A stretch of DNA of 64,000 nt, from contig CAWCKJ010000004.1 of NCBI GenBank assembly GCA_963796105.1, positions 1,376,001 through 1,440,000 of the forward strand, read 5' to 3'. Source of the DNA: a candidate division FCPU426 bacterium. Its GTDB lineage: Bacteria; Oederibacteriota; Muellerivitia; Muellerivitales; Muellerivitaceae. Both the position numbers and the translations under genes were made by a program. Under the pieces are notes generated by a model. It was not told where the DNA came from, did no database searches, and was given only the letters and a program-made list of their open reading frames with translations. Shown in pieces: positions 1 to 64,000 of the stretch. The number at the start of each line of letters is the position of its first letter. Within the stretch, counting starts at the first letter, position 1.

Positions 1-246
1 GCTGTTCTGACTCCGGGTGAAATCCTGGGCGAGATGGCCCTGGTGGATGGGGCTCCCCGTTCCGCGGACGCTTTAGTGGAGGAGGATTCGGTTCTGTTTC
101 ATCTGACCCAATCCGACTATGTGACTCTCCAGCATAACCATACCGGTACCGCGCTTCGCATCCAGGACCTGCTGGTGATCACCCTCTGTTCCCGCATCCG
201 TGCCGCCGACCGCAACTTCGAGATCATCCGGTTTTTTTGCACTTAA
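1..246 (+). CDS. Cyclic nucleotide-binding domain protein, 5'-truncated by the window edge
   Basis: Frame 1 is open from base 1: AVLTPGEILGEMALVDGAPRSADA matches the cNMP phosphate-binding cassette (GE-x-A-L...PRSA). Confidence 0.8.
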   Translation, partial: AVLTPGEILGEMALVDGAPRSADALVEEDSVLFHLTQSDYVTLQHNHTGTALRIQDLLVITLCSRIRAADRNFEIIRFFCT

Positions 247-421
247 GGTTTGCCTCAATTTAAGATTGTAGCCTCTGAAAAAGTCGGCTATCGCCTCCTT
301 TTTCAGAAAAACATTTATGGAAACCCCGCGATTTCCTGCGAAAATCTTTGGGGTCGAAACCTCTGTTGGTCGCTTTTCAACAGTTTTTCAGAGGTTTCAG
401 ATTAAAACGGTGGAATAACTC

Positions 422-1420
422 TTGGGATCAAATGTGAGAAATTCACTATATCCTTTAGTGAATCGGCGATTAGTCTGGGTTCCCCTGGGGTTTTTTGCCC
501 TTCTTTTTTGGCTTCCGCTTTGCACCCAAGCGGATCCGTCCCGGACCGTGAAACTTTCCATGCCCTCCCTGTTGGTTTGCGGACAGCATGAGACGCTTTA
601 TCATGTGAAAAATTACAACATCGACTGGGAGTTTTCGGCGGGAGGGAAAATACTGGATGCCCAGCCACAGCCTCTTTCCTACCGGTTCCTGGTAGTGGGT
701 GGCCCCCGGAAGGTTTTCCTGCTCCGCAAGGTGGACAAGGGGTGCCGCGTGATCTGGGACTGGTCCCGCATGGAAGGGGTCGATATTACCTGCGCAGTGG
801 CGGCCGATTGGGACTTGGAGGATCTACCCACCTTGATTCTGGCAGGGGATGCCCGGAATAACCGCCTCTTCCTGGCGGAGGCCAGGTCCTTTGGATCCAA
901 GGTGAGGTGGGAATACAAGTTGCCGGCTGCTCCCCGGTCGGTGCGGTTGTGCCCCGACACGGGAAATTTCCTGGTCACCCTAGCCGATTCAACGGTTGAG
1001 GAAATCTATTTCCAGGAGGACAAGCTTGTATGGTCCCTCGGCAAGGGGGAGGGCCTTGGGGACGCGCGGGACGCGGTCCGGGGCTTTCGGGGCGACACTT
1101 TCGTAGCCGACGCCTTGGATGGATCGATCATTTGCTTCAACCCTGACAGGAAAGTCAGATGGAGAAGCCATCTGCCCTTTACCCTCAGTAACGGAACCCT
1201 TAACCAGGTTACCCTTTCCCTATACAAGAAGAACGGCAGGCGAACAGTCATGGCGTCGGTTCATTTCGAGGGAAGCGGGCTCGGCGCCAAGGACATGGTG
1301 TTCCTTCTGAACGCTGATTCGGGCAGGCTCATGGCTTGGTGTGACCATTTGGCGAGAGGGGCTTTTCCACCCTTCGTTAAGGCCATTCCTGACAAGCCTT
1401 CCTTCTTCAAGAAGCAATGA
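422..1420 (+). CDS. Hypothetical secreted beta-propeller-like protein
   Basis: 332-aa ORF with an N-terminal hydrophobic segment and repeated 'V-x-W' blade-like motifs (VIWDW, VRWEY, LVWSL, VRWRS). True start is uncertain. Confidence 0.55.
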   Translation: MGSNVRNSLYPLVNRRLVWVPLGFFALLFWLPLCTQADPSRTVKLSMPSLLVCGQHETLYHVKNYNIDWEFSAGGKILDAQPQPLSYRFLVVGGPRKVFLLRKVDKGCRVIWDWSRMEGVDITCAVAADWDLEDLPTLILAGDARNNRLFLAEARSFGSKVRWEYKLPAAPRSVRLCPDTGNFLVTLADSTVEEIYFQEDKLVWSLGKGEGLGDARDAVRGFRGDTFVADALDGSIICFNPDRKVRWRSHLPFTLSNGTLNQVTLSLYKKNGRRTVMASVHFEGSGLGAKDMVFLLNADSGRLMAWCDHLARGAFPPFVKAIPDKPSFFKKQ

Positions 1421-2535
1421 ATACCAGGGATTCTCCAGTCGGCGTCACGCTTTGGCTTCTTTGGACTGTTTGTTTTTGCACGCTAACGGGACCACTCCCC
1501 GCCACTGAAAATAGGGATTTTTCCGCGAGGCTCAGCCTGGAGGCTGGCATCCTTGAGGCCCCCCTGGAAGCCTCGGGATTTTACCAGTATTCAAGGCTTT
1601 TGCTGGAGAGCCATAACGATCTTGATCCATCATTAACGCTTACGGTCTCGGGTGAATTAGGCTGGCAGGCCTCTACTGCCGTTTCAGGGCCTCCTTGGCA
1701 GGTTTTCCCTGTTAAAAACCTGTTGAATCTGGAGGCCGACAATATGTCCTCCTCCAGTGGGCCGGAGGATATTTCGGCCCGATTGAGCCGGGCCTGTCTC
1801 CAATGGGCCAACGGAAGGCTTCAAGTCAACGCCGGCCTCCAGAGTTTCGATTGGGGATCCTCCCGCTTTTACCGCCCGACGGATTACTTCTTTCCCCTAT
1901 CCCCCCTCGCCTGGGTTGACAACCAGCCTTTGGGGAGCGAGGCGTTGGACGCGGAATGCTACCTCTTCGAGTTCTTGAGCGCGGAAGGGGCCGTTCGTTG
2001 GCTCCAGGGGGGTGAGAGCGAGTGGGTGGCCAGACTGATTAATAAGGGGATCGGAATCAGCGTCAGCCCCAGTTTCGCTCGTATGATTGACCGGGACGGG
2101 ATAGGCATGGAAGCGTCGGGAACATTCCCTGAGTTTCAGGCGAGGCTTGAGGCGGTTGAATGGCTCTATCACTATGGTTCTGCTTATTTAGAATTCGTGG
2201 CGGGGCTTTCCACGGTTCAAGAGAAAATAACCTATAATCTGGAAGCTTTTCTGGACGGGACTGGAAGCGTCCTGGGCGCCTTCTCCAGCAAGCCTGGGAG
2301 GGTTGTTTATCTTTTCGCCTCGGTGGGGAAGGACTTCTTCACCGGGTGGAAAGCCTCAGTCGGGCTGGTTAAATCCCCGGTAGGGGGGCCATTTTTATTT
2401 TGGCCGAAGATTTCCTGGGCTTACGCGGAATCCCGAGAATTGGACTTGCAGTGCCAGGTACCTCTAGCTGTAGGGGACGGCTCGCTGGATCTGACAACGA
2501 CCCGTATGGGTTTATCGGCCGCCTATCTTTATTGA
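1417..2535 (+). CDS. Hypothetical outer-membrane beta-barrel protein
   Basis: Signal-peptide-like N-terminus, GLQSFDWGSSRFYRPTD motif, amphipathic strands, C-terminal aromatic residue; ATGA overlap with the previous gene. Confidence 0.55.
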   Translation: MNTRDSPVGVTLWLLWTVCFCTLTGPLPATENRDFSARLSLEAGILEAPLEASGFYQYSRLLLESHNDLDPSLTLTVSGELGWQASTAVSGPPWQVFPVKNLLNLEADNMSSSSGPEDISARLSRACLQWANGRLQVNAGLQSFDWGSSRFYRPTDYFFPLSPLAWVDNQPLGSEALDAECYLFEFLSAEGAVRWLQGGESEWVARLINKGIGISVSPSFARMIDRDGIGMEASGTFPEFQARLEAVEWLYHYGSAYLEFVAGLSTVQEKITYNLEAFLDGTGSVLGAFSSKPGRVVYLFASVGKDFFTGWKASVGLVKSPVGGPFLFWPKISWAYAESRELDLQCQVPLAVGDGSLDLTTTRMGLSAAYLY

Positions 2536-2623
2536 TAATGGATGCCGTAAAAGCCATTTCTTTCTTTGAATGAGATTCGCATTCATTCTATAATCCGAAA
2601 ACTTGGTTTAATTCGAGGAGAAT

Positions 2624-3235
2624 ATGCCACATAAATCTAAAATTCATACGAAATCCACCCCGCAAACAGCCTTCAAGTCGGCTTCGGCCGGCGTCATCAA
2701 GCCGAAAGGATTTCCCGAGAATATCGTCCTCATCGGCATGTTGGGGAGCGGAAAAACTTCAGTCGGTAGAATCCTGGCTGACAAGCTTCGATATCATTTC
2801 CTGGATGTGGACCACCTCATCGAAATGAAGTACCGAAAGCCGCTGGGCAGGGTCATGGAGATGCTGGGCATGAGGGAGTTCATGCGGGTGGAGGAAGAAA
2901 CCATCCGGGCCCTGCAAAACTACTGGCATTGCGTCCTGGCGCCGGGCGGAAGCGCGGTCTATTACCCCCAGGGAATGAAACAACTGAAAAAACTGGGACC
3001 CTGCATTCATTTGGAAGTGTCGCTGCAAGAAATCAAGAGGAGGATCCCCGATTGGTCCAACCGGGGGGTTGTCTGCAGGGGGGGCAACACTCTCCCCGCG
3101 CTTTATCACGAGAGGGAGCCTCTCTACAAGAAATACGCCGATTTGACAGTGGACGCTTCGGGGCGGTCCTTCGAAAAGATCGCCCAAAAAGTCTTAAAGC
3201 ATCTTGGGGTGGAATCCAGCCCCGCCAAGAAGTAG
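2624..3235 (+). CDS. aroK: Shikimate kinase
   Basis: NIVLIGMLGSGKTSVG Walker A, D-x-D motif, GG-S-A motif, C-terminal ER-x-PLY. Confidence 0.9.
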   Translation: MPHKSKIHTKSTPQTAFKSASAGVIKPKGFPENIVLIGMLGSGKTSVGRILADKLRYHFLDVDHLIEMKYRKPLGRVMEMLGMREFMRVEEETIRALQNYWHCVLAPGGSAVYYPQGMKQLKKLGPCIHLEVSLQEIKRRIPDWSNRGVVCRGGNTLPALYHEREPLYKKYADLTVDASGRSFEKIAQKVLKHLGVESSPAKK

Positions 3236-3344
3236 GGTTTTGCGATTCCAGGGACATTATTCCTCCATGCGAAGTTTGCCCCTCTTGTACCTTCCCCGCC
3301 TTGTATAATGAATAAATTGAAAATTCGATTTTTGGAGAGTTCTC

Positions 3345-4346
3345 GTGAAGACGGCGGTCATAGGTTCAGGCAGTATGGGGACGGCACTAGCCCGTCTCTT
3401 GGCGGATAACGGCCATTCGGTTTCCTGTTGGGACCATATTCCTTCCGTGGTGGAGGACATCCGAAAGAACCACCTGAACTCCAAATTCCTCCCTGGGGTG
3501 GATCTGCCGTCCAGCATAACCGCAGACCTGCTCCTGAACCATGTGGTCCGGGAAGCCCAGATGGTATTCATTGCGGTGCCATCGGCCTTTTTCGGGCATG
3601 TCGTGAAGGAGTTTTCTCCTTTTTCCCCTCCCCAAGCCATCGTGGTGGGAACCTCTAAGGGATTGGAGCCTTCCACCGGAAAGCGACTCAGTCAAGTCTA
3701 TGCCCAGGCCGCAGTGCATCCCCCCGACCAGTACGTGGCCCTTTCGGGCCCCTCCGTCGCCGGAGAATTCGCCCCTCAGAGGCCCACGGCGGTAGTCGTG
3801 GCGGGATCAAGGAGCCAGTCCCAGAAAGTTTCGGACGCTCTCTCCAACCCTTATTTCCACGTGGAAATATCCGACGACCTGGCCGGCGTGGAGTTGGGAG
3901 GAGTACTGAAAAACATCTACGCCATCGGGTTTGGTTTCCTGGACGGACTCAATCAGGGCTCCTCGAACCTGAAATCAGCCTTTCTCATTAAAGCTTGGGC
4001 GGAGTTGAAAGGCATTGGGGTGAAATTGGGAGCCCAGGCCAAAACCTTTGACGGGTTGGCTGGTTTGGGAGAGTTGGTTACCACAGGCTATTCCGCGGAT
4101 TCCCATAACCGCAAGTTCGGCCAGCTTCTGGCTTCCGGGTTGGATTACGACAAAGCCGTGGCGCAAATAGGCGGCGCGGCGCCCGAGGGCGTTCGGAATC
4201 TCGCTACCCTATTGACGGTATTAGGAAATCAGATGGATACCCCCCTGGCGAAGTTGATCCAGACCAGCATCCAACAACCGGCCGCGCGGGCCAAATTCGT
4301 GGAAGGAATTCTCCAATTTTTCAACGGATCCGTTTCCGGCCGTTGA
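3345..4346 (+). CDS. gpsA: NAD(P)H-dependent glycerol-3-phosphate dehydrogenase
   Basis: GSGSMGTALA Rossmann motif, SKGLE, LSGPS, GVELGGVLKNIYAI, GLAGLGEL. Confidence 0.92.
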   Translation: MKTAVIGSGSMGTALARLLADNGHSVSCWDHIPSVVEDIRKNHLNSKFLPGVDLPSSITADLLLNHVVREAQMVFIAVPSAFFGHVVKEFSPFSPPQAIVVGTSKGLEPSTGKRLSQVYAQAAVHPPDQYVALSGPSVAGEFAPQRPTAVVVAGSRSQSQKVSDALSNPYFHVEISDDLAGVELGGVLKNIYAIGFGFLDGLNQGSSNLKSAFLIKAWAELKGIGVKLGAQAKTFDGLAGLGELVTTGYSADSHNRKFGQLLASGLDYDKAVAQIGGAAPEGVRNLATLLTVLGNQMDTPLAKLIQTSIQQPAARAKFVEGILQFFNGSVSGR

Positions 4347-4379
4347 GGCGGCTTTGGAAGAGGAAAGGCGGAGTGCCCG

Positions 4380-4814
4380 GTGTTCGATTTCGTTTCCCAG
4401 TTTCCTGATTGGCACCATGTCCTTTTTAAGGTCAAGGACGCAGACCTGTCCATCCGCTTTTACAGCGAATACCTGGGAATGGGAGCGGTGCTGGACCAGA
4501 AGGACGCGGATGGCGCGCGGTGGGTATGGCTTCGTTTTTCCGAGAACCCGAACGCGCCTTATTTTGTCCTATTAGAAGATTCCAGCTTAAAAAAGAACCC
4601 CGTTGTCGCGAAAAGCCTCCAGCAATTTTCCTTTCGCCTTCCGGACTTGAAACCGGTGGAGGAAATCAGCACCAAGGGCAAAAAGGACAAATGCCTCGTG
4701 GAAGCAGCCAGTTACGGGGGACATCTCAGGGGCTATTTCTGCGTGGTCTCGGACCCTGACGGCAACCTACTCGAGTTCGCTTATGTCCTCACTCCTAAAA
4801 CCATTTCGCATTGA
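4380..4814 (+). CDS. VOC/glyoxalase family protein
   Basis: HV-x-F-x-V-x-D...S-x-x-FY near the N-terminus and DPDGNLLEF at the C-terminus. Confidence 0.85.
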   Translation: MFDFVSQFPDWHHVLFKVKDADLSIRFYSEYLGMGAVLDQKDADGARWVWLRFSENPNAPYFVLLEDSSLKKNPVVAKSLQQFSFRLPDLKPVEEISTKGKKDKCLVEAASYGGHLRGYFCVVSDPDGNLLEFAYVLTPKTISH

Positions 4815-4952
4815 GAACTTTAAAATCAAGAATCTGCAATTGAAAGTATGATTGCGACAGGGCCAACAAGTTAATCAAGGCCGGCCATAAAATTATTGCT
4901 CTAAGTCCATTGGGCGCGAGTGGGCGCTGTTTAAGAGTAAGGGCCGGGAATT

Positions 4953-5663
4953 TTAACGCCGGTTGCTGGATAGAATGCGAAGGATCGCAAGGAACAGGTT
5001 GAGAAAATCCAGGTATAGGGAGAGGGCTGCGCTGACGTACTCGTCGGGCTCATGAGTCCTAAGAATCCTTGAAGTGTCGTAGAGGATGAATAGGGAAAAC
5101 AGAACCGAGGAAATCCAGGCGAGGGCCAGACTGGCCGCGTCTACTTGGTATCCGAACGCTTGCATGACCATAAGGACGACCCCGATTCCGACCACGGCCC
5201 AAATCCCCGTCCAAACTATCCCGCTGAGAAAAGAAAAGTCCTTTTTGGTGATGAAGACGTAGGCGGTCAGGCCCACGAAGATGCTTCCTGAAATCAACCC
5301 CGCCTCATATATGACCCCATAGGTTCCCCCGGTTCTTAAGGCCGCCACCATGAGGCAGGGTGCGATGAAAATACCGCTGACAAAAGTAAAAGATAAAAGG
5401 GCAAGGATGTTGATCCCGGGTGTTTTCCGGACAGCCATGCACAGGAAAAAAACCCCGAAATAGAGGATGGTGCCGATGAAAAAGTGATGTAAAACCGCGG
5501 AGGCGAAACCGGGATTGGCCAGGGTGAGAAACGCTCCCCCGATAGCGACTCCGAGTCCCAAAAGAAACAGGGAATAGACTTTTTGCAGGAAATCCAAACG
5601 GATTTCGACATTTTCCCCCACGACGCTGGAGGGAATGGTTTTGTCTTGGGTAAAGAGGGCCAT
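4953..5663 (-). CDS. Bax inhibitor-1/YccA family membrane protein
   Basis: About 7 TM segments, FLQKVY, KDFSFL, YDT, and AALSLYLDFLNLF signature. Confidence 0.92.
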   Translation of the reverse strand: MALFTQDKTIPSSVVGENVEIRLDFLQKVYSLFLLGLGVAIGGAFLTLANPGFASAVLHHFFIGTILYFGVFFLCMAVRKTPGINILALLSFTFVSGIFIAPCLMVAALRTGGTYGVIYEAGLISGSIFVGLTAYVFITKKDFSFLSGIVWTGIWAVVGIGVVLMVMQAFGYQVDAASLALAWISSVLFSLFILYDTSRILRTHEPDEYVSAALSLYLDFLNLFLAILRILSSNRR

Positions 5664-5905
5664 GGACTTTCTCCTTTTAAAAATTTCTAGGTGTTTATAT
5701 TGGGCACGGAAGCCCTAAATGTCAATGTCCGTTGGTTGTCTTCATTTAGGAATGTTCTGCGGGGTTTTCCCACTGGCTGAAAATATACAGGGCGGTTCAA
5801 ACCCATCGAGATGGCTCATGTTGAGTCCAGGCATGCTCCGGCGCAGGCCCCCCATACTCTTATGGTAAGATAAGGCGTTTTTCCAAAACTCGAAGGAGAC
5901 TCTTT

Positions 5906-7522
5906 TTGTTTTCCAAAAGTCATTACCGGAAAAATTTATGGGTTTTTTCCCCATCCGAACTATTGACCTCCGGTCTCTTCGTGATTCTCTTTGTCCTTTC
6001 CCTGGGGGCTTTTTTCGCGGATCGTCCTGGGGCCAATCCCGCCCTGGTTTCAGCCTGCGTGAACAGCCTCATTTGGGTGGCCTGGATGTATTTTGTCTCA
6101 GTGCGCCGACCTCCTCCTTTCGGGTTCCTTGGACTGACGAGGGGACTGGGGCCCTGGCTGGGGCTGATTTTGTGCTATACCTTAATGAAACCCCTCGTGC
6201 CGGTCCTTCATCCCCAGCTTTTTGACGCGGAACTCCACAGTGTTGACATTCATTTATTGGGGAAGGGACCATCATCTTTCCAGACGGTGCTTCTAGGAAA
6301 GCCGGGATGGACCGACCTGTTCAGTTTTTTTTATCTGGGGCTTTTCGTCTGGCTCATCGGATTGATTATTTACCATATTTACCTGAGGCGGGCGCTTTAC
6401 CAGAGGTTCATGCTCGGGCTCATCCTGGTCTATTCAGGGGGTTTCTTGGGCTACCTGGTTTATCCCGCGGTGGGGCCGAGGTTCGCTTCTCCCCAGGATT
6501 GGTCGGATGTCCAAGGTGGCGTCTTTTTTTGGGTTACCCAGGCCTTGGTCAACGGCCTCGGAGCCAGGTTTGACGTTTTTCCCAGCCTGCACGGGGCCCT
6601 CTCGGGATACCTGCTTGCCTGGCAGTTCCAGCACGACCGGCGCTCCATCGCTTGGGGTTTTCCCCTAACAGCCGCGATTTGGCTCTCGACCCTTTTCCTG
6701 GGTTACCATTATTTGCCGGATCTTGTCAGCGGAGGACTTCTGGCATGGGCCAGCGCTTGGGCCGCGCCGAGGTTGGAGGTTCTGGCGGGTGCTTTCCGCA
6801 GGTCCTTGAGGCCACCCCGGGTTTGGCTCATGAACCTGACCGAGGGACATGGGGATCATTTTGGGAAGCTGGCGGGACGCCTCAGCGATTTGATACCCCT
6901 TGGCGGGGAAACCTCGCCTGGTTTCATCTGCGGCGGTGTGCCCAAGAACAAGGCGATGGAACCTCTGCGCCAGGCTCTGGAGGACCTGGAGGACGGCCCC
7001 TTTTGGGTCAGGACTTCCGACGCATTGGGCTCCAAACGAAAGAACCTGGCGGGATTGAAACCCATGAACGTCGAACAGGTGTTCAAGGAGATTTTCGCCC
7101 CCGCGAGGGGGAACTATTTCATCGTTCAAAAAGCCCTCAAAGTCTCGGCGGTCGGGGTCTGCCTGGCTTTCCCGCCGAAAGGCATGGGGTTGTCCGACGT
7201 GGAAGTCCGGATGACATCCCTTCCCGAGGGGGATGTCCTGGAGTTGAACCTTTCCCCCAACCGGAAGTTGTTCAGGGGGCTCTTGGATAATCCCTGGCAC
7301 TATTTTCCAAAGTCTTTTCCCTTGAGGGGCTTCGAGCTTTTTGAGGCCGTGAAATTGACCCGGCGCCTGGCCCAACGTTGGAACCAACCCGCTGAGGTGG
7401 AATGGGTTCTCTCCCGGGGAAAAGTCTTCGTCCTGGACGCCAGGCCTGTTAAGGAAAATCCAACGGAAGATAAATCGGATCACCCTATCGAAAACAGCAC
7501 GCAAGAAGATCTTCAACTATGA
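5906..7522 (+). CDS. PAP2 (AUR1/IPT1-like) membrane phosphotransferase fused to a degenerate PEP/pyruvate-binding (PPDK_N-like) domain
   Basis: YPAVGPR, FPSLH and YHYLPD PAP2 motifs; C-terminal PGF, WVRTS, IVQK and EVEWVLSRGKVFVLDARPV resemble PPDK_N motifs. Confidence 0.7.
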   Translation: MFSKSHYRKNLWVFSPSELLTSGLFVILFVLSLGAFFADRPGANPALVSACVNSLIWVAWMYFVSVRRPPPFGFLGLTRGLGPWLGLILCYTLMKPLVPVLHPQLFDAELHSVDIHLLGKGPSSFQTVLLGKPGWTDLFSFFYLGLFVWLIGLIIYHIYLRRALYQRFMLGLILVYSGGFLGYLVYPAVGPRFASPQDWSDVQGGVFFWVTQALVNGLGARFDVFPSLHGALSGYLLAWQFQHDRRSIAWGFPLTAAIWLSTLFLGYHYLPDLVSGGLLAWASAWAAPRLEVLAGAFRRSLRPPRVWLMNLTEGHGDHFGKLAGRLSDLIPLGGETSPGFICGGVPKNKAMEPLRQALEDLEDGPFWVRTSDALGSKRKNLAGLKPMNVEQVFKEIFAPARGNYFIVQKALKVSAVGVCLAFPPKGMGLSDVEVRMTSLPEGDVLELNLSPNRKLFRGLLDNPWHYFPKSFPLRGFELFEAVKLTRRLAQRWNQPAEVEWVLSRGKVFVLDARPVKENPTEDKSDHPIENSTQEDLQL

Positions 7523-7576
7523 AAAAAAGACGAGGAGATGTTATGATCAGAACCCATCCCGGGATAAAAGGCGGAA

Positions 7577-8212
7577 ATGATGTGTCCGTTTAAAAAGTTA
7601 TTATTCTTGACCGTGATCGTGGCGGTAGCCGCTATAGTGGGTTGCGTCTCCCTAGATGAAAACGTCCAGGTGACCCCGCCCAACGCCGTGGAGCAGTATG
7701 GCCGAAGTCCTATCGACCAGTGCACTCCCCATATGGTTCCCAGCCGTCTCATCATGGCGACGGCTAGCTATGCCGTGACTCTTGTTCAGCAGGGCGGGGC
7801 CTATGTCCAGGACCAGCAGAATTTTGACTTCTATTGGTCGCAAATTAACCCCCAGTTGGATCAAAATCAGGTGGTTTCCTCCAACCTCAAGCCGGTCATT
7901 GATTGGACCGTCCTGGGGGCTTATTTCGTGACGATCCCCATGACGGATTCTTGTACCAGAGCCAAATCCTATGGCGATGGAATCAATACTGATTGTTACA
8001 CCATATCGATTCCGATATATCTTTACGAGGAACCCAATTGCCAAAAACAATCACCAAGCGCGGATTTGGTATTCCTTTATACATATCCCAAAAGTAATTT
8101 ACCGGTGGCCATAAAGTGGATAAATCCCACACCCACCTCTTCGCCCACTCCTTCACCAACGCCTCTGCCTACCGCAACGCCGACCTCTGCGCCAAAAAGC
8201 GGGGACGAGTGA
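7577..8212 (+). CDS. Hypothetical lipoprotein with a Pro/Thr-rich tail
   Basis: Lipobox-like IVGC after a hydrophobic stretch; C-terminal PTPTSSPTPSPTP. Confidence 0.6.
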   Translation: MMCPFKKLLFLTVIVAVAAIVGCVSLDENVQVTPPNAVEQYGRSPIDQCTPHMVPSRLIMATASYAVTLVQQGGAYVQDQQNFDFYWSQINPQLDQNQVVSSNLKPVIDWTVLGAYFVTIPMTDSCTRAKSYGDGINTDCYTISIPIYLYEEPNCQKQSPSADLVFLYTYPKSNLPVAIKWINPTPTSSPTPSPTPLPTATPTSAPKSGDE

Positions 8213-8688
8213 AAGTTTTCCAGCGGTGTTTAAAGGGGCAACGGGTCGCAGGCGTGATTTTCGGGATGCTTTTACTGTGGATGGCCACATTTTCCAAGGC
8301 TTGGCCCAAGGATGAGGAGATCACTCTGCCCGTGATCATCGCGGATTATTACGCTTGGGCCTATACCGAGGCGGTGGAAGATAAAGCCACCCTTTACGCT
8401 TGTTCCACGGGGGCCGTGGACGCAGCGGGCTGGGTTTTCCTGGCGGCGAAACCCGATTACACCGGGCTTTTCCTGGTGAATCTGGCAGGCGGCGCCAAGA
8501 CGGTTTATCCCCTCGCGGTACTTCTCACGAGTTCCGACAATGGCGCCAGGGAAAGAGCCTGGATCGCCTTGGGAACCCACGCGGCCACCCTCATTACCCT
8601 GGAGTTGTTAGGAAAGCCCGAGATCAGCCTTCAGGCCATGACTCCAAAGGGAAAAGGCTTGGGTTTGCAATTGGCCTGCAGGTATTAG
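8209..8688 (+). CDS. Hypothetical protein (GTG start overlapping the previous stop)
   Basis: GTGA overlap at 8209-8212, in frame with the 8116..8688 ORF; signal-like segment. Confidence 0.5.
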   Translation: MKVFQRCLKGQRVAGVIFGMLLLWMATFSKAWPKDEEITLPVIIADYYAWAYTEAVEDKATLYACSTGAVDAAGWVFLAAKPDYTGLFLVNLAGGAKTVYPLAVLLTSSDNGARERAWIALGTHAATLITLELLGKPEISLQAMTPKGKGLGLQLACRY

Positions 8689-8719
8689 AAGCGCCGGATT
8701 CAGAAGGCGGAAGATCCTT

Positions 8720-9238
8720 TCAAACAGGGGGCAATTGTCGGGCCAGGACCATGTATTCCTCGACGCCCTTTAATATTTTCCGGACGTCCTCATCGGTGAC
8801 CTGCCGGGAAAACCTTCCGGGCAAACCCAGAACGAGCGAGCGCGGGGGAATGACTTTTCCCTCCGGCACCACGGCTCCCGCCCCGATCACGCATTCATCC
8901 CCGATTTGAGCGCCCGTGAGAATGGTGGAATGGATTCCCACCAGGCAGCGGTTCCCGATTTGGCAGGCGTGCACGCAGGCCTGGTGTCCAATCACGCAAT
9001 CCTGTCCCACCAGGGTGGGGCAAGCCCGGTCGGTATGGAAGACACAGCCATCCTGTATATTGGTCCTGGTCCCTATTCGAATTAGATTCAAGTCGCCCCT
9101 GAGGACGCAGGAGGGCCAAACGCTCACATCGTCCCCCAACTCCACTTGGCCCATGACGGTGGCAAAGTCGTGGATCCGGACGTTCCTGCCGAAAAGAGGA
9201 TGGTACTCAAGGTAAGGTTGAATCATGGTCCATTCCAA
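8720..9238 (-). CDS. Gamma carbonic anhydrase family (hexapeptide repeat) protein
   Basis: VLRGD, IG-x-x-TNIQDG, and metal-ligand histidines (FH, IGH-x-A-x-VHAC). Confidence 0.92.
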   Translation of the reverse strand: MEWTMIQPYLEYHPLFGRNVRIHDFATVMGQVELGDDVSVWPSCVLRGDLNLIRIGTRTNIQDGCVFHTDRACPTLVGQDCVIGHQACVHACQIGNRCLVGIHSTILTGAQIGDECVIGAGAVVPEGKVIPPRSLVLGLPGRFSRQVTDEDVRKILKGVEEYMVLARQLPPV

Positions 9239-9278
9239 ATTTTATGAAGGATGCCTTAAAGTATGACTGAAATCGGAT

Positions 9279-9731
9279 TTAAAGATTCTCTAAAACTTCC
9301 TTGACGTGATCCTTGACGCTCACGGGGGACCAGATGTTTTTCACCTTGCCGTCCTTGCCGATGATCAGGGTCGTGCGGACAATGCCCATGAACTCGCGGC
9401 CCATGAATTTTTTCTTTTGCCACACGCCGTATTTTTTCAGCGTCTTTTTCCCTTCGTCGGACAAAAGCGTGAAAGGAAGTTTGTATTTTTCCTTGAAGGC
9501 CGAGTGTTTTTTAACCGGGTCGGCGCTGACTCCCAGCACCACTACGCCTTTTTTTTCGATGGCCTTCCAGTTGTCACGGAAGTCGCAGGCTTCCTGTGTG
9601 CAGCCGGGCGTCATGTCTTTGGGATAAAAATAGAGAACGACCTCTTTTCTATTGAATTCCTCCAGTGATACTTTTTCACCCTCCTGGTTTTCCAACACGA
9701 AATTTGGGGCTTTTTGGCCATTCTTGATCAT
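9279..9731 (-). CDS. bcp: Thioredoxin-dependent thiol peroxidase Bcp
   Basis: VVLYFYPKDMTPGCTQEACDFRD peroxiredoxin-Q signature. Confidence 0.95.
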   Translation of the reverse strand: MIKNGQKAPNFVLENQEGEKVSLEEFNRKEVVLYFYPKDMTPGCTQEACDFRDNWKAIEKKGVVVLGVSADPVKKHSAFKEKYKLPFTLLSDEGKKTLKKYGVWQKKKFMGREFMGIVRTTLIIGKDGKVKNIWSPVSVKDHVKEVLENL

Positions 9732-10102
9732 GGAACACCTCTAATGATTTGATGGAAAAAGTCATCATTGGAAAGAGGGGAGCTAATTACAAGCCCCACG
9801 AAAACCAATCGCGACTTAGGTGGGCTATTTTCATGAAAAGGATATAATTCAATTGATGTTACAGAAGTGTAAAAACTGACACAATAAGGTCAAATATGGC
9901 CATTTAAACATATTTCAGTAAACATCGTTTATATAGAAAAAGACCAAATTTTCTTTTATTTAAGCCATAATTTTGTTGTCTAAATAAATATATATATACA
10001 ATTAAGGTACAAGAGGTATACTTTTGATAATAAATTTTGGCCTACAATTCATCACCTACAACAATGCCTCAAACGTAAGGTCCAAAATAAAGGGGAGATA
10101 TT

Positions 10103-10780
10103 ATGAACTTTTATTTTTCGCTTTTTCAGCTCATCGAGACAGTGGAGTCGCTCGGCAGGAACGTTCAGCATTTGGCAAGCCGGGCTCTCCGAATCAGTCC
10201 CAGGGACGCGCGCGCCAACCGCGAGCTCTTGGAAAAATGCGAGTTGAAGTTGAACGAGGTTCGGGTGTTATTGAACAACAAGACCCACATCCGGAAGATC
10301 GTCCTCCGCAAGGCTTCCTATTTGTTCCAGATCTTGGATGTCTTCTACCGCCGGGTTTTGCACCTTTCCACGGCGACCGCCAGCATCGGCCCGGACGATG
10401 AGAATTCCGTCAAGGCCGTATGGCAGCTTCAGGCCTTGGCTCAAAAGCACTACCAGATCGTGGTACACACCCTCTTTGAGCTTACCGGTATTCCGGTGAC
10501 TCTGGCCCTGGACGCTTCCAGGGAATACGGCGCGAGGGATTTCAATTCCGTCATCCAGGATGAGGCGGTCTGCCATCAGGAAGCCCTCAAGCTATTGGAA
10601 AAAGCCATAGAAGTATTTGGCGAGGAACAGGAACTAGCGGACAAACTGGTCTTGATGCGCAAGGAAATCCTCGAGATCAAGAAGAGAATGAAACATTTCT
10701 CCCCAGTTCCGGCCGTGGAAAAAGCTGAGCCGGTTATGGCCCCCGTTTCCGCCGCCATCGCATCTAGTTCTAAAAATTAA
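10103..10780 (+). CDS. Hypothetical all-helical protein (possibly ferritin-like fold)
   Basis: 225-aa ORF with a GGGGAG RBS; helical pattern with H...L..L-T-G-I-P and DE-x-x-x-H. Confidence 0.55.
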   Translation: MNFYFSLFQLIETVESLGRNVQHLASRALRISPRDARANRELLEKCELKLNEVRVLLNNKTHIRKIVLRKASYLFQILDVFYRRVLHLSTATASIGPDDENSVKAVWQLQALAQKHYQIVVHTLFELTGIPVTLALDASREYGARDFNSVIQDEAVCHQEALKLLEKAIEVFGEEQELADKLVLMRKEILEIKKRMKHFSPVPAVEKAEPVMAPVSAAIASSSKN

Positions 10781-10821
10781 AGAGTGAACACGAGCCAGAT
10801 GCAGGGAAGGGAATTGGCCGA

Positions 10822-12117
10822 ATGAGCCCGAGGCGTTTTCGGCCAGCTGCCCTTTACATGAAGGCTCCATTCCTACGCGAGGTCCTGGACGGGATGCCGG
10901 ATTCGGTGAAGATTATCGATGACCAATTCAGGGTTGTATTTGCCAACCAAGCCGCCCGGGATAAGATTCAAAAGGACCTGAACGAGGTGCGGGGAAGGCC
11001 CTGCCACCAGGTCATCAACGGCTTCAAGGACCGGTGCTTTTTCTGCAACACGAAGAAGGTTTTTGAGAGCGGGGAACCTCAAGTAGGCTATTGCACCTTA
11101 TCCGCCGACGGGAACCTGCGCGACTTCCAGGTTTCCGTTTTTCCCTTGAAGACCGACGGTAAAAAGCCCGAGTTCGCTGTCGAGATCGTCAAGGATATTA
11201 CCAGTCTTTCCAAGGGAGCCCCCTTGTCCCGGGGGGCGGGGAATATTCTCAGCCGGGACAGGACCTTCGGCTGGATATTTGACCAGATGGCCCAGTGCGC
11301 TTTGGACGACGTCCCGGTTCTGGTCCAGGGAGAGAGAGGTACAGGGAAAAAGTCCTTCGCCTCAGCCCTCCATCAAAGAAGCGCGCGTTCCTTCGGCCCC
11401 TTCCGGGTCTATCACTGCGAGAATCCGACCGGCAGCGGGGATCAGGGGGGATTGTTCGGGGAAAGAGGGGAGTGGCAAAAAGCCTCGGGAGGAACCCTTT
11501 TCCTGGACAATTTTGACCTCTTGAGCGAGAGGGACCAGAAGATTCTGGATGGAAAACTTTCCGAGCCGGCAGGCACCGGCTCCCCCCGGGTTGTTGCGGG
11601 AACGAGGATGGATCTACAGCGCTTGACGCGGGAAAAGGCCGTCTTGCCGGGACTCTATGATCGGTTTGCTTCCCATATTCTCTGTCTGCCCGCCTTGAGG
11701 GACCGGCGGCAAGATCTTCCGTTTTTAGCCCAGCATTTCATTGAAACCTACAAGGTCGTGACGGGCTCTCCCGCTGAGAACCTGACTCAAGACGCTCTCA
11801 ACCAATTGATGTCCTATTCCTGGCCCGGAAACCTCCGGGAACTGGAAACCCTGATTGAGCGCGCCTGCCTCATGGCCACCGGACCCAAAATCGAGAAATT
11901 GGATCTGCCCGTCTGCGCCCCGCAAGTCGGAAAACTGGGTGACCAATTGAGTTTGACTGAAAAAGCCTTCCTGGTGGACGCCCTGACTAAGTCAGGGGGC
12001 CGTCTAGCGAAGGCCGCCCAAAGTTCCGGGTTAAGCCTGAAAACCTTCCAAAGAAAGATGATTAAACATGGTTTGAAGACGGCTGATTTCAAGGATCTTC
12101 CGGTAACTGCCTCGTAA
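10822..12117 (+). CDS. PAS + degenerate sigma54-interaction AAA+ + Fis-HTH regulator
   Basis: PAS domain with GRPCHQV...RCFFC; GERGTGK Walker [24 protein letters not shown]-terminal HTH. No GAFTGA. Start may be 10858. Confidence 0.85.
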
Positions 12118-12212
12118 CCAAGTCACTTTCCTCTTTCTTGACGCTTTCGCTCCCTGGTTTTAAACTGCCCACGCTTCATTTGAACACCCAATCCAACCTT
12201 AAAGGAGATCTT

Positions 12213-13463
12213 GTGTCTCACACCTACCAAAACGTGAAACCGCCGCAAGGGGAGAAGATCAGCATTCAAAACGGGGTATTGGCTGTCCCGGATCATCCGG
12301 TGATCCCGTTTATCGAAGGGGATGGAACCGGGCCGGACATCTGGCACGCGTCGGTAAGGGTCATTGACGCGGCTGTGCAGAAGGCCTTCGGCGGAAAAAA
12401 GAAAATATCCTGGTTCGAGGTTTACGCGGGACAGACCGCTTTCGACAAGTTCCAGAACTGGCTTCCGGACGACACGGTGGAAGCCTTCCGGGAATACCTG
12501 GTGGGAATCAAAGGGCCCTTGACGACGCCCGTGGGGAAAGGTATCCGGTCCCTAAACGTGGCCTTGCGCCAGATGCTGGACCTCTACGTCTGCCTGCGTC
12601 CTGTCAGGTATTTCCAGGGGGTTCCCTCGCCGGTCAAGCACCCGGAGAAAGTGGACATGGTCATATTCCGGGAAAATACAGAGGATATCTACGCCGGCAT
12701 CGAGTGGCAGGCGGAAACGCCCGAGGCCAAGAAAGTCATAGAGTTCCTGCAGAAGGAAATGGGTGTCAAGAAAATCCGGTTTCCCCAGACTTCCGGAATC
12801 GGCATCAAGCCAGTGTCCCAGGAAGGGACCGAGCGGCTGGTGCGCGCGGCGGTGGAATATGCCATCAAGAAAAAAAGAAAAAGCGTCACTTTCGTGCACA
12901 AGGGAAACATCATGAAATTCACCGAGGGAGCCTTCCGCGATTGGGGCTATGCCCTGGTGAGGAAGGAATTTGCCGGGCGCGCTGTGGGTTGGGATGACTG
13001 CGGAGGAAAGCCTCCCGCGGGCCAGGTCCTGGTCAAGGATGCCATCGCCGACATAACCCTCCAGCAGGTGCTCACCCGGCCCGAGGATTTTGACGTGATC
13101 GCGACCTTGAATCTCAACGGAGACTATCTTTCCGATGCCCTAGCCGCCCAAGTGGGAGGCATCGGCATCGCCCCGGGCGGAAACATCAACTATGTCACGG
13201 GACACGCCATCTTCGAGGCCACCCACGGGACGGCGCCCAAGTACGCCAACCTGGATAAGGTCAACCCGGGGTCGGTCATTCTCTCGGGAGTCATGATGCT
13301 GGAGCATTTGGGATGGCTGGATGCCGCGAACCTCATCGTGAAATCCTTGGGAAAAACCATCGGACACAAGGTGGTGACCTACGATTTCGCCAGGCTCATG
13401 GAGGGCGCGAAAGAAGCGAGGTGCTCGGAGTTCGGCACGGCCCTGATCCAGAACATGGTCTAG
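12213..13463 (+). CDS. icd: NADP-dependent isocitrate dehydrogenase
   Basis: [52 protein letters not shown] start at 12213 after an AAGGAG RBS. Confidence 0.97.
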
Positions 13464-13534
13464 GATTCGGGAACCTTTATACAGGATTTCATCCTAAAAC
13501 CCTATTTACAAGAACGGCCTCAGTCCATCTTTAC

Positions 13535-15742
13535 TTATTTGGCCGTGGGTAGTTTTTCCCCTAGGGGAAAGTTAAATCCTGGCGTTGGAATGGGTTTTTG
13601 GCTGAAGGTTTGGAAATACTTTAGGCATTGATCCCGCCATTGTTGGGCATCCTGGACCTGTTGGCGCAGTTTGCTGGAGACTGTTTGGAATCTTTCCCCA
13701 TCCACTTTGCCTTTGAGTCCTTCCCAATCTTTTTCAAGGCTCATAGCCTCTTTAACCCCCCCCTGGTATTTCCCGCATAGTTCTTCCCAAAAGGTATTCC
13801 CGGACTTCATCATTTGTTCCCAAGGCACGTGGTGGAACCAGAGAAGGTATTTCTCCGGGCAGGTATTAAGGGAATTGAATTTCCCCGATAAGGGGGTGTG
13901 GTACTGGGTGACCGCGGCGCTTCCCTTGAGGGTGCGGTCGAAGCCCAGGCCCCTTGGGTCGGCATGGACGAAATAAGTCGAGGACCAATCCTCGTGCTGG
14001 GGATCGAAAGTCCAGGGCATGGGCGCGTAATGGATGTGGGGGTCGGTCACCCCGTTGAGCCCCAAGGGGCTGTCGTAATCCACGAAAGCCTCCCGGGAAG
14101 CCATCATCATGGTTACGATTGGGTCCGTGATTTGGGGTTTCACGCCCCAGGTCAAGCTTGCCCATTCCCGGGCAATGGCCTCCGCGCTTAAATCCGGGTT
14201 CCAAGCCAGCCTGCCGAAGGCGTACCAGTTGGCCTGGGCGAAGGGATGACCGCACCAGTTCCGGTTATCTCCGGTATTGGCCACGCCCGAGATAACGCTG
14301 TCCTTATGGTTGTTGAGCTTGCCTTCCACGACTTTTTTCACTGTCGAGCCGGGTCCCGTGGAATAGGTATCAGCGTCCAGGAATTCCCTCCATAACGGTG
14401 CCAGGTAAACCAAATGCGTGGATTGGCCCAGGTATTCCTGGGTGACCTGTAATTCGGCGGCCAATGAAGTTTTCGGCATTCCGCCGAACAGGGGGTGGAA
14501 GGGCTCACGGGGCTGGAAATCCAGAGGACCATATTTGACCTGGAGGAAAACATTGGGAAGGAATTTGCCGTCCAAGGGCGTGAACTCCTGGTAAGCCCTT
14601 TTAATCCGGTCATGGTCCACTTTGGGTGAATAAACAAAAGCCCTCCACATCACGATACCCCCATGGGGGGCCAAGGCCTTGGCCAGCATATTCGCCCCCT
14701 GCGCGTGGGTCCGTCCGTAATCGTTGGGTCCGGGTTGGCCCTCGCTGTTGGCCTTGACCAAGAAACCGCCGAAATCCGGGATCAGGCTGTAAATCTCATC
14801 GGCTTTTTGGATCCACCATTTTTGTACCGAGGGGTCGAGGGGGTCGGCGGTGGGAAGGTCCCCCAAAGCCTTGGGAGTTCCAAAGTTGGCGGAAAGGTAC
14901 ACCTGGATGCCGTATGGGCGCAGTGCGTCCGCAAGGGAAGCGGTTTTCTTGAGGTATTCGGTTTTCAGAATCAGGGGATTGGCATTCACGTTGTTCAGGA
15001 CCGCGCCGTTCAAAGCGATGGAGGCGCAGGCCCGCGCGTAATCCCTCACTCGGGAATCGACCCGGGCGGGCAGATCATTCCAGCGCCAGAGGGATTTACC
15101 CGCATAACCTCTTTCAATAGTGCCGTCCAGGTTGTCCCAGTGGTCCAGCATCCGGCGCTTCAGGGCGGGTTTTTCAGCGATATCCAGATTCTCGATGGAC
15201 TGGCGGGTGCCCAGGAGCCGGAGAAGGTGGAAGGCGCCGTAGAGACAACCCAAGGGAGTCTGGGAAGCAATCAGGGTGAAGTGGCGGCCCTCCATCTCGC
15301 AGGATTGGATCAGGTAACCTTCCTTTCCCAAAGCTTGAAGCCTTCGCGCCTCCTTCATTTGGGCCACGAAGGGGGAGGTTTGGGGAGTGCCGACCAATAG
15401 GGAGCCATTCAGGATTTCCTCCCGGATAGGGATATCTTTTCCCAAGAATCCCTTGAGTCCCTGTTGAAGTTCGTCCCGAAGGATTTTCTCGGTAGCCGTC
15501 GTTCCTTCCACCACGATAGAGGTTAAGGAGCGGCGGTATGAATTCAGCAGGCTGGAATCTTTCACCTGGTCATAACGAAGCCAGAGCCGGTAGCCATCTT
15601 CGGCCTGGATGTGGGATGAAATAGCCAAGAAACCCACGAACAATATAGGAATCCACCAACGTTTTCGAATGGCGGCGGGTTGAATATTTTTGATGCTGAA
15701 CCTCCAAGGCCCATTTGAGTTGAACAAAAATGATTTTATCAC
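13535..15742 (-). CDS. aguA: Alpha-glucuronidase, GH67, with a probable signal peptide
   Basis: EDGYRLWLRY, HWDNLDGTIERGYAG, VKANSEGQPGP, KYGPLDFQPREP, QANWYAFGRLAW. Start codon uncertain. Confidence 0.95.
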   Translation of the reverse strand: MIKSFLFNSNGPWRFSIKNIQPAAIRKRWWIPILFVGFLAISSHIQAEDGYRLWLRYDQVKDSSLLNSYRRSLTSIVVEGTTATEKILRDELQQGLKGFLGKDIPIREEILNGSLLVGTPQTSPFVAQMKEARRLQALGKEGYLIQSCEMEGRHFTLIASQTPLGCLYGAFHLLRLLGTRQSIENLDIAEKPALKRRMLDHWDNLDGTIERGYAGKSLWRWNDLPARVDSRVRDYARACASIALNGAVLNNVNANPLILKTEYLKKTASLADALRPYGIQVYLSANFGTPKALGDLPTADPLDPSVQKWWIQKADEIYSLIPDFGGFLVKANSEGQPGPNDYGRTHAQGANMLAKALAPHGGIVMWRAFVYSPKVDHDRIKRAYQEFTPLDGKFLPNVFLQVKYGPLDFQPREPFHPLFGGMPKTSLAAELQVTQEYLGQSTHLVYLAPLWREFLDADTYSTGPGSTVKKVVEGKLNNHKDSVISGVANTGDNRNWCGHPFAQANWYAFGRLAWNPDLSAEAIAREWASLTWGVKPQITDPIVTMMMASREAFVDYDSPLGLNGVTDPHIHYAPMPWTFDPQHEDWSSTYFVHADPRGLGFDRTLKGSAAVTQYHTPLSGKFNSLNTCPEKYLLWFHHVPWEQMMKSGNTFWEELCGKYQGGVKEAMSLEKDWEGLKGKVDGERFQTVSSKLRQQVQDAQQWRDQCLKYFQTFSQKPIPTPGFNFPLGEKLPTAK

Positions 15743-15880
15743 TACATCAGGCCGGCTTTATAAATGAGTTCGACCGTATAAACTGAGAGACTCTAACAAA
15801 ATTGAGGATTTGCGAAAGTGGCGTTACCAACAACACCATGAGACATTTTAATTCCTTTTAATTATGGAGCATTTTCTTTC

Positions 15881-15925
15881 TGTGCATCTGTGCGCTGCCT
15901 TGGGCAGCCTGTGGTGAATGCTTTC
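15881..15925 (-). repeat. ACCACAG-hairpin repeat family copy
   Basis: TGTGCATCTGTGCGCTGCCTTGGGCAGCCTGTGGTGAATGCTTTC, nearly identical to the copy at ~31293-31337. Confidence 0.75.
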
Positions 15926-16023
15926 CTGTTGGAAGTATTAAGCTTGAAGACCGATTCTTCTTGAAAATGAACCGGCATTGTCTTTTATTAGTGCCTTTCA
16001 CAACCTAACCAAGGAAAGTTCTG

Positions 16024-16653
16024 TTGAAACCCAAACGCATCATCCTATTCGATCTCGACGGCACTTTGACCTGGGGCGTGTCCACCACCAGGTTTCTCTT
16101 CCGAAAAATGGGGCAAGAGCCTTTTTTCAAGGAACTGGAATCAGACTGGCTGCGCGAGCAGACCGACCATTTGACCCTGGCCCGGAAAGTCACGGCCCGG
16201 ATGAAGGACTGGAAAACGAGGGACATCGAAAAAGCCCTGCGCGCTATCCCTAAGATGAGGAGAATTGGTTTTACCGTCCGGACCCTGAAAAAGAAAGGCT
16301 ATTACACTGCTCTATCTACCTTGGGTTATGAGTTCGCGGCCAAGTTTTTCCAGGATTGGTATGGTTTTGACGAGGTGCGTGGAACGTCATTGGGAATCCG
16401 CGGGGGTGTCATCACGGGTAAGGGAATGAAAATTTTCCAGGAGCACGAGAAATCCCTTTTCCTCAAAGGAATGGCACGAAAATTTTCCATTCCCCTTTCG
16501 GAAACCGTGGCCTTGGGCGACAGTCGGTCGGATCGGGAGGTCTTCAAGACGGCGGGATTTCGGATCGCGGTAAATCATGACGGTTTTTTAAAGGGTAAGG
16601 CGGATAAGGAACTCAAGGGGCGGGATTTGGGAAAAATCCTGAAATATTTATGA
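16024..16653 (+). CDS. HAD-IB family phosphatase (phosphoserine phosphatase-like)
   Basis: FDLDGTL motif I and GDSRSD motif IV. Confidence 0.88.
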   Translation: MKPKRIILFDLDGTLTWGVSTTRFLFRKMGQEPFFKELESDWLREQTDHLTLARKVTARMKDWKTRDIEKALRAIPKMRRIGFTVRTLKKKGYYTALSTLGYEFAAKFFQDWYGFDEVRGTSLGIRGGVITGKGMKIFQEHEKSLFLKGMARKFSIPLSETVALGDSRSDREVFKTAGFRIAVNHDGFLKGKADKELKGRDLGKILKYL

Positions 16654-17528
16654 GCCTTAAGAAAAACGGCGTTCTTCTCATGATGACAGGAAACCTATTT
16701 TTCGGGTTCCTCCCAATCCTGGTCAAGTGGGGAAACACCCAGGGATATTCCTCGACCCAAACGACTTTTTTTCGCTTCGCTTTCGCCACCCTCGGTATCC
16801 TGGCCTTGGCTGGCGCGGGAGTACAGCCCCTCAAACCGGTCAATACCAAGGCTTTGATCTGGCGGGGCTTTTGCGGGGGATCTTCCGTATTCCTTTATTT
16901 CTTCACGCTTCAATGGACGACCGCGGGGAAAGCCACGCTCTTTAACTATACCTACACCATTTGGGCCAACGTCTTCGCGGTGATTTTTTTGAAAAGAAAA
17001 GCTCCTCGGGGATTGGGATTCCTGTTGGCCTTGGCGGGACTGGGGGTGTTCCTGGTCCTGGGGTCGAAGTTTGAGAGTTTGAATTGGGGCGACCTGACCG
17101 GCATTTTTTCGGGTATCGTGGCCGGCGCCGCGGTGGCGGCCACCAGGGAGGCCCGCCGGACCGACAACGCCCTGACGGTTTTCGGGAGTTTCACCTTTTT
17201 CGGGTTCCTGATATCAGGTTTGTTCCTGTTATTTGGGCCTTCCGGCGGTTTCAACCATTGGACTCCACTGACGACCGGCGGGTGGGAAATCCTGCTGGCC
17301 ATGGGAGCCTGCGCCATGGGGGCACAGCTTTTGTTCACCCAAGGCTATGGTTACACCAGCCTGGCCATGGGAACACTCTTGTCCCTCACCGTACCGGTTT
17401 TGGCAGCCCTCTTTGGCTTGCTTTTCTTGAATGAGCCTTTAACCCCCCATTTCATCCTAGGCACTACCATGGTTTTGGCCGCCTGTGGAATTTTATCCCG
17501 CTTGGATTCAAAACCCCATTATCAATAG
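16650..17528 (+). CDS. DMT/EamA family transporter
   Basis: About 10 TM segments in two EamA repeats, FFRF, and a C-terminal L-N-E-P-L. Confidence 0.9.
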   Translation: MSLKKNGVLLMMTGNLFFGFLPILVKWGNTQGYSSTQTTFFRFAFATLGILALAGAGVQPLKPVNTKALIWRGFCGGSSVFLYFFTLQWTTAGKATLFNYTYTIWANVFAVIFLKRKAPRGLGFLLALAGLGVFLVLGSKFESLNWGDLTGIFSGIVAGAAVAATREARRTDNALTVFGSFTFFGFLISGLFLLFGPSGGFNHWTPLTTGGWEILLAMGACAMGAQLLFTQGYGYTSLAMGTLLSLTVPVLAALFGLLFLNEPLTPHFILGTTMVLAACGILSRLDSKPHYQ

Positions 17529-17734
17529 CGGGAATAGATGAAAAATTGTTTGATTTCTGGCCAGGGCATCTTTGCTTTAGAAAATTTCAGGATAGGTGAT
17601 GCGGCATTTTAAAATAAGAAAGATGACAGGATTTTAGTGAGGGATTTATGACTCCTCCTGGTGGTAAAATGTTACTAGAAAAAAGGTCACGGTTTTTTCC
17701 TGAAAGGGAAATAGGTAATTGATCACCTTCAGGG

Positions 17735-18220
17735 ATGAGGTTTTTTTGGGGGGTGGGTCTCATGTCCATGAAAACGGGTTGGGTCGAGAAAAGACTGCAC
17801 GAGCGCGTTGTCGCCACCCTGAAAGTCGATTTCCGGGTAGTGGACCCCAAGGAATCCAAGAAGATCCTGGACCACGTCCATTACAGCCATACCACCATTG
17901 ACCACATGCCTGAACTGGCCAAGTCGTCCCCCCTCTACCATGCCGTCACGCGGGATATTTCCATGGGGGGCTTGGCCTTGATTAGCGACCAGCCTTTTTC
18001 ATCGGGCGGGTTGGTGGAGATAGGGCTTCACCTGCCCCAATACAACACCATCCTGAAATTCCTGGCCAAGGTGGCCCACACGGATAAATTCGTCGAGTTG
18101 GGCCGGAATATTTACCGGGCGGGTGTCCAAACCGTCGCCATCAACCAGGCGGACCTCAATCGGATTGAGACTTATTTATTCAAGTTAAAACTTCAGTCAG
18201 GGCCTCAGGAGCCTGCCTGA
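17735..18220 (+). CDS. PilZ domain protein
   Basis: RLHER (RxxxR) and DISMGG (DxSxxG) motifs; start may be 17762 or 17768. Confidence 0.8.
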   Translation: MRFFWGVGLMSMKTGWVEKRLHERVVATLKVDFRVVDPKESKKILDHVHYSHTTIDHMPELAKSSPLYHAVTRDISMGGLALISDQPFSSGGLVEIGLHLPQYNTILKFLAKVAHTDKFVELGRNIYRAGVQTVAINQADLNRIETYLFKLKLQSGPQEPA

Positions 18221-18402
18221 GGCTGTTTCCGGCTTCCCCTCATTTTTTGTGAATTGTGTAACTTCATTTCCTAACCTTTTCTGAATCTTTCCCGTTTGAT
18301 AAGGCGAAAATCAACTCATTCCTCAGGCCCTTGACTTCCAATGGCTTTGGAAGATACTGCCCAAAGAGCAACAAGCGTTCGGATGTTTACTAAGGAGACC
18401 TA

Positions 18403-18840
18403 GTGGATTTCAAGACGGCCTGGATGGAAAAAAAGCTCAAGGACAGGGTAATCGCCACCTTGAAGGTGGATTACCGCCTAGTGGACCCCAAGGATTCCAA
18501 GAAAATCCTCGGGCATTCCCACTACAAGGCCACCACCATGGAAATCATGGCGGGGGCCTCCGAAAAATCATCCCTCTGGCACGCCGCGGCCCGGGACATA
18601 TCCACGGGAGGCCTTTCCCTCCTGGCCTATGAGCCCATCAGTAAAGGATCCCTTGCGGAAGTTGGCCTGCACCTTCCCCAGTACCATGCGGTCCTCAAGT
18701 TCCTGGCCCAGGTGAACCATGTCGAGAATTTCACCGAGATGGGCCGGGTCATCCATCACGCCGATTTGCGGCCGTTGGCCGTCAACAAGGGCGATTTGGA
18801 AAAAATCGAGGCTTTCCTGATCCGGCAAATGGAGCCATAA
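18403..18840 (+). CDS. PilZ domain protein, paralog of the upstream gene
   Basis: KLKDR and DISTGG; clearly similar to 17735..18220 (ATLKVD, DPK-x-SKKIL, GLHLPQY, LKFLA); GGAG RBS. Confidence 0.8.
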   Translation: MDFKTAWMEKKLKDRVIATLKVDYRLVDPKDSKKILGHSHYKATTMEIMAGASEKSSLWHAAARDISTGGLSLLAYEPISKGSLAEVGLHLPQYHAVLKFLAQVNHVENFTEMGRVIHHADLRPLAVNKGDLEKIEAFLIRQMEP

Positions 18841-18847
18841 AAAGACC

Positions 18848-19858
18848 ATGAGCGTACCCGCCCTCTCCACGCCCACTTTCTCACGCCTTCCCCGCTGGCG
18901 GGGTTTCAACCTTTTGGGCCGCTATTCCTTCCACAAGCAATCCAATTTCGGGGCTTTCCTGGAGTGGGATTTTCGCATGATCGCAGAGTTGGGTTTCGAT
19001 TTCGTGAGGTTTCCCCTGGATTACCGTTTCTGGATCAAGGACGGCGATTGGGAAAAGATCGATCCGGATGCTTTCCGGGAAATCGACCAGGCATTGGCCT
19101 GGGCGAAAAAATACCGTCTCCACGCCTGCGTTAATTTTCACCGCGCTCCCGGATACTGCATCAACCTTCCCAAGGAATCCCGGAACCTTTGGACCGACCG
19201 GGAAGCCCAGGAGGTTTGCGCGGCCCACTGGGCCTTTTTCGCCAAGCGTTTCCGGGGAATCCCCAACCAGGAAATGACTTTCGATCTCTTCAACGAGCCC
19301 CATGAGGTGTCTAACGCCGACTATGCCGCAGTCGTAACGCTCATGGCCGCGGCCATCCGCTCGGAGGATCCCCAACGCCTTATCATCGCGGACGGCACGG
19401 AAGTGGGGAACCGTCCGGTGCCGGAACTGATCCCCTTAAAGGTGGCCCAGGCCACCCGGGGCTATCAGCCCATGGAAGTGAGCCATTACCTCGCGGCCTG
19501 GGCGCCGGGCGGGGGGCGGCACCCCAAACCCACCTGGCCGCTGGAGAAGGAAGGGAAACGGTTGGATCGCGCTTGGCTCAAGAGGGAATTCATCGAGCCC
19601 TGGAAGGAACTGGAAGCTCGGGAGGTGGGGGTGTTCGTGGGGGAATGGGGCGTTTACAACCGCACGCCCCACGGGGTCGCGCTGGCCTCCATGCGGGATC
19701 ACCTGGAACTTTGGAAGGAAGCGGGATGGGGCTGGGCCTTATGGAATTTCCGGGGGGATTTCGGATTCCTGGACAGCGGCCGCGAGGATGTGGATTACGA
19801 GGACTTTGAAGGTCACAAGCTTGACAGAAAAATGCTGGAACTTTTAAAGGCTTATTAA
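18848..19858 (+). CDS. Glycoside hydrolase family 5 (no signal peptide)
   Basis: RGFNL, GFDFVRFP, NFHRAPG, acid/base NEP, nucleophile VGEWG, GWALWNF. Confidence 0.92.
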   Translation: MSVPALSTPTFSRLPRWRGFNLLGRYSFHKQSNFGAFLEWDFRMIAELGFDFVRFPLDYRFWIKDGDWEKIDPDAFREIDQALAWAKKYRLHACVNFHRAPGYCINLPKESRNLWTDREAQEVCAAHWAFFAKRFRGIPNQEMTFDLFNEPHEVSNADYAAVVTLMAAAIRSEDPQRLIIADGTEVGNRPVPELIPLKVAQATRGYQPMEVSHYLAAWAPGGGRHPKPTWPLEKEGKRLDRAWLKREFIEPWKELEAREVGVFVGEWGVYNRTPHGVALASMRDHLELWKEAGWGWALWNFRGDFGFLDSGREDVDYEDFEGHKLDRKMLELLKAY

Positions 19859-19869
19859 TCAAAAGAAGT

Positions 19870-20298
19870 CTACTCCCCGAGAAACTGGAGTACGACCTGG
19901 CGCTTGCGGGACCGGTTGTCGAAATCAATCAGCACAATTTGCTGCCAAGTCCCCAGCGCGGCCTGGCCCTCCAACACGGGAAAGGTTTGGCTGGTTCCGA
20001 TCAGGGAAGAACGCAGGTGGGAATGGCCGTTACCGTCCTGCCAAGTGTCATCGTGGTGGTACCTTCCCGGAGGGGCGATCTTGTCCAGCATCTCGGGGAT
20101 ATCCTGCGCCAAACCCGGCTCGAATTCCATGGTGGTGATGCCGGCGGTGGAACCCACTACCGAGATGGTGACGATGCCCTGCCGGCACTTAATGGAAGAC
20201 AGGAATTCCTGAACCTCCCCGGTCACATCCTGAATATGGCTGTTGCCTCGGCTGGAAATATGGATGGTCTTTGACTCGTTCTTCAAGGATGTTGCCAT
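19870..20298 (-). CDS. yjbQ: YjbQ/UPF0047 family protein
   Basis: GSTAGIT, NGHSHLRSSLIG and LGTWQQI motifs; ATG at 20298 after GGAGG. Confidence 0.9.
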   Translation of the reverse strand: MATSLKNESKTIHISSRGNSHIQDVTGEVQEFLSSIKCRQGIVTISVVGSTAGITTMEFEPGLAQDIPEMLDKIAPPGRYHHDDTWQDGNGHSHLRSSLIGTSQTFPVLEGQAALGTWQQIVLIDFDNRSRKRQVVLQFLGE

Positions 20299-20337
20299 GG
20301 CTTCCTCCTCCAAAAGGTATTTCAACAAATATTTAAT

Positions 20338-21222
20338 TTAACTTCCTAAACTTGGCAAAGTCCCGAAAATAACTTTTCTCAATGCCTCGGCGGCAGGAGA
20401 AAGTTTTCCTTTTTTGCGCCAAGCCAGAGAAAGGGTGCGGATGGCTTTGGGCTGTGAAATGACCGAATAGGCCACTCCGGGAAAACTCGCCACCATCCTG
20501 GGCACCAGGCTGATGCCCAAACCCGAGGCCACCAAGGCCTGCACTGTCTCGATTCCCGCGCTCTCAAAAACCACCTTGGGCTCCAGACCGGCTTGGCGGA
20601 AAAGGTCCAGGGTGATCTGACGGAATCCATGGCCTGTCTTCATCAAAATGAACGGTTCTTCCGAAACTTGCCTGAGGGCCAGGGTTTTTTTCCCCGCCAG
20701 GGGGTGCTTGGCGTGAAGGGCTAGGAGAAGTTCCTCGGCCAAAATGGTTTTTTGGTCCAAGCCGGGCCTTAATCCCGCCTCATCCATGATCGCCAATTCC
20801 ACCTCTCCTTGTTCCAGGGCCAGGGCCAGGTTGGGCGAGGATTCCTCCCTCAACTGGACCTGAATCTTCGGGTAGGCCTTCCGGAACGCCGTGAGAATGG
20901 GGGGGAGCAAGTGGGCACCGGTCGTGGGCATGCAGCCAAGGCTGACCTTGCCCAGGGTGAGTCCCGTCAGGGCTTTGGCGTCCTCGCGGGCGGATTCCAT
21001 TTCCTGCAGGATGGCCTTGGCCCGGGGCAGGAAGGTTTCACCCCTGGCCGTGAGGTTTCCACCCTTCCGGGTCCGTTCGAAAAGAGGTCCGCCCAATTCG
21101 TCCTCAAGTTTCGCGATTTGGATGCTCAAGGAAGGCTGGGATACGTTGCAAGCCCTAGCCGCGCTCGTGAATCGGCCCGTTTGCGCCACAGCCAGGAAAT
21201 ATCGCAACTGATGGGTTTCCAT
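20338..21222 (-). CDS. LysR-family transcriptional regulator, divergent from leuC
   Basis: QLRYF...FTSAARACNVSQPSLSIQIAKLEDELG-x-x-LFER HTH; LysR substrate-binding domain. Confidence 0.95.
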   Translation of the reverse strand: METHQLRYFLAVAQTGRFTSAARACNVSQPSLSIQIAKLEDELGGPLFERTRKGGNLTARGETFLPRAKAILQEMESAREDAKALTGLTLGKVSLGCMPTTGAHLLPPILTAFRKAYPKIQVQLREESSPNLALALEQGEVELAIMDEAGLRPGLDQKTILAEELLLALHAKHPLAGKKTLALRQVSEEPFILMKTGHGFRQITLDLFRQAGLEPKVVFESAGIETVQALVASGLGISLVPRMVASFPGVAYSVISQPKAIRTLSLAWRKKGKLSPAAEALRKVIFGTLPSLGS

Positions 21223-21329
21223 AAAAGCCTCAAGTCTTTCACCACAGCGGCGCTTCGCGCCACACAGAACTCTTCGCATCGCAGCGAAGAGTCGTTGACA
21301 GTTAAAATTTTAATGTCCTAAAGAAAATT

Positions 21330-21366
21330 ATAGTATAAAGCTATATTTAATATAGTAACTATATCT
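21330..21366. promoter_or_regulatory. Putative LysR-type operator ATAG-N7-CTAT-N7-ATAG
   Basis: ATAG(21330)-N7-CTAT(21341)-N7-ATAG(21352) in the divergent LysR/leuC intergenic region. Confidence 0.6.
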
Positions 21367-21481
21367 TATACAAATATGACTTTTCGTCCTATATTTTCCA
21401 TAGTTGCTTTAAAACAAATCTTTCCGTGAACTCTGTGCGCCGCCGAAGGCGGCCCGTGGTGAAAACGCTTTGGAGGTCATT

Positions 21482-22888
21482 ATGGCAAAAGGCACTCTCT
21501 ACAACAAAGTCTGGGATTCGCACATCGTGGACAAGCTTCCCACGGGACAGTTCCAGCTTTTCATCGGCTTGCACCTCATCCACGAGGTGACCAGCCCCCA
21601 GGCCTTCGATATGGTCGGGGAAAAGGGGGTCAAGGTGGCCTATCCCCAAAGGACCTTCGCCACCGTGGACCATATCGTCCCCACCCAGAGCCAGGCCAGG
21701 CCCTTCGCGGACCCCGAGGCTGAGCAGATGATGGGTGCCATCGAAAAGAACGTGAAGAAGTACGGGATTCAGTTCTTCGGGTTCGACACGGGCCGCCAGG
21801 GAATCGTCCATATCGTGGGACCTGAAATGGGATTGACCCAGCCTGGCATGACCATCGCCTGCGGGGACTCGCATACCTCCACCCATGGGGCGTTCGGGAC
21901 CCTCGCCTTCGGCATCGGCACCTCCCAGGTCAGGGATGTTTTGGCCACCCAGTGCCTGGCCATGGACGCCTTGAAGGTGCGCCGGGTCAACGTGAACGGA
22001 AAATTGAAGCCGGGTGTCACGGCCAAGGACGTCACCCTCTATGTCATCCAAAAGCTGGGGGTGAAGGGAGGCATCGGCTACGCCTATGAGTACGGTGGAA
22101 CCGTGTTTGACGCCATGAGCATGGAGGAGCGCATGACGGTCTGCAACATGGCCATCGAGGGCGGGGCCAGGGTGGGCTACGTCAACCCGGACCAGACTAC
22201 CTTTGACTACTTGAAAGGCCGGCCTCACGCCCCTTCCGGGGACAAATGGGACAAGGCCCTCGCCTATTGGAAATCAGTGGTTTCCGACAAGGACGCCCAG
22301 TATGACGACGTAGTGAATTTCGAGGCCTCGGATATAGAGCCCATCGTGACTTGGGGCATTACGCCGGACCAGTCCGTGGGCGTGAACCAAAAGCTTCCCG
22401 AAGTCGGCCGCTTCTCGGCCGATGAGGCCAAAACGGTGGAATTGGCCTACAAGCACATGGATTTGAAACCTGGCGCCCCGATCAAGGGAACTCCCATCGA
22501 CGTGGCTTTCATCGGTTCCTGCACCAACGGCCGAATCAGCGATCTGAGGGAGGCAGCCAAGGTGGCCAAGGGGCGGAAAGTTTCCAAGACGGTTCGGGCT
22601 TTCGTGGTGCCTGGCTCCCAACAGGTGAAGGCCCAGGCGGAAAAAGAGGGGCTTCACAAGATTTTTACTGAGGCTGGTTTCGAGTGGCGGGAGGCCGGCT
22701 GTTCCATGTGCCTGGCCATGAATCCCGACAAACTCAAAGGCCGGGAAATCTCAGCCTCCTCGTCGAACCGTAATTTCATCGGGCGGCAGGGAAGCAAGGA
22801 CGGGAGGACCATGTTGATGAGTCCCGCCATGGTGGCGGCCGCCGCGGTTGAGGGGTATGTCACCGACGTCAGGGAATTTATGAAATAA
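21482..22888 (+). CDS. leuC: 3-isopropylmalate dehydratase large subunit
   Basis: [46 protein letters not shown]-x-GRQG. Confidence 0.96.
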
Positions 22889-23003
22889 TCTCGGATTGTT
22901 TTGGGAGATGGGAAAAAAGAGCAAGGGAAAAATTTAATTCTTAAAAATTAAACTGAGTCTCTGTGCCGCCAAAGGCGGCTGTGGTGAAATTGAGGAGGAA
23001 TTT

Positions 23004-23606
23004 ATGAACAAAATTACTAAGATCGAGGGAAGGGCTATTCCTGTTGAGGGAAATGACATTGATACCGACCGCATCATTCCGGCCAGGTATTTGAAGGAAA
23101 TCACCTTCACCAACATGGGAAAGTACCCATTTTTTGACGAGCGTTTTGACTCCCGGGGAAAAACAAAGGGTCATCCCTTTGATATGGCCCCATACCAGGG
23201 CTCTTGCCTCTTGGTGGTGAACCAGAACTTCGGGTGCGGCTCCTCGCGCGAGCACGCCCCGCAAGCCCTCATGCGCTGGGGAATCAAGGCCATCCTGGGG
23301 GAGTCCTTCGCGGAGATATTCGCGGGCAATTGCACCATGCTGGGCATTCCCACCATGACGGCGCCCCAGGCGGGAATCCAACGCCTTCAAAAGATGGTCA
23401 AAGATAACCCGAATACCGCCTTTGCCGTGGATTTGGAGAAGATGACTTTGTTCGGAGACGGGAAAGAAGTTTTAAAATTCGAAATCCATGAGTCCAAACG
23501 AAACGCCCTTATCAATGGGACTTGGGATTCAACAGGTTTACTCTTGGCCAACGTCGGCAAGACCGCCGAGGTCGCCAAGCGGCTTCCTTACGTCAGCGGG
23601 TTTTGA
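23004..23606 (+). CDS. leuD: 3-isopropylmalate dehydratase small subunit
   Basis: DIDTDRIIPARYL, NFGCGSSREHAPQAL, SFAEIF-x-x-NC. Confidence 0.96.
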   Translation: MNKITKIEGRAIPVEGNDIDTDRIIPARYLKEITFTNMGKYPFFDERFDSRGKTKGHPFDMAPYQGSCLLVVNQNFGCGSSREHAPQALMRWGIKAILGESFAEIFAGNCTMLGIPTMTAPQAGIQRLQKMVKDNPNTAFAVDLEKMTLFGDGKEVLKFEIHESKRNALINGTWDSTGLLLANVGKTAEVAKRLPYVSGF

Positions 23607-23710
23607 GGCCGGATGAGGTTACTGATTCCTCCGGCTTGATTTGATTCTATTCCTTCGGAATGTTACCATAATAGGATCGATATGGCTACAAATCGGCCAC
23701 GGGAGGGAAG

Positions 23711-24043
23711 ATGAAATTCCATCAGGTTCGTGAAATGAGAACTCATTACGGCAAGGTGCTGGAGGACCTCCGAAAGGAGAAGAAAATCGTGCTTATGAGC
23801 AAGGGGAAACCTGTAGCACTGCTGACTGAATTAACTGAAGATAGTTTCGAGGAGCGGATTGCCGAAACCAAAAGTACTCATTTTGCCGCTGAGCCTTCCT
23901 TGTTATACGGGACCGAAGATCCGGAAATACTCAAAGCTTGGATCGGGGAAGCGGAAAGCCGCCGCCGTGACTACCTAGAAGGCAAATCAAAACTCATTCC
24001 CGCCAAAAAAGTATTTGCCAGTCTCCGCCAAAAGACCAAATGA
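23711..24043 (+). CDS. Antitoxin: Phd/YefM N-terminus plus addiction-module-component-like C-terminus
   Basis: VREMRTHYGKVL...SKGKPVALL (Phd) and AWIGEAESRR...GK-x-K-x-IP-x-x-x-VF; overlaps the downstream toxin gene. Confidence 0.75.
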   Translation: MKFHQVREMRTHYGKVLEDLRKEKKIVLMSKGKPVALLTELTEDSFEERIAETKSTHFAAEPSLLYGTEDPEILKAWIGEAESRRRDYLEGKSKLIPAKKVFASLRQKTK

Positions 24044-24342
24044 TCCGTTTCCATCTGGAAGCTGTCGCGGAATTGGAGGCTTCTTTCGATTATTACGAGA
24101 CCCAACGGCCCGGTTTGGGTCTGCTTTTTCTTGAGGGAGTGGAAAAAGCACTGGAAAAAATACAGTCCCATCCCGACGCATGGCCTTCCTTGACACCGGA
24201 AAGGGGACCCTTGCGCCGCCACCTGTTGAAGTTGTTTCCCTACGGCTTGATATATGAGAGAGAAAAACAGGATATCCTTGTATGGGCTGTCATGCATTTG
24301 GCTCGTAAACCCGGTTATTGGAAGAAAAGGAACCGGCGTTAA
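24040..24342 (+). CDS. RelE/ParE family toxin
   Basis: A-x-x-EL-x-x-x-x-x-YYE-x-Q-x-PGLG-x-x-F, FPY-x-x-IY, AVMHL-x-RKPGYW. Confidence 0.9.
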   Translation: MIRFHLEAVAELEASFDYYETQRPGLGLLFLEGVEKALEKIQSHPDAWPSLTPERGPLRRHLLKLFPYGLIYEREKQDILVWAVMHLARKPGYWKKRNRR

Positions 24343-24393
24343 AGGAATGAGCGTTTAATCAAAATGGCTATGGGTGTTCACAAAAGAATTACT

Positions 24394-25269
24394 TCACCTG
24401 AACTCCACGCACCTCATGGACAGCATGCCGTAGTCGAATCCCTCGAAGGGAAAGCGCACCTTGGGTTTGCCACGGGTGCCCGCCGAGGCGGCGGCTACCA
24501 GGAGAGGGGTGAAATGCTCATCGGTGGGGTGGGATTGGGGGCCGCCAGGGGCTTCCATATAATTGGACAGGGTCTTCAGGTCAAATCGCAGAAGGGTCTC
24601 CTTCACCCAATTGTCAAACCCCGATACCCAATCGGGGGGCGCTGCGGCCCGGTCGCTAAAATCCACCAAGCCCAGGTTGTGCGTGATATTTCCGCTTCCC
24701 AGGATGAAGACTCCCTTGGACCGCAGGGAAGCCAGGGCTTTGCCCAAGGCCATGTACTCCGAAAAGGAGGCCCCGGTGGGGATGGAAACCTGGAGAACGG
24801 GGATACCCGCTCGGGGGAACAGGTGAAGCAAGGGGACCCAGGCTCCGTGGTCCAGGCCCCGGTCCGAAAGGGTGGCTGGCTTCAAACCGATATTTTCCAA
24901 GAGCCCCATGATCAACTTGGCCAATAAAGGCGCGGTGGGAGCGTTATATTCCAGGTCGTAGAGCTCCCCGGGAAAGCCGTAGAAGTCGTAGTTCAAAGGG
25001 ACTTCGCTCAAGGGGCCCAGATGCGGGGGCCATTGTACCCAATGGGCCGATATGACCAGGACGGCCTTGGGTCTTGCCTCTCGGCCCTCCTCGGGGTCCA
25101 GCAGGGATTCCCCCCAAGCCTTCCAGGCCTGGGTGATTTCGTTATCCTCAACCGCCAGGGTGGGAGCGCCATGTCCCACGAAACCCACCGGCATCAAGAT
25201 TTTCGAATCCAGGTATTCCTTCGGCTCGCCTGTTTTGCCTTCCTTTTTTTTATTCTTATGGGACGACAT
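24394..25269 (-). CDS. DODA-type (LigB/YgiD) extradiol ring-cleavage dioxygenase
   Basis: GHGAP, ISAHW, YDFYGFP, RGLDHGAWVPL, GSGNITHNL, HPTDEHF-x-PL. Confidence 0.93.
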   Translation of the reverse strand: MSSHKNKKKEGKTGEPKEYLDSKILMPVGFVGHGAPTLAVEDNEITQAWKAWGESLLDPEEGREARPKAVLVISAHWVQWPPHLGPLSEVPLNYDFYGFPGELYDLEYNAPTAPLLAKLIMGLLENIGLKPATLSDRGLDHGAWVPLLHLFPRAGIPVLQVSIPTGASFSEYMALGKALASLRSKGVFILGSGNITHNLGLVDFSDRAAAPPDWVSGFDNWVKETLLRFDLKTLSNYMEAPGGPQSHPTDEHFTPLLVAAASAGTRGKPKVRFPFEGFDYGMLSMRCVEFR

Positions 25270-25880
25270 AAGCGCTTCCTTTCAGATTCCACCGGCCTGT
25301 TGGGGGTAAAAGAGCAGCCCGGGGGGACAAGGCCTAATAGGATAGGGTTTTTTTTGAAAAATCCAAGAAGGGAAATAATGGGAATAAACGAAAAGCGGCG
25401 GAATTAGTTTTAGTTATTAGAGGTTTTCCCGGCGTTCCAAAAGAGGGTTTGGGCCGGACTTCCGCCCTGCCGCGCTAGCTTTTTGGATTCAGCGGTTTTA
25501 GAGGGCTTTTTCCCCGCTTTCCAAGAGGATGAGGGGGCCCCATAGATCGGCCAGATGAGAAACAATGGTTTCTGAAATTCCCTGGAGTATTTTGTGGTTC
25601 GGAATCGCATGGCCTCTCCTTGGCGTTTTTGGAGTTTACGAGAAAAGAATATCCAAGGAGGGGGTTGCCGATTTATGCGCTGGATCATCCTTAATGGGAA
25701 TATATTTTCGCCAGGGGGTATTGATTTTAAACCACGGATTAATTCGTAAAATCTGTTTATGGTCAGGATACGCTTTGAGTAAACGGGTATCCAAAACTTG
25801 ACCCTTGAATCGGCCGGACCTAACATGGTCATGCGCAATCATTCAAAAACTTTTTTCGTCCAATATCGCGGGGGAAATTC

Positions 25881-26354
25881 TTGAGAAAACTTTTCTGGGT
25901 CGTGGTCCTATTCCTATTCTCTAACGCGGTCTTGGCCCAAGAGGCTCTGACTCCGGTCATTCTCAATTCGGGGAAATTTTCCAGGAAAATTTCCTTTAAA
26001 AAAAACCCGAACAAAGGTCCGTCCGCCATTACCAAGGAGCTGGTCAACCGGAGGGTCAATGGGAAAGGCCCGGTCAACAATTATTACCCTCTTCCCAATA
26101 AAAAACCGGCTCCGGGAAAAAACCCAATGACTAAAGCGAAAACTGGAAAGGCCCTGCCGAACAGCCGCGCGGTTCAAGCCGGCGTCAAGCCGAAGACCCT
26201 GCCCTTGGTCAGGATGGTGCCCACTCCGAAGGGGTTATCCAACTATGTTCAAGGCGTGAAAAATTTTCCGGGTTACAAGTACTCTCCCGGGGGTGCGTCA
26301 TCGGTCATGGGCCCCGCCACCCTCAACTATCCGACTCTTTACCAATCCAAGTAA
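25881..26354 (+). CDS. Hypothetical secreted basic (K/P/N-rich) protein
   Basis: Signal peptide RKLFWVVVLFLFSNAVLA and a GGGGG RBS. Confidence 0.55.
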   Translation: MRKLFWVVVLFLFSNAVLAQEALTPVILNSGKFSRKISFKKNPNKGPSAITKELVNRRVNGKGPVNNYYPLPNKKPAPGKNPMTKAKTGKALPNSRAVQAGVKPKTLPLVRMVPTPKGLSNYVQGVKNFPGYKYSPGGASSVMGPATLNYPTLYQSK

Positions 26355-26457
26355 TTTTAAAACCTCAATCAAAATTCAAAATTTCACCACAGGTCCATTC
26401 GCGCCTCGACGAATGGACCTGCCTCGACAGCGCGCAGAGGAACAAATAAGATTTTTT

Positions 26458-26682
26458 ACTCAACTTTGGCAAATCTCGGTTTGACTTGCGTTTCCCCCTC
26501 TGAAAGAGGGGGATTAAGGGGAAGTTAGCCTTTTCGTATTAATCAGAGAACGACTAATACCCCCCAGTCCAACACCGCTCATAGGGAAAAACCCGTATGT
26601 TACCCACAAACCGAAATACCCCTTTTTCAAAGTGGGGAAATCAGCACCAGCGACATTTTTTTGAAATTTGCCAAATTTGGGT
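26458..26682. mobile_element. MITE-like element (ACTCAACTTTGGCAAAT TIR) with an internal REP-like doublet
   Basis: TIRs at 26458-26474 and 26666-26682 (15/17 match); internal CCCCCTCTGAAAGAGGGGG palindrome. Confidence 0.7.
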
Positions 26683-26764
26683 TTTTATTTATTTAATCCC
26701 ATGAATCCCATGTATCCGTGGCGAAAAAGTTTTGTTTTTGATTTTTTGGCATGTCTAGAAGGAT

Positions 26765-27730
26765 TCAGCTTGCGGAAGGACGTTTTTTAAATAATTCCCA
26801 AAGCTCCCTGCGTCCGAACATTCCCCTGGGCCTCCAGAGCATCATGAGGATCAGAAGCAGGGAATAAATGACCATGCGCAGGTCGATGCCGGTCCACTGC
26901 TGGATGGGCCTCAGGGCCTCCGGCAGGAAGGTCAGGATGAAGGCCGCGATCAGGGAGCCGGAGACGGAACCCATGCCCCCCAAGACCACCATGATGACGA
27001 TCTCCACGGATTTCATGAAGTCGAACGAACTCGGGTTGATGAAGGAAAGGTAGTGGGCGAACAACCCTCCCGCAACGCCCGCCGCCGCGGAGGAGGCCAC
27101 GAAAGCCTGCACTTTATAATGGGTGGTGTTGACTCCCATGGCCTCCGCCGCGATCTCGTTCTCGCGGATGGAAAGAAGGGCCCGGCCGTGCGTGGAGAGG
27201 ACGAAACGGTGAGTGGCCAGGACGCAGAGGGCGAGGATGAAGACCACCAGGAAAGCCGTGGTGGTGCCGGGAATGCCGATGAAACCCCTGGCGCCCCCCA
27301 CGGCTTGGATATTCAGGATCGTGACCCGGATGATCTCGCCGAACCCAAGAGTGGCGATGGCCAGGTAATCTCCCCTCAAGCGAAGCGACGGCAGGCCCAC
27401 CAGGTATCCCGCCAGGGCGCTTAAGAGGGCCGCGGCGAGGAGGGAAATGATCAAGGCGCACTGGTTTCCCGCGAAGCTTCCGTGCAGGGGCGCCAGAAGA
27501 AACACGTTCACCGAGGCGGCGGTATAGGCGCCCACCGCCATGAAGCCGGCGTGCCCTAAGGAAAACTGCCCCGAGAGGCCGTTCACCAAGTTCAGGGAAA
27601 CAGCCAGGATGGCGTTGATGCTGGCCAGGATGAAAAGCTCGCTGAAATAGGGAGGCATCACGGCTGTGAGCCCTTGGGCCGCGCCGGCGATCGCCAATAA
27701 AAGCAAAAGCCATTTCAAATTAGAAACCAT
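26765..27730 (-). CDS. livM: Branched-chain amino acid ABC transporter permease
   Basis: GQFSLGHAGFMAVGAY, LRLRGDYLAIATLGFGEI, IRENEIAAEAMG, VVLGGMGS. Confidence 0.93.
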   Translation of the reverse strand: MVSNLKWLLLLLAIAGAAQGLTAVMPPYFSELFILASINAILAVSLNLVNGLSGQFSLGHAGFMAVGAYTAASVNVFLLAPLHGSFAGNQCALIISLLAAALLSALAGYLVGLPSLRLRGDYLAIATLGFGEIIRVTILNIQAVGGARGFIGIPGTTTAFLVVFILALCVLATHRFVLSTHGRALLSIRENEIAAEAMGVNTTHYKVQAFVASSAAAGVAGGLFAHYLSFINPSSFDFMKSVEIVIMVVLGGMGSVSGSLIAAFILTFLPEALRPIQQWTGIDLRMVIYSLLLILMMLWRPRGMFGRRELWELFKKRPSAS

Positions 27731-27744
27731 TTAAAAACTCCTGG

Positions 27745-28035
27745 CAGGCTGCTAAAAAATAAAATAGGCCCACATACCGCTTTTCTTATTCAACAAATTA
27801 ATATTGAAAGCGGCATAGTCCCACTTTCATTAAAGCAGTATCGAAAAGTGAGACAAAGTTGCCTGCGGCCCCAAAGATTCCGCAGGAATCGTAGGGTTAC
27901 CACGAATGTCGTCAGATGCCCCCATTTCTCAATGTTTAAACTTTCGTAATGAAAATGGGGACGTCCTCATGCCCTTTGATTTATTTTCAAAGAGGCATCA
28001 GGGAAAAAGTCCGTTCGGGCTTTTTTAGCAAGCTA
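27745..28035. mobile_element. Possible MITE with imperfect (A)GCTGCTAAAAAA terminal repeats
   Basis: CAGGCTGCTAAAAAA at 27745 and TTTTTTAGCAAGCTA ending at 28035; fills the whole folD-livM gap. Confidence 0.45.
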
Positions 28036-28046
28036 AATGGGTTTTA

Positions 28047-28886
28047 CTACCAGCGTTCCGCGGCTTCCACTGTCTGGGTGATGAGGGTGGCGATGGTCAT
28101 GGGGCCGACGCCGCCGGGAACAGGCGTATAAGCGAAGGCACGATCCTTCACTCCATCCAGGTCAATATCCCCCACACCGCCCGGGTGGTAGCCAGCGTCC
28201 ACCACCACCGCAGCGTCCTTGATCCAGGAGGACTGGATGAACTTGGGCCTTCCGACAGCCCCCACCACCAAGTCGGCCAGCCTCACCAGGTCCCCTAGGT
28301 CCTTGGTCTTGGAATGGCAGATAGTGACCGTGGCGTTGGCGTTCATGAGCATCATGGCCATGGGTTTTCCCAGGATGGGGCTTCTTCCCACCACGACCGC
28401 GTGCATACCGGCCAGGGTGATGGGGTAATGCTTCAATAGGGTCATGATGCCCTGGGGAGTGGCGCTTCCATAGGCCTTCTCGCCCATGGCCAGGCGCCCG
28501 AACCCGTGGGTGGTCACGCCGTCCACGTCCTTTTCCAGCTTGATGGAGTCGAAACAGTGCCTCTCATCGATCTGTTTGGGGACGGGATGCTGGAGGAGGA
28601 TTCCCGCCACGTCGGGATTATTGTTCAATTCCTTGATCTTTTCCGCCAACTGCTCGGTGGTGGTATGCTCCGGCATCTCCACCTTCAGGGATTGCAGGCC
28701 CACCCTTTGGCAGGCGTTGCCCTTCATTTTCACGTAGGTCACGGAGGCTGGGTCCGCCCCCACCAGGATAGTAGCCAGCATGGGCGTCCGGCCTTGGTGC
28801 TTTTCCCGGATCTTCTTCACCCGCTCCGCCAACTGCAGTTCGATTTCCTTCGCCAAAGCTTTTCCATCCAGGACTATAGGAGCCAA
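28047..28886 (-). CDS. folD: Methylenetetrahydrofolate dehydrogenase/cyclohydrolase
   Basis: [28 protein letters not shown]-x-[17 protein letters not shown]. Confidence 0.96.
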
Positions 28887-28980
28887 ATTTCACCTCTTTT
28901 TAGTTTTTATTAAAGACCCATATTCACCACAGGTTCCTCCGGAACCACAGTGGCGCTTCGCACCACACAGTTTAAATTAT

Positions 28981-29156
28981 TCTCAACTTTGGCAAATTTG
29001 CGGAACACACTATGTCTCCCCCTCTGAAAGAGGGGGAATATGGGGAAGTTAGTCTTTTCTTGCCTCTTTACCAAAGGCTAATACCCCCTATCCCCCTTTT
29101 TCAAAGGGGGGAATTGATGTTTACGATGCGTCTTTCAAGATTTACCAAAATAAAAT
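28981..29156. mobile_element. Second copy of the CTCAACTTTGGCAAAT MITE-like element with a REP doublet
   Basis: Left TIR at 28981, decayed right TIR at ~29140-29156; internal CCCCCTCTGAAAGAGGGG and CCCCCTTTTTCAAAGGGGGG palindromes. Confidence 0.65.
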
Positions 29157-29241
29157 TATTAAAATTTTGAGTGCGTTCTTAACCGTGCCTTTGTGGTTTC
29201 GAAGAAACCTGTGGTAAATTTTTTTGAGCCTCTTCTTATTT

Positions 29242-30144
29242 TTAAACTTTTTCCGGCTGGTATTTTCCAAACAACCCCGCCGGTTTGAAGAGAAGGATGA
29301 GGATCAGGATAGCGAAAGCCAGGGCGTCGCGGTAGGTGGAGGAGCCGTAGCCCACCACCATGGCCTCGGCGATGCCCATGATCAAGCCACCCACCACCGC
29401 CCCCCGGATGCTTCCAATGCCCCCCAGCACCGCCGCCACGAAGGCCTTGATTCCGATCATGACCCCCATAAGGGGGTCCACCCTCGGGTAGCAGATGCCC
29501 ACCAAAATGCCCGCCGCTGCCGCCAGGGCGGAACCGATGATGAAAGTAAAGGAAACGATTCGTCCCGTTGGAATTCCAACCAGCGAGGCGAGCTCATGGG
29601 AAAAGGATACGGCCCTCATGGCCCGTCCTAATTTAGTCTTCTGCACGATCCACTCCAAGATGATCATCAGGAAAAGGGCCGTCATGAAAACAGTGATTTG
29701 CTGGTTGGTCACGGCCACTTGGCCGAACTGGAAGAGGGCTGTCTGGGGCATGATTTCCGGAAAGACGCGGGGGGTGGCGCCGAAAATCACCTGGCCCAGG
29801 TTTTCCAACAGAAGGGAGACACCCACCGCCGTGATCAAGAGGTTGAGCCTTGGAACGTGCATGAGGGGCCTGTAGGCGAAGCGCTCGATCAAGAAACCAA
29901 GTAAAGCCGAGGCAGCCATGGCGGCTACCAGCACGATCAGGAAACGCCCGATACCGGGATTCGTGCCGGCTCCCACGGCGATGGCCGTAAAAAGCCCGGC
30001 GTAAGCCCCCACCATGACGATGTCGCCATGGGCGAAATTAATCAGCCTCAGGATGCCGTACACCATGGTGTACCCCAGCGCGATCAAGGCGTAGATGGAA
30101 CCCAAGGCCGCGCCGTTTAATAAAAGTTGGAAAAAACCTTCCAT
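29242..30144 (-). CDS. livH: Branched-chain amino acid ABC transporter permease
   Basis: GSIYALIALGYTMVYGILRLINFAHG, GRAMRAVS, KAFVAAVLGGIGS. Confidence 0.95.
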   Translation of the reverse strand: MEGFFQLLLNGAALGSIYALIALGYTMVYGILRLINFAHGDIVMVGAYAGLFTAIAVGAGTNPGIGRFLIVLVAAMAASALLGFLIERFAYRPLMHVPRLNLLITAVGVSLLLENLGQVIFGATPRVFPEIMPQTALFQFGQVAVTNQQITVFMTALFLMIILEWIVQKTKLGRAMRAVSFSHELASLVGIPTGRIVSFTFIIGSALAAAAGILVGICYPRVDPLMGVMIGIKAFVAAVLGGIGSIRGAVVGGLIMGIAEAMVVGYGSSTYRDALAFAILILILLFKPAGLFGKYQPEKV

Positions 30145-30245
30145 TCGGCAAGTCTCCATTAGTTAATGAAAAAATTTATTTTATACGTCTTATCTGAGGA
30201 AATTACGATGTCATTGAATAGGCGCTGAATTTAATGATGATTTTA

Positions 30246-31231
30246 TATGCTTATGCACAAAGTGACCGTGCTGTAATGGGTTTTGCTAAGGCACATGCGG
30301 TCAAAGCACGGTGAAATAAGGAATCGGGATCATGACGACGGTTGAACCGATAGGCATATTCACTTAGATACCGGCCTAAATACTTAGCATCAACGCCATG
30401 ATGAGTTCCAATGATCCAGGCCTTGGCGTTGGAAATGAACCGGTGTACCCAGGGCAACCAACTTTCCAACTCTTTCGGGTCATTGGCCATCACCCGGTAG
30501 TCTGCCTCCACTCCTTTGAGTTCACGCAAGGCTGGCGAAGCATCTGTGTTGAGGAAAGAGCCTTTTTCCATAGTCTGATTCACGAATTCCTGGCTCTCCC
30601 ACTTGGTTTCCATAGCTACCTTCACCTTGGCAAAACCCGCTTTTTCCTTCTTGCAACCATTCTCATCCACCCATTCCTTGCTTTCCACCGCCACCAAGAC
30701 TTCCACTTGGTTTTCCTTGGCCTTTTTCCCAAAAACCGCCCCATCCAACTCAATGACGCCCTTTAGAGTATAGCTTTCGTCCTTTTGCCTAAGACCTTCC
30801 CGGATCTTATGCAATAGAAGCCATGCCGAATGATCCGAAAGATTTAAATGCCGCTTCAGTTCCAGGGCCGAAATACCCCGTTTGCCCTGCATCATCAAAC
30901 TGATGGCCCTGACCCAGGTTAAAAGAGGCAGCTTGGAGCTTTCAAAAATCGTCCCGGCGCGAAGCCGAAGACGTTTCCGGCAATAGTCACATTCCCTCAC
31001 TTCAGGCTTGGCCTGGTGTTGCCAGAAGCTTTCGCCCTCACATTGGGGACAAACAAAGTCTTTCCCGCCGAAACGGCATCTCCACACCCATTGGCGGGCT
31101 TCTTCTTCCGTGTGGATTTTCCTCAGAATTTTAATGCTTTTCATCCGCTGGTAGCTCATGTACCACCTCCCGTAGCGGACAGTATACCTATGTATTCCTT
31201 TATTTCAAGGGTCACTTAATACAGAAGCATG
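30246..31231 (-). mobile_element. IS1595-family insertion sequence (ISSod11-like), 986 bp
   Basis: Imperfect TIRs ATGCTTATGCACAAAGTGACC / ATGCTTCTGTATTAAGTGACC; 8-bp direct repeat TGATTTTA at 30238-30245 and 31232-31239. Confidence 0.9.
30251..31159 (-). CDS. IS1595-family transposase
   Basis: Zn ribbon (CPQC...CDYC), AGTIF, GISALEL, IELD, TD, LPWVHRFISNAK, YL-x-EY-x-YRFNRR. Confidence 0.95.
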   Translation of the reverse strand: MSYQRMKSIKILRKIHTEEEARQWVWRCRFGGKDFVCPQCEGESFWQHQAKPEVRECDYCRKRLRLRAGTIFESSKLPLLTWVRAISLMMQGKRGISALELKRHLNLSDHSAWLLLHKIREGLRQKDESYTLKGVIELDGAVFGKKAKENQVEVLVAVESKEWVDENGCKKEKAGFAKVKVAMETKWESQEFVNQTMEKGSFLNTDASPALRELKGVEADYRVMANDPKELESWLPWVHRFISNAKAWIIGTHHGVDAKYLGRYLSEYAYRFNRRHDPDSLFHRALTACALAKPITARSLCA

Positions 31232-31454
31232 TGATTTTAATATTGTCTTTATCAATCGTTATCAGTTTTTCAAAAAAACACAAGCCTTCCTCTGTGCCTC
31301 TGTGCGCTGCCGAAGGCAGCCTGTGGTGAATGCTTTCTTCAAGCGATTTTACCCACGAAGCTGGAAACACTAAACAGAAAAACAAGAGGGCGCGGCGCTT
31401 CCTTGAAGGGCGGCGGGCTGGGATAATAGGTTTATCTGATCCCAAGGAGTTTTC

Positions 31455-32639
31455 TTGGCTTCCAAAAAAACTGTCCTCATCGCGAACCTCGTGTTCAGCC
31501 TTTTTTTCATCCTGAACGTAATAGCCATCGTGACGGGGCTTTCTTTTTATCCCCAGCAATGGAGGTTTTTCCTGCTCGCGGCGGTTTTGGGAAACCTGCT
31601 ATGGCTTTTATTTCCCCTCATTCTCAAGAGGCATTCGTCCCCCTTTTTCCGGCTTACCCGGGCTGTATTGGGACCCTTCTGGGTCTTATGGAACTTTTTC
31701 ATCCTGCTTTATTCCGCCTTCATCCTGATTTTGGGGCTCCTATGGTTTCTTTCGGCGAAATGGATGGGTATTCCTTTTGACCATTTTGCCTATATTCCCT
31801 CCAACGTCTTCCTGGGGGTCATCGCCTTCGTTTGCGTGGTTGGTTACTTCCAGGCTTTGATTCCCATTGATTTGAGGAAGGTCACAATTCCGATCCGGAA
31901 CCTTCCAAAGGAGTTCATCGGCTTCAAGATCGCCATGGTTTCGGACCTGCATGTGGGCTTGTTTACCCGGTTTTCCCGGCTCCAAGAATTTGCCAGGACT
32001 GCCCAAAACGCGAAACCGGATCTTTTCCTGGTTTGCGGGGATATCACCGATGATGATCCACAATACCTGCCAAAGTTCCTGAGAAGTTTGGAGGTGTTGG
32101 ACCCCTACCTACCGGCTTTGGGGGTTCTGGGAAACCACGATGTCTATGCCGATCCGGAAAAAACCCTGACTTTTTTGGAGGACAGCCGGCTTCAAATGCT
32201 GGTGAATGAGGGGATGGAAATCAGGAGGGGAAAATCCTCGCTATGGGTGGCAGGGGTCGGCGACGCGGGAGCCAGGCGGTTCGGGAAGTGGGGTTCCGTG
32301 GCGCCGGATTTCGACGCGGCCTTGAAGGGTAAGCCCAAAAAGGCCCTGACGGTCCTGATGTGTCACCAGCCCCAGGGTTTCCCGGAGGCCGCGGCACGGA
32401 AGGTGGAGCTGACCTTGAGCGGTCACACCCACGGGGGCCAACTGGGTTTCCGGTCCCTGAACTGGTCCCTGGCCAAGCTATTCATGAAACACCACATGGG
32501 GCTGTTTAAAGAAGGGGATAGCCAACTTTATGTTTCGGCTGGAACCGGCACCTGGGGCCTGCCTGTGAGGTTCGGTCTCACCCCGGAGGTTACCCTTATT
32601 GAACTACAACCTGAGAATCAGGAAAAAATTACTGGGTAA
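31455..32639 (+). CDS. Membrane-anchored metallophosphoesterase (YkuE-like)
   Basis: N-terminal TMs; SDLH, GDITD, LGNHD, CHQP and SGHTHGGQ motifs. Confidence 0.92.
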   Translation: MASKKTVLIANLVFSLFFILNVIAIVTGLSFYPQQWRFFLLAAVLGNLLWLLFPLILKRHSSPFFRLTRAVLGPFWVLWNFFILLYSAFILILGLLWFLSAKWMGIPFDHFAYIPSNVFLGVIAFVCVVGYFQALIPIDLRKVTIPIRNLPKEFIGFKIAMVSDLHVGLFTRFSRLQEFARTAQNAKPDLFLVCGDITDDDPQYLPKFLRSLEVLDPYLPALGVLGNHDVYADPEKTLTFLEDSRLQMLVNEGMEIRRGKSSLWVAGVGDAGARRFGKWGSVAPDFDAALKGKPKKALTVLMCHQPQGFPEAAARKVELTLSGHTHGGQLGFRSLNWSLAKLFMKHHMGLFKEGDSQLYVSAGTGTWGLPVRFGLTPEVTLIELQPENQEKITG

Positions 32640-32668
32640 ATCATCCCAAGCCGGTAGGCGAGAACCCT

Positions 32669-33072
32669 ATGCCGGTAGAGGTTCGGGAGCATGCCAATAG
32701 GAGTGATCCTCATACCACCATGGGTTTGTTGCCTTTCTGCCATGTTCAATTATCAGCTAAAAAGCCAAAAAATCCTGCCTATCCTAAAAAAATGAACACC
32801 TTAGGGGATCATATCCGGAAGCATCGCTTAGATCTGGGAAAGCAACAGAAGGAGGTTGCGTTGACCCTGGGGGTAACAGAGTCAACTATTACCGGTTGGG
32901 AACTCAATCAAACCACACTAGTATTACTCACCTTCCCAAAATCATATCCTTCCTTGGGTACACTCCGGAACCCTACAGCAAGAAAACTGACAATATCATC
33001 GAGCAGATGAAACTCTACCGCCAGATTCATGGGCTAACCCAAGAGAAGTTTGCCGAGTTGGTCAAAGTCAAT
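32669..33072 (+). pseudogene. Frameshifted double-HTH XRE-family regulator, cut by the RAYT element
   Basis: TLGDHIRKHRLDLG-x-x-QKEVA...WE in one frame continues as LPKIISFLGY...GLTQEKFAEL in another; ends at the RAYT left arm. Confidence 0.7.
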
Positions 33073-34126
33073 AAACAAAGGGGTCAGGCCATCATTCATC
33101 ATTTTACAAATAGTGTGAGTTGTTTACAATGTCCTAATGCCAAGGCCTAAACGGATCCATTATGAAGGGGCGGTTTACCATGTAACCTCGCGCGGTAATG
33201 AACGGCGAAAGATTGTTATGAATGACGCCGACCTCTGGATGTTTATTCGGTTATTGGGGGAAATGGTTGTAGAGAATGGTGTGTTATGTCACGCTTGGGT
33301 GTTGATGGATAACCATTACCATTTGATGCTGGAAACCCCAAGCGCGAATTTATCAACAGCCATGAAACATTTAAACGCCCAACACACACAAAAATTCAAT
33401 AAAAAGCATTATCGGAACGGACATTTGTTCCAGGGGCGGTATAAGGCCATTATTGTGGAGAAAGACAGTTATTTAAAGGAATTAAGCCGGTATGTGGTAT
33501 TGAATCCGGTAAGGGCCCGGATGGTAAAACACCCCAAAGACTGGAAGTGGAGTAGTTATCGGGCGACAGCGGGATTTGATAGGGCGGAAAAATGGCTGGA
33601 AGTGGACTGGTTATTAGGGCAGTTTGGAAAGGAAAGAAAAAAGGCGCAAAAATCATACAGGACTTTTGTGGAAGAGGGGATGGGGAAGAAAGAAAAGCCT
33701 TGGGATGATTTGTATTCGCGTATATACCTGGGTGGTAAGGAGTTTTTGGACAAGGTTCACGAAGTAGGGCAACGTCACAAACATTTGGATGTACCGAAAT
33801 ATCAGAAACATGTGGTAAAGCAAGATCCGAAAGAAGTGCTGGAGAAAGTAGGAAGAATGTATGGTGAAAAACCGGAGGAAATATTGAGGGCAGGCAAAAG
33901 GGAGTCGGAAGCCCGGGATATGGCGATATATTTATTAAAGAGAAAATCAGGAATGAGTTCCAAGGCGATAGGAATAAAGATGGGGGTGGGGGAAAGCGCG
34001 GTGGGAAACCGATTGATGAAGATCAAAAAAAGGTTGGCGGAAGACGAAAAGTTTGCGCAAAAGCTGATAAAGTGATGAATGATCACTGCCACACGCTGCG
34101 GAGCGTGTGGCCTGACCCCTTTGTTT
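33073..34126 (+). mobile_element. RAYT element bounded by perfect 19-bp inverted repeats
   Basis: AAACAAAGGGGTCAGGCCA at 33073-33091 and its exact reverse complement at 34108-34126. Confidence 0.8.
33137..34075 (+). CDS. REP-associated tyrosine (Y1/HUH) transposase with a C-terminal HTH
   Basis: YHVTSRGN, LMDNHYHL (HUH), GHLFQGRYKA, RYVVLNPVRA (catalytic Tyr), WSSY; DnaA-C-like tail (EARDMAIYL). Confidence 0.93.
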   Translation: MPRPKRIHYEGAVYHVTSRGNERRKIVMNDADLWMFIRLLGEMVVENGVLCHAWVLMDNHYHLMLETPSANLSTAMKHLNAQHTQKFNKKHYRNGHLFQGRYKAIIVEKDSYLKELSRYVVLNPVRARMVKHPKDWKWSSYRATAGFDRAEKWLEVDWLLGQFGKERKKAQKSYRTFVEEGMGKKEKPWDDLYSRIYLGGKEFLDKVHEVGQRHKHLDVPKYQKHVVKQDPKEVLEKVGRMYGEKPEEILRAGKRESEARDMAIYLLKRKSGMSSKAIGIKMGVGESAVGNRLMKIKKRLAEDEKFAQKLIK

Positions 34127-34153
34127 CTCTTTCAAACCCATTTACGATAACGT

Positions 34154-34765
34154 TTAAAGGATAGCCGCTATAATTGGTGAAATTAATTTGCTCATTATCG
34201 CAATAAGCGATTTTTTCTGGATCAACCCCTCGATGGGTGAGGACATGATGGCGTCGTTGGTTTGATACTGCCAGACCAGGTTACCGCTGGCCCCCAAAGC
34301 CCTCAAAACCCCGTCGCTAGAGCCCACAAATATTCGGCTATTGTTGACTCCCTGGCTTAATATCGCCGGGCTGGAATAGACTTCACCTTGGGTTTGGTAA
34401 TTCCAAAGGGGACTCCCGTCCAATCCGTATGCCTGAATCTGCCCATTCGTCGTGCCGATGACAAGCATGCCACTGTTGTTGGTTCCCAAGTCCAAAACCA
34501 CCGGGGCCGAGGAATAGGAAACCCTTGGATTTCCAAGGGAAACCTGCCATTTTTTTGTGAAAAAAGAGTCGTCAAAAGGCTGATAAAAGCCCGTATTTTG
34601 GGGGATATAACGGAATTGGGGCCATGAAAGGGCCGCTGGTGTAGGGGTATTTGTCGGATTACTTTGAGCAAAGGCATAGCCCAACCCAAAAGATATTAAA
34701 AATCCAATGGTTATACAAATCCTTTTGGACCAATTTATTAAATTATTTAATCGGCAACTTCTCAT
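34154..34765 (-). pseudogene. Secreted PQQ-like (BamB-type) beta-propeller protein, apparently truncated
   Basis: Signal peptide, PTNTPTP linker, WPQFR, SSAP/SSPA and LWNYQT/VWQYQT blades; stops after about 3 blades next to the RAYT arm. Confidence 0.65.
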
Positions 34766-34916
34766 ATTTAATAATCCTTAAAACTTTTTGGCATAAAATT
34801 CTTAAAATTAAATTTAGCCAAAACATTCAGAAGATCGATATCAAGTCGTTATGTCAGTAATAATATTTCAGCACAATTTAAAATTATTATTTTCAACTAA
34901 AATAAAGTCATAAATG

Positions 34917-35441
34917 TCATTTTAATATATGAATACTCTGAATAACTAAACCTGCCATTCGATCCAATTCCGGATTACCGCCAATGCATTCAGCAAAAAT
35001 AACCCACCATGCAACACCTTTTTTTATATTCATCATTTTTATTACCATATTTTTTTTTGTCTCAGTATTTACAAAAGTTCCTATTGTAATCATGGCATCA
35101 TCACCGGCCCATTTTAAACGATAATTTTTATATTTAAGATTTTGATATTTTTTGGTGTTTGAATAAATAATTTTGAGAGACCCGTTTGCTGTCGTTTCAA
35201 GATCTGCTTTATTAGATTTATTTGTGCCGACACCAATTCGAAAGTCACTATACGTCTTTGACGTGCATTCAACAAAAGAATCGTCTTTCGTATTTTTTTC
35301 ATTCATTTGTTCCAGTGGGAATGGGCTTTCAAAAGAAAAATGGTACATGTCGAATGAATATTTTCTCCATTTACCAGCCGGTACATCCGCATATAGAATT
35401 ACAGGAACTAAAAATAAAAATAATAATTTCCTCGAAATCAT
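34917..35441 (-). CDS. Hypothetical secreted protein, AT-rich
   Basis: 174-aa ORF with a signal peptide and AAGGGG RBS; low GC relative to the flanks. Confidence 0.6.
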   Translation of the reverse strand: MISRKLLFLFLVPVILYADVPAGKWRKYSFDMYHFSFESPFPLEQMNEKNTKDDSFVECTSKTYSDFRIGVGTNKSNKADLETTANGSLKIIYSNTKKYQNLKYKNYRLKWAGDDAMITIGTFVNTETKKNMVIKMMNIKKGVAWWVIFAECIGGNPELDRMAGLVIQSIHILK

Positions 35442-35546
35442 TTTTTACCCCTTATCGTGGAAACAAACTCGTTACCCCTCCAAAACCATACGCGTTATAT
35501 GACAAAGCTTGCCAAATTGACCCAAACCATCAGGAAGGGTGACTGG

Positions 35547-36212
35547 TCATTTAGCTTTTCTAATAATCACAGACATTACAAGTGTTTGCAAAACCCCAAT
35601 TGCGATAAAAATTTGTTCAGCATCGACAGAAAAATCTCTCACATATAAAAAAGTGTAATAAATATAGGTGTTCAAAATCATAGCGATCAGCAGGGCTGAA
35701 AATCGGATCAAAAAGTTTTTAAAATAAGAAAAATTTACTGGTCGTAATTTAACGCAAACCATCTCTGCGACGATCGGTAATAAAACGACTTCAAAAATGG
35801 CAAAAAATATAAATGTATTTTTTTGTTTGCCAAATATTTCAAAAAGGGTTGTAAAAACAATAAAATTTAAAATGAATAGGAAATACCAAATTAAACCCTT
35901 AACACCAGAAGTATAACTTCCATTATTTAGGCACTGATAGACACCGTATGAAAATAAAATAATGAACAAAGGGATGACAAAAAGATTTTTGGGATCGTTG
36001 AAATAATTCCAAATTAAAATAATACTTGCCGCACCAATAACAATTAAAAACAAATTAAATCGTTCGCCTATTATTTTATTGAGTTGCATCGGGTGTTCCT
36101 GTGTTACATACATCTGTACTATTATCAGTATTATCATTACCCCATATTTGTTGCGCCCCAGGGGATAATAAATCCGATTCAAATGAAGGGCCCGGATGGT
36201 AAAACACCCCAA
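35547..36212 (-). CDS. Hypothetical multi-pass membrane protein, AT-rich
   Basis: About 6 hydrophobic segments; true start is probably downstream of 36186, because the ORF 5' end overlaps the RAYT duplicate. Confidence 0.55.
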   Translation of the reverse strand: MGCFTIRALHLNRIYYPLGRNKYGVMIILIIVQMYVTQEHPMQLNKIIGERFNLFLIVIGAASIILIWNYFNDPKNLFVIPLFIILFSYGVYQCLNNGSYTSGVKGLIWYFLFILNFIVFTTLFEIFGKQKNTFIFFAIFEVVLLPIVAEMVCVKLRPVNFSYFKNFLIRFSALLIAMILNTYIYYTFLYVRDFSVDAEQIFIAIGVLQTLVMSVIIRKAK

Positions 36213-36563
36213 AGACTGGAAGTGGAGTAGTTATCGGGCGACAGCGGGATTTGATAGGGCGGAAAAATGGCTGGAAGTGGACTGGTTATTAGGGCAGTTT
36301 GGAAAGGAAAGAAAAAAGGCGCAAAAATCATACAGGACTTTTGTGGAAGAGGGGATGGGGAAGAAAGAAAAGCCTTGGGATGATTTGTATTCGCGTATAT
36401 ACCTGGGTGGTAAGGAGTTTTTGGAAAAAGTCCACGAAGTAGGGCAACGTCACAAACATTTGGATGTACCGAAATATCAGAAACACGTGGTAAAGCAAGA
36501 TCCGAAAGAAGTGCTGGAGAAAGTAGGAAGAATGTATGGTGAAAAACCGGAGGAAATATTGAG
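36186..36563 (+). pseudogene. 378-bp duplicate of the RAYT gene interior
   Basis: Matches 33511-33888 with about 4 substitutions by eye. Confidence 0.92.
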
Positions 36564-37020
36564 CCTTGAGAAACCCTTTTTCAGGGTCGGTGAGATTCCT
36601 GGCCATTTGTCTCATCCAAATCTCATTGGGGTGGTTGGTTATGCCCGCGAAATGAACCTGTCGGTTCTTGAGGCGGATGAAGAACAAAATGTAATAGGTG
36701 ACAAGCCCAAAGGGGGTTAATACTTCCCAGGTGAAAAAGTCGGTGGCTGCCAGGTTATCCCAATGATTTTCTAAGAATTCCTTCCAAGTCAGGCAGTTCC
36801 GACGATCAGGAGAAGGTGATATGCCATTTCTTTTCAGGACATTTTGGATGGATTCCGGGTTGGTTTCAAACCCCAAGATTCGCAATCTCCCTACCAATGT
36901 CTCATATCCGTCGTTTGGATTTTCCAGGGCGAGTTTTACGATTAAATTCTCTAGTTCGTGGTTTATCCTCGGCCTCCCTGGTCTTTTTTGGAAATAAGAA
37001 TAATCCCATTTCTTCAGCAA
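36564..37020 (-). pseudogene. Integrase-core (rve) transposase fragment
   Basis: PGRPRI...LA-x-ENP-x-x-GY, TWKEFL, ATDFFT, FFI-x-x-x-x-RQV-x-x-AG-x-T-x-HP, QMARNL; cut at both ends. Confidence 0.85.
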
Positions 37021-37254
37021 AGAAAATTGCCCTTGAAGTGGAAAAGGCCGTTTACAAATACGTTCCCTTGAAACTCATAAAACCAACCTCGAAAGAGGCT
37101 AAGACCATTGAATCGGCTGTAAAACGCACGGATAAAAGCGGGAAATGGACTTCGGCGGAGGCATTGATTAAGAAGCACGGTTGAGGCTTGCACATATGAC
37201 GGACCAAAAAAAACCAACAAAAAAAGATCACCTTAACAATTTAGAAAAACAGGG

Positions 37255-37299
37255 ACCCCGTTCAAGCAGAATAAGGCTTTTACGGGGTTTTTCTTTTTA
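37255..37299 (+). terminator. Possible intrinsic terminator
   Basis: ACCCCGT...ACGGGGT stem followed by a T-rich tail (TTTTCTTTTT). Confidence 0.35.
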
Positions 37300-37317
37300 T
37301 GACTGATCAAACAGTAG

Positions 37318-37440
37318 AATGCCACCAGTAATGTGGGCGGGTTATCCTCCCTGGACGACGAATGCCAGCAGGAATGTGGGCAGGTTATCCTTCCCTGCCA
37401 ACGGATGCCAGCAGGGATGTGGGCGGGTTATCCCCCTGGA
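37318..37440. repeat. Three tandem 43-bp repeats
   Basis: ATGCCA(G/C)CAG..ATGTGGGC(G/A)GGTTATCC units starting at 37318, 37361 and 37404. Confidence 0.85.
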
Positions 37441-38030
37441 ACTGGGTTTCGGGAACTGGGTTGAGGGCTTATGGAACTAGGTTACGGCCTCTCGGAACTG
37501 GGTCCAGCCTCCCGGAACTGGTTTGTGGGCTCCGGGAACTGGGTTATCACCTCCTGGAACTGGGTTGCGAGTTCCTGGAACTCTGGAGTCCCTCGCACCT
37601 CAGCGAGTGGCAGGGGGCTTGGAACCACGGGAATCCGAGAATCTTGGAACCTTGTAACATTGGAACTGGCCTGGAACCACTGAAATTCGAGAATCCTGGA
37701 ACCTTGGAACTCTGGAACTGGCCTAGAACCACAGGAACTCGGGAATCTTGGAACTTTGGAGTCCCTCGCACCTCAGCGAGTGGCAGGGGGCTTGGAACCA
37801 CGGGAACCCGAGAATCTTGGAACCTTGTAACTTTGGAACTGGCCTGGAACCACTGAAATTCGAGAATCCTGGAACCTTGGAACTTTGGAACTGGCTTGGA
37901 ACCACGGGAACCCGAGAATCTTGGAACCTTGTAACTTTGGAACTGGCCTGGAACCACGGGAACTCGGGAGTTCTGGAATCTTGGAACTCTGGAACTGGCC
38001 TGGAACCACGGGAATCCGAGAACTGGCCGG
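37438..38030. repeat. GGAAC-based satellite: 21-bp-phased array, then ~8-bp units with a 173-bp higher-order duplication
   Basis: GGAACT at 37452, 37473, 37494, 37514, 37535, 37556 and 37577; the block from 37577 is repeated at 37750. Confidence 0.9.
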
Positions 38031-38094
38031 GCCCCCCCCACTATGCTGAAGCTTCGTGGGGCAGGCCTGGGAAATCAAGAGTCCTGAAACTGGG

Positions 38095-38688
38095 TTATTT
38101 TTTACCGGCCACAACCGCCTGGATCTCGGAATCAATCTCTTCCGGGGTTTGTTTGGAAACGAACCTTTTCAAGGGGTGTCCCTGGCGGTCAATGAGGAAT
38201 TTGGTGAAATTCCAGCCGATATCGGTTTTGCCATCGGGATCCGGCTCCGCCTTCTTCAGGAACTGGTAAAGGGGGTGGGCATTGTCCCCGTTGACCTCAA
38301 TTTTTGCGAAAAGGGGGAATTTTACCCCATAGTTGGATTCGCAAAAACTCTTGATCTGAGATTCGGTACCTGGCTCCTGGCTTTTGAACTGGTTGCAGGG
38401 AAACCCCAAGATTTCAAAGGCTTGGTCTTTGTACTTTTCATACAAGGCTTCCAATCCCTTGTATTGGGGGGTGTAGCCGCATTTACTGGCCACGTTCACG
38501 ATGAGAAGAACCTTGCCCTTGTATTTGGCGAGCGTGACATCTTTCCCGTCAATGGTCTTTACCTTGAACCCATAAACGGATGCGGACTCGTTATCCTTCT
38601 TTGCGGGACCCGATACAGAAGCGATCGCCAAACCGCCAACCGCGGCCAAACCCAGTATCCCCATGAGAATTGAAATAAGCCTCATCAT
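38095..38688 (-). CDS. Glutathione peroxidase family protein with a signal peptide
   Basis: VNVASKCGYTPQY, GFPCNQF-x-x-QEP, WNFTKFL. Confidence 0.95.
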   Translation of the reverse strand: MMRLISILMGILGLAAVGGLAIASVSGPAKKDNESASVYGFKVKTIDGKDVTLAKYKGKVLLIVNVASKCGYTPQYKGLEALYEKYKDQAFEILGFPCNQFKSQEPGTESQIKSFCESNYGVKFPLFAKIEVNGDNAHPLYQFLKKAEPDPDGKTDIGWNFTKFLIDRQGHPLKRFVSKQTPEEIDSEIQAVVAGKK

Positions 38689-38843
38689 GTTCTCCTCTCC
38701 TGAACCAGGATTTCTTTTAGTACAACTTCCTTAATAATCCTTAGTTCTGGGGAATAAAGCTAGGGGTGCGGTTAAAAATCAGGCCGGAATATGCATAAGA
38801 TTAAAATTTGTGAGAAATTAAACTGGATTTGGCTGAATTTGGT

Positions 38844-38920
38844 TTACTGGTTGATGGTCGTGACGAAGGATTCCTTCCCGTTTTCGATCTTCAGGACTAC
38901 CGCCGATTTCACCGCGTCGC
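38844..38920 (-). repeat. Displaced 77-bp copy of the livK 3' end
   Basis: Encodes DAVKSAVVLKIENGKESFVTTINQ*; 66/77 nt identical to 40817-40893. Confidence 0.9.
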
Positions 38921-38936
38921 ATTCACTACTACCCTT

Positions 38937-39438
38937 TTATGCTAGTCGTTTCGTGACTTTTTGATAAATCGAACGGGCTGTTTCAAGGGCCTTCTGCGCT
39001 TCATCCCGGCCTGGGAAAAACTCCTCGTCATAACGAACATCAACAGCATATGGAGCAAGCCCCATGATTTCTTCCGCCGGCAAATTCAGGCCGGGAAACC
39101 GTGAATTGACGCGTTCCAGCAGTTCCCCCAAGTCGTGCCGGAGGGGATATTCCTCATCCGAGGAAGCCAATAAAGCCTTGAGGCATTTTTCAACAGCCTG
39201 CTGGGCGTGGAAACAGCCCATATCATAGGCATGGCCCGACGTTAGGATGGCTTCCGACGCGAATAAATCGTTGGATGCTTTGGCTAATCCGGCCGCTTTG
39301 AGTTCCACGGGCTTGCCCGTGGGTGAAAGGCCACCGTGCTGAAAGCACGGCAAGCGAAGCTTGAATTTTGATTTTAGTACCACGGGCTTGCCCGTGGGTA
39401 TCTATAAGGGCGCGGGAATGGTCACGCGGATTTTTCAT
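38937..39438 (-). pseudogene. HEPN domain gene interrupted by a 118-bp insertion
   Basis: CFHAQQAVEKCLKALL, HDL and RY HEPN motifs; removing 39284-39401 restores MKNPRDHSRALIAKASNDL... as one 127-aa frame. Confidence 0.88.
39284..39401. mobile_element. Non-autonomous 118-bp hairpin-ended element (IS200/IS605- or REP-like)
   Basis: Two direct copies of the palindrome CCACGGGCTTGCCCGTGG near the ends, a central CCGTGCTGAAAGCACGG hairpin, and CTA at both junctions. Confidence 0.8.
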
Positions 39439-39742
39439 AAAGAACCCTGCCCTCCCGTATAACGGTTGTGATGAAGTGGTTCTTAACGCCCTTCCATTCC
39501 TCGATTTCTTCCGGGGTCCACCAAACAATATCCTTGGCAACCCCCAAACCCGAAAGCCTTTGGTAAAGCCCCACGGTCCTTTTCCATCTTGGCAGGGAAG
39601 AAGGCGCGATCACCAATAGGTCAAAGTCGCTGTCCGGATTGTTCATGCCCCGGGCACGGCTTCCGAAAAGGAGAACCTTCAAGGGTTCCACTTCCTGACG
39701 GATACGCTTAACCATTTCAGGCAATAATTGGTCTTGAGTCAT
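39422..39742 (-). CDS. Minimal nucleotidyltransferase (MNT) antitoxin
   Basis: LFGSRARG...DSDFDLLVI and a C-terminal EGRVLY; overlaps the HEPN start. Confidence 0.92.
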   Translation of the reverse strand: MTQDQLLPEMVKRIRQEVEPLKVLLFGSRARGMNNPDSDFDLLVIAPSSLPRWKRTVGLYQRLSGLGVAKDIVWWTPEEIEEWKGVKNHFITTVIREGRVLYEKSA

Positions 39743-39745
39743 TTT

Positions 39746-39859
39746 CTAACCTTCCAAACGGATTCCGGGCATGCGCCCAATCCCGGCAAGCTTTAAATCG
39801 CTTTTGGCGAAGGACATCCATCGATGGGGGTCATCCGCGTCCAACGGTTTACGCGGCAT
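39746..39859 (-). pseudogene. Truncated HEPN gene (37 codons)
   Basis: MPRKPLDADDPHRWMSFAKSDLKLA...PGIRLEG*, a HEPN-type first helix overlapping the upstream MNT stop; ends before the CF-x-AQQ motif. Confidence 0.65.
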
Positions 39860-40199
39860 ATACTTCTTTCCCCTCGCGTAATACATCCCGGTAGATTAAG
39901 CCAGGGCTGTTTCCATACTTGGTCAGGTCCCCTGGAGTGGCCACAAGCACATCAAAAGGAATTTTCAATCCTTGAATGTCCCGGTACAATTTTTGGGCCG
40001 TGTGGCGCCGGTGGGTACCTTCAGGCATAACAACCATGAGATCGATGTCGCTATCCGGCCCCATCCTTCCCCTGACCGCCGATCCAAAAAGAATGATTCG
40101 GAGAGGGTGAACAATCTCCACGATTTGATCGACTATTTTTTCAACAACTTGCGTTTGCTTGCCCAAATTAAACCCCCAAATATTTCTGAACGTATACAT
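39849..40199 (-). CDS. Minimal nucleotidyltransferase (MNT) antitoxin
   Basis: ILFGSAVRG-x-x-x-PDSDIDLMVV, EGKEVY; likely TTG start at 40166. Confidence 0.9.
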   Translation of the reverse strand: MYTFRNIWGFNLGKQTQVVEKIVDQIVEIVHPLRIILFGSAVRGRMGPDSDIDLMVVMPEGTHRRHTAQKLYRDIQGLKIPFDVLVATPGDLTKYGNSPGLIYRDVLREGKEVYAA

Positions 40200-40264
40200 T
40201 ATAGTTTGTTTGACGCGGCAGGGTCTACCGCTACAAGAGTTTGGCTGGATTTGTGAGCTTCAGG

Positions 40265-40286
40265 CTACGGGTTGACGGTCGTGACG
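40265..40286 (-). repeat. Displaced 22-bp copy of the livK 3' end
   Basis: Reverse complement CGTCACGACCGTCAACCCGTAG encodes VTTVNP*, identical to the LivK C-terminus but with synonymous codons. Confidence 0.7.
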
Positions 40287-40304
40287 GTGGAATTCTCCGA
40301 CAGA

Positions 40305-40529
40305 TCAAGAAATCTCAAATTCAGAACGGGGAACCCTGCTTTGGTGGATGATGGATGCCAGGGTTCCGATCTTCAATTCCCGGTGATCAGGGACAGGAAC
40401 CGTTATGGTGGTACCCTCTTTGCGGAGTTGCATAACTACGTGACTGCCTTTTTGGCGGACCTGAGCGAACCCGTTTTTCTCCAAAATTCGGCATACTTCC
40501 TTACCGGAAAAAACGCGGAGTTTACCCAC
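40305..40529 (-). CDS. hicA: HicA family toxin
   Basis: L-x-x-NGF-x-x-VRQKGSH...VP-x-H-x-EL-x-x-GTL-x-SI. Confidence 0.93.
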   Translation of the reverse strand: MGKLRVFSGKEVCRILEKNGFAQVRQKGSHVVMQLRKEGTTITVPVPDHRELKIGTLASIIHQSRVPRSEFEIS

Positions 40530-40746
40530 GTGCTACTTCAAAACGCGTGACGAATACATCCCCGCGAAGTCTTTGGTTGATTTCGGAGGGGTCGGCGCAA
40601 TCCAAAAAAAGCTCTACGGCTTCCTTCAAATTGGCCGTTGCTTCCTCGACCGTTTTTCCCTGGCTGGCAACATCCAACTCCGGGCACAGGGCCACGTACA
40701 TATCATTTTCTCTCTCTAACACCGCTGTGAAACTAGTTAAGGTCAT
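40522..40746 (-). CDS. hicB: Short HicB family antitoxin (hicB-hicA order)
   Basis: YVALCPEL-x-x-ASQG-x-T-x-EEA-x-x-NLKEA-x-EL; no DNA-binding tail. Confidence 0.92.
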   Translation of the reverse strand: MTLTSFTAVLERENDMYVALCPELDVASQGKTVEEATANLKEAVELFLDCADPSEINQRLRGDVFVTRFEVARG

Positions 40747-40816
40747 GTCTGACTCCCATGCGTTGATTATACAGTAATCAGACCTTTTAAACCAAAAGTC
40801 AGGTTAATAACAAGGA

Positions 40817-41944
40817 TTATGGGTTTACAGTCGTGACGAAGGATTCCTTGCCCTTTTCGATTTTCAAGACCACAGCCGATTTCACCGCGTCGCGGTTCTC
40901 GTTCAGGCTGATGTTGCCTGTCACGCCGGGAAAGTTCTTGGTGGCCGCGATAGCGTCCCTAATATCCTGGGAGCCGAGGCTCTTGGCGGTCTTCAGGGCC
41001 GCCGCAAGGACTTCTACCGCGTCATAGCCCAAAGTGGCCAGGGCGTCGGGGATGTGGCCGAATCGGGTCTTGTAGTTGTTCACGAAATCAACCACCTTGG
41101 GGTCGGTTGACATGGATGAGAAGTGGGTGGAGAAATAACAGCCTTCCAGGGCGGTTCCGCCGATCTCAAAAAGCTTGCTGGATTCCCAGCCGTCGCCGCC
41201 CAAGAGGGGAATCTTCAATCCCAGCTCGCGGGCCTGCTTGGCGATAAGGCCCACCTCGGTGTAGTAACCAGGCACGAAAATGACGTCCGGCTTCACTTCC
41301 CGGATGCTGGTCAATTGCGACTTGAAATCGATGTCGCCCTGGACGTAACTCTGGTCTATGACAATGGTCCCGCCCTTTTCCTTAAACCTTTTGATGAAGT
41401 AGTCCGCCAGGCCCATGCTGTAGTCGGATTTCTGGTCGCGGAAAATGGCCGCCGTCTTGGCCTTGAGGTGGTCGAGGGAGAAATCAGCCATGACCTGTCC
41501 CTGGAAGGGGTCGATGAAACAGACGCGGAAGATATAGTCACCCTGCTGGGTGACTTTGGGGTTGGTGGAGGAGGGGGAGATCATGGGGGTCTTGCGGTCC
41601 TGGCAGATGGGCGCCGCCGCGAGGGAGAGGGAACTGGCGACTTCCCCGATGACCACTTGGACCTGGTCCTGGGTGATGAGCTTGGTGACCGCTACCGCGG
41701 CTTGCTCTGGTTTACCCTGGTCGTCCAGGGTGGTGACGACGAGTTTTTTGCCGTTGATGCCCCCTGCCGCGTTGATCTCATCCGAGGCGAGGAGTACGCC
41801 CTCGTGGTTGGACTGGCCGAAAGTGGCCTGGCCCCCCGTGAGGGAGGCGAACTCCCCGATCCGGATCTCGTTGGGATTGATCTTTGGCCCGCAGGAAAGG
41901 CTGAGAATTCCGAGAAAGGCTAAAGCTACGATTAAATGACGCAT
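40817..41944 (-). CDS. livK: Branched-chain amino acid ABC substrate-binding lipoprotein
   Basis: Lipobox LSLSC, INAAGGING, DDQG, SSTNP-x-VT, FRVCFIDPFQG, GGDGW; ATG at 41944 after AAGGAG. Confidence 0.9.
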   Translation of the reverse strand: MRHLIVALAFLGILSLSCGPKINPNEIRIGEFASLTGGQATFGQSNHEGVLLASDEINAAGGINGKKLVVTTLDDQGKPEQAAVAVTKLITQDQVQVVIGEVASSLSLAAAPICQDRKTPMISPSSTNPKVTQQGDYIFRVCFIDPFQGQVMADFSLDHLKAKTAAIFRDQKSDYSMGLADYFIKRFKEKGGTIVIDQSYVQGDIDFKSQLTSIREVKPDVIFVPGYYTEVGLIAKQARELGLKIPLLGGDGWESSKLFEIGGTALEGCYFSTHFSSMSTDPKVVDFVNNYKTRFGHIPDALATLGYDAVEVLAAALKTAKSLGSQDIRDAIAATKNFPGVTGNISLNENRDAVKSAVVLKIEKGKESFVTTVNP

Positions 41945-42098
41945 GTTGGACTCCTTCATGACTTATGGGTGGGTTGAAACGTGGGTTAGGATAGGCAAGA
42001 GGCGGGAGCGCGTCAAGAACGTGGAACGTATGCCCGCGCAAGGAATTGCGGGGTTTTACTACATTTTGTAATGGCTTGGCCTTGATATAATCCCACCC

Positions 42099-44039
42099 AT
42101 GAATTCAAGCTTGCTAAGCGACACCCTGGAAACCTCCCGAAATAAACAGCGATTAAGCTGGTCCAATCCCTGGGCCTATGCCCTGGCCTGTTGTTTCCTT
42201 TTGCTCATTCTATTTGGGGCTCACCGGATCAACGACACCGACATGGGGTTCCACTTGAGAACCGGCCAGTGGATCCTGGAAAACCATTGGGTGCCCACCC
42301 AGGAACCTTTCGCCTATACCGTTCCAGGTCATGAGTACCTGGACATGGAATGGCTTTACCAGGTCCCGCTTTACCTTCTATATGTAATGGGGGGATACAC
42401 CCTGATCTCCCTCGCCCATATCACGCTGATAGTCCTGGCCTTTTTCCTCTTATTCCGGCGTCTTCGGATAACCGGAGCTTCCTTATGGCTGTGCGCCTTC
42501 CTGATGGCGGCGGCGGTGATGGCTTCCGAGATCCGTTGCCGGGTGAGGCCTGAAGTCCTCAGCTGGGTCCTCATGGGGTTGATGCTCTGGGTGCTGGAAT
42601 CCAGGAATAGAAAAAAGGGGGATCTGCTTTTTTGGCTTCCTTTCATCCAATGGCTTTGGGTCAATACCGAAGGCCTTTTCGGCCTCGGTCTTGGTTTGAT
42701 GGGTTTCTACTGGATATCCAACCTGGTACACACTCACAAGAATGACTCGAAACTCTTGAAATATTTCGGGCTGTCCCTGGGCGCCTGCCTTTTGAATCCC
42801 TATTTCATCAGGGGCTTTTTGTTTCCCCTGAGCCTTTTGTCCAAGCTAAGTCAGTCCAATTCCAACATCTTCAAGTACGCTGTAAAGGAATTCCAACCGC
42901 CCTGGGCCCTGTCCTATCCCAATGATTTTCTTCCGCCGGCCTATCTTTTGACTTACAAGATTTTCTGCGTCATTTTCCTGCTTTTGCTCTTGGCCACATT
43001 CCGAAAGAGGAAAACCCACGAATGGCTGATGGCCCTCGTGTTTCTTGCGTTTTCCGTGTCGGCCCTGCGCAACATTCCCCTCCTCCTATTGGCTTGCGCG
43101 CCTATCGCCGCCTCCTGTTGGTTGAATTTGAATTGGAAATGGGTTGGGCGGCTTCAGGACAAGGTTTTTTCCAAATCTTTTTGTGCCTGGGTTTTGACGC
43201 TTTTTCTTTTGGGTTTTTCTCTGAGGATGGTGACGAACGCCCATTATGTCTCCCGCCGGCTGGCGGACCGGATGGGCATTGGATTGGATGAGGATACCCT
43301 GCCGGTAAAGGCCTGCGAGTTCCTGGTCCAAAACCATCTGGATGGGAGGGTCGTCAACACGCTGGACGAGGGGGATTGGCTGGATTGGAAGGGACCCCAG
43401 AAAACTTTCATCGACGGCAGGCTGGAGGCCATGGGTGAGGAATTTTTCACCGAGTACACGCAATCCATGTCGCCAGGGGCACTCAAGCTGATGATGGACA
43501 AGTATCGGCCGGACATCGTCTTCTTCCATCCTCTCCACGCGCCCCAGTGGGTATTCGAGATGAAAAACATGGCGGGCTGGCGCCTGGTATATACGGACAG
43601 CCACGCCGCGGTTTATTTGAGGCAGGGCTACGCGGACAATATCCCGGCTCTGGATTTCGACCAGATTCTTTCGGAATGGGGGGTGGACAAGGCCGTCCTT
43701 GGGGAAGCGGACAGCCTGCTTCAGACTTCCCACCCGCCTTCGTGGGTCCGCTTTTTGGAGGGCTTCGTGGTGCCGGCGGTTTATCCGAACGACCTCCAGA
43801 ACCTGGGGATTTTCTGCGCCCGAAACGACCGCTTGAAGGAAGGCAAATGTTTTTTCCTGGAGGCCATCCGAAGGACCCATGGATGGTATTGCGATTTTTA
43901 TTTCAACCTGGGAAGCATGGATTATTACCTCACCCAAAGGTACCAGGAGGCCCTGACCTGCATGCAAAGGGTCCTGGAGGACCAGCCCAATAACCAATTC
44001 GCGAATAAGGTGGTCCAGGACATCTCGAAGCTTCATTGA
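42099..44039 (+). CDS. Polytopic membrane protein, GT-C-like, with a C-terminal TPR
   Basis: D-x-GFHL-x-TG-x-WI, EWL, RPE, LW-x-N, LLNP, EFQPP, RNIP and FIDGR motifs; TPR-like tail. Confidence 0.65.
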   Translation: MNSSLLSDTLETSRNKQRLSWSNPWAYALACCFLLLILFGAHRINDTDMGFHLRTGQWILENHWVPTQEPFAYTVPGHEYLDMEWLYQVPLYLLYVMGGYTLISLAHITLIVLAFFLLFRRLRITGASLWLCAFLMAAAVMASEIRCRVRPEVLSWVLMGLMLWVLESRNRKKGDLLFWLPFIQWLWVNTEGLFGLGLGLMGFYWISNLVHTHKNDSKLLKYFGLSLGACLLNPYFIRGFLFPLSLLSKLSQSNSNIFKYAVKEFQPPWALSYPNDFLPPAYLLTYKIFCVIFLLLLLATFRKRKTHEWLMALVFLAFSVSALRNIPLLLLACAPIAASCWLNLNWKWVGRLQDKVFSKSFCAWVLTLFLLGFSLRMVTNAHYVSRRLADRMGIGLDEDTLPVKACEFLVQNHLDGRVVNTLDEGDWLDWKGPQKTFIDGRLEAMGEEFFTEYTQSMSPGALKLMMDKYRPDIVFFHPLHAPQWVFEMKNMAGWRLVYTDSHAAVYLRQGYADNIPALDFDQILSEWGVDKAVLGEADSLLQTSHPPSWVRFLEGFVVPAVYPNDLQNLGIFCARNDRLKEGKCFFLEAIRRTHGWYCDFYFNLGSMDYYLTQRYQEALTCMQRVLEDQPNNQFANKVVQDISKLH

Positions 44040-44222
44040 ATAGAAAACATAATTTAACCACAGGTTCCTTCGGAACCACATACCAGCCTTCTAAAAAAAT
44101 TTCAATGTGGCTGGCATAGTACCGATTGTCATAATTGTTTTATGGAAAATCGGCACAATGGCACAGTGAGAAAAAGGCTGATTTTTTACCGTTTAAGATC
44201 TATGCATGTAAAATGTTTTTTG

Positions 44223-44284
44223 ACTCAACTTTGGCAAATTTGCGGGACACATGACTCGTCTTTCAAGATTTGCCAAAGTTGAGT
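44223..44284. mobile_element. Minimal 62-bp CTCAACTTTGGCAAAT element
   Basis: Perfect 17-bp TIRs at 44223-44239 and 44268-44284. Confidence 0.8.
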
Positions 44285-44435
44285 AGATAAATAATTTGTT
44301 CTTTTAACTGTGTCTCTGTGTCGCTGTCCCACAATCCAATTTAAGATTGGGAAATGCGGGACTATACCGACCCCCTTGTTTTCTTTATTGAAGGTCGGCA
44401 TGTGGTGAAATATTGTTAGGCCTTAAAGGGTAAAC

Positions 44436-47291
44436 ATGAAATTATTTCAATTGGTGAAAAGAAAGCCTTTCCTTCTGGGCCTGCTTTCCTTGCTATGCGT
44501 CTCCTCGGTCCTTTGTTTTTATTACTTAAAAACCCATCCCAGGGGATTCGACATGGACCGGGACGAGGACGGCGAGAAGGAAGTGCATCCCAGGGTTTTG
44601 CAGGAATGGTTCAACCGGGGCAGGAAAAGCCCGGATGGCCGTCCCTCCGCGGCCCACCGGATGGAAGCCAAACGAAGAGCCTCCGCCCTTCCCCTGGCCC
44701 GGCCAGGAAACCAAGCGCTTCAGTCCAGGCTCCGCCCCGGGTTCGGAATTCCCCGAGATAACCCTCCCTGCGATTGGACCGAGATGGGTCCCTCCCCCGA
44801 AAATGACTCGGTGGATTTCCTGACTTCCTATGTCTATGGCAACGTCTCTGGCCGGATCACCAGCCTTGCCCTGGACCTTGCGAATGACAACACCGGAAAC
44901 ACCCTCTATGTGGGTTCGGCCTACGGGGGCGTTTGGAAAACCACCAACGGCCTCAACGGCTCACCTACATTCACTCCCATCAGCGACCCGACCCAAAGCC
45001 TGGCGATGGGGTCTTTGGCCCTGGACACCAGCGTGAACCCGCCCATTATTTACGTCGGGTCGGGTGAGCTGAACATGGCGGGGGATTCCTATTACGGGAC
45101 CGGAATATTAAAGACCACCAATGATGGGGCCTCCTGGACTCTTGCTGGTTCCGCCAACGGCGGGACGCTTTCTTTCATGGGCCTGGCCTTCTCCAAGCTT
45201 TTGGTGGATCCATCCAGCCCCTCCACGGTTTTGGCGGCGGCTGGTTTCGCCTGTTGTCACCCCGGTATCACCAACCTGAACCAGGGTCTTTACCGATCCA
45301 CCGACCAGGGAAACACTTGGACCCAGGTCTCCGCGGTCAACGGAACGGGACAAGCCATCGCTGGCCATTCCTTTACGGACATTATTTATGACGGGAGCGC
45401 GACTTTTTACGCGGCCGTAAGGTTCCAAGGGGTTTACGCCTCCACGGACCATGGAAACAGCTGGACCCAACTGCCTTCCCCCTTCCCCAGCGGAACTGCG
45501 CCGACTTCCGGGGGCGGAAGCAATTTCGCCCGGGCCACCCTGGCTTTCCGGGGAGGAACCCTTTGGTGCCTGGCCACCGACGCGAATGAGGGACCCTCAA
45601 TTCCGGTGAATGGAACGGATACAGGTCTTTCCCAGTCTGCGGATGGCGGTCACACCTGGACAGCCGTGAACCTTCCGGCCAATATTTTTGGAAGCGGCTC
45701 TGATGTCCAAGGAAACTATGATCAATATGTCGCGGCTCCGCCAAGTTCCACTGCTCTCTTAGTGGCCGGCATCGACTTATATGAAGCATCTACGGTCAAT
45801 GGTAAAAACACCTCCTGGACCAACCAGACGAACGCCTATTCAAGCACTCCCAAGAGCCACCCGGACCAGCACGCCGTCGCGTTTATGAATGCCAGCACCT
45901 GGTATATCGGAAACGACGGGGGTGTCTGGGCTACCCAGAACTCTGGCTCGCAATTCACCAATAAGAACACCAACCTGGGGACCATCCAGTTTTACAGCGT
46001 GAGCCCCGATCCCTCTGGTTTCGGTAAATTCATCGGCGGGTCCCAGGACAACGGCACAGCCGCCAACCACGGCAACGCCGGTTCCACCTGGACCCTTTAT
46101 TACGGCGGGGATGGAGGTTATACCGACGCCAATCCGGCCATGCTGGGACAGTTTTATTCGGAGAATTTCGGAATCGGTCTATTCCGTTCGGATAATTACG
46201 GCGCGGATTTCTTCACCCATGTTGTGGTTGACTCAAATTATGGCGCCATCTCAGGAGATGACGCTGGCATTCTAGTGCCTTACCAAGTACTGCCTAGCAA
46301 TCCCGCGACAGTGGTTCTGGGAACCTCCAGGGTTTGGGAGGGTCCCGGCAAACCCTCGGGGGATGGCTCCGGATGGGGCCCTATCAGCCCCTATTTGATT
46401 GGGAACGGCGCTTTCCAATATATCCTGGCTCTCGCCGTGGCTCCCAGCAACACAAGTTATATTTACGCCACCACCTCGGATGACAACGCGGGAAGCTACC
46501 AAGTATTCACCAACTCAGGCGGGAGCAATTGGACCAACGTTTCCACAGGTCTTCCCTCAGGGAACCCCATCGCGGGGATCGCGGTGGATCCCGGCAATCC
46601 GGCCATCGCCTATGCGGGCATCCAGGGTTTCGTGGGATCGACGGGATCTGGCCATATATTCCAAACCACCAACGGGGGAGGGAGTTGGACCGACATCACA
46701 GGCACCCTTCCTGACGCCCCGGTGAACTGGCTCCTGGTGGACCCACTCTTCCCGGGTGATCTATACGCCGCCACGGACGTCGGGGTATTTTCGACCCAGG
46801 CCGTGAACGGCGCCTCCACCAGCTGGTCCAGGATGGGATCAGCCCTTCCCGACAGCGTCATCCTGCAGATCAAGATGTCCGTAACCTGCCCGCGGCAGAT
46901 CGTGGCCACCACCCACGGACGGGGAGCCTGGGCCATCTGCCCCCTGGACACATCCTGTCCGCCCTCGCCTACACCCACCTATACACCGGTTTATGTTCCT
47001 TCCACCTCATTCAACGTCCAGGCATTGCCCAACAAGACTGACGGCCAGATCCCTGTCAGTTTCGCCGTAAACCTTCCCAGTTCGATGGATATCCAACTGA
47101 AGGTTTATGACCTAGTGGGAGAGTTGGTGTTCTCCAAGACCGTTCACGGGACAACCGGTTCCAATTCAATCTTGTGGCCCCCGAAAAACCAGGGCGGTAC
47201 GCCCCTGGCAAGCGGGCTTTATATCTATTTCGTGGAGGGAGGCGGCTCCTCCAACTTCCGCAAATCAGGCAAAATCGCCGTAGTTCGGTAG
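44436..47291 (+). CDS. Secreted BNR/Asp-box (sortilin/GH74-like) beta-propeller protein with an FlgD/T9SS-like C-terminal domain
   Basis: SGRI, GGVWKT, repeated S/T-x-D-x-G-x-x-W boxes, HPDQH, GNDGG, QDNGT, GGDG, THGRG; PT linker; tail ending LASGLY...KIAVVR. Confidence 0.85.
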   Translation: MKLFQLVKRKPFLLGLLSLLCVSSVLCFYYLKTHPRGFDMDRDEDGEKEVHPRVLQEWFNRGRKSPDGRPSAAHRMEAKRRASALPLARPGNQALQSRLRPGFGIPRDNPPCDWTEMGPSPENDSVDFLTSYVYGNVSGRITSLALDLANDNTGNTLYVGSAYGGVWKTTNGLNGSPTFTPISDPTQSLAMGSLALDTSVNPPIIYVGSGELNMAGDSYYGTGILKTTNDGASWTLAGSANGGTLSFMGLAFSKLLVDPSSPSTVLAAAGFACCHPGITNLNQGLYRSTDQGNTWTQVSAVNGTGQAIAGHSFTDIIYDGSATFYAAVRFQGVYASTDHGNSWTQLPSPFPSGTAPTSGGGSNFARATLAFRGGTLWCLATDANEGPSIPVNGTDTGLSQSADGGHTWTAVNLPANIFGSGSDVQGNYDQYVAAPPSSTALLVAGIDLYEASTVNGKNTSWTNQTNAYSSTPKSHPDQHAVAFMNASTWYIGNDGGVWATQNSGSQFTNKNTNLGTIQFYSVSPDPSGFGKFIGGSQDNGTAANHGNAGSTWTLYYGGDGGYTDANPAMLGQFYSENFGIGLFRSDNYGADFFTHVVVDSNYGAISGDDAGILVPYQVLPSNPATVVLGTSRVWEGPGKPSGDGSGWGPISPYLIGNGAFQYILALAVAPSNTSYIYATTSDDNAGSYQVFTNSGGSNWTNVSTGLPSGNPIAGIAVDPGNPAIAYAGIQGFVGSTGSGHIFQTTNGGGSWTDITGTLPDAPVNWLLVDPLFPGDLYAATDVGVFSTQAVNGASTSWSRMGSALPDSVILQIKMSVTCPRQIVATTHGRGAWAICPLDTSCPPSPTPTYTPVYVPSTSFNVQALPNKTDGQIPVSFAVNLPSSMDIQLKVYDLVGELVFSKTVHGTTGSNSILWPPKNQGGTPLASGLYIYFVEGGGSSNFRKSGKIAVVR

Positions 47292-47391
47292 TTTGGTTTT
47301 CAATAACCGACTAAAAGAATTAACATATAAAATCTTTCTGGGGAGAGAGGTTTGGATAAAGCTTTATATTCCCCTTAAAAGGTGCCGGATC

Positions 47392-49419
47392 ATGAAAAAG
47401 CTTGTATATCTTTGGATTTCCTTTTTATTAATGGGTTTGGCTTACGCGCAAAACGCTCAACCCGTTCCAACCGCAGATAACTCCGCTCCCGCGATACCAG
47501 AAGCTTCACCCACCCCGCCGCCCTTCGTGCCAATCAACCACGCGCCCGTTACTTTGGGCGAAGTGGATGTCTATGGCGAAAGGGTTGGGATCTCCAATAA
47601 GGAAATTTCTCCCGCGAACATACAAAACATCCAGGACACAGGCAACCTGGGAAAGGCCATGGATGAATTGTCCGGGTTGGAGACCCAAGGGGAAGGTGTG
47701 GGCAAGACCTGGAACACCCTAGCCATTCGGGGACAGTCCTTCAGGGAAACGGTCATCCTGGTGAATGGGGCGCGTGTTCCGGAAAGCTTCAATTTGGGAA
47801 CCCTTTCCACCGAGGATGTCCAAAAAATAGAAGTCGTTGAGGGCCCCCAGGCCCTGGCATTTGGCTCCGACGCGGTAGGAGGCGTCCTCAACATCACTAC
47901 CAGATCGGAAGCGGATAATACTTTTCATCTTCAAGCCGCCGGCGGGGATTTCAATACTTACCAGTTTCAGGGCTCCCTGCCTACCTTCCAAATCGGGGGG
48001 GTGAAAAACAATCTGAGCGGTAGCTGGTACAACAGCGACGGCTACCTTCCCCAAGATACGTGGGTCAATCCGGCGAATGGGGTCACTTACAACTTTACCA
48101 ATGAACAGCATTGGGATATCAACCACTCCGCCTCCCTGGAAATGGACAACGCCAAGCTCAACCTTTCGAGCGGATTTTTCCGGCATATCGGCAACGCGCC
48201 GGACGCCGACAACCCGGTCGCGGCCGGAACGGACCAGTATGACATGGACGGTTACCAGGATTCCTGGGGCGTGCAGTCCGTCTTGAAAAGCGAGAGCAAC
48301 TTTGGTGGAATGCAATTGGAACCCATGTTTTACGGGAACTATTCGGACGTGCTTAGATCCAACCCCATCGGCCATGATCCTACCTCGGGGCAATACGATC
48401 CCTACCACAATCAATACCTGAATTACGGAGCGCAGGTTTATTTGCGCGGGACCCAGGCGAGCACCGGGACTCAAATTTATCTCGGCCTGGAAGCGAGGGA
48501 GGAATGCCTTTGGAGCGGACTGTACGGAACCTTTTACAGGAATGAGGATTCATTGGTGGCGGGACGGACCTTGAAATTGGAAGATTCCTTGCGCCTGAGC
48601 CTGGTCAACAACCTGGATTATTATTCCTATTACAACCTGGTGGACAATCCGTCGGGTACTCTGGTCTGGGAGGCGGATAAAAACTGTCAGATGCATTTAT
48701 CCGTGGGGAAGGGTTACCAGGTTCCCACCTACGACGAGATGTATCTGCCCAACACGAATTTCAGCCTGCTTCCGCCCGCCCATTTGCAGCAGATCTATGG
48801 GTCCAAGTTCACGATCTACGCGGGGGACAAGGGTAACCCGGATTTGAAACCCGAGGAATGCCTGAACAGTGAACTGGGGATGGACCTGAAATCCGGGTCA
48901 TTCCAGTTCCAAGTAGCGGGTTTTTTCAATTATTACTTTTGTTTGATCAATCCTGAGGTGGATCCGAAAGATAATTATTGGACTTATTTCAACCTGAACG
49001 GGGCTTTTTTCGCCGGTGTCGAGGGATTGGCAAAGTACAGTTTCAGCGGCCAAGCGTCCGCATATGTTTCCGGCACTTATGTGCGCGCCGTGGACAATAA
49101 CGGCGATGATATCCAGGGCAGGCTGAGGGCCAAAGTCGTCCTAGGCTTGGATCTAAAGCCTGAGAGCCAATGGTTCTTGGACTTGAACGCCCGTTACGTG
49201 GACCGTAACCAGGTTTCCATAGTGTACTTGACGGATTTCGGAATCCAGCCGCCTCCGACGGGTTATTGGGACCTGAACGCCAAAGCCCAGTATACCGTGT
49301 CCACTCACCTCAAAGGTTTTCTGGAAGTGGAAAATATCCTCAACAGCCAGATGGCGACTTTCCAGGGAATTCTTCTGCCAGGAAGGTATTTTCAAGGCGG
49401 GCTTCAAGGTGAGTTTTAA
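47392..49419 (+). CDS. TonB-dependent receptor (BtuB-like)
   Basis: Plug motifs IRG, ILVNG, IEVVEGP-x-A-x-x-FGSDAVGGVLNITT; GNPDLKPE; VENILN; PGR...F C-terminus. Confidence 0.92.
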   Translation: MKKLVYLWISFLLMGLAYAQNAQPVPTADNSAPAIPEASPTPPPFVPINHAPVTLGEVDVYGERVGISNKEISPANIQNIQDTGNLGKAMDELSGLETQGEGVGKTWNTLAIRGQSFRETVILVNGARVPESFNLGTLSTEDVQKIEVVEGPQALAFGSDAVGGVLNITTRSEADNTFHLQAAGGDFNTYQFQGSLPTFQIGGVKNNLSGSWYNSDGYLPQDTWVNPANGVTYNFTNEQHWDINHSASLEMDNAKLNLSSGFFRHIGNAPDADNPVAAGTDQYDMDGYQDSWGVQSVLKSESNFGGMQLEPMFYGNYSDVLRSNPIGHDPTSGQYDPYHNQYLNYGAQVYLRGTQASTGTQIYLGLEAREECLWSGLYGTFYRNEDSLVAGRTLKLEDSLRLSLVNNLDYYSYYNLVDNPSGTLVWEADKNCQMHLSVGKGYQVPTYDEMYLPNTNFSLLPPAHLQQIYGSKFTIYAGDKGNPDLKPEECLNSELGMDLKSGSFQFQVAGFFNYYFCLINPEVDPKDNYWTYFNLNGAFFAGVEGLAKYSFSGQASAYVSGTYVRAVDNNGDDIQGRLRAKVVLGLDLKPESQWFLDLNARYVDRNQVSIVYLTDFGIQPPPTGYWDLNAKAQYTVSTHLKGFLEVENILNSQMATFQGILLPGRYFQGGLQGEF

Positions 49420-49453
49420 TCCTGATTGGGATCGAGGGTTCAGCAGAGCATTT

Positions 49454-50161
49454 TCACCACTTTAGTGGTTTGCCGTCGTTGTAAAGGAATAGGGAAGTCT
49501 GGGCTATCGTCAGGGCCTTGGCCGTTTTCACAATGGCAGCCGCTGATTCCTCCGGGGCAAGGGAAGCGTTGGGGCCTCCCATATCCGTCCGAACCCATCC
49601 CGGGTCCATGCAAACAACGATGATTCCCTCCTGTTTGAAATCGAAGGCCATGGTGCGCGTGACCATGTTCAACGCGGCTTTTGAAACTCCATAAGCGTAG
49701 AAATGTCCCTCGCTTTTTCCTGCCAGGGAAGCAAGCCCTGAAGTCGTGTTCACGACGCGCGGCTTTTTCGACTTGCGAAGAAGGGGAAGGAAGGCGCGAG
49801 TGACTCGCATGGGCCCCAGAACGTTCACCTCAAAAGCGTCCCTGCTTTTCTGGAGATCGAGTTTTTCCAGGCTCGCGTCATAGGGGGGAGGGGAGATGCC
49901 GGCGTTATTGAAGAGGATATCCAAGTAGGAGGTTTTTTGGGCTATCTCTTGGGCGGCGGCTTCCACCTGTGAGTCCGAATCCACGCCCATGGTGAGAATC
50001 TCGAGAGTGTTCGGATTTGATTTTTTCAAAGCTTGAAGTTCTGAAGCCTGCTGGGGCTGGCGGCATGCCGCGAATACCCGGTCCCCCTGACTCAGCAAAG
50101 CCTGAGTGACCGCCAGACCGATTCCTCGGTTGGCTCCTGTGACAAGGATGTTTTCGGGCAT
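49454..50161 (-). CDS. Short-chain dehydrogenase/reductase (CsgA-like)
   Basis: TGANRGIG, NNAG, YGVSK (YxxxK), PGWVRTDMGG. Confidence 0.93.
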   Translation of the reverse strand: MPENILVTGANRGIGLAVTQALLSQGDRVFAACRQPQQASELQALKKSNPNTLEILTMGVDSDSQVEAAAQEIAQKTSYLDILFNNAGISPPPYDASLEKLDLQKSRDAFEVNVLGPMRVTRAFLPLLRKSKKPRVVNTTSGLASLAGKSEGHFYAYGVSKAALNMVTRTMAFDFKQEGIIVVCMDPGWVRTDMGGPNASLAPEESAAAIVKTAKALTIAQTSLFLYNDGKPLKW

Positions 50162-50659
50162 TTGTACTCCTGTTCTTTTTTCAATTTTAACTTCGGGATT
50201 TTGGGAAGCAATCAAATGGTAGCGTTTCCAGCTTGATTGTGGAAACAAAAACTTGAACTGATTTCATCTCGGAGTGTCCCGATAAAAGGGATTCTTTTCC
50301 TTTGGGGTAGTTGATGAAAGACCAAAATCCGGAAATTTTTTACCTGTGGAATAAAGACAAACCATTCTGAGCAATAGCGAACTGCTCGTCTGGCTGAAGG
50401 GATTCAAACGGACTCCGGAAAAGTAAGCCAGTTTGCCCGAATTCAAGTGCGGCGGGTTTTTCCGATGTGTCAAAATCCCCGAGAGGAAGTAACCAAAACC
50501 CGCAGCCAATGACCTTATTTGTATTAGCCCAATCCACCTGTAACCGGATGATTTAAAACCGTTTATCCTCCGGTAATTTGTTGAAGCGAATTAAGCGCCG
50601 GAGTCCATCGACCGGTTGAATAACTTGGCGTGAAGAACCACCTATGATAGGCTCAGAAC

Positions 50660-52453
50660 ATGAGTCCGAAGCTTTCACGAAATTCACCCACCCTCCGCAA
50701 CCTTCTGGTTCAAGAAGGATTCTTGTCCATTCTTAAATATTATGTTGATTTAAATTGTTCAGTTGTCTCATTTACTCCTGGCAGATTTTGGGTTCCCATT
50801 CACCAACATCAAAGAACGGCGACTTTTTTTGATTTGGAAAAAAAATACGGACTAGTTAGAAAACTGGATGAAGTTAATAATCCCTATTTCCGCTCCGCGT
50901 ATCAGGAAAAGCGCACTGTCCTGGGTGAATATCTGGATTTTGGATTTTATGATCTTTTCGTTCCCGTGGTCCGGGAGGATCGTTGCTTGGGCATGGTAAT
51001 CTCCGGAGTTTTTAAAAACCAAGAATGGACCAGACAAAAGCTGGAGGATAGCTGGTTGAAAATAAGCCGCCAGGAAACCACCTCGGATCATCCGGGATTC
51101 TTGGAATTCGTACGGATCGCCCTTGAAACCCCGGTTTTGGAAGGGGATGGTTACTTGGCTTATCGCGAGGCCATGGAAATCTTCTCGCGAATTTTGAGCG
51201 GGGAAAAGCCGCGATCAAAGAAGGACCATCTGAGGGAGCTTAAAGTAAAAGTATTCTCCAAAATATTTCCACATAGTTTTTGGATGGATTGGGCATTGGT
51301 CCGAAAGCCCGTTATGCAACCCTGGGGGATTGAAGTGCAAGAATTGGATTGGGTCAGGGAGGAAATCGGAATTACCCGAATTCCGACAACTGTCATTGCG
51401 GCCATACCCATTAAACCATCCGGAGGAAAAATCGATCCGGTTGCCGAGATGCTGCGGATTCACAGCTTACAACGACTGAGTTTTGATTTCGCCAAGACAC
51501 TGCCTCAAACGGTATGCGGAAAACTTGAGAACTACGGAGTGATTTTTGTTACCTCTGCGGATCCCGCCAAAAATCGCATACAGCGTAAAAACCAAATCGA
51601 GGAGACTGCTCGAAAAATTCACAAGTTTTCCTTGGATACTTTAGGGGGGGCCGCGCTGGTTGGAATTGGGGAAACGGTTTCTCCTGGCGAGCCTTTGAAT
51701 CGTTCCTATCGGCAAGCCGTGTTAGCCCTGCATTTGGGGAGCTATACCGGTAAGGAAGTGGTATTTTTCGATACCGCGCGCGAACCGGAAGCCGAGGGTT
51801 TATCGGAGCTCAGGCGGGTCCTGTTGGAATTAAAAAGGCAGCTGGTTGTCGCCTCATATTCAGACATGGAAATGATATTAGATGGATATTTAAAAATGGT
51901 TCTAACCCTCTCTTTCAGGAGTCCGGATGAGATCAGATGGCATTTACAATATGCGCTCATCCAATTAGTCGAGGCTGTCCGCGACCGCTCCGATTTACAC
52001 GAGCAAGAAGCCAATTGGCTCCACCAAAACCTTGCGCGCACTTTGGAAAAGGCCGTAACCACGCAAGAAATGATTTTGGCTTTTCGGGAATCGTTGTCGA
52101 AGCTTTCTGAAAGATTCGGAAAATTTAAGACGCTTAAGGAGGTTTATTCGATCGAGAAAACAAAGGATTATATTGATGTTCATTTTCGGGAGCCCTTAAG
52201 AGTGTCAAAGTTAGCGAAATTCACGGGCGTTTCCAGATCAACCTTTAGCCGCCGGTTCAAAAGGTTAACCGGGATGGGGTTGGAGACTTACATGCAAAAG
52301 CTTCGTTTGGATGAAGCGAAACGGCTATTGAAGACCAGCGGACTGCCTGTAGCCAGAATCGGGCAATATTGCGGATTTAAATCGGCATCATATTTCATAC
52401 ATTTATTCCAAAATAAAACAGGATTATCTCCCCGAAAATTCCGCCAGAAATAA
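50660..52453 (+). CDS. AraC-family regulator (PocR-like sensor, CdaR/GGDEF-like middle, AraC HTH)
   Basis: DLFVPV...LG-x-x-x-SG; VGIG...SYRQAVLAL; C-terminal FSRRFK-x-x-TG...RLDEAKRLL...CGF-x-S-x-SYF...G-x-SP. Confidence 0.9.
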   Translation: MSPKLSRNSPTLRNLLVQEGFLSILKYYVDLNCSVVSFTPGRFWVPIHQHQRTATFFDLEKKYGLVRKLDEVNNPYFRSAYQEKRTVLGEYLDFGFYDLFVPVVREDRCLGMVISGVFKNQEWTRQKLEDSWLKISRQETTSDHPGFLEFVRIALETPVLEGDGYLAYREAMEIFSRILSGEKPRSKKDHLRELKVKVFSKIFPHSFWMDWALVRKPVMQPWGIEVQELDWVREEIGITRIPTTVIAAIPIKPSGGKIDPVAEMLRIHSLQRLSFDFAKTLPQTVCGKLENYGVIFVTSADPAKNRIQRKNQIEETARKIHKFSLDTLGGAALVGIGETVSPGEPLNRSYRQAVLALHLGSYTGKEVVFFDTAREPEAEGLSELRRVLLELKRQLVVASYSDMEMILDGYLKMVLTLSFRSPDEIRWHLQYALIQLVEAVRDRSDLHEQEANWLHQNLARTLEKAVTTQEMILAFRESLSKLSERFGKFKTLKEVYSIEKTKDYIDVHFREPLRVSKLAKFTGVSRSTFSRRFKRLTGMGLETYMQKLRLDEAKRLLKTSGLPVARIGQYCGFKSASYFIHLFQNKTGLSPRKFRQK

Positions 52454-52720
52454 AGTGCGTTAGTTCAACCCGCCTAAGTATTTTCCTTCGTTTTGTGGAA
52501 CAGGACATGCCCTCGCCGATTAAACGAGAAACTTCCCTAAAAAATAAAGGTTCAATGCCGAGTGAAATTAAAAGCAATTATAATGACATAAAAAAGACAG
52601 TTACTTTGATTCGGGTTCGTGTTATTCCCAAGAAAGGGGGGTATATTTACTTTAAATTAATAATAAAAACCCTTTCATGCGGGGCGGTTTAAGCCCTTTT
52701 TGCATTGGTTGGAGAGTATC

Positions 52721-55700
52721 GTGACCGATATTCGCAAAAAAAAATTAAAACGTTTTTTATTTTGCCACACTAGGCGTGTCAATTTTTTTCTAAATGTAAC
52801 CGGTTTTATTCTTTCCGCCTTAATCATTCCTGCCGCATGGCCTTCTCATGTTTGGGCCACAACCTCCACCGTCACAGTCAACGCTTCCAGCGTAAGTGTA
52901 GTTCTTCCCAACACCCTTTTCGGACAAAACTATGCCGTTTATGACGGCTCGGCTACGGTGGGAAATACCGCCTATGTTCAGGCCGTATCGGCCATGGGCG
53001 CCTATCAACTTCGCTATCCAGGCGGAGGCTATGGTGACATGATCAATTGGAACAACGTTACCTGCCAGGCTTCCTATATGCCCACCATCGCCCAAAGCGT
53101 TTCCTTCGCAAGCGCGGCGGGTATTGTCCTTCAACCTATCGTGAATTATGCGGGGTATTGGTGTAGCGCATCAAACGGTCATACAGCTGCTGTAAGCTTG
53201 GCGGCGGCATGGGTGACTTATATGAATAAAAGCCCGGCCGCCATGCCCACCACTTACTGGGAGGTCGGGAATGAGACCTTTGTTAGCGGGGAGGAAGGCT
53301 ACACCTCGGATGACAACGCTGGCGGGACCACATACGGCAATAATTTTGTGGATTTTTACAACTCGATGAAGGCAGTGGATCCTAACATCAAAATCGGCGC
53401 GCAATGCCAATTCGACCATGCGGCCTTTTCGCAAGGGGCCGTCACGGCTATCAAGGCCAAGGGTGTCACTATGGACTTTATCATTTCGCACTCCTACCCG
53501 ATTTATAACGCCACAGACTCGACCGCAGAGGACACTACACTCTTGACCACCGACGTCACTGCGGCTACCACCCAAACCACCGCTTTGAATAACATTCTCT
53601 CAGCCGCGGGTTATCCTACCACCATCCCAAAGTGGATGACCGAGTATCGTTCCAGTGTGCCCGAAAACAAGGCTGTCGAATGGGTGGACTCCATGTGGGT
53701 GGCTCAATACCTTTTGGAACTCGGCAGAAACGGCTGGCAAGGCGCAAACGTTTGGGACATCAAAAACGGTTTCAACACCTCCTATACGTCCGATTATGGT
53801 CTCTTGCGTTCTGGAAGCGGGAATTCCGACGATGCCGCCAACCAGGTCAATACCCCGCGCCCGACCTGGTATGTTTATCCATTTCTTTCCAGGGTATTTG
53901 GCCGGAATTTAGTGAACAGTAGTTCAAGCTCGGCCAGCTTGGGTTGCTGGTCCTCAACGGATTCGTCAGGAAATTTAACCGTTTTTATGGTCAACAATGA
54001 TTTCTCCAACGCTTGCACCGTGACGGTTTCTGTCACCGGCTACACGCCCGGTACCGCTGGTTCCATTTGGACCCTTCAACCTGGTGGGACCACGAAATCC
54101 GGCGGAACTACCCCTGTTGAACAGCTGCGTGGCGTGACCATTAACGGGACATTTAATCCCGCGGTCTCCGCCATCCCCGGCACCGGAAATTCCATCACAA
54201 CCGGATCTAGTTTCCCTGTTACGGTTCCGATCGCATCCATGGTTCTGGTGAAAGTCCCTTCCGGCGGATCGCCTGTGCCAACCAATACTTTAACCAGGAC
54301 CTACACGCCGACCATAACACCCACTTTGACAAGGACTCCAACCGCCACCCCAACCCAATGTATCGTCGTGTTCAATGGTTGCAACACCGCTACTGACAAC
54401 GGAACCTGGAGCGGGACTGTCGGCACCCGAACTTTCATCACTTCCGGCTATCCAACAGGGGCCTTGACCGAGGGAACCGGGCTCATGAAAGTGGCTGTGG
54501 GCGCTACGACCCTTACCTGGGATAACGCACTTTTTAACCTTGCTGGTTTTACGCCGTCCTCATTCACTGGGTTTGTCCAATTGACCCTGGACCTCAACAT
54601 TGACGCTGGAATCACTAACCTCTGGGGAAGTTATCATACGATGCAGTTAGTCGCCGATTCCTCGACCAATAACCTTTATTCAGTAAGCATATCCTCCACT
54701 CAACCCAATCTTGTGGCCGGACAACAAACGCTGGTATTTAATTTGGATTATCCGGCGAGTATTACCTCCGCCATGCCCTTATCTACACTTTATTTTGTAT
54801 TAAATACCGGAAGCGCGGTTACGGGCATTAATATGTATGTGGATAACATTCGGTTATTGTCCTCTTGCGGTGTGCCGACAGCGACAGCAACCCCCACTCA
54901 AACCAACACGCCCACCCGAACGTCAACACCTACGGTGACCCCTACGCTAACCAACACTAGGACGAACACGGCCACGAATACCGCTACCGCGACTCCCACT
55001 CCGTCCCCAACCAGCACCCGCACCAATACACCCACGAATACGGCGACCAGTACCCAGACGAACACATTCACCAGCACCCCGACCTTGACCGCGACGAGGA
55101 CGAATACATCCACCAATACCGCCACCAATACGGCAACAGCCACCCTTACTCCGACCAGGACGAATACCGCCACCAATACCGCTACGGCTACCCTAACAAA
55201 CACATCTACCAACACCTCCACTAACAGCCCTACGCTCACAGCCACCGCGACGAGGACGAATACATCCACCAGTACGGCCACCAATACGGCTACAGCCACC
55301 CTTACTCCGACCAGGACGAATACCGCCACCAACACCGCCACGGCTACCCTAACAAACACATCTACCAACACCACCACAAACAGCCCTACACTCACGGCCA
55401 CCGCGACGCGGACGAATACTTCCACCAGCACGGCCACCAATACGGCGACTCTTACCACCACTCCAACCAGGACCAATACACCGACTAATACGGTGACCTC
55501 CACACCCACGAATACTCTGACCAATACCGCCACCAATACGGCGACATTAACTCCTACTCCGACCAGGACTAATACCGCGACCAATACGGTTACGGCCACT
55601 TTGACGAACACCTCTACCAGCACATCCACCAATACGCCGACGCCCACCCCAACCCCAACCAGGACAAACACTTCTACCAATACAGCCACAGCCACGATGA

Positions 55701-58279
55701 CGAATACATCTACCAATACCGCCACAAACACCCTGACGCTTACCCCGACTGCGACCCGAACGAACACGCCGACTAATACTTTGACATCCACATTTACAAG
55801 CACCCCGACTAACACCGCCACCAATACTCCGACAAGCACTTCGACTCCGACGAGGACCAATACGCCGACTAATACGTCCACAAACACCCCGACTCCAACA
55901 CCCAGCAATACCCCCACGAACACATCCACCAACACGAGGACGAATACCCCCACCAATACCTTGACTTCGACGAACACGAATACGCCGACAGTGACGCCTA
56001 CCGCCACCTATACCAGCACGGGGACCACGTCCCCCACGAATACGCCCACTATCACGCCGACCAGGACCAATACACCCACCCCGACGAATACCTCGACTTT
56101 CACTCCGACCCCAACCGTGACGAACACGTCCACCAATACTCCGACAGCCACGCCGACCAGAACCCCAACGCCCACATCCACCAACACCGCGACCCCGACG
56201 AATACTTCAACGAATACGCCTACTTCAACATCGACTAATACTTTTACAAACACAGCCACCAACACGAGGACCAACACACCCACTAATACCTCGACTCCAA
56301 CGAACACGAATACGCCGACAGTGACGCCTACCGCGACCAATACCAACACGGGGACCACGTCCCCCACGAATACGCCCACTATCACGCCTACCAGGACCAA
56401 TACATCCACCCCGACGAATACCTCGACTTCCACTGCGACACCAACCGTGACGAACACGTCCACCAATACGCCGACCAGAACATCCACGCCGACATCCACG
56501 AATACTTCGGCTTCCACGGCTACTGCGACTCCGACCAGCACCTTTACGAGTACGGCCACCAATACCAGGACCAACACACCCACTAATACCTCGACTCCAA
56601 CAAACACGAATACGCCGACGGTGACGCCTACCGCCACCAGTACCAACACAGGGACACAATCACCCACCAACACGCCGACAGTCACACCCACCTATACGAG
56701 CACACCAACACGCACTTCGACGCCCACGCCGACGAATACCTCAACATTCACCCCGACGCCGACAGCGACCAACACAACCACCAACACGCCGACTCGAACC
56801 CCAACGTTTACCCCCACCAACACCCTCACCGCGACCAATACGGCGACTTTCACGCTGACGAATACACCCACTCCAACGCAGACAAATACATTCACGAGTA
56901 CAGCCACCAACACCAAGACGAACACGCCCACCAATACAGCCACAACGACGAACACGAATACGCCGACAGTGACGCCTACCGCCACCAATACCAACACAGG
57001 GACACAATCACCTACCAACACGCCGACAGTCACACCCACCTATACGAACACTCCAACACGCACTTCGACGCCCACGCCGACGAATACCTCGACAGCTACG
57101 CCGACTCCAACGTCGACCAATACACCCACCAACACGCCAACCGACACGGCAACTAAGACTCCTACTCCTACGGCTACCAACACCGCTACCCCGACGCGCA
57201 CTTCCACAAATACGATGACCTCGACGCCCACCAATACATTCACGAGTACAGCCACCAGCACCAAGACGAACACGCCCACCAATACCGCGACCCCGACGAA
57301 CACGAATACGCCGACGGTGACGCCTACCGCCACCAATACCAACACAGGGACACAATCACCTACCAACACGCCGACAGTCACATCCACCTATACGAACACT
57401 CCAACACGCACCTCATCTCCCACTGCGACGAATACCTCAACAGCTACACCGACTCCGACTGCCACCAACACCTCCACGAACACTCCGACTTTCACTTTCA
57501 CGAATACGCCTTCTTCCACGCCTACGGCGACATTTACATCAACGTCTACCCCAACTTATACCTGGACGAATACACCGACGAACACGTTGACTCCGACTGT
57601 GAGCTTCACGCCAACGAATACGAATACCGGAACTCAATCGCCCACCCACACACCGACGGTGACGTTAACCTACACCCATACACCGACTAACACGCTCACC
57701 CCGACGATGACGAATACGCCGACGCCCACCAACACCTTTACAAACACATCCACCCCTACCTTTACCAGCACCAAGACCAATACACCCACGAATACAGCCA
57801 CCCTCACGCCAACCTCCAGCTTCACCCCTACGTCGACGAGGACATGGACCAATACCCCGACAGCAACAGCCACCGGGACCCCCACGGCTACCTACACGGC
57901 AACGTTCACTCTCACTAAGACGCCGTCCCCCACGCCGACTTTCACCGCCTCATACACTCCGACGGCTACTTTGACGGGAACTCCGACACCGGTTGGCAAA
58001 AATAGCGTGGTCATCTATCCAAATCCGGTTAACGGAACGGAACCAGTGACGATCCAGATCACCCTGAAGCAAAGTGAGCCGTTGGTTCGAATCGAGATAT
58101 TTACAGTGTCCTTCAGGAAGGTGAACGAGATTGACAGGACCCAAGTGCCTGTGGGGGTGACGGAAGTCCCACTCCCCCTGATGGACAAGGCGGGGAAGCC
58201 CCTTTCCAACGGAATCTACTACGTGGTGGTTCAGACACCCCAGGGACGCCTCGTCGCTAAATTGCTTGTTTTGAGATGA
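52721..58279 (+). CDS. Giant secreted clan-A glycoside hydrolase + CBM-like domain + ~1040-aa Thr-rich stalk + T9SS-like CTD
   Basis: LRYPGG, YWEVGNE, HSYP, MTEY, DYGLL; jelly-roll-like domain ending YVDNIRL; T-x repeats ~54870-57990; tail IYPNP...NGIYYV...KLLVLR. GTG start after GGAGAG. Confidence 0.88.
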
Positions 58280-58317
58280 CCTTATGTTTGGGGCTTTTGT
58301 GGGAGTAAAATACTTCC

Positions 58318-60120
58318 ATGGAATCTCCAGCCGCCAAAGCTTTTTCCCTTTTTAAAAACTACAGTCCCCTCCATAACATCATTCACTATTATGTGGATTT
58401 GAGCTGTTTTTTGGTTTCCAATTCGAAACCCTTGAATTGGTGGGCCTTGAATCGGCGTAAAAGAATCACAAGCTTTTATTCCCTTGAGGTCAAATATAGA
58501 AGCCTAGAAGATCGGGATCGGTTCACGGCTGATTGTTTCAGGCAGGCTCAATCGCAAAAACGAACCTTTTGCGGTGAACGTTTAGGTTTTATGGACTTTT
58601 TTGTGCCTATTTTAAAAGACGGAAGAGTTGTCGGTTTCTTGCAAGCGGGTTCTTTTGTCAGGGATGAAATCAACGCCGAAGTCATCAATAATTGTTGGAA
58701 GAAATTGACGGGGCTGGAAGCATCCGTCGCTTTGCCTGAGTACCGTGAATTTGTGAAAGTGCTATTAGAAGTGCCTGTCTTGGACGGGCCCCTGTTCACG
58801 GCGTTCCAAGAGGCTCTTGAAATGTTCGCGCGGCTTTTATCCGATGACAAAGAGGCGGATTCCATCGGAGAAAAGCTCCAACAGCTTTTATTGTCGGTTT
58901 TTTCAAAAAATCTCCCGCATAGTTATTGGATGGATTGGGCATTAGGGAGGCCTACCGCTGAATCCGTTCCCCCTTGGGATCACCGGGTCGTGAAATGGGA
59001 TTGGATTAGAAATGAGATTGGAATAACAAGAATTCCGACCACCGTTTTAACCGTTATCCCCCAGCGCCCAGGAGGGCATCCGCTGGGTTGGACTGAGGAA
59101 ATGCTCCTAATATACCGTTTCCAACGCCGGAGCTTTCGCTTCGCTCAAACTTTGCCACAAACGGTTGGCGGGAAATTGGATGATTATGGGGCGGTTTTTG
59201 TGACCTCGGTCGGTCCCCAACATTCCCGGTTAGCGCAAAAGGAGCAGGTGAGAAACATCGCGTTAAAAATCAGGGATTTCGCCCTGAAGGAATTAGAGGG
59301 GCCGGTCCTTATAGGAATCGGCGATTCTGTTCTTCCAGGAGAACATTTGGATTTATCCTACCGTCAGGCGGTATTAGCGCTTCATTTAGCAAGAAGAGAG
59401 GACAAAACAATTTTATTTTTTGAGGGTGGAAAAAAAGACACTTCAGTTGTAGGTTTTCCCGAATTAAGAGGTATTTTAATGGAATTGAACGATGCTTTTG
59501 CTAGAGGTCCTTTTTCGGATTTGGAGGTATTAAAAGATCGTTTTCTAAAACAAGTGATCAATATTTCCTTCCGGAATCCCTACGAAATAAGGTGGCATTT
59601 CCAATATGCCTTGGATCGTTTGGCCGAAACATTACAACACCGGATGGAATTCAGAAAAAAGGAAGCGGATTTGTTTTGGGAAAACCTAAATAAAACTTTG
59701 GAAGATTCCGCGACCATCCAGGAGATGATACTGGCTTTTCAGGAGATCCTCTCCAAGTTAGAACGGCAAATTGACAAGACATCAACCATTCAAACGGAAT
59801 TTTCAATAGAGAAAGTCCGGGACTTTCTGGCGCATCATCTTAAGGAACCCTTAAGGATTTCACGCGCGGCGGAAATGGCGGGCGTTTCCATTTCCACTTT
59901 TGGCCGCCGATTTAAAAGATTAACCGGCTTGGGTTTCGAGGCCTATCTGCAAAAATTGCGTCTTGACGAGGCTAGGCGACTTCTCAAGACGACTCGTCTT
60001 CCGATTGTGAGAATAGGGAAAGATTGTGGGTTTAAATCCAACCCCTATTTCTTTCAACTGTTTCGCAGGAAAAACGGCTGTCCACCACTCGCTTACCGCA
60101 GAAAAATGAAGAATATTTGA
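58318..60120 (+). CDS. AraC-family regulator, paralog of 50660..52453
   Basis: Shares HS(F/Y)WMDWAL, EIGITRIPTTV, LPQTV-x-GKL, SYRQAVLALH, EIRWH-x-QYAL and the AraC HTH. Confidence 0.9.
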   Translation: MESPAAKAFSLFKNYSPLHNIIHYYVDLSCFLVSNSKPLNWWALNRRKRITSFYSLEVKYRSLEDRDRFTADCFRQAQSQKRTFCGERLGFMDFFVPILKDGRVVGFLQAGSFVRDEINAEVINNCWKKLTGLEASVALPEYREFVKVLLEVPVLDGPLFTAFQEALEMFARLLSDDKEADSIGEKLQQLLLSVFSKNLPHSYWMDWALGRPTAESVPPWDHRVVKWDWIRNEIGITRIPTTVLTVIPQRPGGHPLGWTEEMLLIYRFQRRSFRFAQTLPQTVGGKLDDYGAVFVTSVGPQHSRLAQKEQVRNIALKIRDFALKELEGPVLIGIGDSVLPGEHLDLSYRQAVLALHLARREDKTILFFEGGKKDTSVVGFPELRGILMELNDAFARGPFSDLEVLKDRFLKQVINISFRNPYEIRWHFQYALDRLAETLQHRMEFRKKEADLFWENLNKTLEDSATIQEMILAFQEILSKLERQIDKTSTIQTEFSIEKVRDFLAHHLKEPLRISRAAEMAGVSISTFGRRFKRLTGLGFEAYLQKLRLDEARRLLKTTRLPIVRIGKDCGFKSNPYFFQLFRRKNGCPPLAYRRKMKNI

Positions 60121-60300
60121 GTGAAACGGCTTGTTTATAAAGAAATATCTATGAAGATAAAAAATAATCCAAATGACGTTAAAACGATATAATGCTATTT
60201 TCTCTTGAGCCCAGAGAAACTGAAAACGAGGTAAAATTAACTTGGGTTTTGAAGAACCGTCTAACAATTTAATAGCTTTGACTGGATGAGAGGAAGTTCC

Positions 60301-63300
60301 GTGAACCGGAAATTGATCTTATTTTTAACGGTTGGTTTGTTTGGAAGCGCTTCCGCTACATTAGCTGGTACTTGCACAGTGGATACCACGGCCACAAACC
60401 AGTTCATCAGGGGTTTTGGCGCTTCCAGCGCTTGGCATACCAGCGCCTACACTACGGCCCAGGCAACCATATTTTGGGATGACGCCGCCATGAACGGCAA
60501 CAGTCCGGCGGGAATCGGGCTTTCCATGCTTCGTTGTCGCATTCCTCCGGACGGGTCAACCGGTGAAATAGCTGTGATGACGCAGGCTAAGGGCCTGGGT
60601 TGCACCCAAATATGGGCCACCGAGTGGTCCGCTCCCGCCTCGATGAAAGACAACGATAACGTTAATAACGGCGGAGCGCTTCTTACCGGCAGTTACGCCG
60701 CATATGCCCAGTACCTCCTCAATTACGCCAAGACGTGTGAAAGTAACGGCATCACCTTGATGTGCATTTCCCCCCAAAACGAGCCGGATATGAATGTGAG
60801 TTATGAGTCCGGTACTTGGACGGGCCAGCAATTCCACGATTTTGTCTCGCAGAGCATGGGGCCGACATTCGCGGGCAACGCGACCAAAATTATGATTACG
60901 GAAACTTCCAAGAACGCTCTTTTAACCGCTGGCTGCGGCGTGACAGGAGACGCCACATGCTCGTTGAGCGATGCCGCCGCGGCCACATACATTTCTTACA
61001 TTGGCACCCATCTTTATGGGTCGGGCCCGATGTCCTTCACCCAACTCCAACAGAATCCCCCTTCGGGTTGGACGAGAGAATATTGGGAAACTGAAATGAT
61101 GGATTACAATAGCGGCGCGGCTTCCGACGACACGATGACGGATGGTTTGGCAACAGCAAGTTTGATCCACAAATCTATGGCGGACTCGGGCATGAACGCC
61201 TACCATTTTTGGTGGTTAGTTTGCGAAAACAGCAATACAAACCAGGGTCTCATTGATTATGACGGAGCAACCGTTCCTAAACGAACCTGGTGCATGGGAA
61301 ATTGGAGCAGATTTGTCCGTCCCGGATATTATCGAATGGGCGCCACTGAGGTGCCCTCCACCGGGGTGTCGGTATCCGCCTATAAAAACAACTCAAGCAC
61401 ATCACCGGCGACTGTTGTCATTGTCGCGATCAATGGCAGTACCGCGGCGGTTGCGCAAACTTTTACATTTAATGGTGTGACTGTCACTTCGGTCACGCCG
61501 TGGTTAACCGACTCCAGCAATAACCTAATCCAACAGACTGCGGTGCCAGTTTCGGGGAACAGCTTTTCCTTCTCTTTGCCGGCATCTTGCGTATGCTCTT
61601 TCGTCGGCGCTACTTCCTCCAGCGGATCTCCTGTCCCCACCAATACCATGACGCGCACCTTCACGATCACCCCGACCTTCACCCCCACGGCCACGACGGT
61701 GCCGCCCAAAATCACCCTGACCAAGACCACAGGCGGTCCCACTTCTAATTATTCGGACAATGGGCCTATTACAATGTTCCTGAATGTTTGCAATGGATCA
61801 GGGTCGGTCACGGCTAATTCGGTCACGGTGACTGACAGTATTACGAATCCCCTTGGATGGTCTTTCGAGGGACCTGGTTACAGTCAATGGACCGTGACAG
61901 AGTCTGGAGCGGCTGTGACAATCAATCCCACCAGCACGGCCTACCCCAACCTGACATGGGTGGTGAGCAACCTGCCGGGAGGGGCCTGCGTGCCGGTCAC
62001 CTTCATCGTGGGGTCCTACAGCGTCAATTCGGCCGATTACTGTAACGTGGTCACTGACGTCGGGATTGCCAGCTGGTCGGGCGGGGGGCCCGTGACCAGC
62101 AACAGTATCGCCATTTCGGTTGTGTGTACCACAGGGAGCACCGCCACCAACACGCCCACCAGGACCTCCACTCCCACCGTTACTAGGACGAACACGGCCA
62201 CGAACACCGCGACCCAAACGCCGACTGTAACCCCGACCAGGACAAACACGGCCACGAATACCGCCACCGCGACGCCCACGATCACCTCCACCAGCACCCG
62301 CACCAATACACCCACGAATACGGCGACCAACACCCTGACGAACACATTCACCGGCACCCCGACCATGACCGCGACGCGGACGAACACATCCACCAATACC
62401 GCTACCAATACGGCGACAGCCACTCTTACTCCGACCAGGACGAATACCGCGACCAATACGGTCACGGCTACTTTGACGAATACTTCTACCAACACCTCCA
62501 CTAACAGTCCGACTTTTACGGTTACCGCGACCCGGACGAATACTTCCACCAGCACCGCCACGAATACAGCGACTCTTACTTCTACCTCAACTAGGACAAA
62601 CACATCTACGAATACAACGACATCCACATCCACGAATACCCCGACGAATACCGCCACAAATACGCCAACACCCACTTTGACTCCGACCAGGACGAACACT
62701 TCCACTAACACAGCCACCAATACGGCGACCCTTACCTCTACTCCAACCAGGACAAACACATCTACGAATACAACGACAGCCACACCCACAAATACCCAAA
62801 CGAATACCGCGACGAATACGGCAACCTTTACTTCGACTGCCACTCGGACGAATACCGCGACCAATACTGCCACGGCTACCATGACGAACACTTCCACCAA
62901 CACAATCACCAGTACGGCGACACCCACTCTAACTTCGACCAGGACCAATACACCGACAAATACTTCCACAAGCACCCCGACTTCAACGCCCAGCAATACC
63001 TCAACGAACTCACCCACCTATACGAACACTCCAACGCGCACTTTGACTCCCACCCCGACGACCACAAATACGGCGACACCTACTTTGACTCCGACGAGGA
63101 CCAATACGCCTACCAATACGGCTACTCTGACGAACACCTCCAGCAATACCCCTACGAATACAGCCACCAATACCAGGACCAACACACCCACCAATACAGC
63201 CACATCGACGAACACGAATACGCCGACGGTGACACCTACCGCCACCAATACCAACACGGGGACCACATCCCCGACGAATACGCCTACGATTACCCCGACC

Positions 63301-64000
63301 AGGACCTCGACCCCCACGCCAACGAACACTTCAACATTCACGCCGACACCAACGGTGACAAACACGTCCACCAATACGCCGACTAGAACCTCTACGCCAA
63401 CCTCCACGAACTCAGCTACCTATACTAGGACCAGCACATCCACCAGTACCCCGACTCCGACGAGCACGAATACGCCGACGGTAACGCCTACCGCCACCAA
63501 TACCAACACGGGGACCACATCCCCGACGAATACGCCTACGATTACCCCGACCAGGACCTCGACCCCCACTTCGACGAATACCTCAACATCCACGCCTACA
63601 CCAACTGTGACGAACACGTCCACCAATACGCCGACAGCCACGCCGACCAGGACCGCTACTCCAACATCCACGAACACTTCGACCCCGACCAGCACATTAA
63701 CGAGCACAGCCACCAACACAAGGACCAACACGCCGACGGCTTCGATGACGCCTACGGCGTCCCTCACCGCTACCACGACGGTCACGAACACGATGACCGT
63801 TTCGGCTACGCCAACTCCAACCCAAACAAGAACGAATACGCCAACTGTGACGCCTACCGCGACCAATACCAACACCGGAACCCAGTCGCCTACCAACACG
63901 CCGACTATCACATCCACCTATACGAACACCCCGACACGCACCCCGACGAACACTTCAACATCCACACCGACACTAACGGTGACGAACACGTCCACCAATA
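60301..64000 (+). CDS. Giant secreted GH30 hydrolase + DUF11-like domain + Thr-rich stalk (3'-truncated by the window; missing from the ORF track)
   Basis: GTG at 60301 after GAGAGGAAG; signal peptide; [41 protein letters not shown]; then ITLTKT...VTVTD; T-x repeats to the window end. Confidence 0.9.

Follow-up and report, generated by a model that had tools for sequence, protein, structure and literature searches.

Downstream of livK, a stack of predicted toxin–antitoxin (TA) pairs is bounded by spare copies of the end of livK itself, and no integrase was found among the scanned ORFs of these cassettes. How did such an array enter the chromosome? The entry and movement of TA pairs without transposases or integrases is, by the account in PMC13617665, still argued from indirect evidence. 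The features of the locus are listed below, with positions numbered in the 64,000-nt window, which is the whole stretch of DNA analysed.

40817..41959, minus strand: livK-like branched-chain amino-acid ABC substrate-binding protein, the host gene (PF13458, E = 2.7e-62; NF011933 below cut-off)
40817–40893, minus strand: live livK end, the last 77 bp of the host gene
40766..40771, minus strand: TATAAT upstream of hicB, putative promoter element (seen in the sequence; the consensus scan did not call it)
40522..40746, minus strand: hicB-like antitoxin, 74 aa, overlapping hicA (PF21748 and PF15919 weak, below cut-off)
40305..40529, minus strand: hicA toxin, 74 aa, intact frame (PF07927, E = 5e-19)
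40265..40286, minus strand: middle stranded livK end, 22 bp, VTTVNP* (by sequence comparison)
40198..40227, minus strand: promoter-like site TAGACC-18-TATAAT in front of the MNT-HEPN block (TATAAT at 40198–40203; 10/12 consensus)
39849..40199, minus strand: minimal nucleotidyltransferase (MNT) 1 (PF01909, E = 7.6e-12; NF047752 below cut-off)
39746..39859, minus strand: HEPN N-terminal stub, 37 aa, stopping just before MNT 2; 22/35 aa (63%) identical to the N-terminus of a relative's full HEPN (locus L345)
39422..39742, minus strand: MNT 2 (PF01909, E = 1.6e-11)
38937..39438, minus strand: HEPN 2, out of frame near its start owing to an inserted element (body matches PF05168, E = 3e-23; N-terminus in another frame)
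39284..39401, minus strand: 118-bp hairpin-ended miniature element inside HEPN 2
38844..38920, minus strand: distal stranded livK end, 77 bp, DAVKSAVVLKIENGKESFVTTINQ* (66/77 identical to the live end, 71/77 to the same-genus ortholog)

Stranded livK ends and their cargo

On the minus strand, livK is followed by hicBA, the 22-bp end copy, an MNT-HEPN'-MNT-HEPN block and the 77-bp end copy, with an insert of 1.9 kb between the two 77-bp copies; in relatives, livH/livM-like ORFs come after livK. An earlier sequence-only reading had described this gene order, which the ORF and domain scan confirmed, and sequence comparison likewise bore out its 22-bp copy and its 77-bp copy with mostly synonymous changes. 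The distal copy differs from the live end by 8 synonymous and 3 non-synonymous changes, and its final residue is Q where 24/24 livK orthologs have P. The middle copy is identical to the live end at 18/22, to the distal copy at 19/22 and to the same-genus ortholog at 20/22 positions, and the 14-mer that follows it (40240–40253) is 13/14 identical to the 14-mer following the distal copy (38828–38841). In a phylogeny of the termini, a check which that reading had named, the stranded copies grouped with livK orthologs, in one clade (98/90) that also contains the same-genus ortholog and the live end. The sole other livK-like gene in the genome is 30% identical, and a paralog origin of the end copies was rejected. 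The distal copy is likely the oldest, although the stack could also have come as one piece.

By their domains and adjacency, hicBA and MNT-HEPN are predicted TA pairs, with HicA, both MNTs and HEPN above Pfam cut-offs and HicB below. Both HEPN toxins look broken, since HEPN 2 is split by the 118-bp element and the other HEPN is a stub. The split had been overlooked before. The element, whose anatomy we take to be IS200/IS605-like (a candidate family), is present in the genome as 4 near-identical copies and 2 that have diverged (92%), and is apparently a later arrival in HEPN 2. Each cassette had also been credited with its own TATAAT; both hexamers are present, but only the second (40198–40203) scores as a promoter, and the 4 promoter-like sites at the locus are not above the 2.9 ± 1.7 found in shuffles.

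The same layout at other genes

Among 2666 long ORFs of this genome, 14 had an orphan copy of their 3' end downstream and 0 had one upstream (p = 1e-4), and 7/11 scanned cassettes bounded by 3'-end copies carried TA cargo, so that displaced ends flanking TA pairs are not peculiar to livK; several cassettes lacked TA genes. Orphan copies of 5' starts were found 10 times upstream versus 3 times downstream (p = 0.09), and the count also gave 28 orphan repeats from gene interiors. Matches to HicA, HigB and HEPN are concentrated between 3'-end copies, where 5/18 fall in 0.57% of the genome (p = 5e-8). The gene-end route is nevertheless one among several, because 12/18 lie in neither 3'-end nor 5'-start cassettes.

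The 14 copies are 50–451 bp long, apart from the 22-bp copy, and the cargo ranges from 0.3 to 6 kb. Live and stranded copies are 82–97% identical, with a perfect run of 284 nt in the tatD copy. Where a gene has two copies, these start at different positions, and boundary lengths accordingly differ within one site (22/77 bp at livK, 162/180 at a C3 glycosyltransferase gene and 75/101 at nrdJ of genome G075). Identity to the live end was rejected as a clock, for the stranded copies at the C3 locus share changes that are absent from the live end. The stranded-end scan also found unnamed two-gene pairs at recG and nrdJ.

Occurrence in relatives and metagenomes

Relatives show the pattern again, in one case as a TA stack with two copies at nrdJ, against 0/188 and 5/1770 control ORFs. 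End copies were present at 2/15 HicA-centred loci of genome G028 and at 3/72 3-kb loci (with 2 mirror matches); the few cases in these two samples indicate that the rate varies by lineage and by the size of the region scanned. At livK itself, an end copy with a stop codon was absent downstream of the gene in 20 relatives (one weak 21-nt match, no stop) and in 74 metagenome loci (one weak 26-nt match, no stop; 74 of 80 loci were usable, 2 not being parsed and 4 too short). livK is therefore rejected as a hotspot. The idea of livK as an integron-like ordered platform fails on the same observation and on the many unrelated genes affected.

No conspecific genome was found, the best ortholog being 94% identical at the amino-acid level. 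Genome G001 has a single livK end and no cassette; it also lacks another 6 kb beyond the distal copy and is therefore not a clean empty site for livK. A clean empty site for recG exists in a same-genus genome, which the flank after the stranded recG copy matches (score 146 vs 46); at nrdJ in G006, compared with G021, this flank likewise matches (84 vs 20). Flank polarity was uninformative at 5/6 loci tested in the present genome and at mutS.

Divergence of live and stranded ends

Over 15 alignments from 14 loci, pN/pS between live and stranded ends was 0.17 (106.5 synonymous and 62.5 non-synonymous differences; p = 2e-29), and over 11 copies in other genomes it was 0.23. At livK, recG and an MFS gene, the divergence between the two copies is as large as that between either copy and the ortholog of another species. 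Since the differences are mostly synonymous, the ends diverged as working alleles, and the cargo came with a relative's gene end. At the level of sequence, these comparisons show the stranded copies to be divergent working alleles of the same gene and not decayed identical duplicates.

Proposed entry by a single crossover inside the gene end

The layout is likely a record of TA pairs entering chromosomes through ordinary recombination, with no integration enzyme involved. Repeated gene-end replacement without an integrase, the core of the sequence-only reading, is supported by the match of the copies to livK orthologs and by the other loci and genomes with TA genes between end copies. More specifically, we propose, with a probability of about one half, that at livK and at similar scars a donor fragment became circular and was integrated through one homologous crossover within the gene end. 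The donor piece would comprise a relative's gene end and the TA pair downstream of it; after trimming, its ends would be ligated to form a circle, and integration through the host's recombination would make the gene whole again and leave the spare end stranded beyond the cargo. Mid-gene fragments would break the gene and be purged, so that only ends and starts would survive, and repeated rounds would build a cassette stack. Cargo flanked by repeats could pop out, and addictive TA pairs would thus be over-represented among the survivors; divergence would slow pop-out, after which the TA pairs would decay.

Copy lengths of ~20 to 450 bp, differing starts at one gene, unrelated genes and the lack of a shared motif all fit variable partial duplication. 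In E. coli, DNA with one-sided homology produced partial duplications in 56/60 clones (109–950 bp in 14 sequenced clones) through trimming, ligation and a single crossover, a result obtained with an engineered plasmid in conjugation (PMC3240628). An identity of 82–97% between donor and recipient ends should make such a crossover rare, although part of the divergence may be later drift. Neither a circle nor an excised joint nor a conspecific empty site was observed. No block pattern of donor and recipient was resolvable inside the livK repeat against G001, and a perfect-match run at the 5' edge of the repeats, as a mark of the crossover, was not significant (combined p = 0.15).

We tentatively extend single-crossover entry to a cycle, which we consider possible and rather doubtful: TA pairs may be recombinase-free mobile elements addressed by a host gene end, which pop out as small circles with one end copy, pass between species of the genus and re-enter by one crossover. 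The end of any conserved gene (recG, mutS, nrdJ or livK, for instance) could then serve for attachment, and addiction would hold the unit in place.

Alternative explanations

The alternative that survives best, though we judge it unlikely, is one-sided homology-facilitated illegitimate recombination (HFIR) of a linear donor fragment, in which a homologous crossover upstream in the gene is paired with an illegitimate joint inside the recipient gene end, stranding the last codons behind the cargo. It would leave the same allele-replacement signature and variable lengths, and it has been proposed for stacked effector–immunity arrays in Vibrio (PMC5361080). The competence genes comEC and dprA, which speak for HFIR and for the single-crossover circle alike, are present in this genome, as in 5/5 genomes searched, but 10/14 controls also exceeded the cut-off. 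Possible donors are TA pairs right behind a gene end without a copy, such as the higBA-like ORFs (named from sequence) behind nrdJ in G010. At nrdJ, G072 and G073 have a distinct tract of ~375 nt in common and the stranded copy of G072 resembles G011/G022, which fits a donor tract longer than the copy; a stranded copy that is foreign and came from a circle would explain the G072 pattern equally well. The gene looks mosaic in G011/G072, which is compatible with both routes. Against HFIR, its products generally carry deletions of ~1 kb and not duplications, and in E. coli it was ten times rarer than the single crossover (PMC3240628). An HFIR product would also have 3–10 bp of microhomology at its illegitimate joint. 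The sequence-only reading had suggested homology-facilitated recombination; because classical HFIR usually gives deletions, whereas circle entry gave partial gene-end duplications, the single-crossover circle fits better.

Eroded islands, that is, prophages or islands inserted site-specifically in gene 3' ends that lost everything but the TA pair, form an improbable and already weakened alternative. Elements of the e14 type do leave behind a C-terminal pseudogene that has diverged (PMC13626634), a reduction of mobile elements to TA islets by streamlining has been proposed (PMC13617665), and tyrosine recombinases occur elsewhere in the genome. None matched within 1 Mb of livK, however, the nearest on the contig being more than 1 Mb away, and no integrase relic was present in any scanned cargo. 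More than 20 unrelated host genes are affected without a shared core, and copies at the same gene start differently, while one integrase would reuse one crossover. No 6- or 8-mer was shared above shuffles by the junctions of the 14 copies, where neither a shared att core nor a hairpin was found, and none of the 25 inverted repeats listed lies at a cassette boundary. By inspection of repeats and junction motifs, the boundaries are host-gene copies and not attC sites. An integron or CALIN array requires an IntI integrase or attI, and attC sites bounding its cassettes; the scans detected neither in the livK array, and the absence of an integrase noted earlier was confirmed among the scanned cassette ORFs.

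Plain target duplication, in which foreign DNA was inserted with an identical resident copy (by break repair or template switch) that diverged later, is very improbable. The anatomy agrees with 'insertion with long target duplication' (PMC2853133), and a few near-identical copies, such as the proximal nrdJ copy of G075 (99/101) and the perfect run at tatD, may fit as single cases. A dead copy, however, would change at all codon positions, and the pN/pS of 0.17–0.23 refutes target duplication as a general explanation; the mutual divergence of the livK, recG and MFS copies, equal to that from another species, also stands against it.

An origin of the copies as chance matches, as remnants of paralogs or as artefacts of assembly is scarcely credible: although blastn gives the 22-bp copy by itself a weak E-value (0.25–0.58), gene interiors also yield orphan repeats and small shares of 2 public runs contained no joint and no read piece spanning the locus, the live 22-mer is matched at at least 18/22 at 3 of 9,956,664 genome positions, all of them the copies at livK, the copies are similar without being identical, the 3'-end orphans are strictly polar, and the pattern recurs in independent genomes above the control ORFs.

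Implications

Such scars are a countable record with a direction, as they mark the junction and keep the displaced allele, and they show that the donor was often another species. The entry route becomes testable by genome comparison and a simple transformation assay. Core genes can have foreign last codons, and searching for stranded gene ends brings to light new small genes of the selfish or defence kind. If gene-end-addressed mobile TA circles exist, they would offer a general route for many chromosomal TA pairs without an adjacent mobility gene. Since restriction-modification (R-M) systems and prophages are already known with this anatomy, the surprise is limited.

Comparison with known systems

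Listing-level searches of the open-access literature gave no paper that describes TA cargo lying between stranded gene ends with allele replacement. The closest known system is the insertion of R-M systems with long target duplication (Furuta, Abe, Kobayashi 2010; PMC2853133), in which small addiction-type cargo lies between long, variable direct repeats without a mobility gene, the repeats often span a start or stop codon while the gene stays intact, and a cycle of pop-out and re-invasion was hypothesised. By the definition used there (insert <20 kb, duplication >30 bp, no other mobile element), the 77-bp livK pair qualifies, the 22-bp copy falls below the threshold, and the 118-bp element lies inside. 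The present loci differ in that (i) the livK cargo is hicBA and MNT-HEPN and not R and M genes; (ii) the DNA-breaking activity proposed for R-M systems is absent from this cargo; (iii) two-copy stacks occur; and (iv) repeat identity is 82–97% with a synonymous bias, compared with 43/46 to 47/47 among rows of Table 2 in that paper, which points to replacement by another lineage's allele.

The entry of circularised DNA in E. coli (PMC3240628) shares the partial, variable gene-end duplication flanking foreign DNA without an integrase. That case was a laboratory construct with identical homology, whereas the present loci are natural and divergent, with a circular intermediate that is a proposed one. 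Vibrio T6SS effector–immunity arrays and Rhs orphan C-termini, which PMC5361080 compares to integrons, are likewise ordered, integrase-free stacks in which new modules displace old 3' pieces. What is displaced in those arrays is a variable toxin tip, and the locus is a dedicated one; at the present loci the end of a housekeeping gene stays equivalent, and many genes serve. With the e14 prophage in E. coli icd (icdC pseudogene; PMC13626634), the livK locus shares incoming DNA that brings its own, diverged version of the 3' end and leaves the former one stranded. The e14 element is a 15-kb prophage at one site, in contrast to cargo of 0.3–6 kb at many genes with variable boundaries and neither an integrase nor a fixed crossover point found. 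Finally, chromosomal TA islets (Belot et al. 2026, PMC13617665), whose main text contains the term 'direct repeat' 0 times, resemble these loci in their clustered TA pairs, lack of mobility genes and frequent toxin decay; the model given for them is a double crossover in flanking core genes, which differs from the single crossover inside a gene end proposed here.

The livK locus and the origin of its spare ends

Re-examination of the minus strand confirmed the order of genes and gene-end copies described at livK in the sequence-only reading. The intact host gene, whose 3' end we term the live end, is followed by hicB-hicA, a 22-bp stranded copy of that end, MNT, a 37-aa HEPN stub, MNT, HEPN and a 77-bp stranded copy.

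Ends at 40817, minus: livK-like binding-protein gene (host gene)
40265–40286, minus: short stranded livK end, 22 bp
39284–39401: 118-bp hairpin-ended miniature element (4 near-identical and 2 diverged copies in the genome)
38844–38920, minus: distal stranded livK end, 77 bp (66/77 identical to the live end)

The first HEPN is a stub and the second is frameshifted by the 118-bp element, which had been overlooked; both toxins of the distal block therefore look dead, and hicBA is intact. The 118-bp element, which we take from its anatomy to be IS200/IS605-like, shares its ends with two ~520-bp elements of the window's genome, G000 (C14:47555-48074 and C7:20618-21137). The blastn E value of the 22-bp copy is weak (0.25–0.58); only three sites genome-wide, all within the livK locus, share at least 18/22 positions with the live 22-mer, and the 14-mer beyond the stop of the short copy is 13/14 identical to that beyond the distal copy.

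A genome paralog search and a tree bore out the proposal that the copies derive from livK rather than from another liv paralog: (i) the genome has a single further livK-like gene, at 30% identity; (ii) the tree, built from 26 ends of 74 bp, has one clade (98/90) made up of the live end, its distal copy and the ortholog of the same-genus relative G001; and (iii) the distal copy is nearer to the G001 ortholog (71/77) than to the live end. Eight of the 11 differences between distal and live ends are synonymous (p = 9e-4 against neutral decay). The final residue of the distal copy is Q, against P in 24/24 orthologs, which suggests some decay after displacement. Because the distal toxins are broken and the distal end is decayed, the distal cassette probably arrived first; alternatively, a ready-made stack may have arrived in one piece.

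livK did not emerge as a special cassette platform, since no stranded copy was found 3' of livK in 20 relatives or 74 metagenome loci. G001 has a single livK end and lacks the cassettes, but a further ~6 kb (window 32640-38843) is also missing there. The absent DNA also holds an IS481-like remnant, AT-rich ORFs and the following features.

38095–38688: glutathione peroxidase gene
37317–38022: tandem repeat tracts (52-bp, 21-bp, 43-bp)
33137–34075: REP-associated tyrosine transposase (98% copy elsewhere on the contig)

Stranded gene ends across the genome

The suggested genome scan for displaced 3'-end duplicates around toxin-antitoxin (TA) pairs, run on 2666 ORFs (200 aa or longer), detected orphan 3'-end copies downstream of 14 ORFs and upstream of none; 2 of these cases are doubtful, one because its host ORF may not be genuine and the other because ORF and repeat share just 24 bp. 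Orphan 5'-start copies lie upstream of 10 ORFs and downstream of 3, and an automatic count places interior pieces at 18 and 10 ORFs. Hosts include recG, tatD, tetrapyrrole methylase, umuC, an MFS transporter, a GH44 hydrolase, an ABC ATPase and zinc dehydrogenase. Of the 14 loci, 11 were scanned for cargo, and 7 of these carry TA genes (hicBA at three; higBA; brnTA with higBA; FitA-PIN; DUF433-DUF5615 with MNT-HepT); in the remainder the cargo is AAA_14-DUF4143, AlbA_2-HATPase or an unnamed pair of genes, or contains no recognised gene. DNA between 3'-end copies, 0.57% of the genome, contains 5 of the 18 HicA/HigB/HEPN matches (p = 5e-8); of the rest, 1 sits behind a displaced start and 12 fall in neither cassette type. 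Three G000 loci (L142, L144, L145) show the reverse arrangement, in which a 5' start is stranded on the upstream side; their cargo is higBA ahead of a yceG-like gene, "mobile mystery" A/B ahead of an unknown gene, and AAA_14-DUF4143 ahead of type I hsdR.

At recG, the flank beyond the stranded copy matches the G001 sequence after the recG stop (146 vs 46), and G001 recG directly adjoins the next gene; the same comparison gave no discrimination at 5 other G000 loci. The interval from the recG end to the stranded copy holds two adjacent small ORFs (107 and 116 aa; L135:4035-4733, on G000 C3) that have no Pfam or NCBIfam match and are a candidate new TA pair. The higBA of the tatD cassette has a twin, 96.5% identical over 963 bp (G000 C12:187300-188300, C3:540075-541036), whose locus has no stranded gene end; TA pairs thus also move by another route.

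Recurrence in relatives

In 40 hand-picked loci of ~8.5 kb centred on HEPN/HigB matches, mostly from multi-match genomes, orphan ends lie downstream of 9/208 ORFs and upstream of 3; from the scan output, the upstream cases look like an antisense shadow and part of a region of tandem repeats. Among the hosts of the 9 downstream cases are nrdJ, mutS, alanine dehydrogenase and metH; 7 of the 9 enclose TA genes. Control loci centred on livK gave 0/188 ORFs in the family and 5/1770 overall, not de-duplicated (Fisher p = 0.004 and 2e-6, with kin not independent). A cargo-independent check of family genomes revealed stranded ends at nrdJ in 4/24 (3/23 minus the discovery genome; 2 matches without C-terminus dropped) and at mutS in 2/27 (1/26; 2 contig-end matches dropped).

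nrdJ looks like a true hotspot, in contrast to livK. The G075 nrdJ stack (DUF4258-DUF2283, a 101-bp copy matching at 99/101, MNT-HepT, MNT, DUF4160-DUF2442, and a 75-bp copy minus two cysteines) resembles the livK stack in having two end copies around TA cargo. The G072 nrdJ repeat reaches ~90 nt beyond the stop, across a terminator-like hairpin, and the two small ORFs (102 and 97 aa; L434:5762-6419) that separate nrdJ from the stranded end have no Pfam or NCBIfam match and are another candidate pair.

Several further arrangements were observed. The 3' neighbour of nrdJ (L368-L391) differs in nearly every family genome. A mini copy, LNCGSTSGCS*, begins ~40 nt past the G073 nrdJ stop with no gene between (L432). 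In G039, ~100-nt repeats with a terminator-like hairpin separate small genes, including hicA, in a three-unit array (L164:880-2760), which is a cassette array of another type. A TA-rich region of G001 (C3:1-52000, L179-L181) contains 5 hicA and 2 HEPN matches and many nested direct repeats.

Mechanism of insertion

Live and stranded ends show a pooled pN/pS of 0.17 over the G000 loci and 0.23 over 11 stranded copies in other genomes, and the live/stranded distance at livK, recG and the MFS gene is about that to another species. The spare end is an allele that diverged while in use, and the incoming DNA therefore came from another lineage.

Repeat boundaries differ within one site, no shared motif was found at them, and a search for tyrosine-type integrases found none near the cassettes. 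We infer insertion by host recombination. In E. coli, according to one study, DNA with one-sided homology mostly produces partial duplications of 109–950 bp via trimming, ligation and single crossover, a route ten times commoner than homology-facilitated illegitimate recombination (HFIR), which leaves deletions (PMC3240628). We give a probability of roughly 0.5 to the reading that trimming, ligation and single-crossover entry of a donor fragment made these cassettes. On the E. coli precedent, single crossover is rated above the homology-facilitated route first suggested as a possibility; HFIR with its joint inside the gene end is about half as likely a source. Both routes fit, and the present data do not separate them: the perfect-match run at the repeat 5' edge is not significant, and nrdJ in G011, G072 and G073 is mosaic in a manner that both allow. 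The stranded G072 nrdJ copy groups with G011 and G022, and the G072 live end shares residues with G073, so a stranded copy cannot in every case be equated with the native end.

Selection would provide the end/start polarity, because only end or start fragments restore the gene. Addictive cargo would be retained between the repeats, and such retention is the likely cause of the TA enrichment.

Comparison with known systems

The livK locus is not an integron. The closest published class is restriction-modification insertion with long target duplication, whose repeats frequently extend across a start or stop codon; the livK locus behaves like this class but falls outside it by its defining cargo test (PMC2853133). 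Its stacking resembles Vibrio T6SS arrays (PMC5361080) and its stranded end resembles icdC (PMC13626634). A 2026 TA-islet study attributes the spread of islets to double crossover within genes on either side, and the term "direct repeat" is unused in its main text (PMC13617665). Searches of the open-access literature, supplements aside, turned up no account of TA cargo that is flanked by stranded gene ends and came with replacement of the allele. The layout is real and general, and its novelty is modest: it is a cross-species form, loaded with TA genes, of a known integrase-free insertion.

Follow-up and report, generated by a model that had tools for sequence, protein, structure and literature searches.

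Bacteroides HTCS regulators, as described in the available portion of PMC3878776, have operators of 16+5 and 12+9 bp, that is, a 21-bp period; related HTCS paralogues have one motif in common there, and paralogues with similar motifs were proposed to regulate adjoining genes. In the accessible text of PMC3572039 and PMC8579813, XydR of Ruminiclostridium cellulolyticum and PecR, XylQ, and HemR of Caldicellulosiruptor bescii are members of the AraC family that activate genes for secreted hemicellulases or pectinases, with tandem-repeat sites upstream of promoters. The locus described here resembles both groups, and it lies within a 64,000-nucleotide stretch of DNA that was analyzed as a whole (the window). 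Our results lead us to propose, with a probability of roughly 0.7, that soluble AraC proteins of four domains, a family expanded in this lineage, act as sugar-responsive activators of adjoining stalked hemicellulase genes through a 21-bp repeat, that the enzymes probably leave the cell by a reduced type IX-like route, and that the unit of control is a small clade-specific regulon, here of the xylan type, rather than a one-to-one pair of regulator and enzyme.

Four open reading frames lie in one orientation on the forward strand of the window, in the order regulator, giant glycoside hydrolase, regulator, giant GH30 enzyme that the initial annotation had given. Regulator A1 (50660..52453, 597 aa) is followed by enzyme G1 (52700..58279, 1,859 aa counted from TTG), regulator A2 (58318..60120, 600 aa), and enzyme G2, which runs from 60286 to 64000 and beyond the window, ends at contig position 1441571, and has 1,761 aa in the genome. 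Because ribosome-binding-like purines are present in the sequence, GTG codons at 52721 and 60301 are the likely starts of G1 and G2, respectively. A2 begins 38 nt past the G1 stop and is therefore likely to be read through from the G1 promoter.

The two regulators are paralogues (46% identity over 579 aa) that both contain the private motifs quoted for them, and their peak 19-residue hydropathy of 1.11 and 1.42 agrees with the annotated lack of a transmembrane segment. The annotated three-domain layout has to be extended to four, since profile matches and a structure model (pLDDT 84.7) together give a PocR/GAF-like sensor, a degenerate GGDEF-like domain, a helical bundle, and an AraC double helix-turn-helix (HTH) in both A1 and A2. 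In the model, residues 1 to 178 match GAF-type domains (Z 10.1 to 10.2, rmsd 3.1 to 3.8, 115 aligned), residues 199 to 371 match GGDEF folds (Z 11.8, rmsd 3.5, 140 aligned), residues 380 to 490 form the helical domain, and the AraC fold is matched through AdpA (Z 17.7, rmsd 1.1, 107 aligned). At an E value of at most 0.05, HTH_18 was matched in 30/30 family members, GGDEF_2 in 21/30, with matches below the family cut-off, and PocR in 20/30; the PocR sensory domain PF10114 is marginal in A2 (25.5 bits where the cut-off is 23.9), and A1 gave no PocR profile match. As had been noticed from the sequence, the N-terminal sensor regions are divergent (36% identity, against 53%, 46%, and 60% in the other domains). 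Moreover, the divergence follows clades, as sensor identity is 54 to 56% inside the A1 and A2 clades and 36% between them, while HTH identity is 57 to 62% inside and 55% between, and a Trp-rich segment at the junction of the sensor and the GGDEF-like fold, with conserved Trp residues at about 204 to 229, is kept within clades and differs between them.

Like the Bacteroides HTCS proteins, these regulators are expanded AraC-output paralogues next to glycan-degrading genes, with a predicted spaced direct-repeat operator of the same 21-bp period. Unlike HTCS, A1 and A2 lack a periplasmic sensor, a membrane segment, a kinase, and a receiver (neither kinases nor receivers are among the 25 of 28 families displayed for the regulator family), and their targets are stalked enzymes bearing a C-terminal domain (CTD) in place of SusC/D clusters. 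The earlier view that no SusCD system or dockerin is visible extends to the whole genome for two of its markers, as profile searches of the host genome (96.8% complete) gave no match to the susD-like family PF07980, which was found in a control genome, and none to the dockerin family PF00404, which was found in two. By analogy, the scheme would work like a Bacteroides HTCS regulon without being one and probably represents a new version of a known type of control. Similar to the local regulators of C. bescii and to XydR, which at 532 aa is of comparable length, A1 and A2 have predicted tandem-repeat sites upstream of promoters, but XydR, in the text available for it, has an N-terminal receiver and needs a kinase where these proteins have a PocR/GAF-like sensor; similarity of the middle region to receiver-AraC proteins among the proteins of 80 loci is weak (best E 6e-4 over 52 residues). 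With PocR of the Salmonella pdu/cob system they have in common a PocR-type N-terminal sensor and an AraC output, and the sensor profile also matches four short AraC proteins (293 to 323 aa) in the fetched loci (E 1e-5 to 3e-8). A1 and A2 are twice as long as PocR, with GGDEF-like and helical domains inserted, and stand in a polysaccharide-breakdown context; against the full-length PocR equivalog NF047788 they reach 67 to 70 bits, in the HTH part only, where the cut-off is 500.

The regulator family is found in 30/30 genomes of the host's taxonomic family and makes up six of the seven AraC-HTH matches in the host genome. The linkage to stalked, CTD-bearing carbohydrate enzymes that had been anticipated across genomes is borne out by 79 of 104 assessable homologues that face a stalked or CTD-bearing neighbor (64 downstream and 15 divergent), against a background of 80/3,367 host genes under a stricter test; the other 25 homologues do not face such a gene, and 13/104 have none on either side. 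In the host genome, five of the six paralogues have a giant stalk gene immediately downstream or in divergent orientation (against 37/3,367 genes overall), and the paralogue at contig position 970411 has a partner gene without a recognized catalytic domain. Neighbor classes cluster on the regulator tree (15 changes, where shuffling gave 40.1 on average), with GH74/GH44 or GH18/SIS genes beside other clades. For the Polyangiaceae sister family, two metagenome scans gave no usable loci, and the second returned almost only generic AraC matches. Our literature search found no publication that deals with regulators of this architecture or with stalked CTD enzymes from the lineage, subscription journals being outside its coverage, and the available parts of publications on the FCPU426/Goldbacteria group do not mention regulators of this family.

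Upstream of both enzymes we find a predicted operator of two direct-repeat half-sites whose best internal period is 21. Operator 1 (52563..52602, forward strand, 29.1 bits) is followed 79 nt past its start by a predicted -10 hexamer, TATATT (52642..52647), without a consensus -35, and is preceded by 42 nt (2 x 21) by a distal conserved element, TAAACGAGAAA (52521..52531), a possible third half-site. Operator 2 (60153..60192, forward strand, 20.0 bits), whose first half-site is one base off that of the congener, has its predicted -10 hexamer, TAAAAT (60232..60237), at the same 79-nt offset. The matrix was trained on 18 regions with the host genus left out, and these regions were picked after the motif had been spotted by eye; the repeat was recovered de novo in all 18, and the -10 hexamer lies at an offset of 77 to 79 in 17 of them. 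Operators 1 and 2 rank first and second among 9,956,120 genome positions, and 1,000 column-shuffled matrices reached at best 15.0 and 16.8 bits where the window sites score 29.1 and 20.0. A generic sigma-70 scan did not find the predicted window promoters, as expected from the poor -35. Sites for activators in the form of spaced direct repeats upstream of promoters have precedent in the available text of PMC3878776 and PMC8579813, and the conserved operator-like repeat argues for direct control by the regulators.

It could be argued that the repeat is read by another factor, such as a global regulator or a sigma factor, and that the AraC genes are mere cluster companions or repressors. The function of the operator is predicted from sequence, the host genome has eight LacI-family genes, and several of these promoters contain LacI-like palindromes; in addition, 20/27 A-clade regulators are also just downstream of another stalked gene, so that clustering alone would enrich stalked neighbors. 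The motif nonetheless follows the regulator clade: 9/11 held-out same-clade loci score at least 27 bits, several of them close kin of training loci (79 to 92% protein identity), so that the counts are not independent, while 0/23 loci of other clades score above 8.6 bits. A second clade, that of the GH74/GH44 loci, has a second motif, a different repeat for which five of the top six distinct genome matches fall within that clade's own loci. Moreover, only 2/126 CTD or giant genes of the host genome have a site of at least 20 bits, and the geometry, a direct repeat of 21-bp period ahead of a weak -35, agrees with that of AraC-type activators, as far as the sources available on them go. We consider control by another factor quite improbable. 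In 2/11 held-out same-clade loci the motif is missing within 300 nt, one of them rechecked to 450 nt. With R1239 and SIS, free motif sampling converged on coding sequence, and with R968 it missed the site; -10-anchored matrices gave no meaningful genome sites for the R968 and CE4-like clades, leaving no usable matrix for R968, CE4-like, or SIS. Exact-pattern matches in 31 genomes fall in regulator loci in 11 of 12 cases, the reversed pattern having none, and the twelfth match, inside an unrelated gene, was taken as chance.

Direct control by the regulators being the preferred reading, the question is how narrowly each one acts. The initial annotation had assigned one cytoplasmic sensor to each long-reach enzyme, and in its strict form this limits every regulator to the one gene that directly follows it, with the product of that enzyme as the signal. 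The host genome has only two strong A-type sites, one behind each window regulator, the regulator-enzyme-regulator-enzyme order recurs in the relative genomes G001, G002, G004, and G012, the A1 and A2 sensors form distinct conserved clades, and regulation of adjoining genes is what PMC3878776, in the text available, proposes for paralogous HTCS with similar motifs. Set against this, the A1 and A2 clades have nearly equivalent DNA-binding domains and one common operator consensus, and the operator stays with the enzyme in five cases where no regulator adjoins it, one of them being a further G1-family gene of the congener. Among relatives, regulators of either clade mostly stand ahead of GH30 genes, so that regulator 1 is not tied to the family of enzyme 1, and in the GH74/GH44 clade five promoters are common to three paralogues. 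The cytoplasmic location of the sensor stands, but a strict pairing does not sit well with six regulators for 49 giant stalk proteins, 44 of which have no adjoining regulator (as in the GH5, GH8, GH9, and GH116 giants examined). Giant size, moreover, is confined to the host genus: in the congener the stalks have a median of 1,192 aa (n = 6), against 332 aa elsewhere (n = 115), and kilo-residue stalks are peculiar to this genus. The excess of giants over regulators, the single operator type used by both window regulators, the recurrence of operators before enzymes without an adjoining regulator, and the restriction of long stalks to a genus all make one dedicated sensor per giant enzyme too strong a claim, and we regard strictly paired modules as unlikely.

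In the clade-specific regulon that we favor, a basal level of enzyme would free hemicellulose fragments that reach the cytoplasm, where a fragment may bind the PocR/GAF-like domain, the clade-specific Trp-rich segment by the GGDEF-like fold, or both. Two AraC domains on half-sites centered near -82 and -61 would then bring RNA polymerase to a promoter whose -35 is weak. As A1 and A2 diverge in the sensor but have nearly the same DNA-binding domain, one promoter type may receive two different signals, and read-through from the G1 promoter could raise A2 in a feed-forward chain.

The nature of the signal allows one further reading, in which the regulators do control these genes but respond to a small metabolite through the PocR-like domain, to a nucleotide signal through the GGDEF-like domain, or to a partner protein. 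PocR domains are known for small diols and other small non-sugar molecules rather than for oligosaccharides, residues 199 to 371 have the GGDEF fold, and some regulator clades precede genes without a known catalytic domain. Against such an input, regulator clades sort by the substrate class of their neighbors, the sensor and the Trp-rich junction are kept within clades and differ between them, and the active-site motif GG[DE]EF is absent from both A1 and A2. A non-sugar input thus appears very improbable to us, and a sugar fragment remains the favored signal.

The assignment of enzyme 2 to GH30 and of enzyme 1 to a clan-A fold was confirmed. G2 consists, in order, of a signal peptide, a GH30 head (60364..61620, predicted catalytic E166 and E270), an accessory domain without a Pfam match, a (T-X)n stalk, and a type A CTD-like tail. 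The nearest solved structures to its head are xylanases (5CXP, E 6e-50; 7N6H; 1NOF; range to 1e-47), and like GH30_8 CaXyn30A (5CXP), EcXynA (1NOF), and GH30_10 AcXbh30A (7N6H) it has both catalytic glutamates. Unlike canonical GH30_8 enzymes, which an RR motif in the beta8-alpha8 loop makes glucuronate dependent (PMC5934979, in the text available), G2 carries FWWLVCE where 1NOF has the glucuronate-binding WWYIRR, and its sequence does not support a GH30_8 glucuronate-dependent xylanase; it scores 212 bits against the XynC model, whose cut-off is 650. By its sequence, G2 is a GH30 xylanase relative without the glucuronate-binding RR motif.

G1 is built of a signal peptide, a clan-A hydrolase head (52859..54268), a short Thr linker, a probable beta-sandwich module, a (T-X)n stalk, and a type A CTD-like tail. 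The head, a predicted (beta/alpha)8 barrel plus beta-sandwich of the GH51/GH79/GH39/GH44 group, has no Pfam match; its model (pLDDT 64) gives Z 26.2 to 26.3 and rmsd 3.0 to 3.6 over about 400 residues aligned to clan-A structures, with GH51 and GH79 tied, and sequence comparison puts GH39 first (E 2e-10). The predicted catalytic E192 (GNE) and E315 (MTEY) are invariant in 5/5 aligned family members, and judged from this model G1 is a GH51/79/39-like clan-A hydrolase, which we leave unassigned at the family level. The accessory domain (54356..54874, about 170 aa) has neither a Pfam match nor a PDB sequence match; from its position we would guess a binding module.

Both enzymes carry strictly phased (T-X)n stalks, a type that reaches 1,600 aa. 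That of G1 (54878..58000, about 1,040 aa, 49% Thr) alternates Thr with other residues, 501 Thr falling in one phase and 6 in the other, and that of G2 (62149..64000 and beyond, about 1,046 aa in all, 48% Thr) has 497 and 8. The stalks are related, as had been noticed, with 84% DNA identity across the last 1,390 nt, and the CTDs agree in 82/90 residues. The matches of these CTDs to TIGR04183, the T9SS type A sorting domain, are marginal: 23.6 bits for G1 (58007..58276) and 24.7 for the G2 tail outside the window, against a cut-off of 23. As in Bacteroidota T9SS type A cargo, a signal peptide and catalytic head are thus combined with a C-terminal TIGR04183 domain above cut-off, and as in Bacteroidota T9SS genomes, a SprA-like gene (in 28/31 genomes of the host's taxonomic family) and PorV-family genes (16 above cut-off in the host genome) are present. 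Unlike the Bacteroidota case, the stalks are phased (T-X)n repeats, the SprA-like 2,020-aa frame (E 6.6e-34) reaches 116.7 bits where the cut-off is 200, and all 35 PorU sortase matches are restricted to model positions 962 to 1095, that is, the CTD. A GldM/PorM profile search gave no match in the host genome, nor in any control genome. Export of G1 and G2 probably follows a reduced type IX-like route; it would depend on the CTD, and the stalk would give the catalytic head distance from the cell or tail.

A wider reading, which we offer tentatively and hold doubtful, is that this family, as the main AraC repertoire of the lineage, governs a third mode of plant-wall consumption, without SusC/D or cellulosomes. 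Soluble sensors would read imported sugar fragments, with a repurposed, catalytically inactive GGDEF fold and a Trp-rich lid forming part of the sugar site, and would switch on interchangeable enzyme heads on strictly alternating (T-X)n stalks; export would use a motor-less and sortase-less type IX-like pore, and a sister radiation in Polyangiaceae would carry the regulator into soil myxobacteria. Our findings suggest that the Bacteroides pattern may have arisen anew, this time from one-component sensors in the cytoplasm and type IX-like cargo on stalks, and they offer a concrete regulatory code of regulator clade, predicted operator, and enzyme class for an uncultured, apparently polysaccharide-degrading lineage. 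The operators and soluble sensors are accessible in a laboratory host without culturing the organism and might serve as biosensors for hemicellulose fragments, and the clade-to-neighbor pattern may help substrate assignment for unclassified enzymes such as G1. Relatives of G1 include Alicyclobacillus proteins of 707 to 708 aa and actinobacterial CBM2-bearing proteins (26 to 31% identity), and a kinship with the characterized glucanase CelA4 (715 aa in the available text of PMC2880286) is only suggested, by genus and length.

As the initial annotation held, regulators and giant stalked enzymes alternate here in one orientation, all four reading frames lying on the plus strand: the AraC-type regulator A1 (50660-52453, 597 aa), the enzyme G1 (52700-58279, 1,859 aa), the regulator A2 (58318-60120, 600 aa) and the enzyme G2, which starts at 60286 and runs past the window end (1,761 aa in the genome). 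With a probability of about 0.7, we consider that a sugar-responsive, four-domain AraC family activates adjacent stalked hemicellulase genes via a predicted repeat. We observed the architecture of the regulators, their linkage to stalked genes, a conserved repeat at a fixed distance from the predicted promoter, and clade-wise sorting of neighbors.

A1 and A2 are indeed paralogs of about 600 aa (46% identity over 579 aa) without a membrane segment, but they have four domains (PocR/GAF-like, GGDEF-like, helical bundle, and AraC) rather than the three first proposed. At E<=0.05, HTH_18 matched 30/30 aligned members, GGDEF_2 21/30, and PocR 20/30. In a structure model of A2 (pLDDT 84.7, pTM 0.66), residues 1-178 resemble GAF-type domains (Z 10.1-10.2, rmsd 3.1-3.8, 115 aligned), residues 199-371 GGDEF folds (Z 11.8, rmsd 3.5, 140 aligned), and residues 494-600 AraC domains (Z 17.7, rmsd 1.1, 107 aligned), with a modeled helical bundle between the latter two. 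Sequence matches to solved structures are confined to the AraC part, and the GG[DE]EF motif is absent from A1 and A2. The divergence of the sensors noted initially was borne out: sensor identity is 54-56% within the A1 and A2 clades and 36% between them, and AraC-domain identity is 57-62% within and 55% between, so that the two are distinct in the sensor and hardly so in the AraC domain.

Six paralogs account for six of the seven AraC-HTH matches in the genome. The family occurs in 30/30 genomes of the same taxonomic family and in three other families (1/1, 3/5, and 2/2 genomes), and a search of 19 further families (60 genomes) gave no member. A full-length sister group (profile-profile probability 100, 550 columns, 22% identity) includes many proteins labeled Polyangiaceae; this radiation (P0266 and relatives, also from soil metagenomes) gave 168 full-length matches at E<=1e-30. 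The database matches and model searches examined contained no named or characterized member, and we found no report of the four-domain architecture in the literature searched. The proposed system works like the HTCS-controlled glycan regulons of Bacteroides (PMC3878776) and XydR (PMC3572039), but the regulator family belongs with neither. AraC activators that act locally, next to secreted hemicellulases, have been described before; the apparent novelty here lies in a soluble sensor family of four domains, in the operators predicted for it, and in targets that are stalked and type IX-like, all in an uncultured lineage. Some regulator genes of relatives (L054, L084) are broken into two frames by a frameshift or assembly error, and a group II intron reverse transcriptase (L042:6648-7955) adjoins a regulator in the relative G002.

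Linkage to stalked carbohydrate-active enzymes, which the initial annotation had predicted, was found across relatives. For five of the six regulators in the genome, the adjacent downstream or divergent gene encodes a giant stalk (at least 500 aa), against a background of 37/3,367 genes; the sixth sits in a GH44, GH29, GH35 cluster. We took 114 homologous loci from relatives, 10 of them at contig ends. In 64 of the 104 assessable loci the next gene is co-oriented and stalked, CTD-bearing (T9SS type A-like C-terminal domain), or of a stalk family, in 15 such a gene is divergent, in 12 it is on another side only, and in 13 no stalked or CTD neighbor is present on any side; the stricter background in the genome is 80/3,367 genes, and these counts are not independent trials because the genomes are kin. 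GH30 genes predominate next to the A1 and A2 clades, alongside GH67 and an esterase; two other clades adjoin GH74 or GH44, one adjoins a SIS-domain gene plus a sugar-binding protein or GH18, and the remainder adjoin uncharacterized heads. On the tree of 71 regulators with an identifiable neighbor, hand-assigned neighbor classes require 15 changes versus a shuffled mean of 40.1 (0/200 shuffles as low), a result inflated by close kin.

Strict control by each regulator of its own enzyme is unlikely, and the proposed module of one sensor per giant does not hold, because only 5 of 49 giants (among 122 CTD proteins) adjoin a regulator, the AraC domains are similar, A1 orthologs outside the genus mostly precede GH30 genes, and stalks elsewhere are shorter (at least 800 aa in this genus only; 0/115 elsewhere). 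A1 is followed by G1-family genes in this genome and the congener alone; in the latter, two such genes lie behind a single A1, and each has a separate site. Among 20 giant heads scanned, seven are recognizable hydrolases (GH5, GH8, GH9, GH116), and no regulator adjoins any of the seven. Fifteen proteins without a Pfam match (C9:35281 and 14 related genes) make up the largest head cluster, with a Cys-containing head of ~350 aa, and regulators of the R968 clade are followed by a head of similar appearance. Three giant stalks (C3:472453, C3:800373, C4:607165) bear expansin-like (Barwin/DPBB) heads, which could loosen plant walls alongside hydrolases.

Regions downstream of A1- and A2-clade regulators share a predicted operator, TGAAATAAAAGTCAA-N6-TGACGTT, which a motif sampler recovered in 18/18 training regions, picked after the motif had been seen, with this genome, its congener, and loci L053, L055, L059, and L108 left out. 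A -10-like hexamer lies at offset 77-79 in 17/18 regions, TTG is often at -35, and a further conserved element lies ~42 nt upstream of the repeat. The best two of 9,956,120 genome positions are 52563 (29.1 bits, before G1) and 60153 (20.0 bits, before G2), versus peaks of 15.0 and 16.8 bits for 1,000 column-shuffled matrices; the best internal period is 21. A site of at least 27 bits lies within 300 nt of 9/11 held-out regulators of these clades, and none of 23 other-clade regulators scored above 8.6 bits with this matrix. In 31 genomes the exact pattern has 12 matches, 11 in regulator loci and one within an unrelated gene, and the reversed pattern has none. Five operator-like sites precede enzymes not adjoining a regulator, one of them staying with its target where an inserted gene parts regulator from target; that another factor reads the repeat is, in our estimation, quite improbable.

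We propose that, once bound to the repeat, the regulators activate a weak -35 promoter from upstream, as described for glycan-gene regulators of the AraC type in Bacteroides (PMC3878776) and Caldicellulosiruptor (PMC8579813). The two sensors would converge on a single promoter type, and the inducer would be an imported hemicellulose fragment; a non-sugar input to these regulators seems very improbable. Between G1 and A2 there are 38 nt and no clear terminator, 20/27 genes of the two clades are placed behind another stalked gene, and read-through from G1 would raise A2.

A second repeat, TATAAA-N15-TATAAAT, marks the GH74/GH44 clades and overlaps the -35 position; 5 of its top 6 distinct genome matches are in loci of these clades. 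Its sites (22-bp period; C4:1223545, C4:1241677, C7:41405, C7:43548, C7:31438) precede two GH74 giants, the GH44-GH29-GH35 cluster, and a lipoprotein cluster, probably marking a xyloglucan regulon common to three paralogs. Three further clades yielded no usable matrix. In loci L057 and L133, the first repeat, lying behind the regulator, is followed by a short LacI-like frame and then a GH30 gene, which in L133 has a second site of its own. LacI-type palindromes (TGTAACCGGTTACA, GAAAGCGCTTT) occur in several A1- and A2-clade promoters of relatives (L039, L054, L013), partial ones lie at 52795 and about 50538, the genome has 8 LacI genes, and a second, repressing layer is possible.

G2 has a GH30 head, and the solved structures nearest to it are those of xylanases (5CXP, E 6e-50; 7N6H; 1NOF). 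The head keeps both catalytic glutamates and lacks the RR motif, which binds glucuronate in canonical GH30_8 enzymes according to PMC5934979, and therefore is likely a glucuronate-independent xylanase. The G1 head has no Pfam match; its model (pLDDT 64) fits structures of GH51 and of GH79 equally well (Z 26.2-26.3), two predicted catalytic glutamates are invariant in 5/5 family members, and we regard it as a clan-A hydrolase of no assigned family. Its more distant relatives often bear CBM2, which points to a plant polysaccharide as substrate.

Each stalk is ~1,040 aa long, every second residue being Thr in strict (T-X)n phasing; internal repeats measure 156, 252, and 348 nt (54878-58000, 62149-64000). 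As noted initially, the stalks are related and the heads differ: over their final 1.39 kb, G1 and G2 have 84% DNA identity, and the same tail recurs at 90% in a GH5 giant (C4:130973). Because tail DNA is shared by unrelated heads, head swapping through recombination in the stalk is suggested. Both tails narrowly exceed the T9SS type A CTD cutoff; the genome has 16 PorV-family genes, a SprA-like frame scoring below cutoff (a SprA-like gene is present in 28/31 genomes of the taxonomic family), and PorU-model matches that span the CTD part alone. The GldM model matched neither this genome nor any control genome. The enzymes would leave via the CTD, the stalk extending their reach. As first stated, neither SusD nor dockerin was found in the genome, control genomes matching in both cases, and the system is neither a SusC/D locus nor a cellulosome.

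At C4:1229567-1233603, between two regulator loci, an ECF sigma factor is grouped with a small CTD/FlgD-like-ended protein, a secreted CTD protein, and a PorV-family gene; a similar unit follows the A1 ortholog in L055. Within the window, 44436-49419 encodes a BNR/Vps10-repeat protein with a CTD-like tail and no stalk, then a TonB-dependent receptor with no adjacent SusD; such a receptor lies upstream in the congener too.
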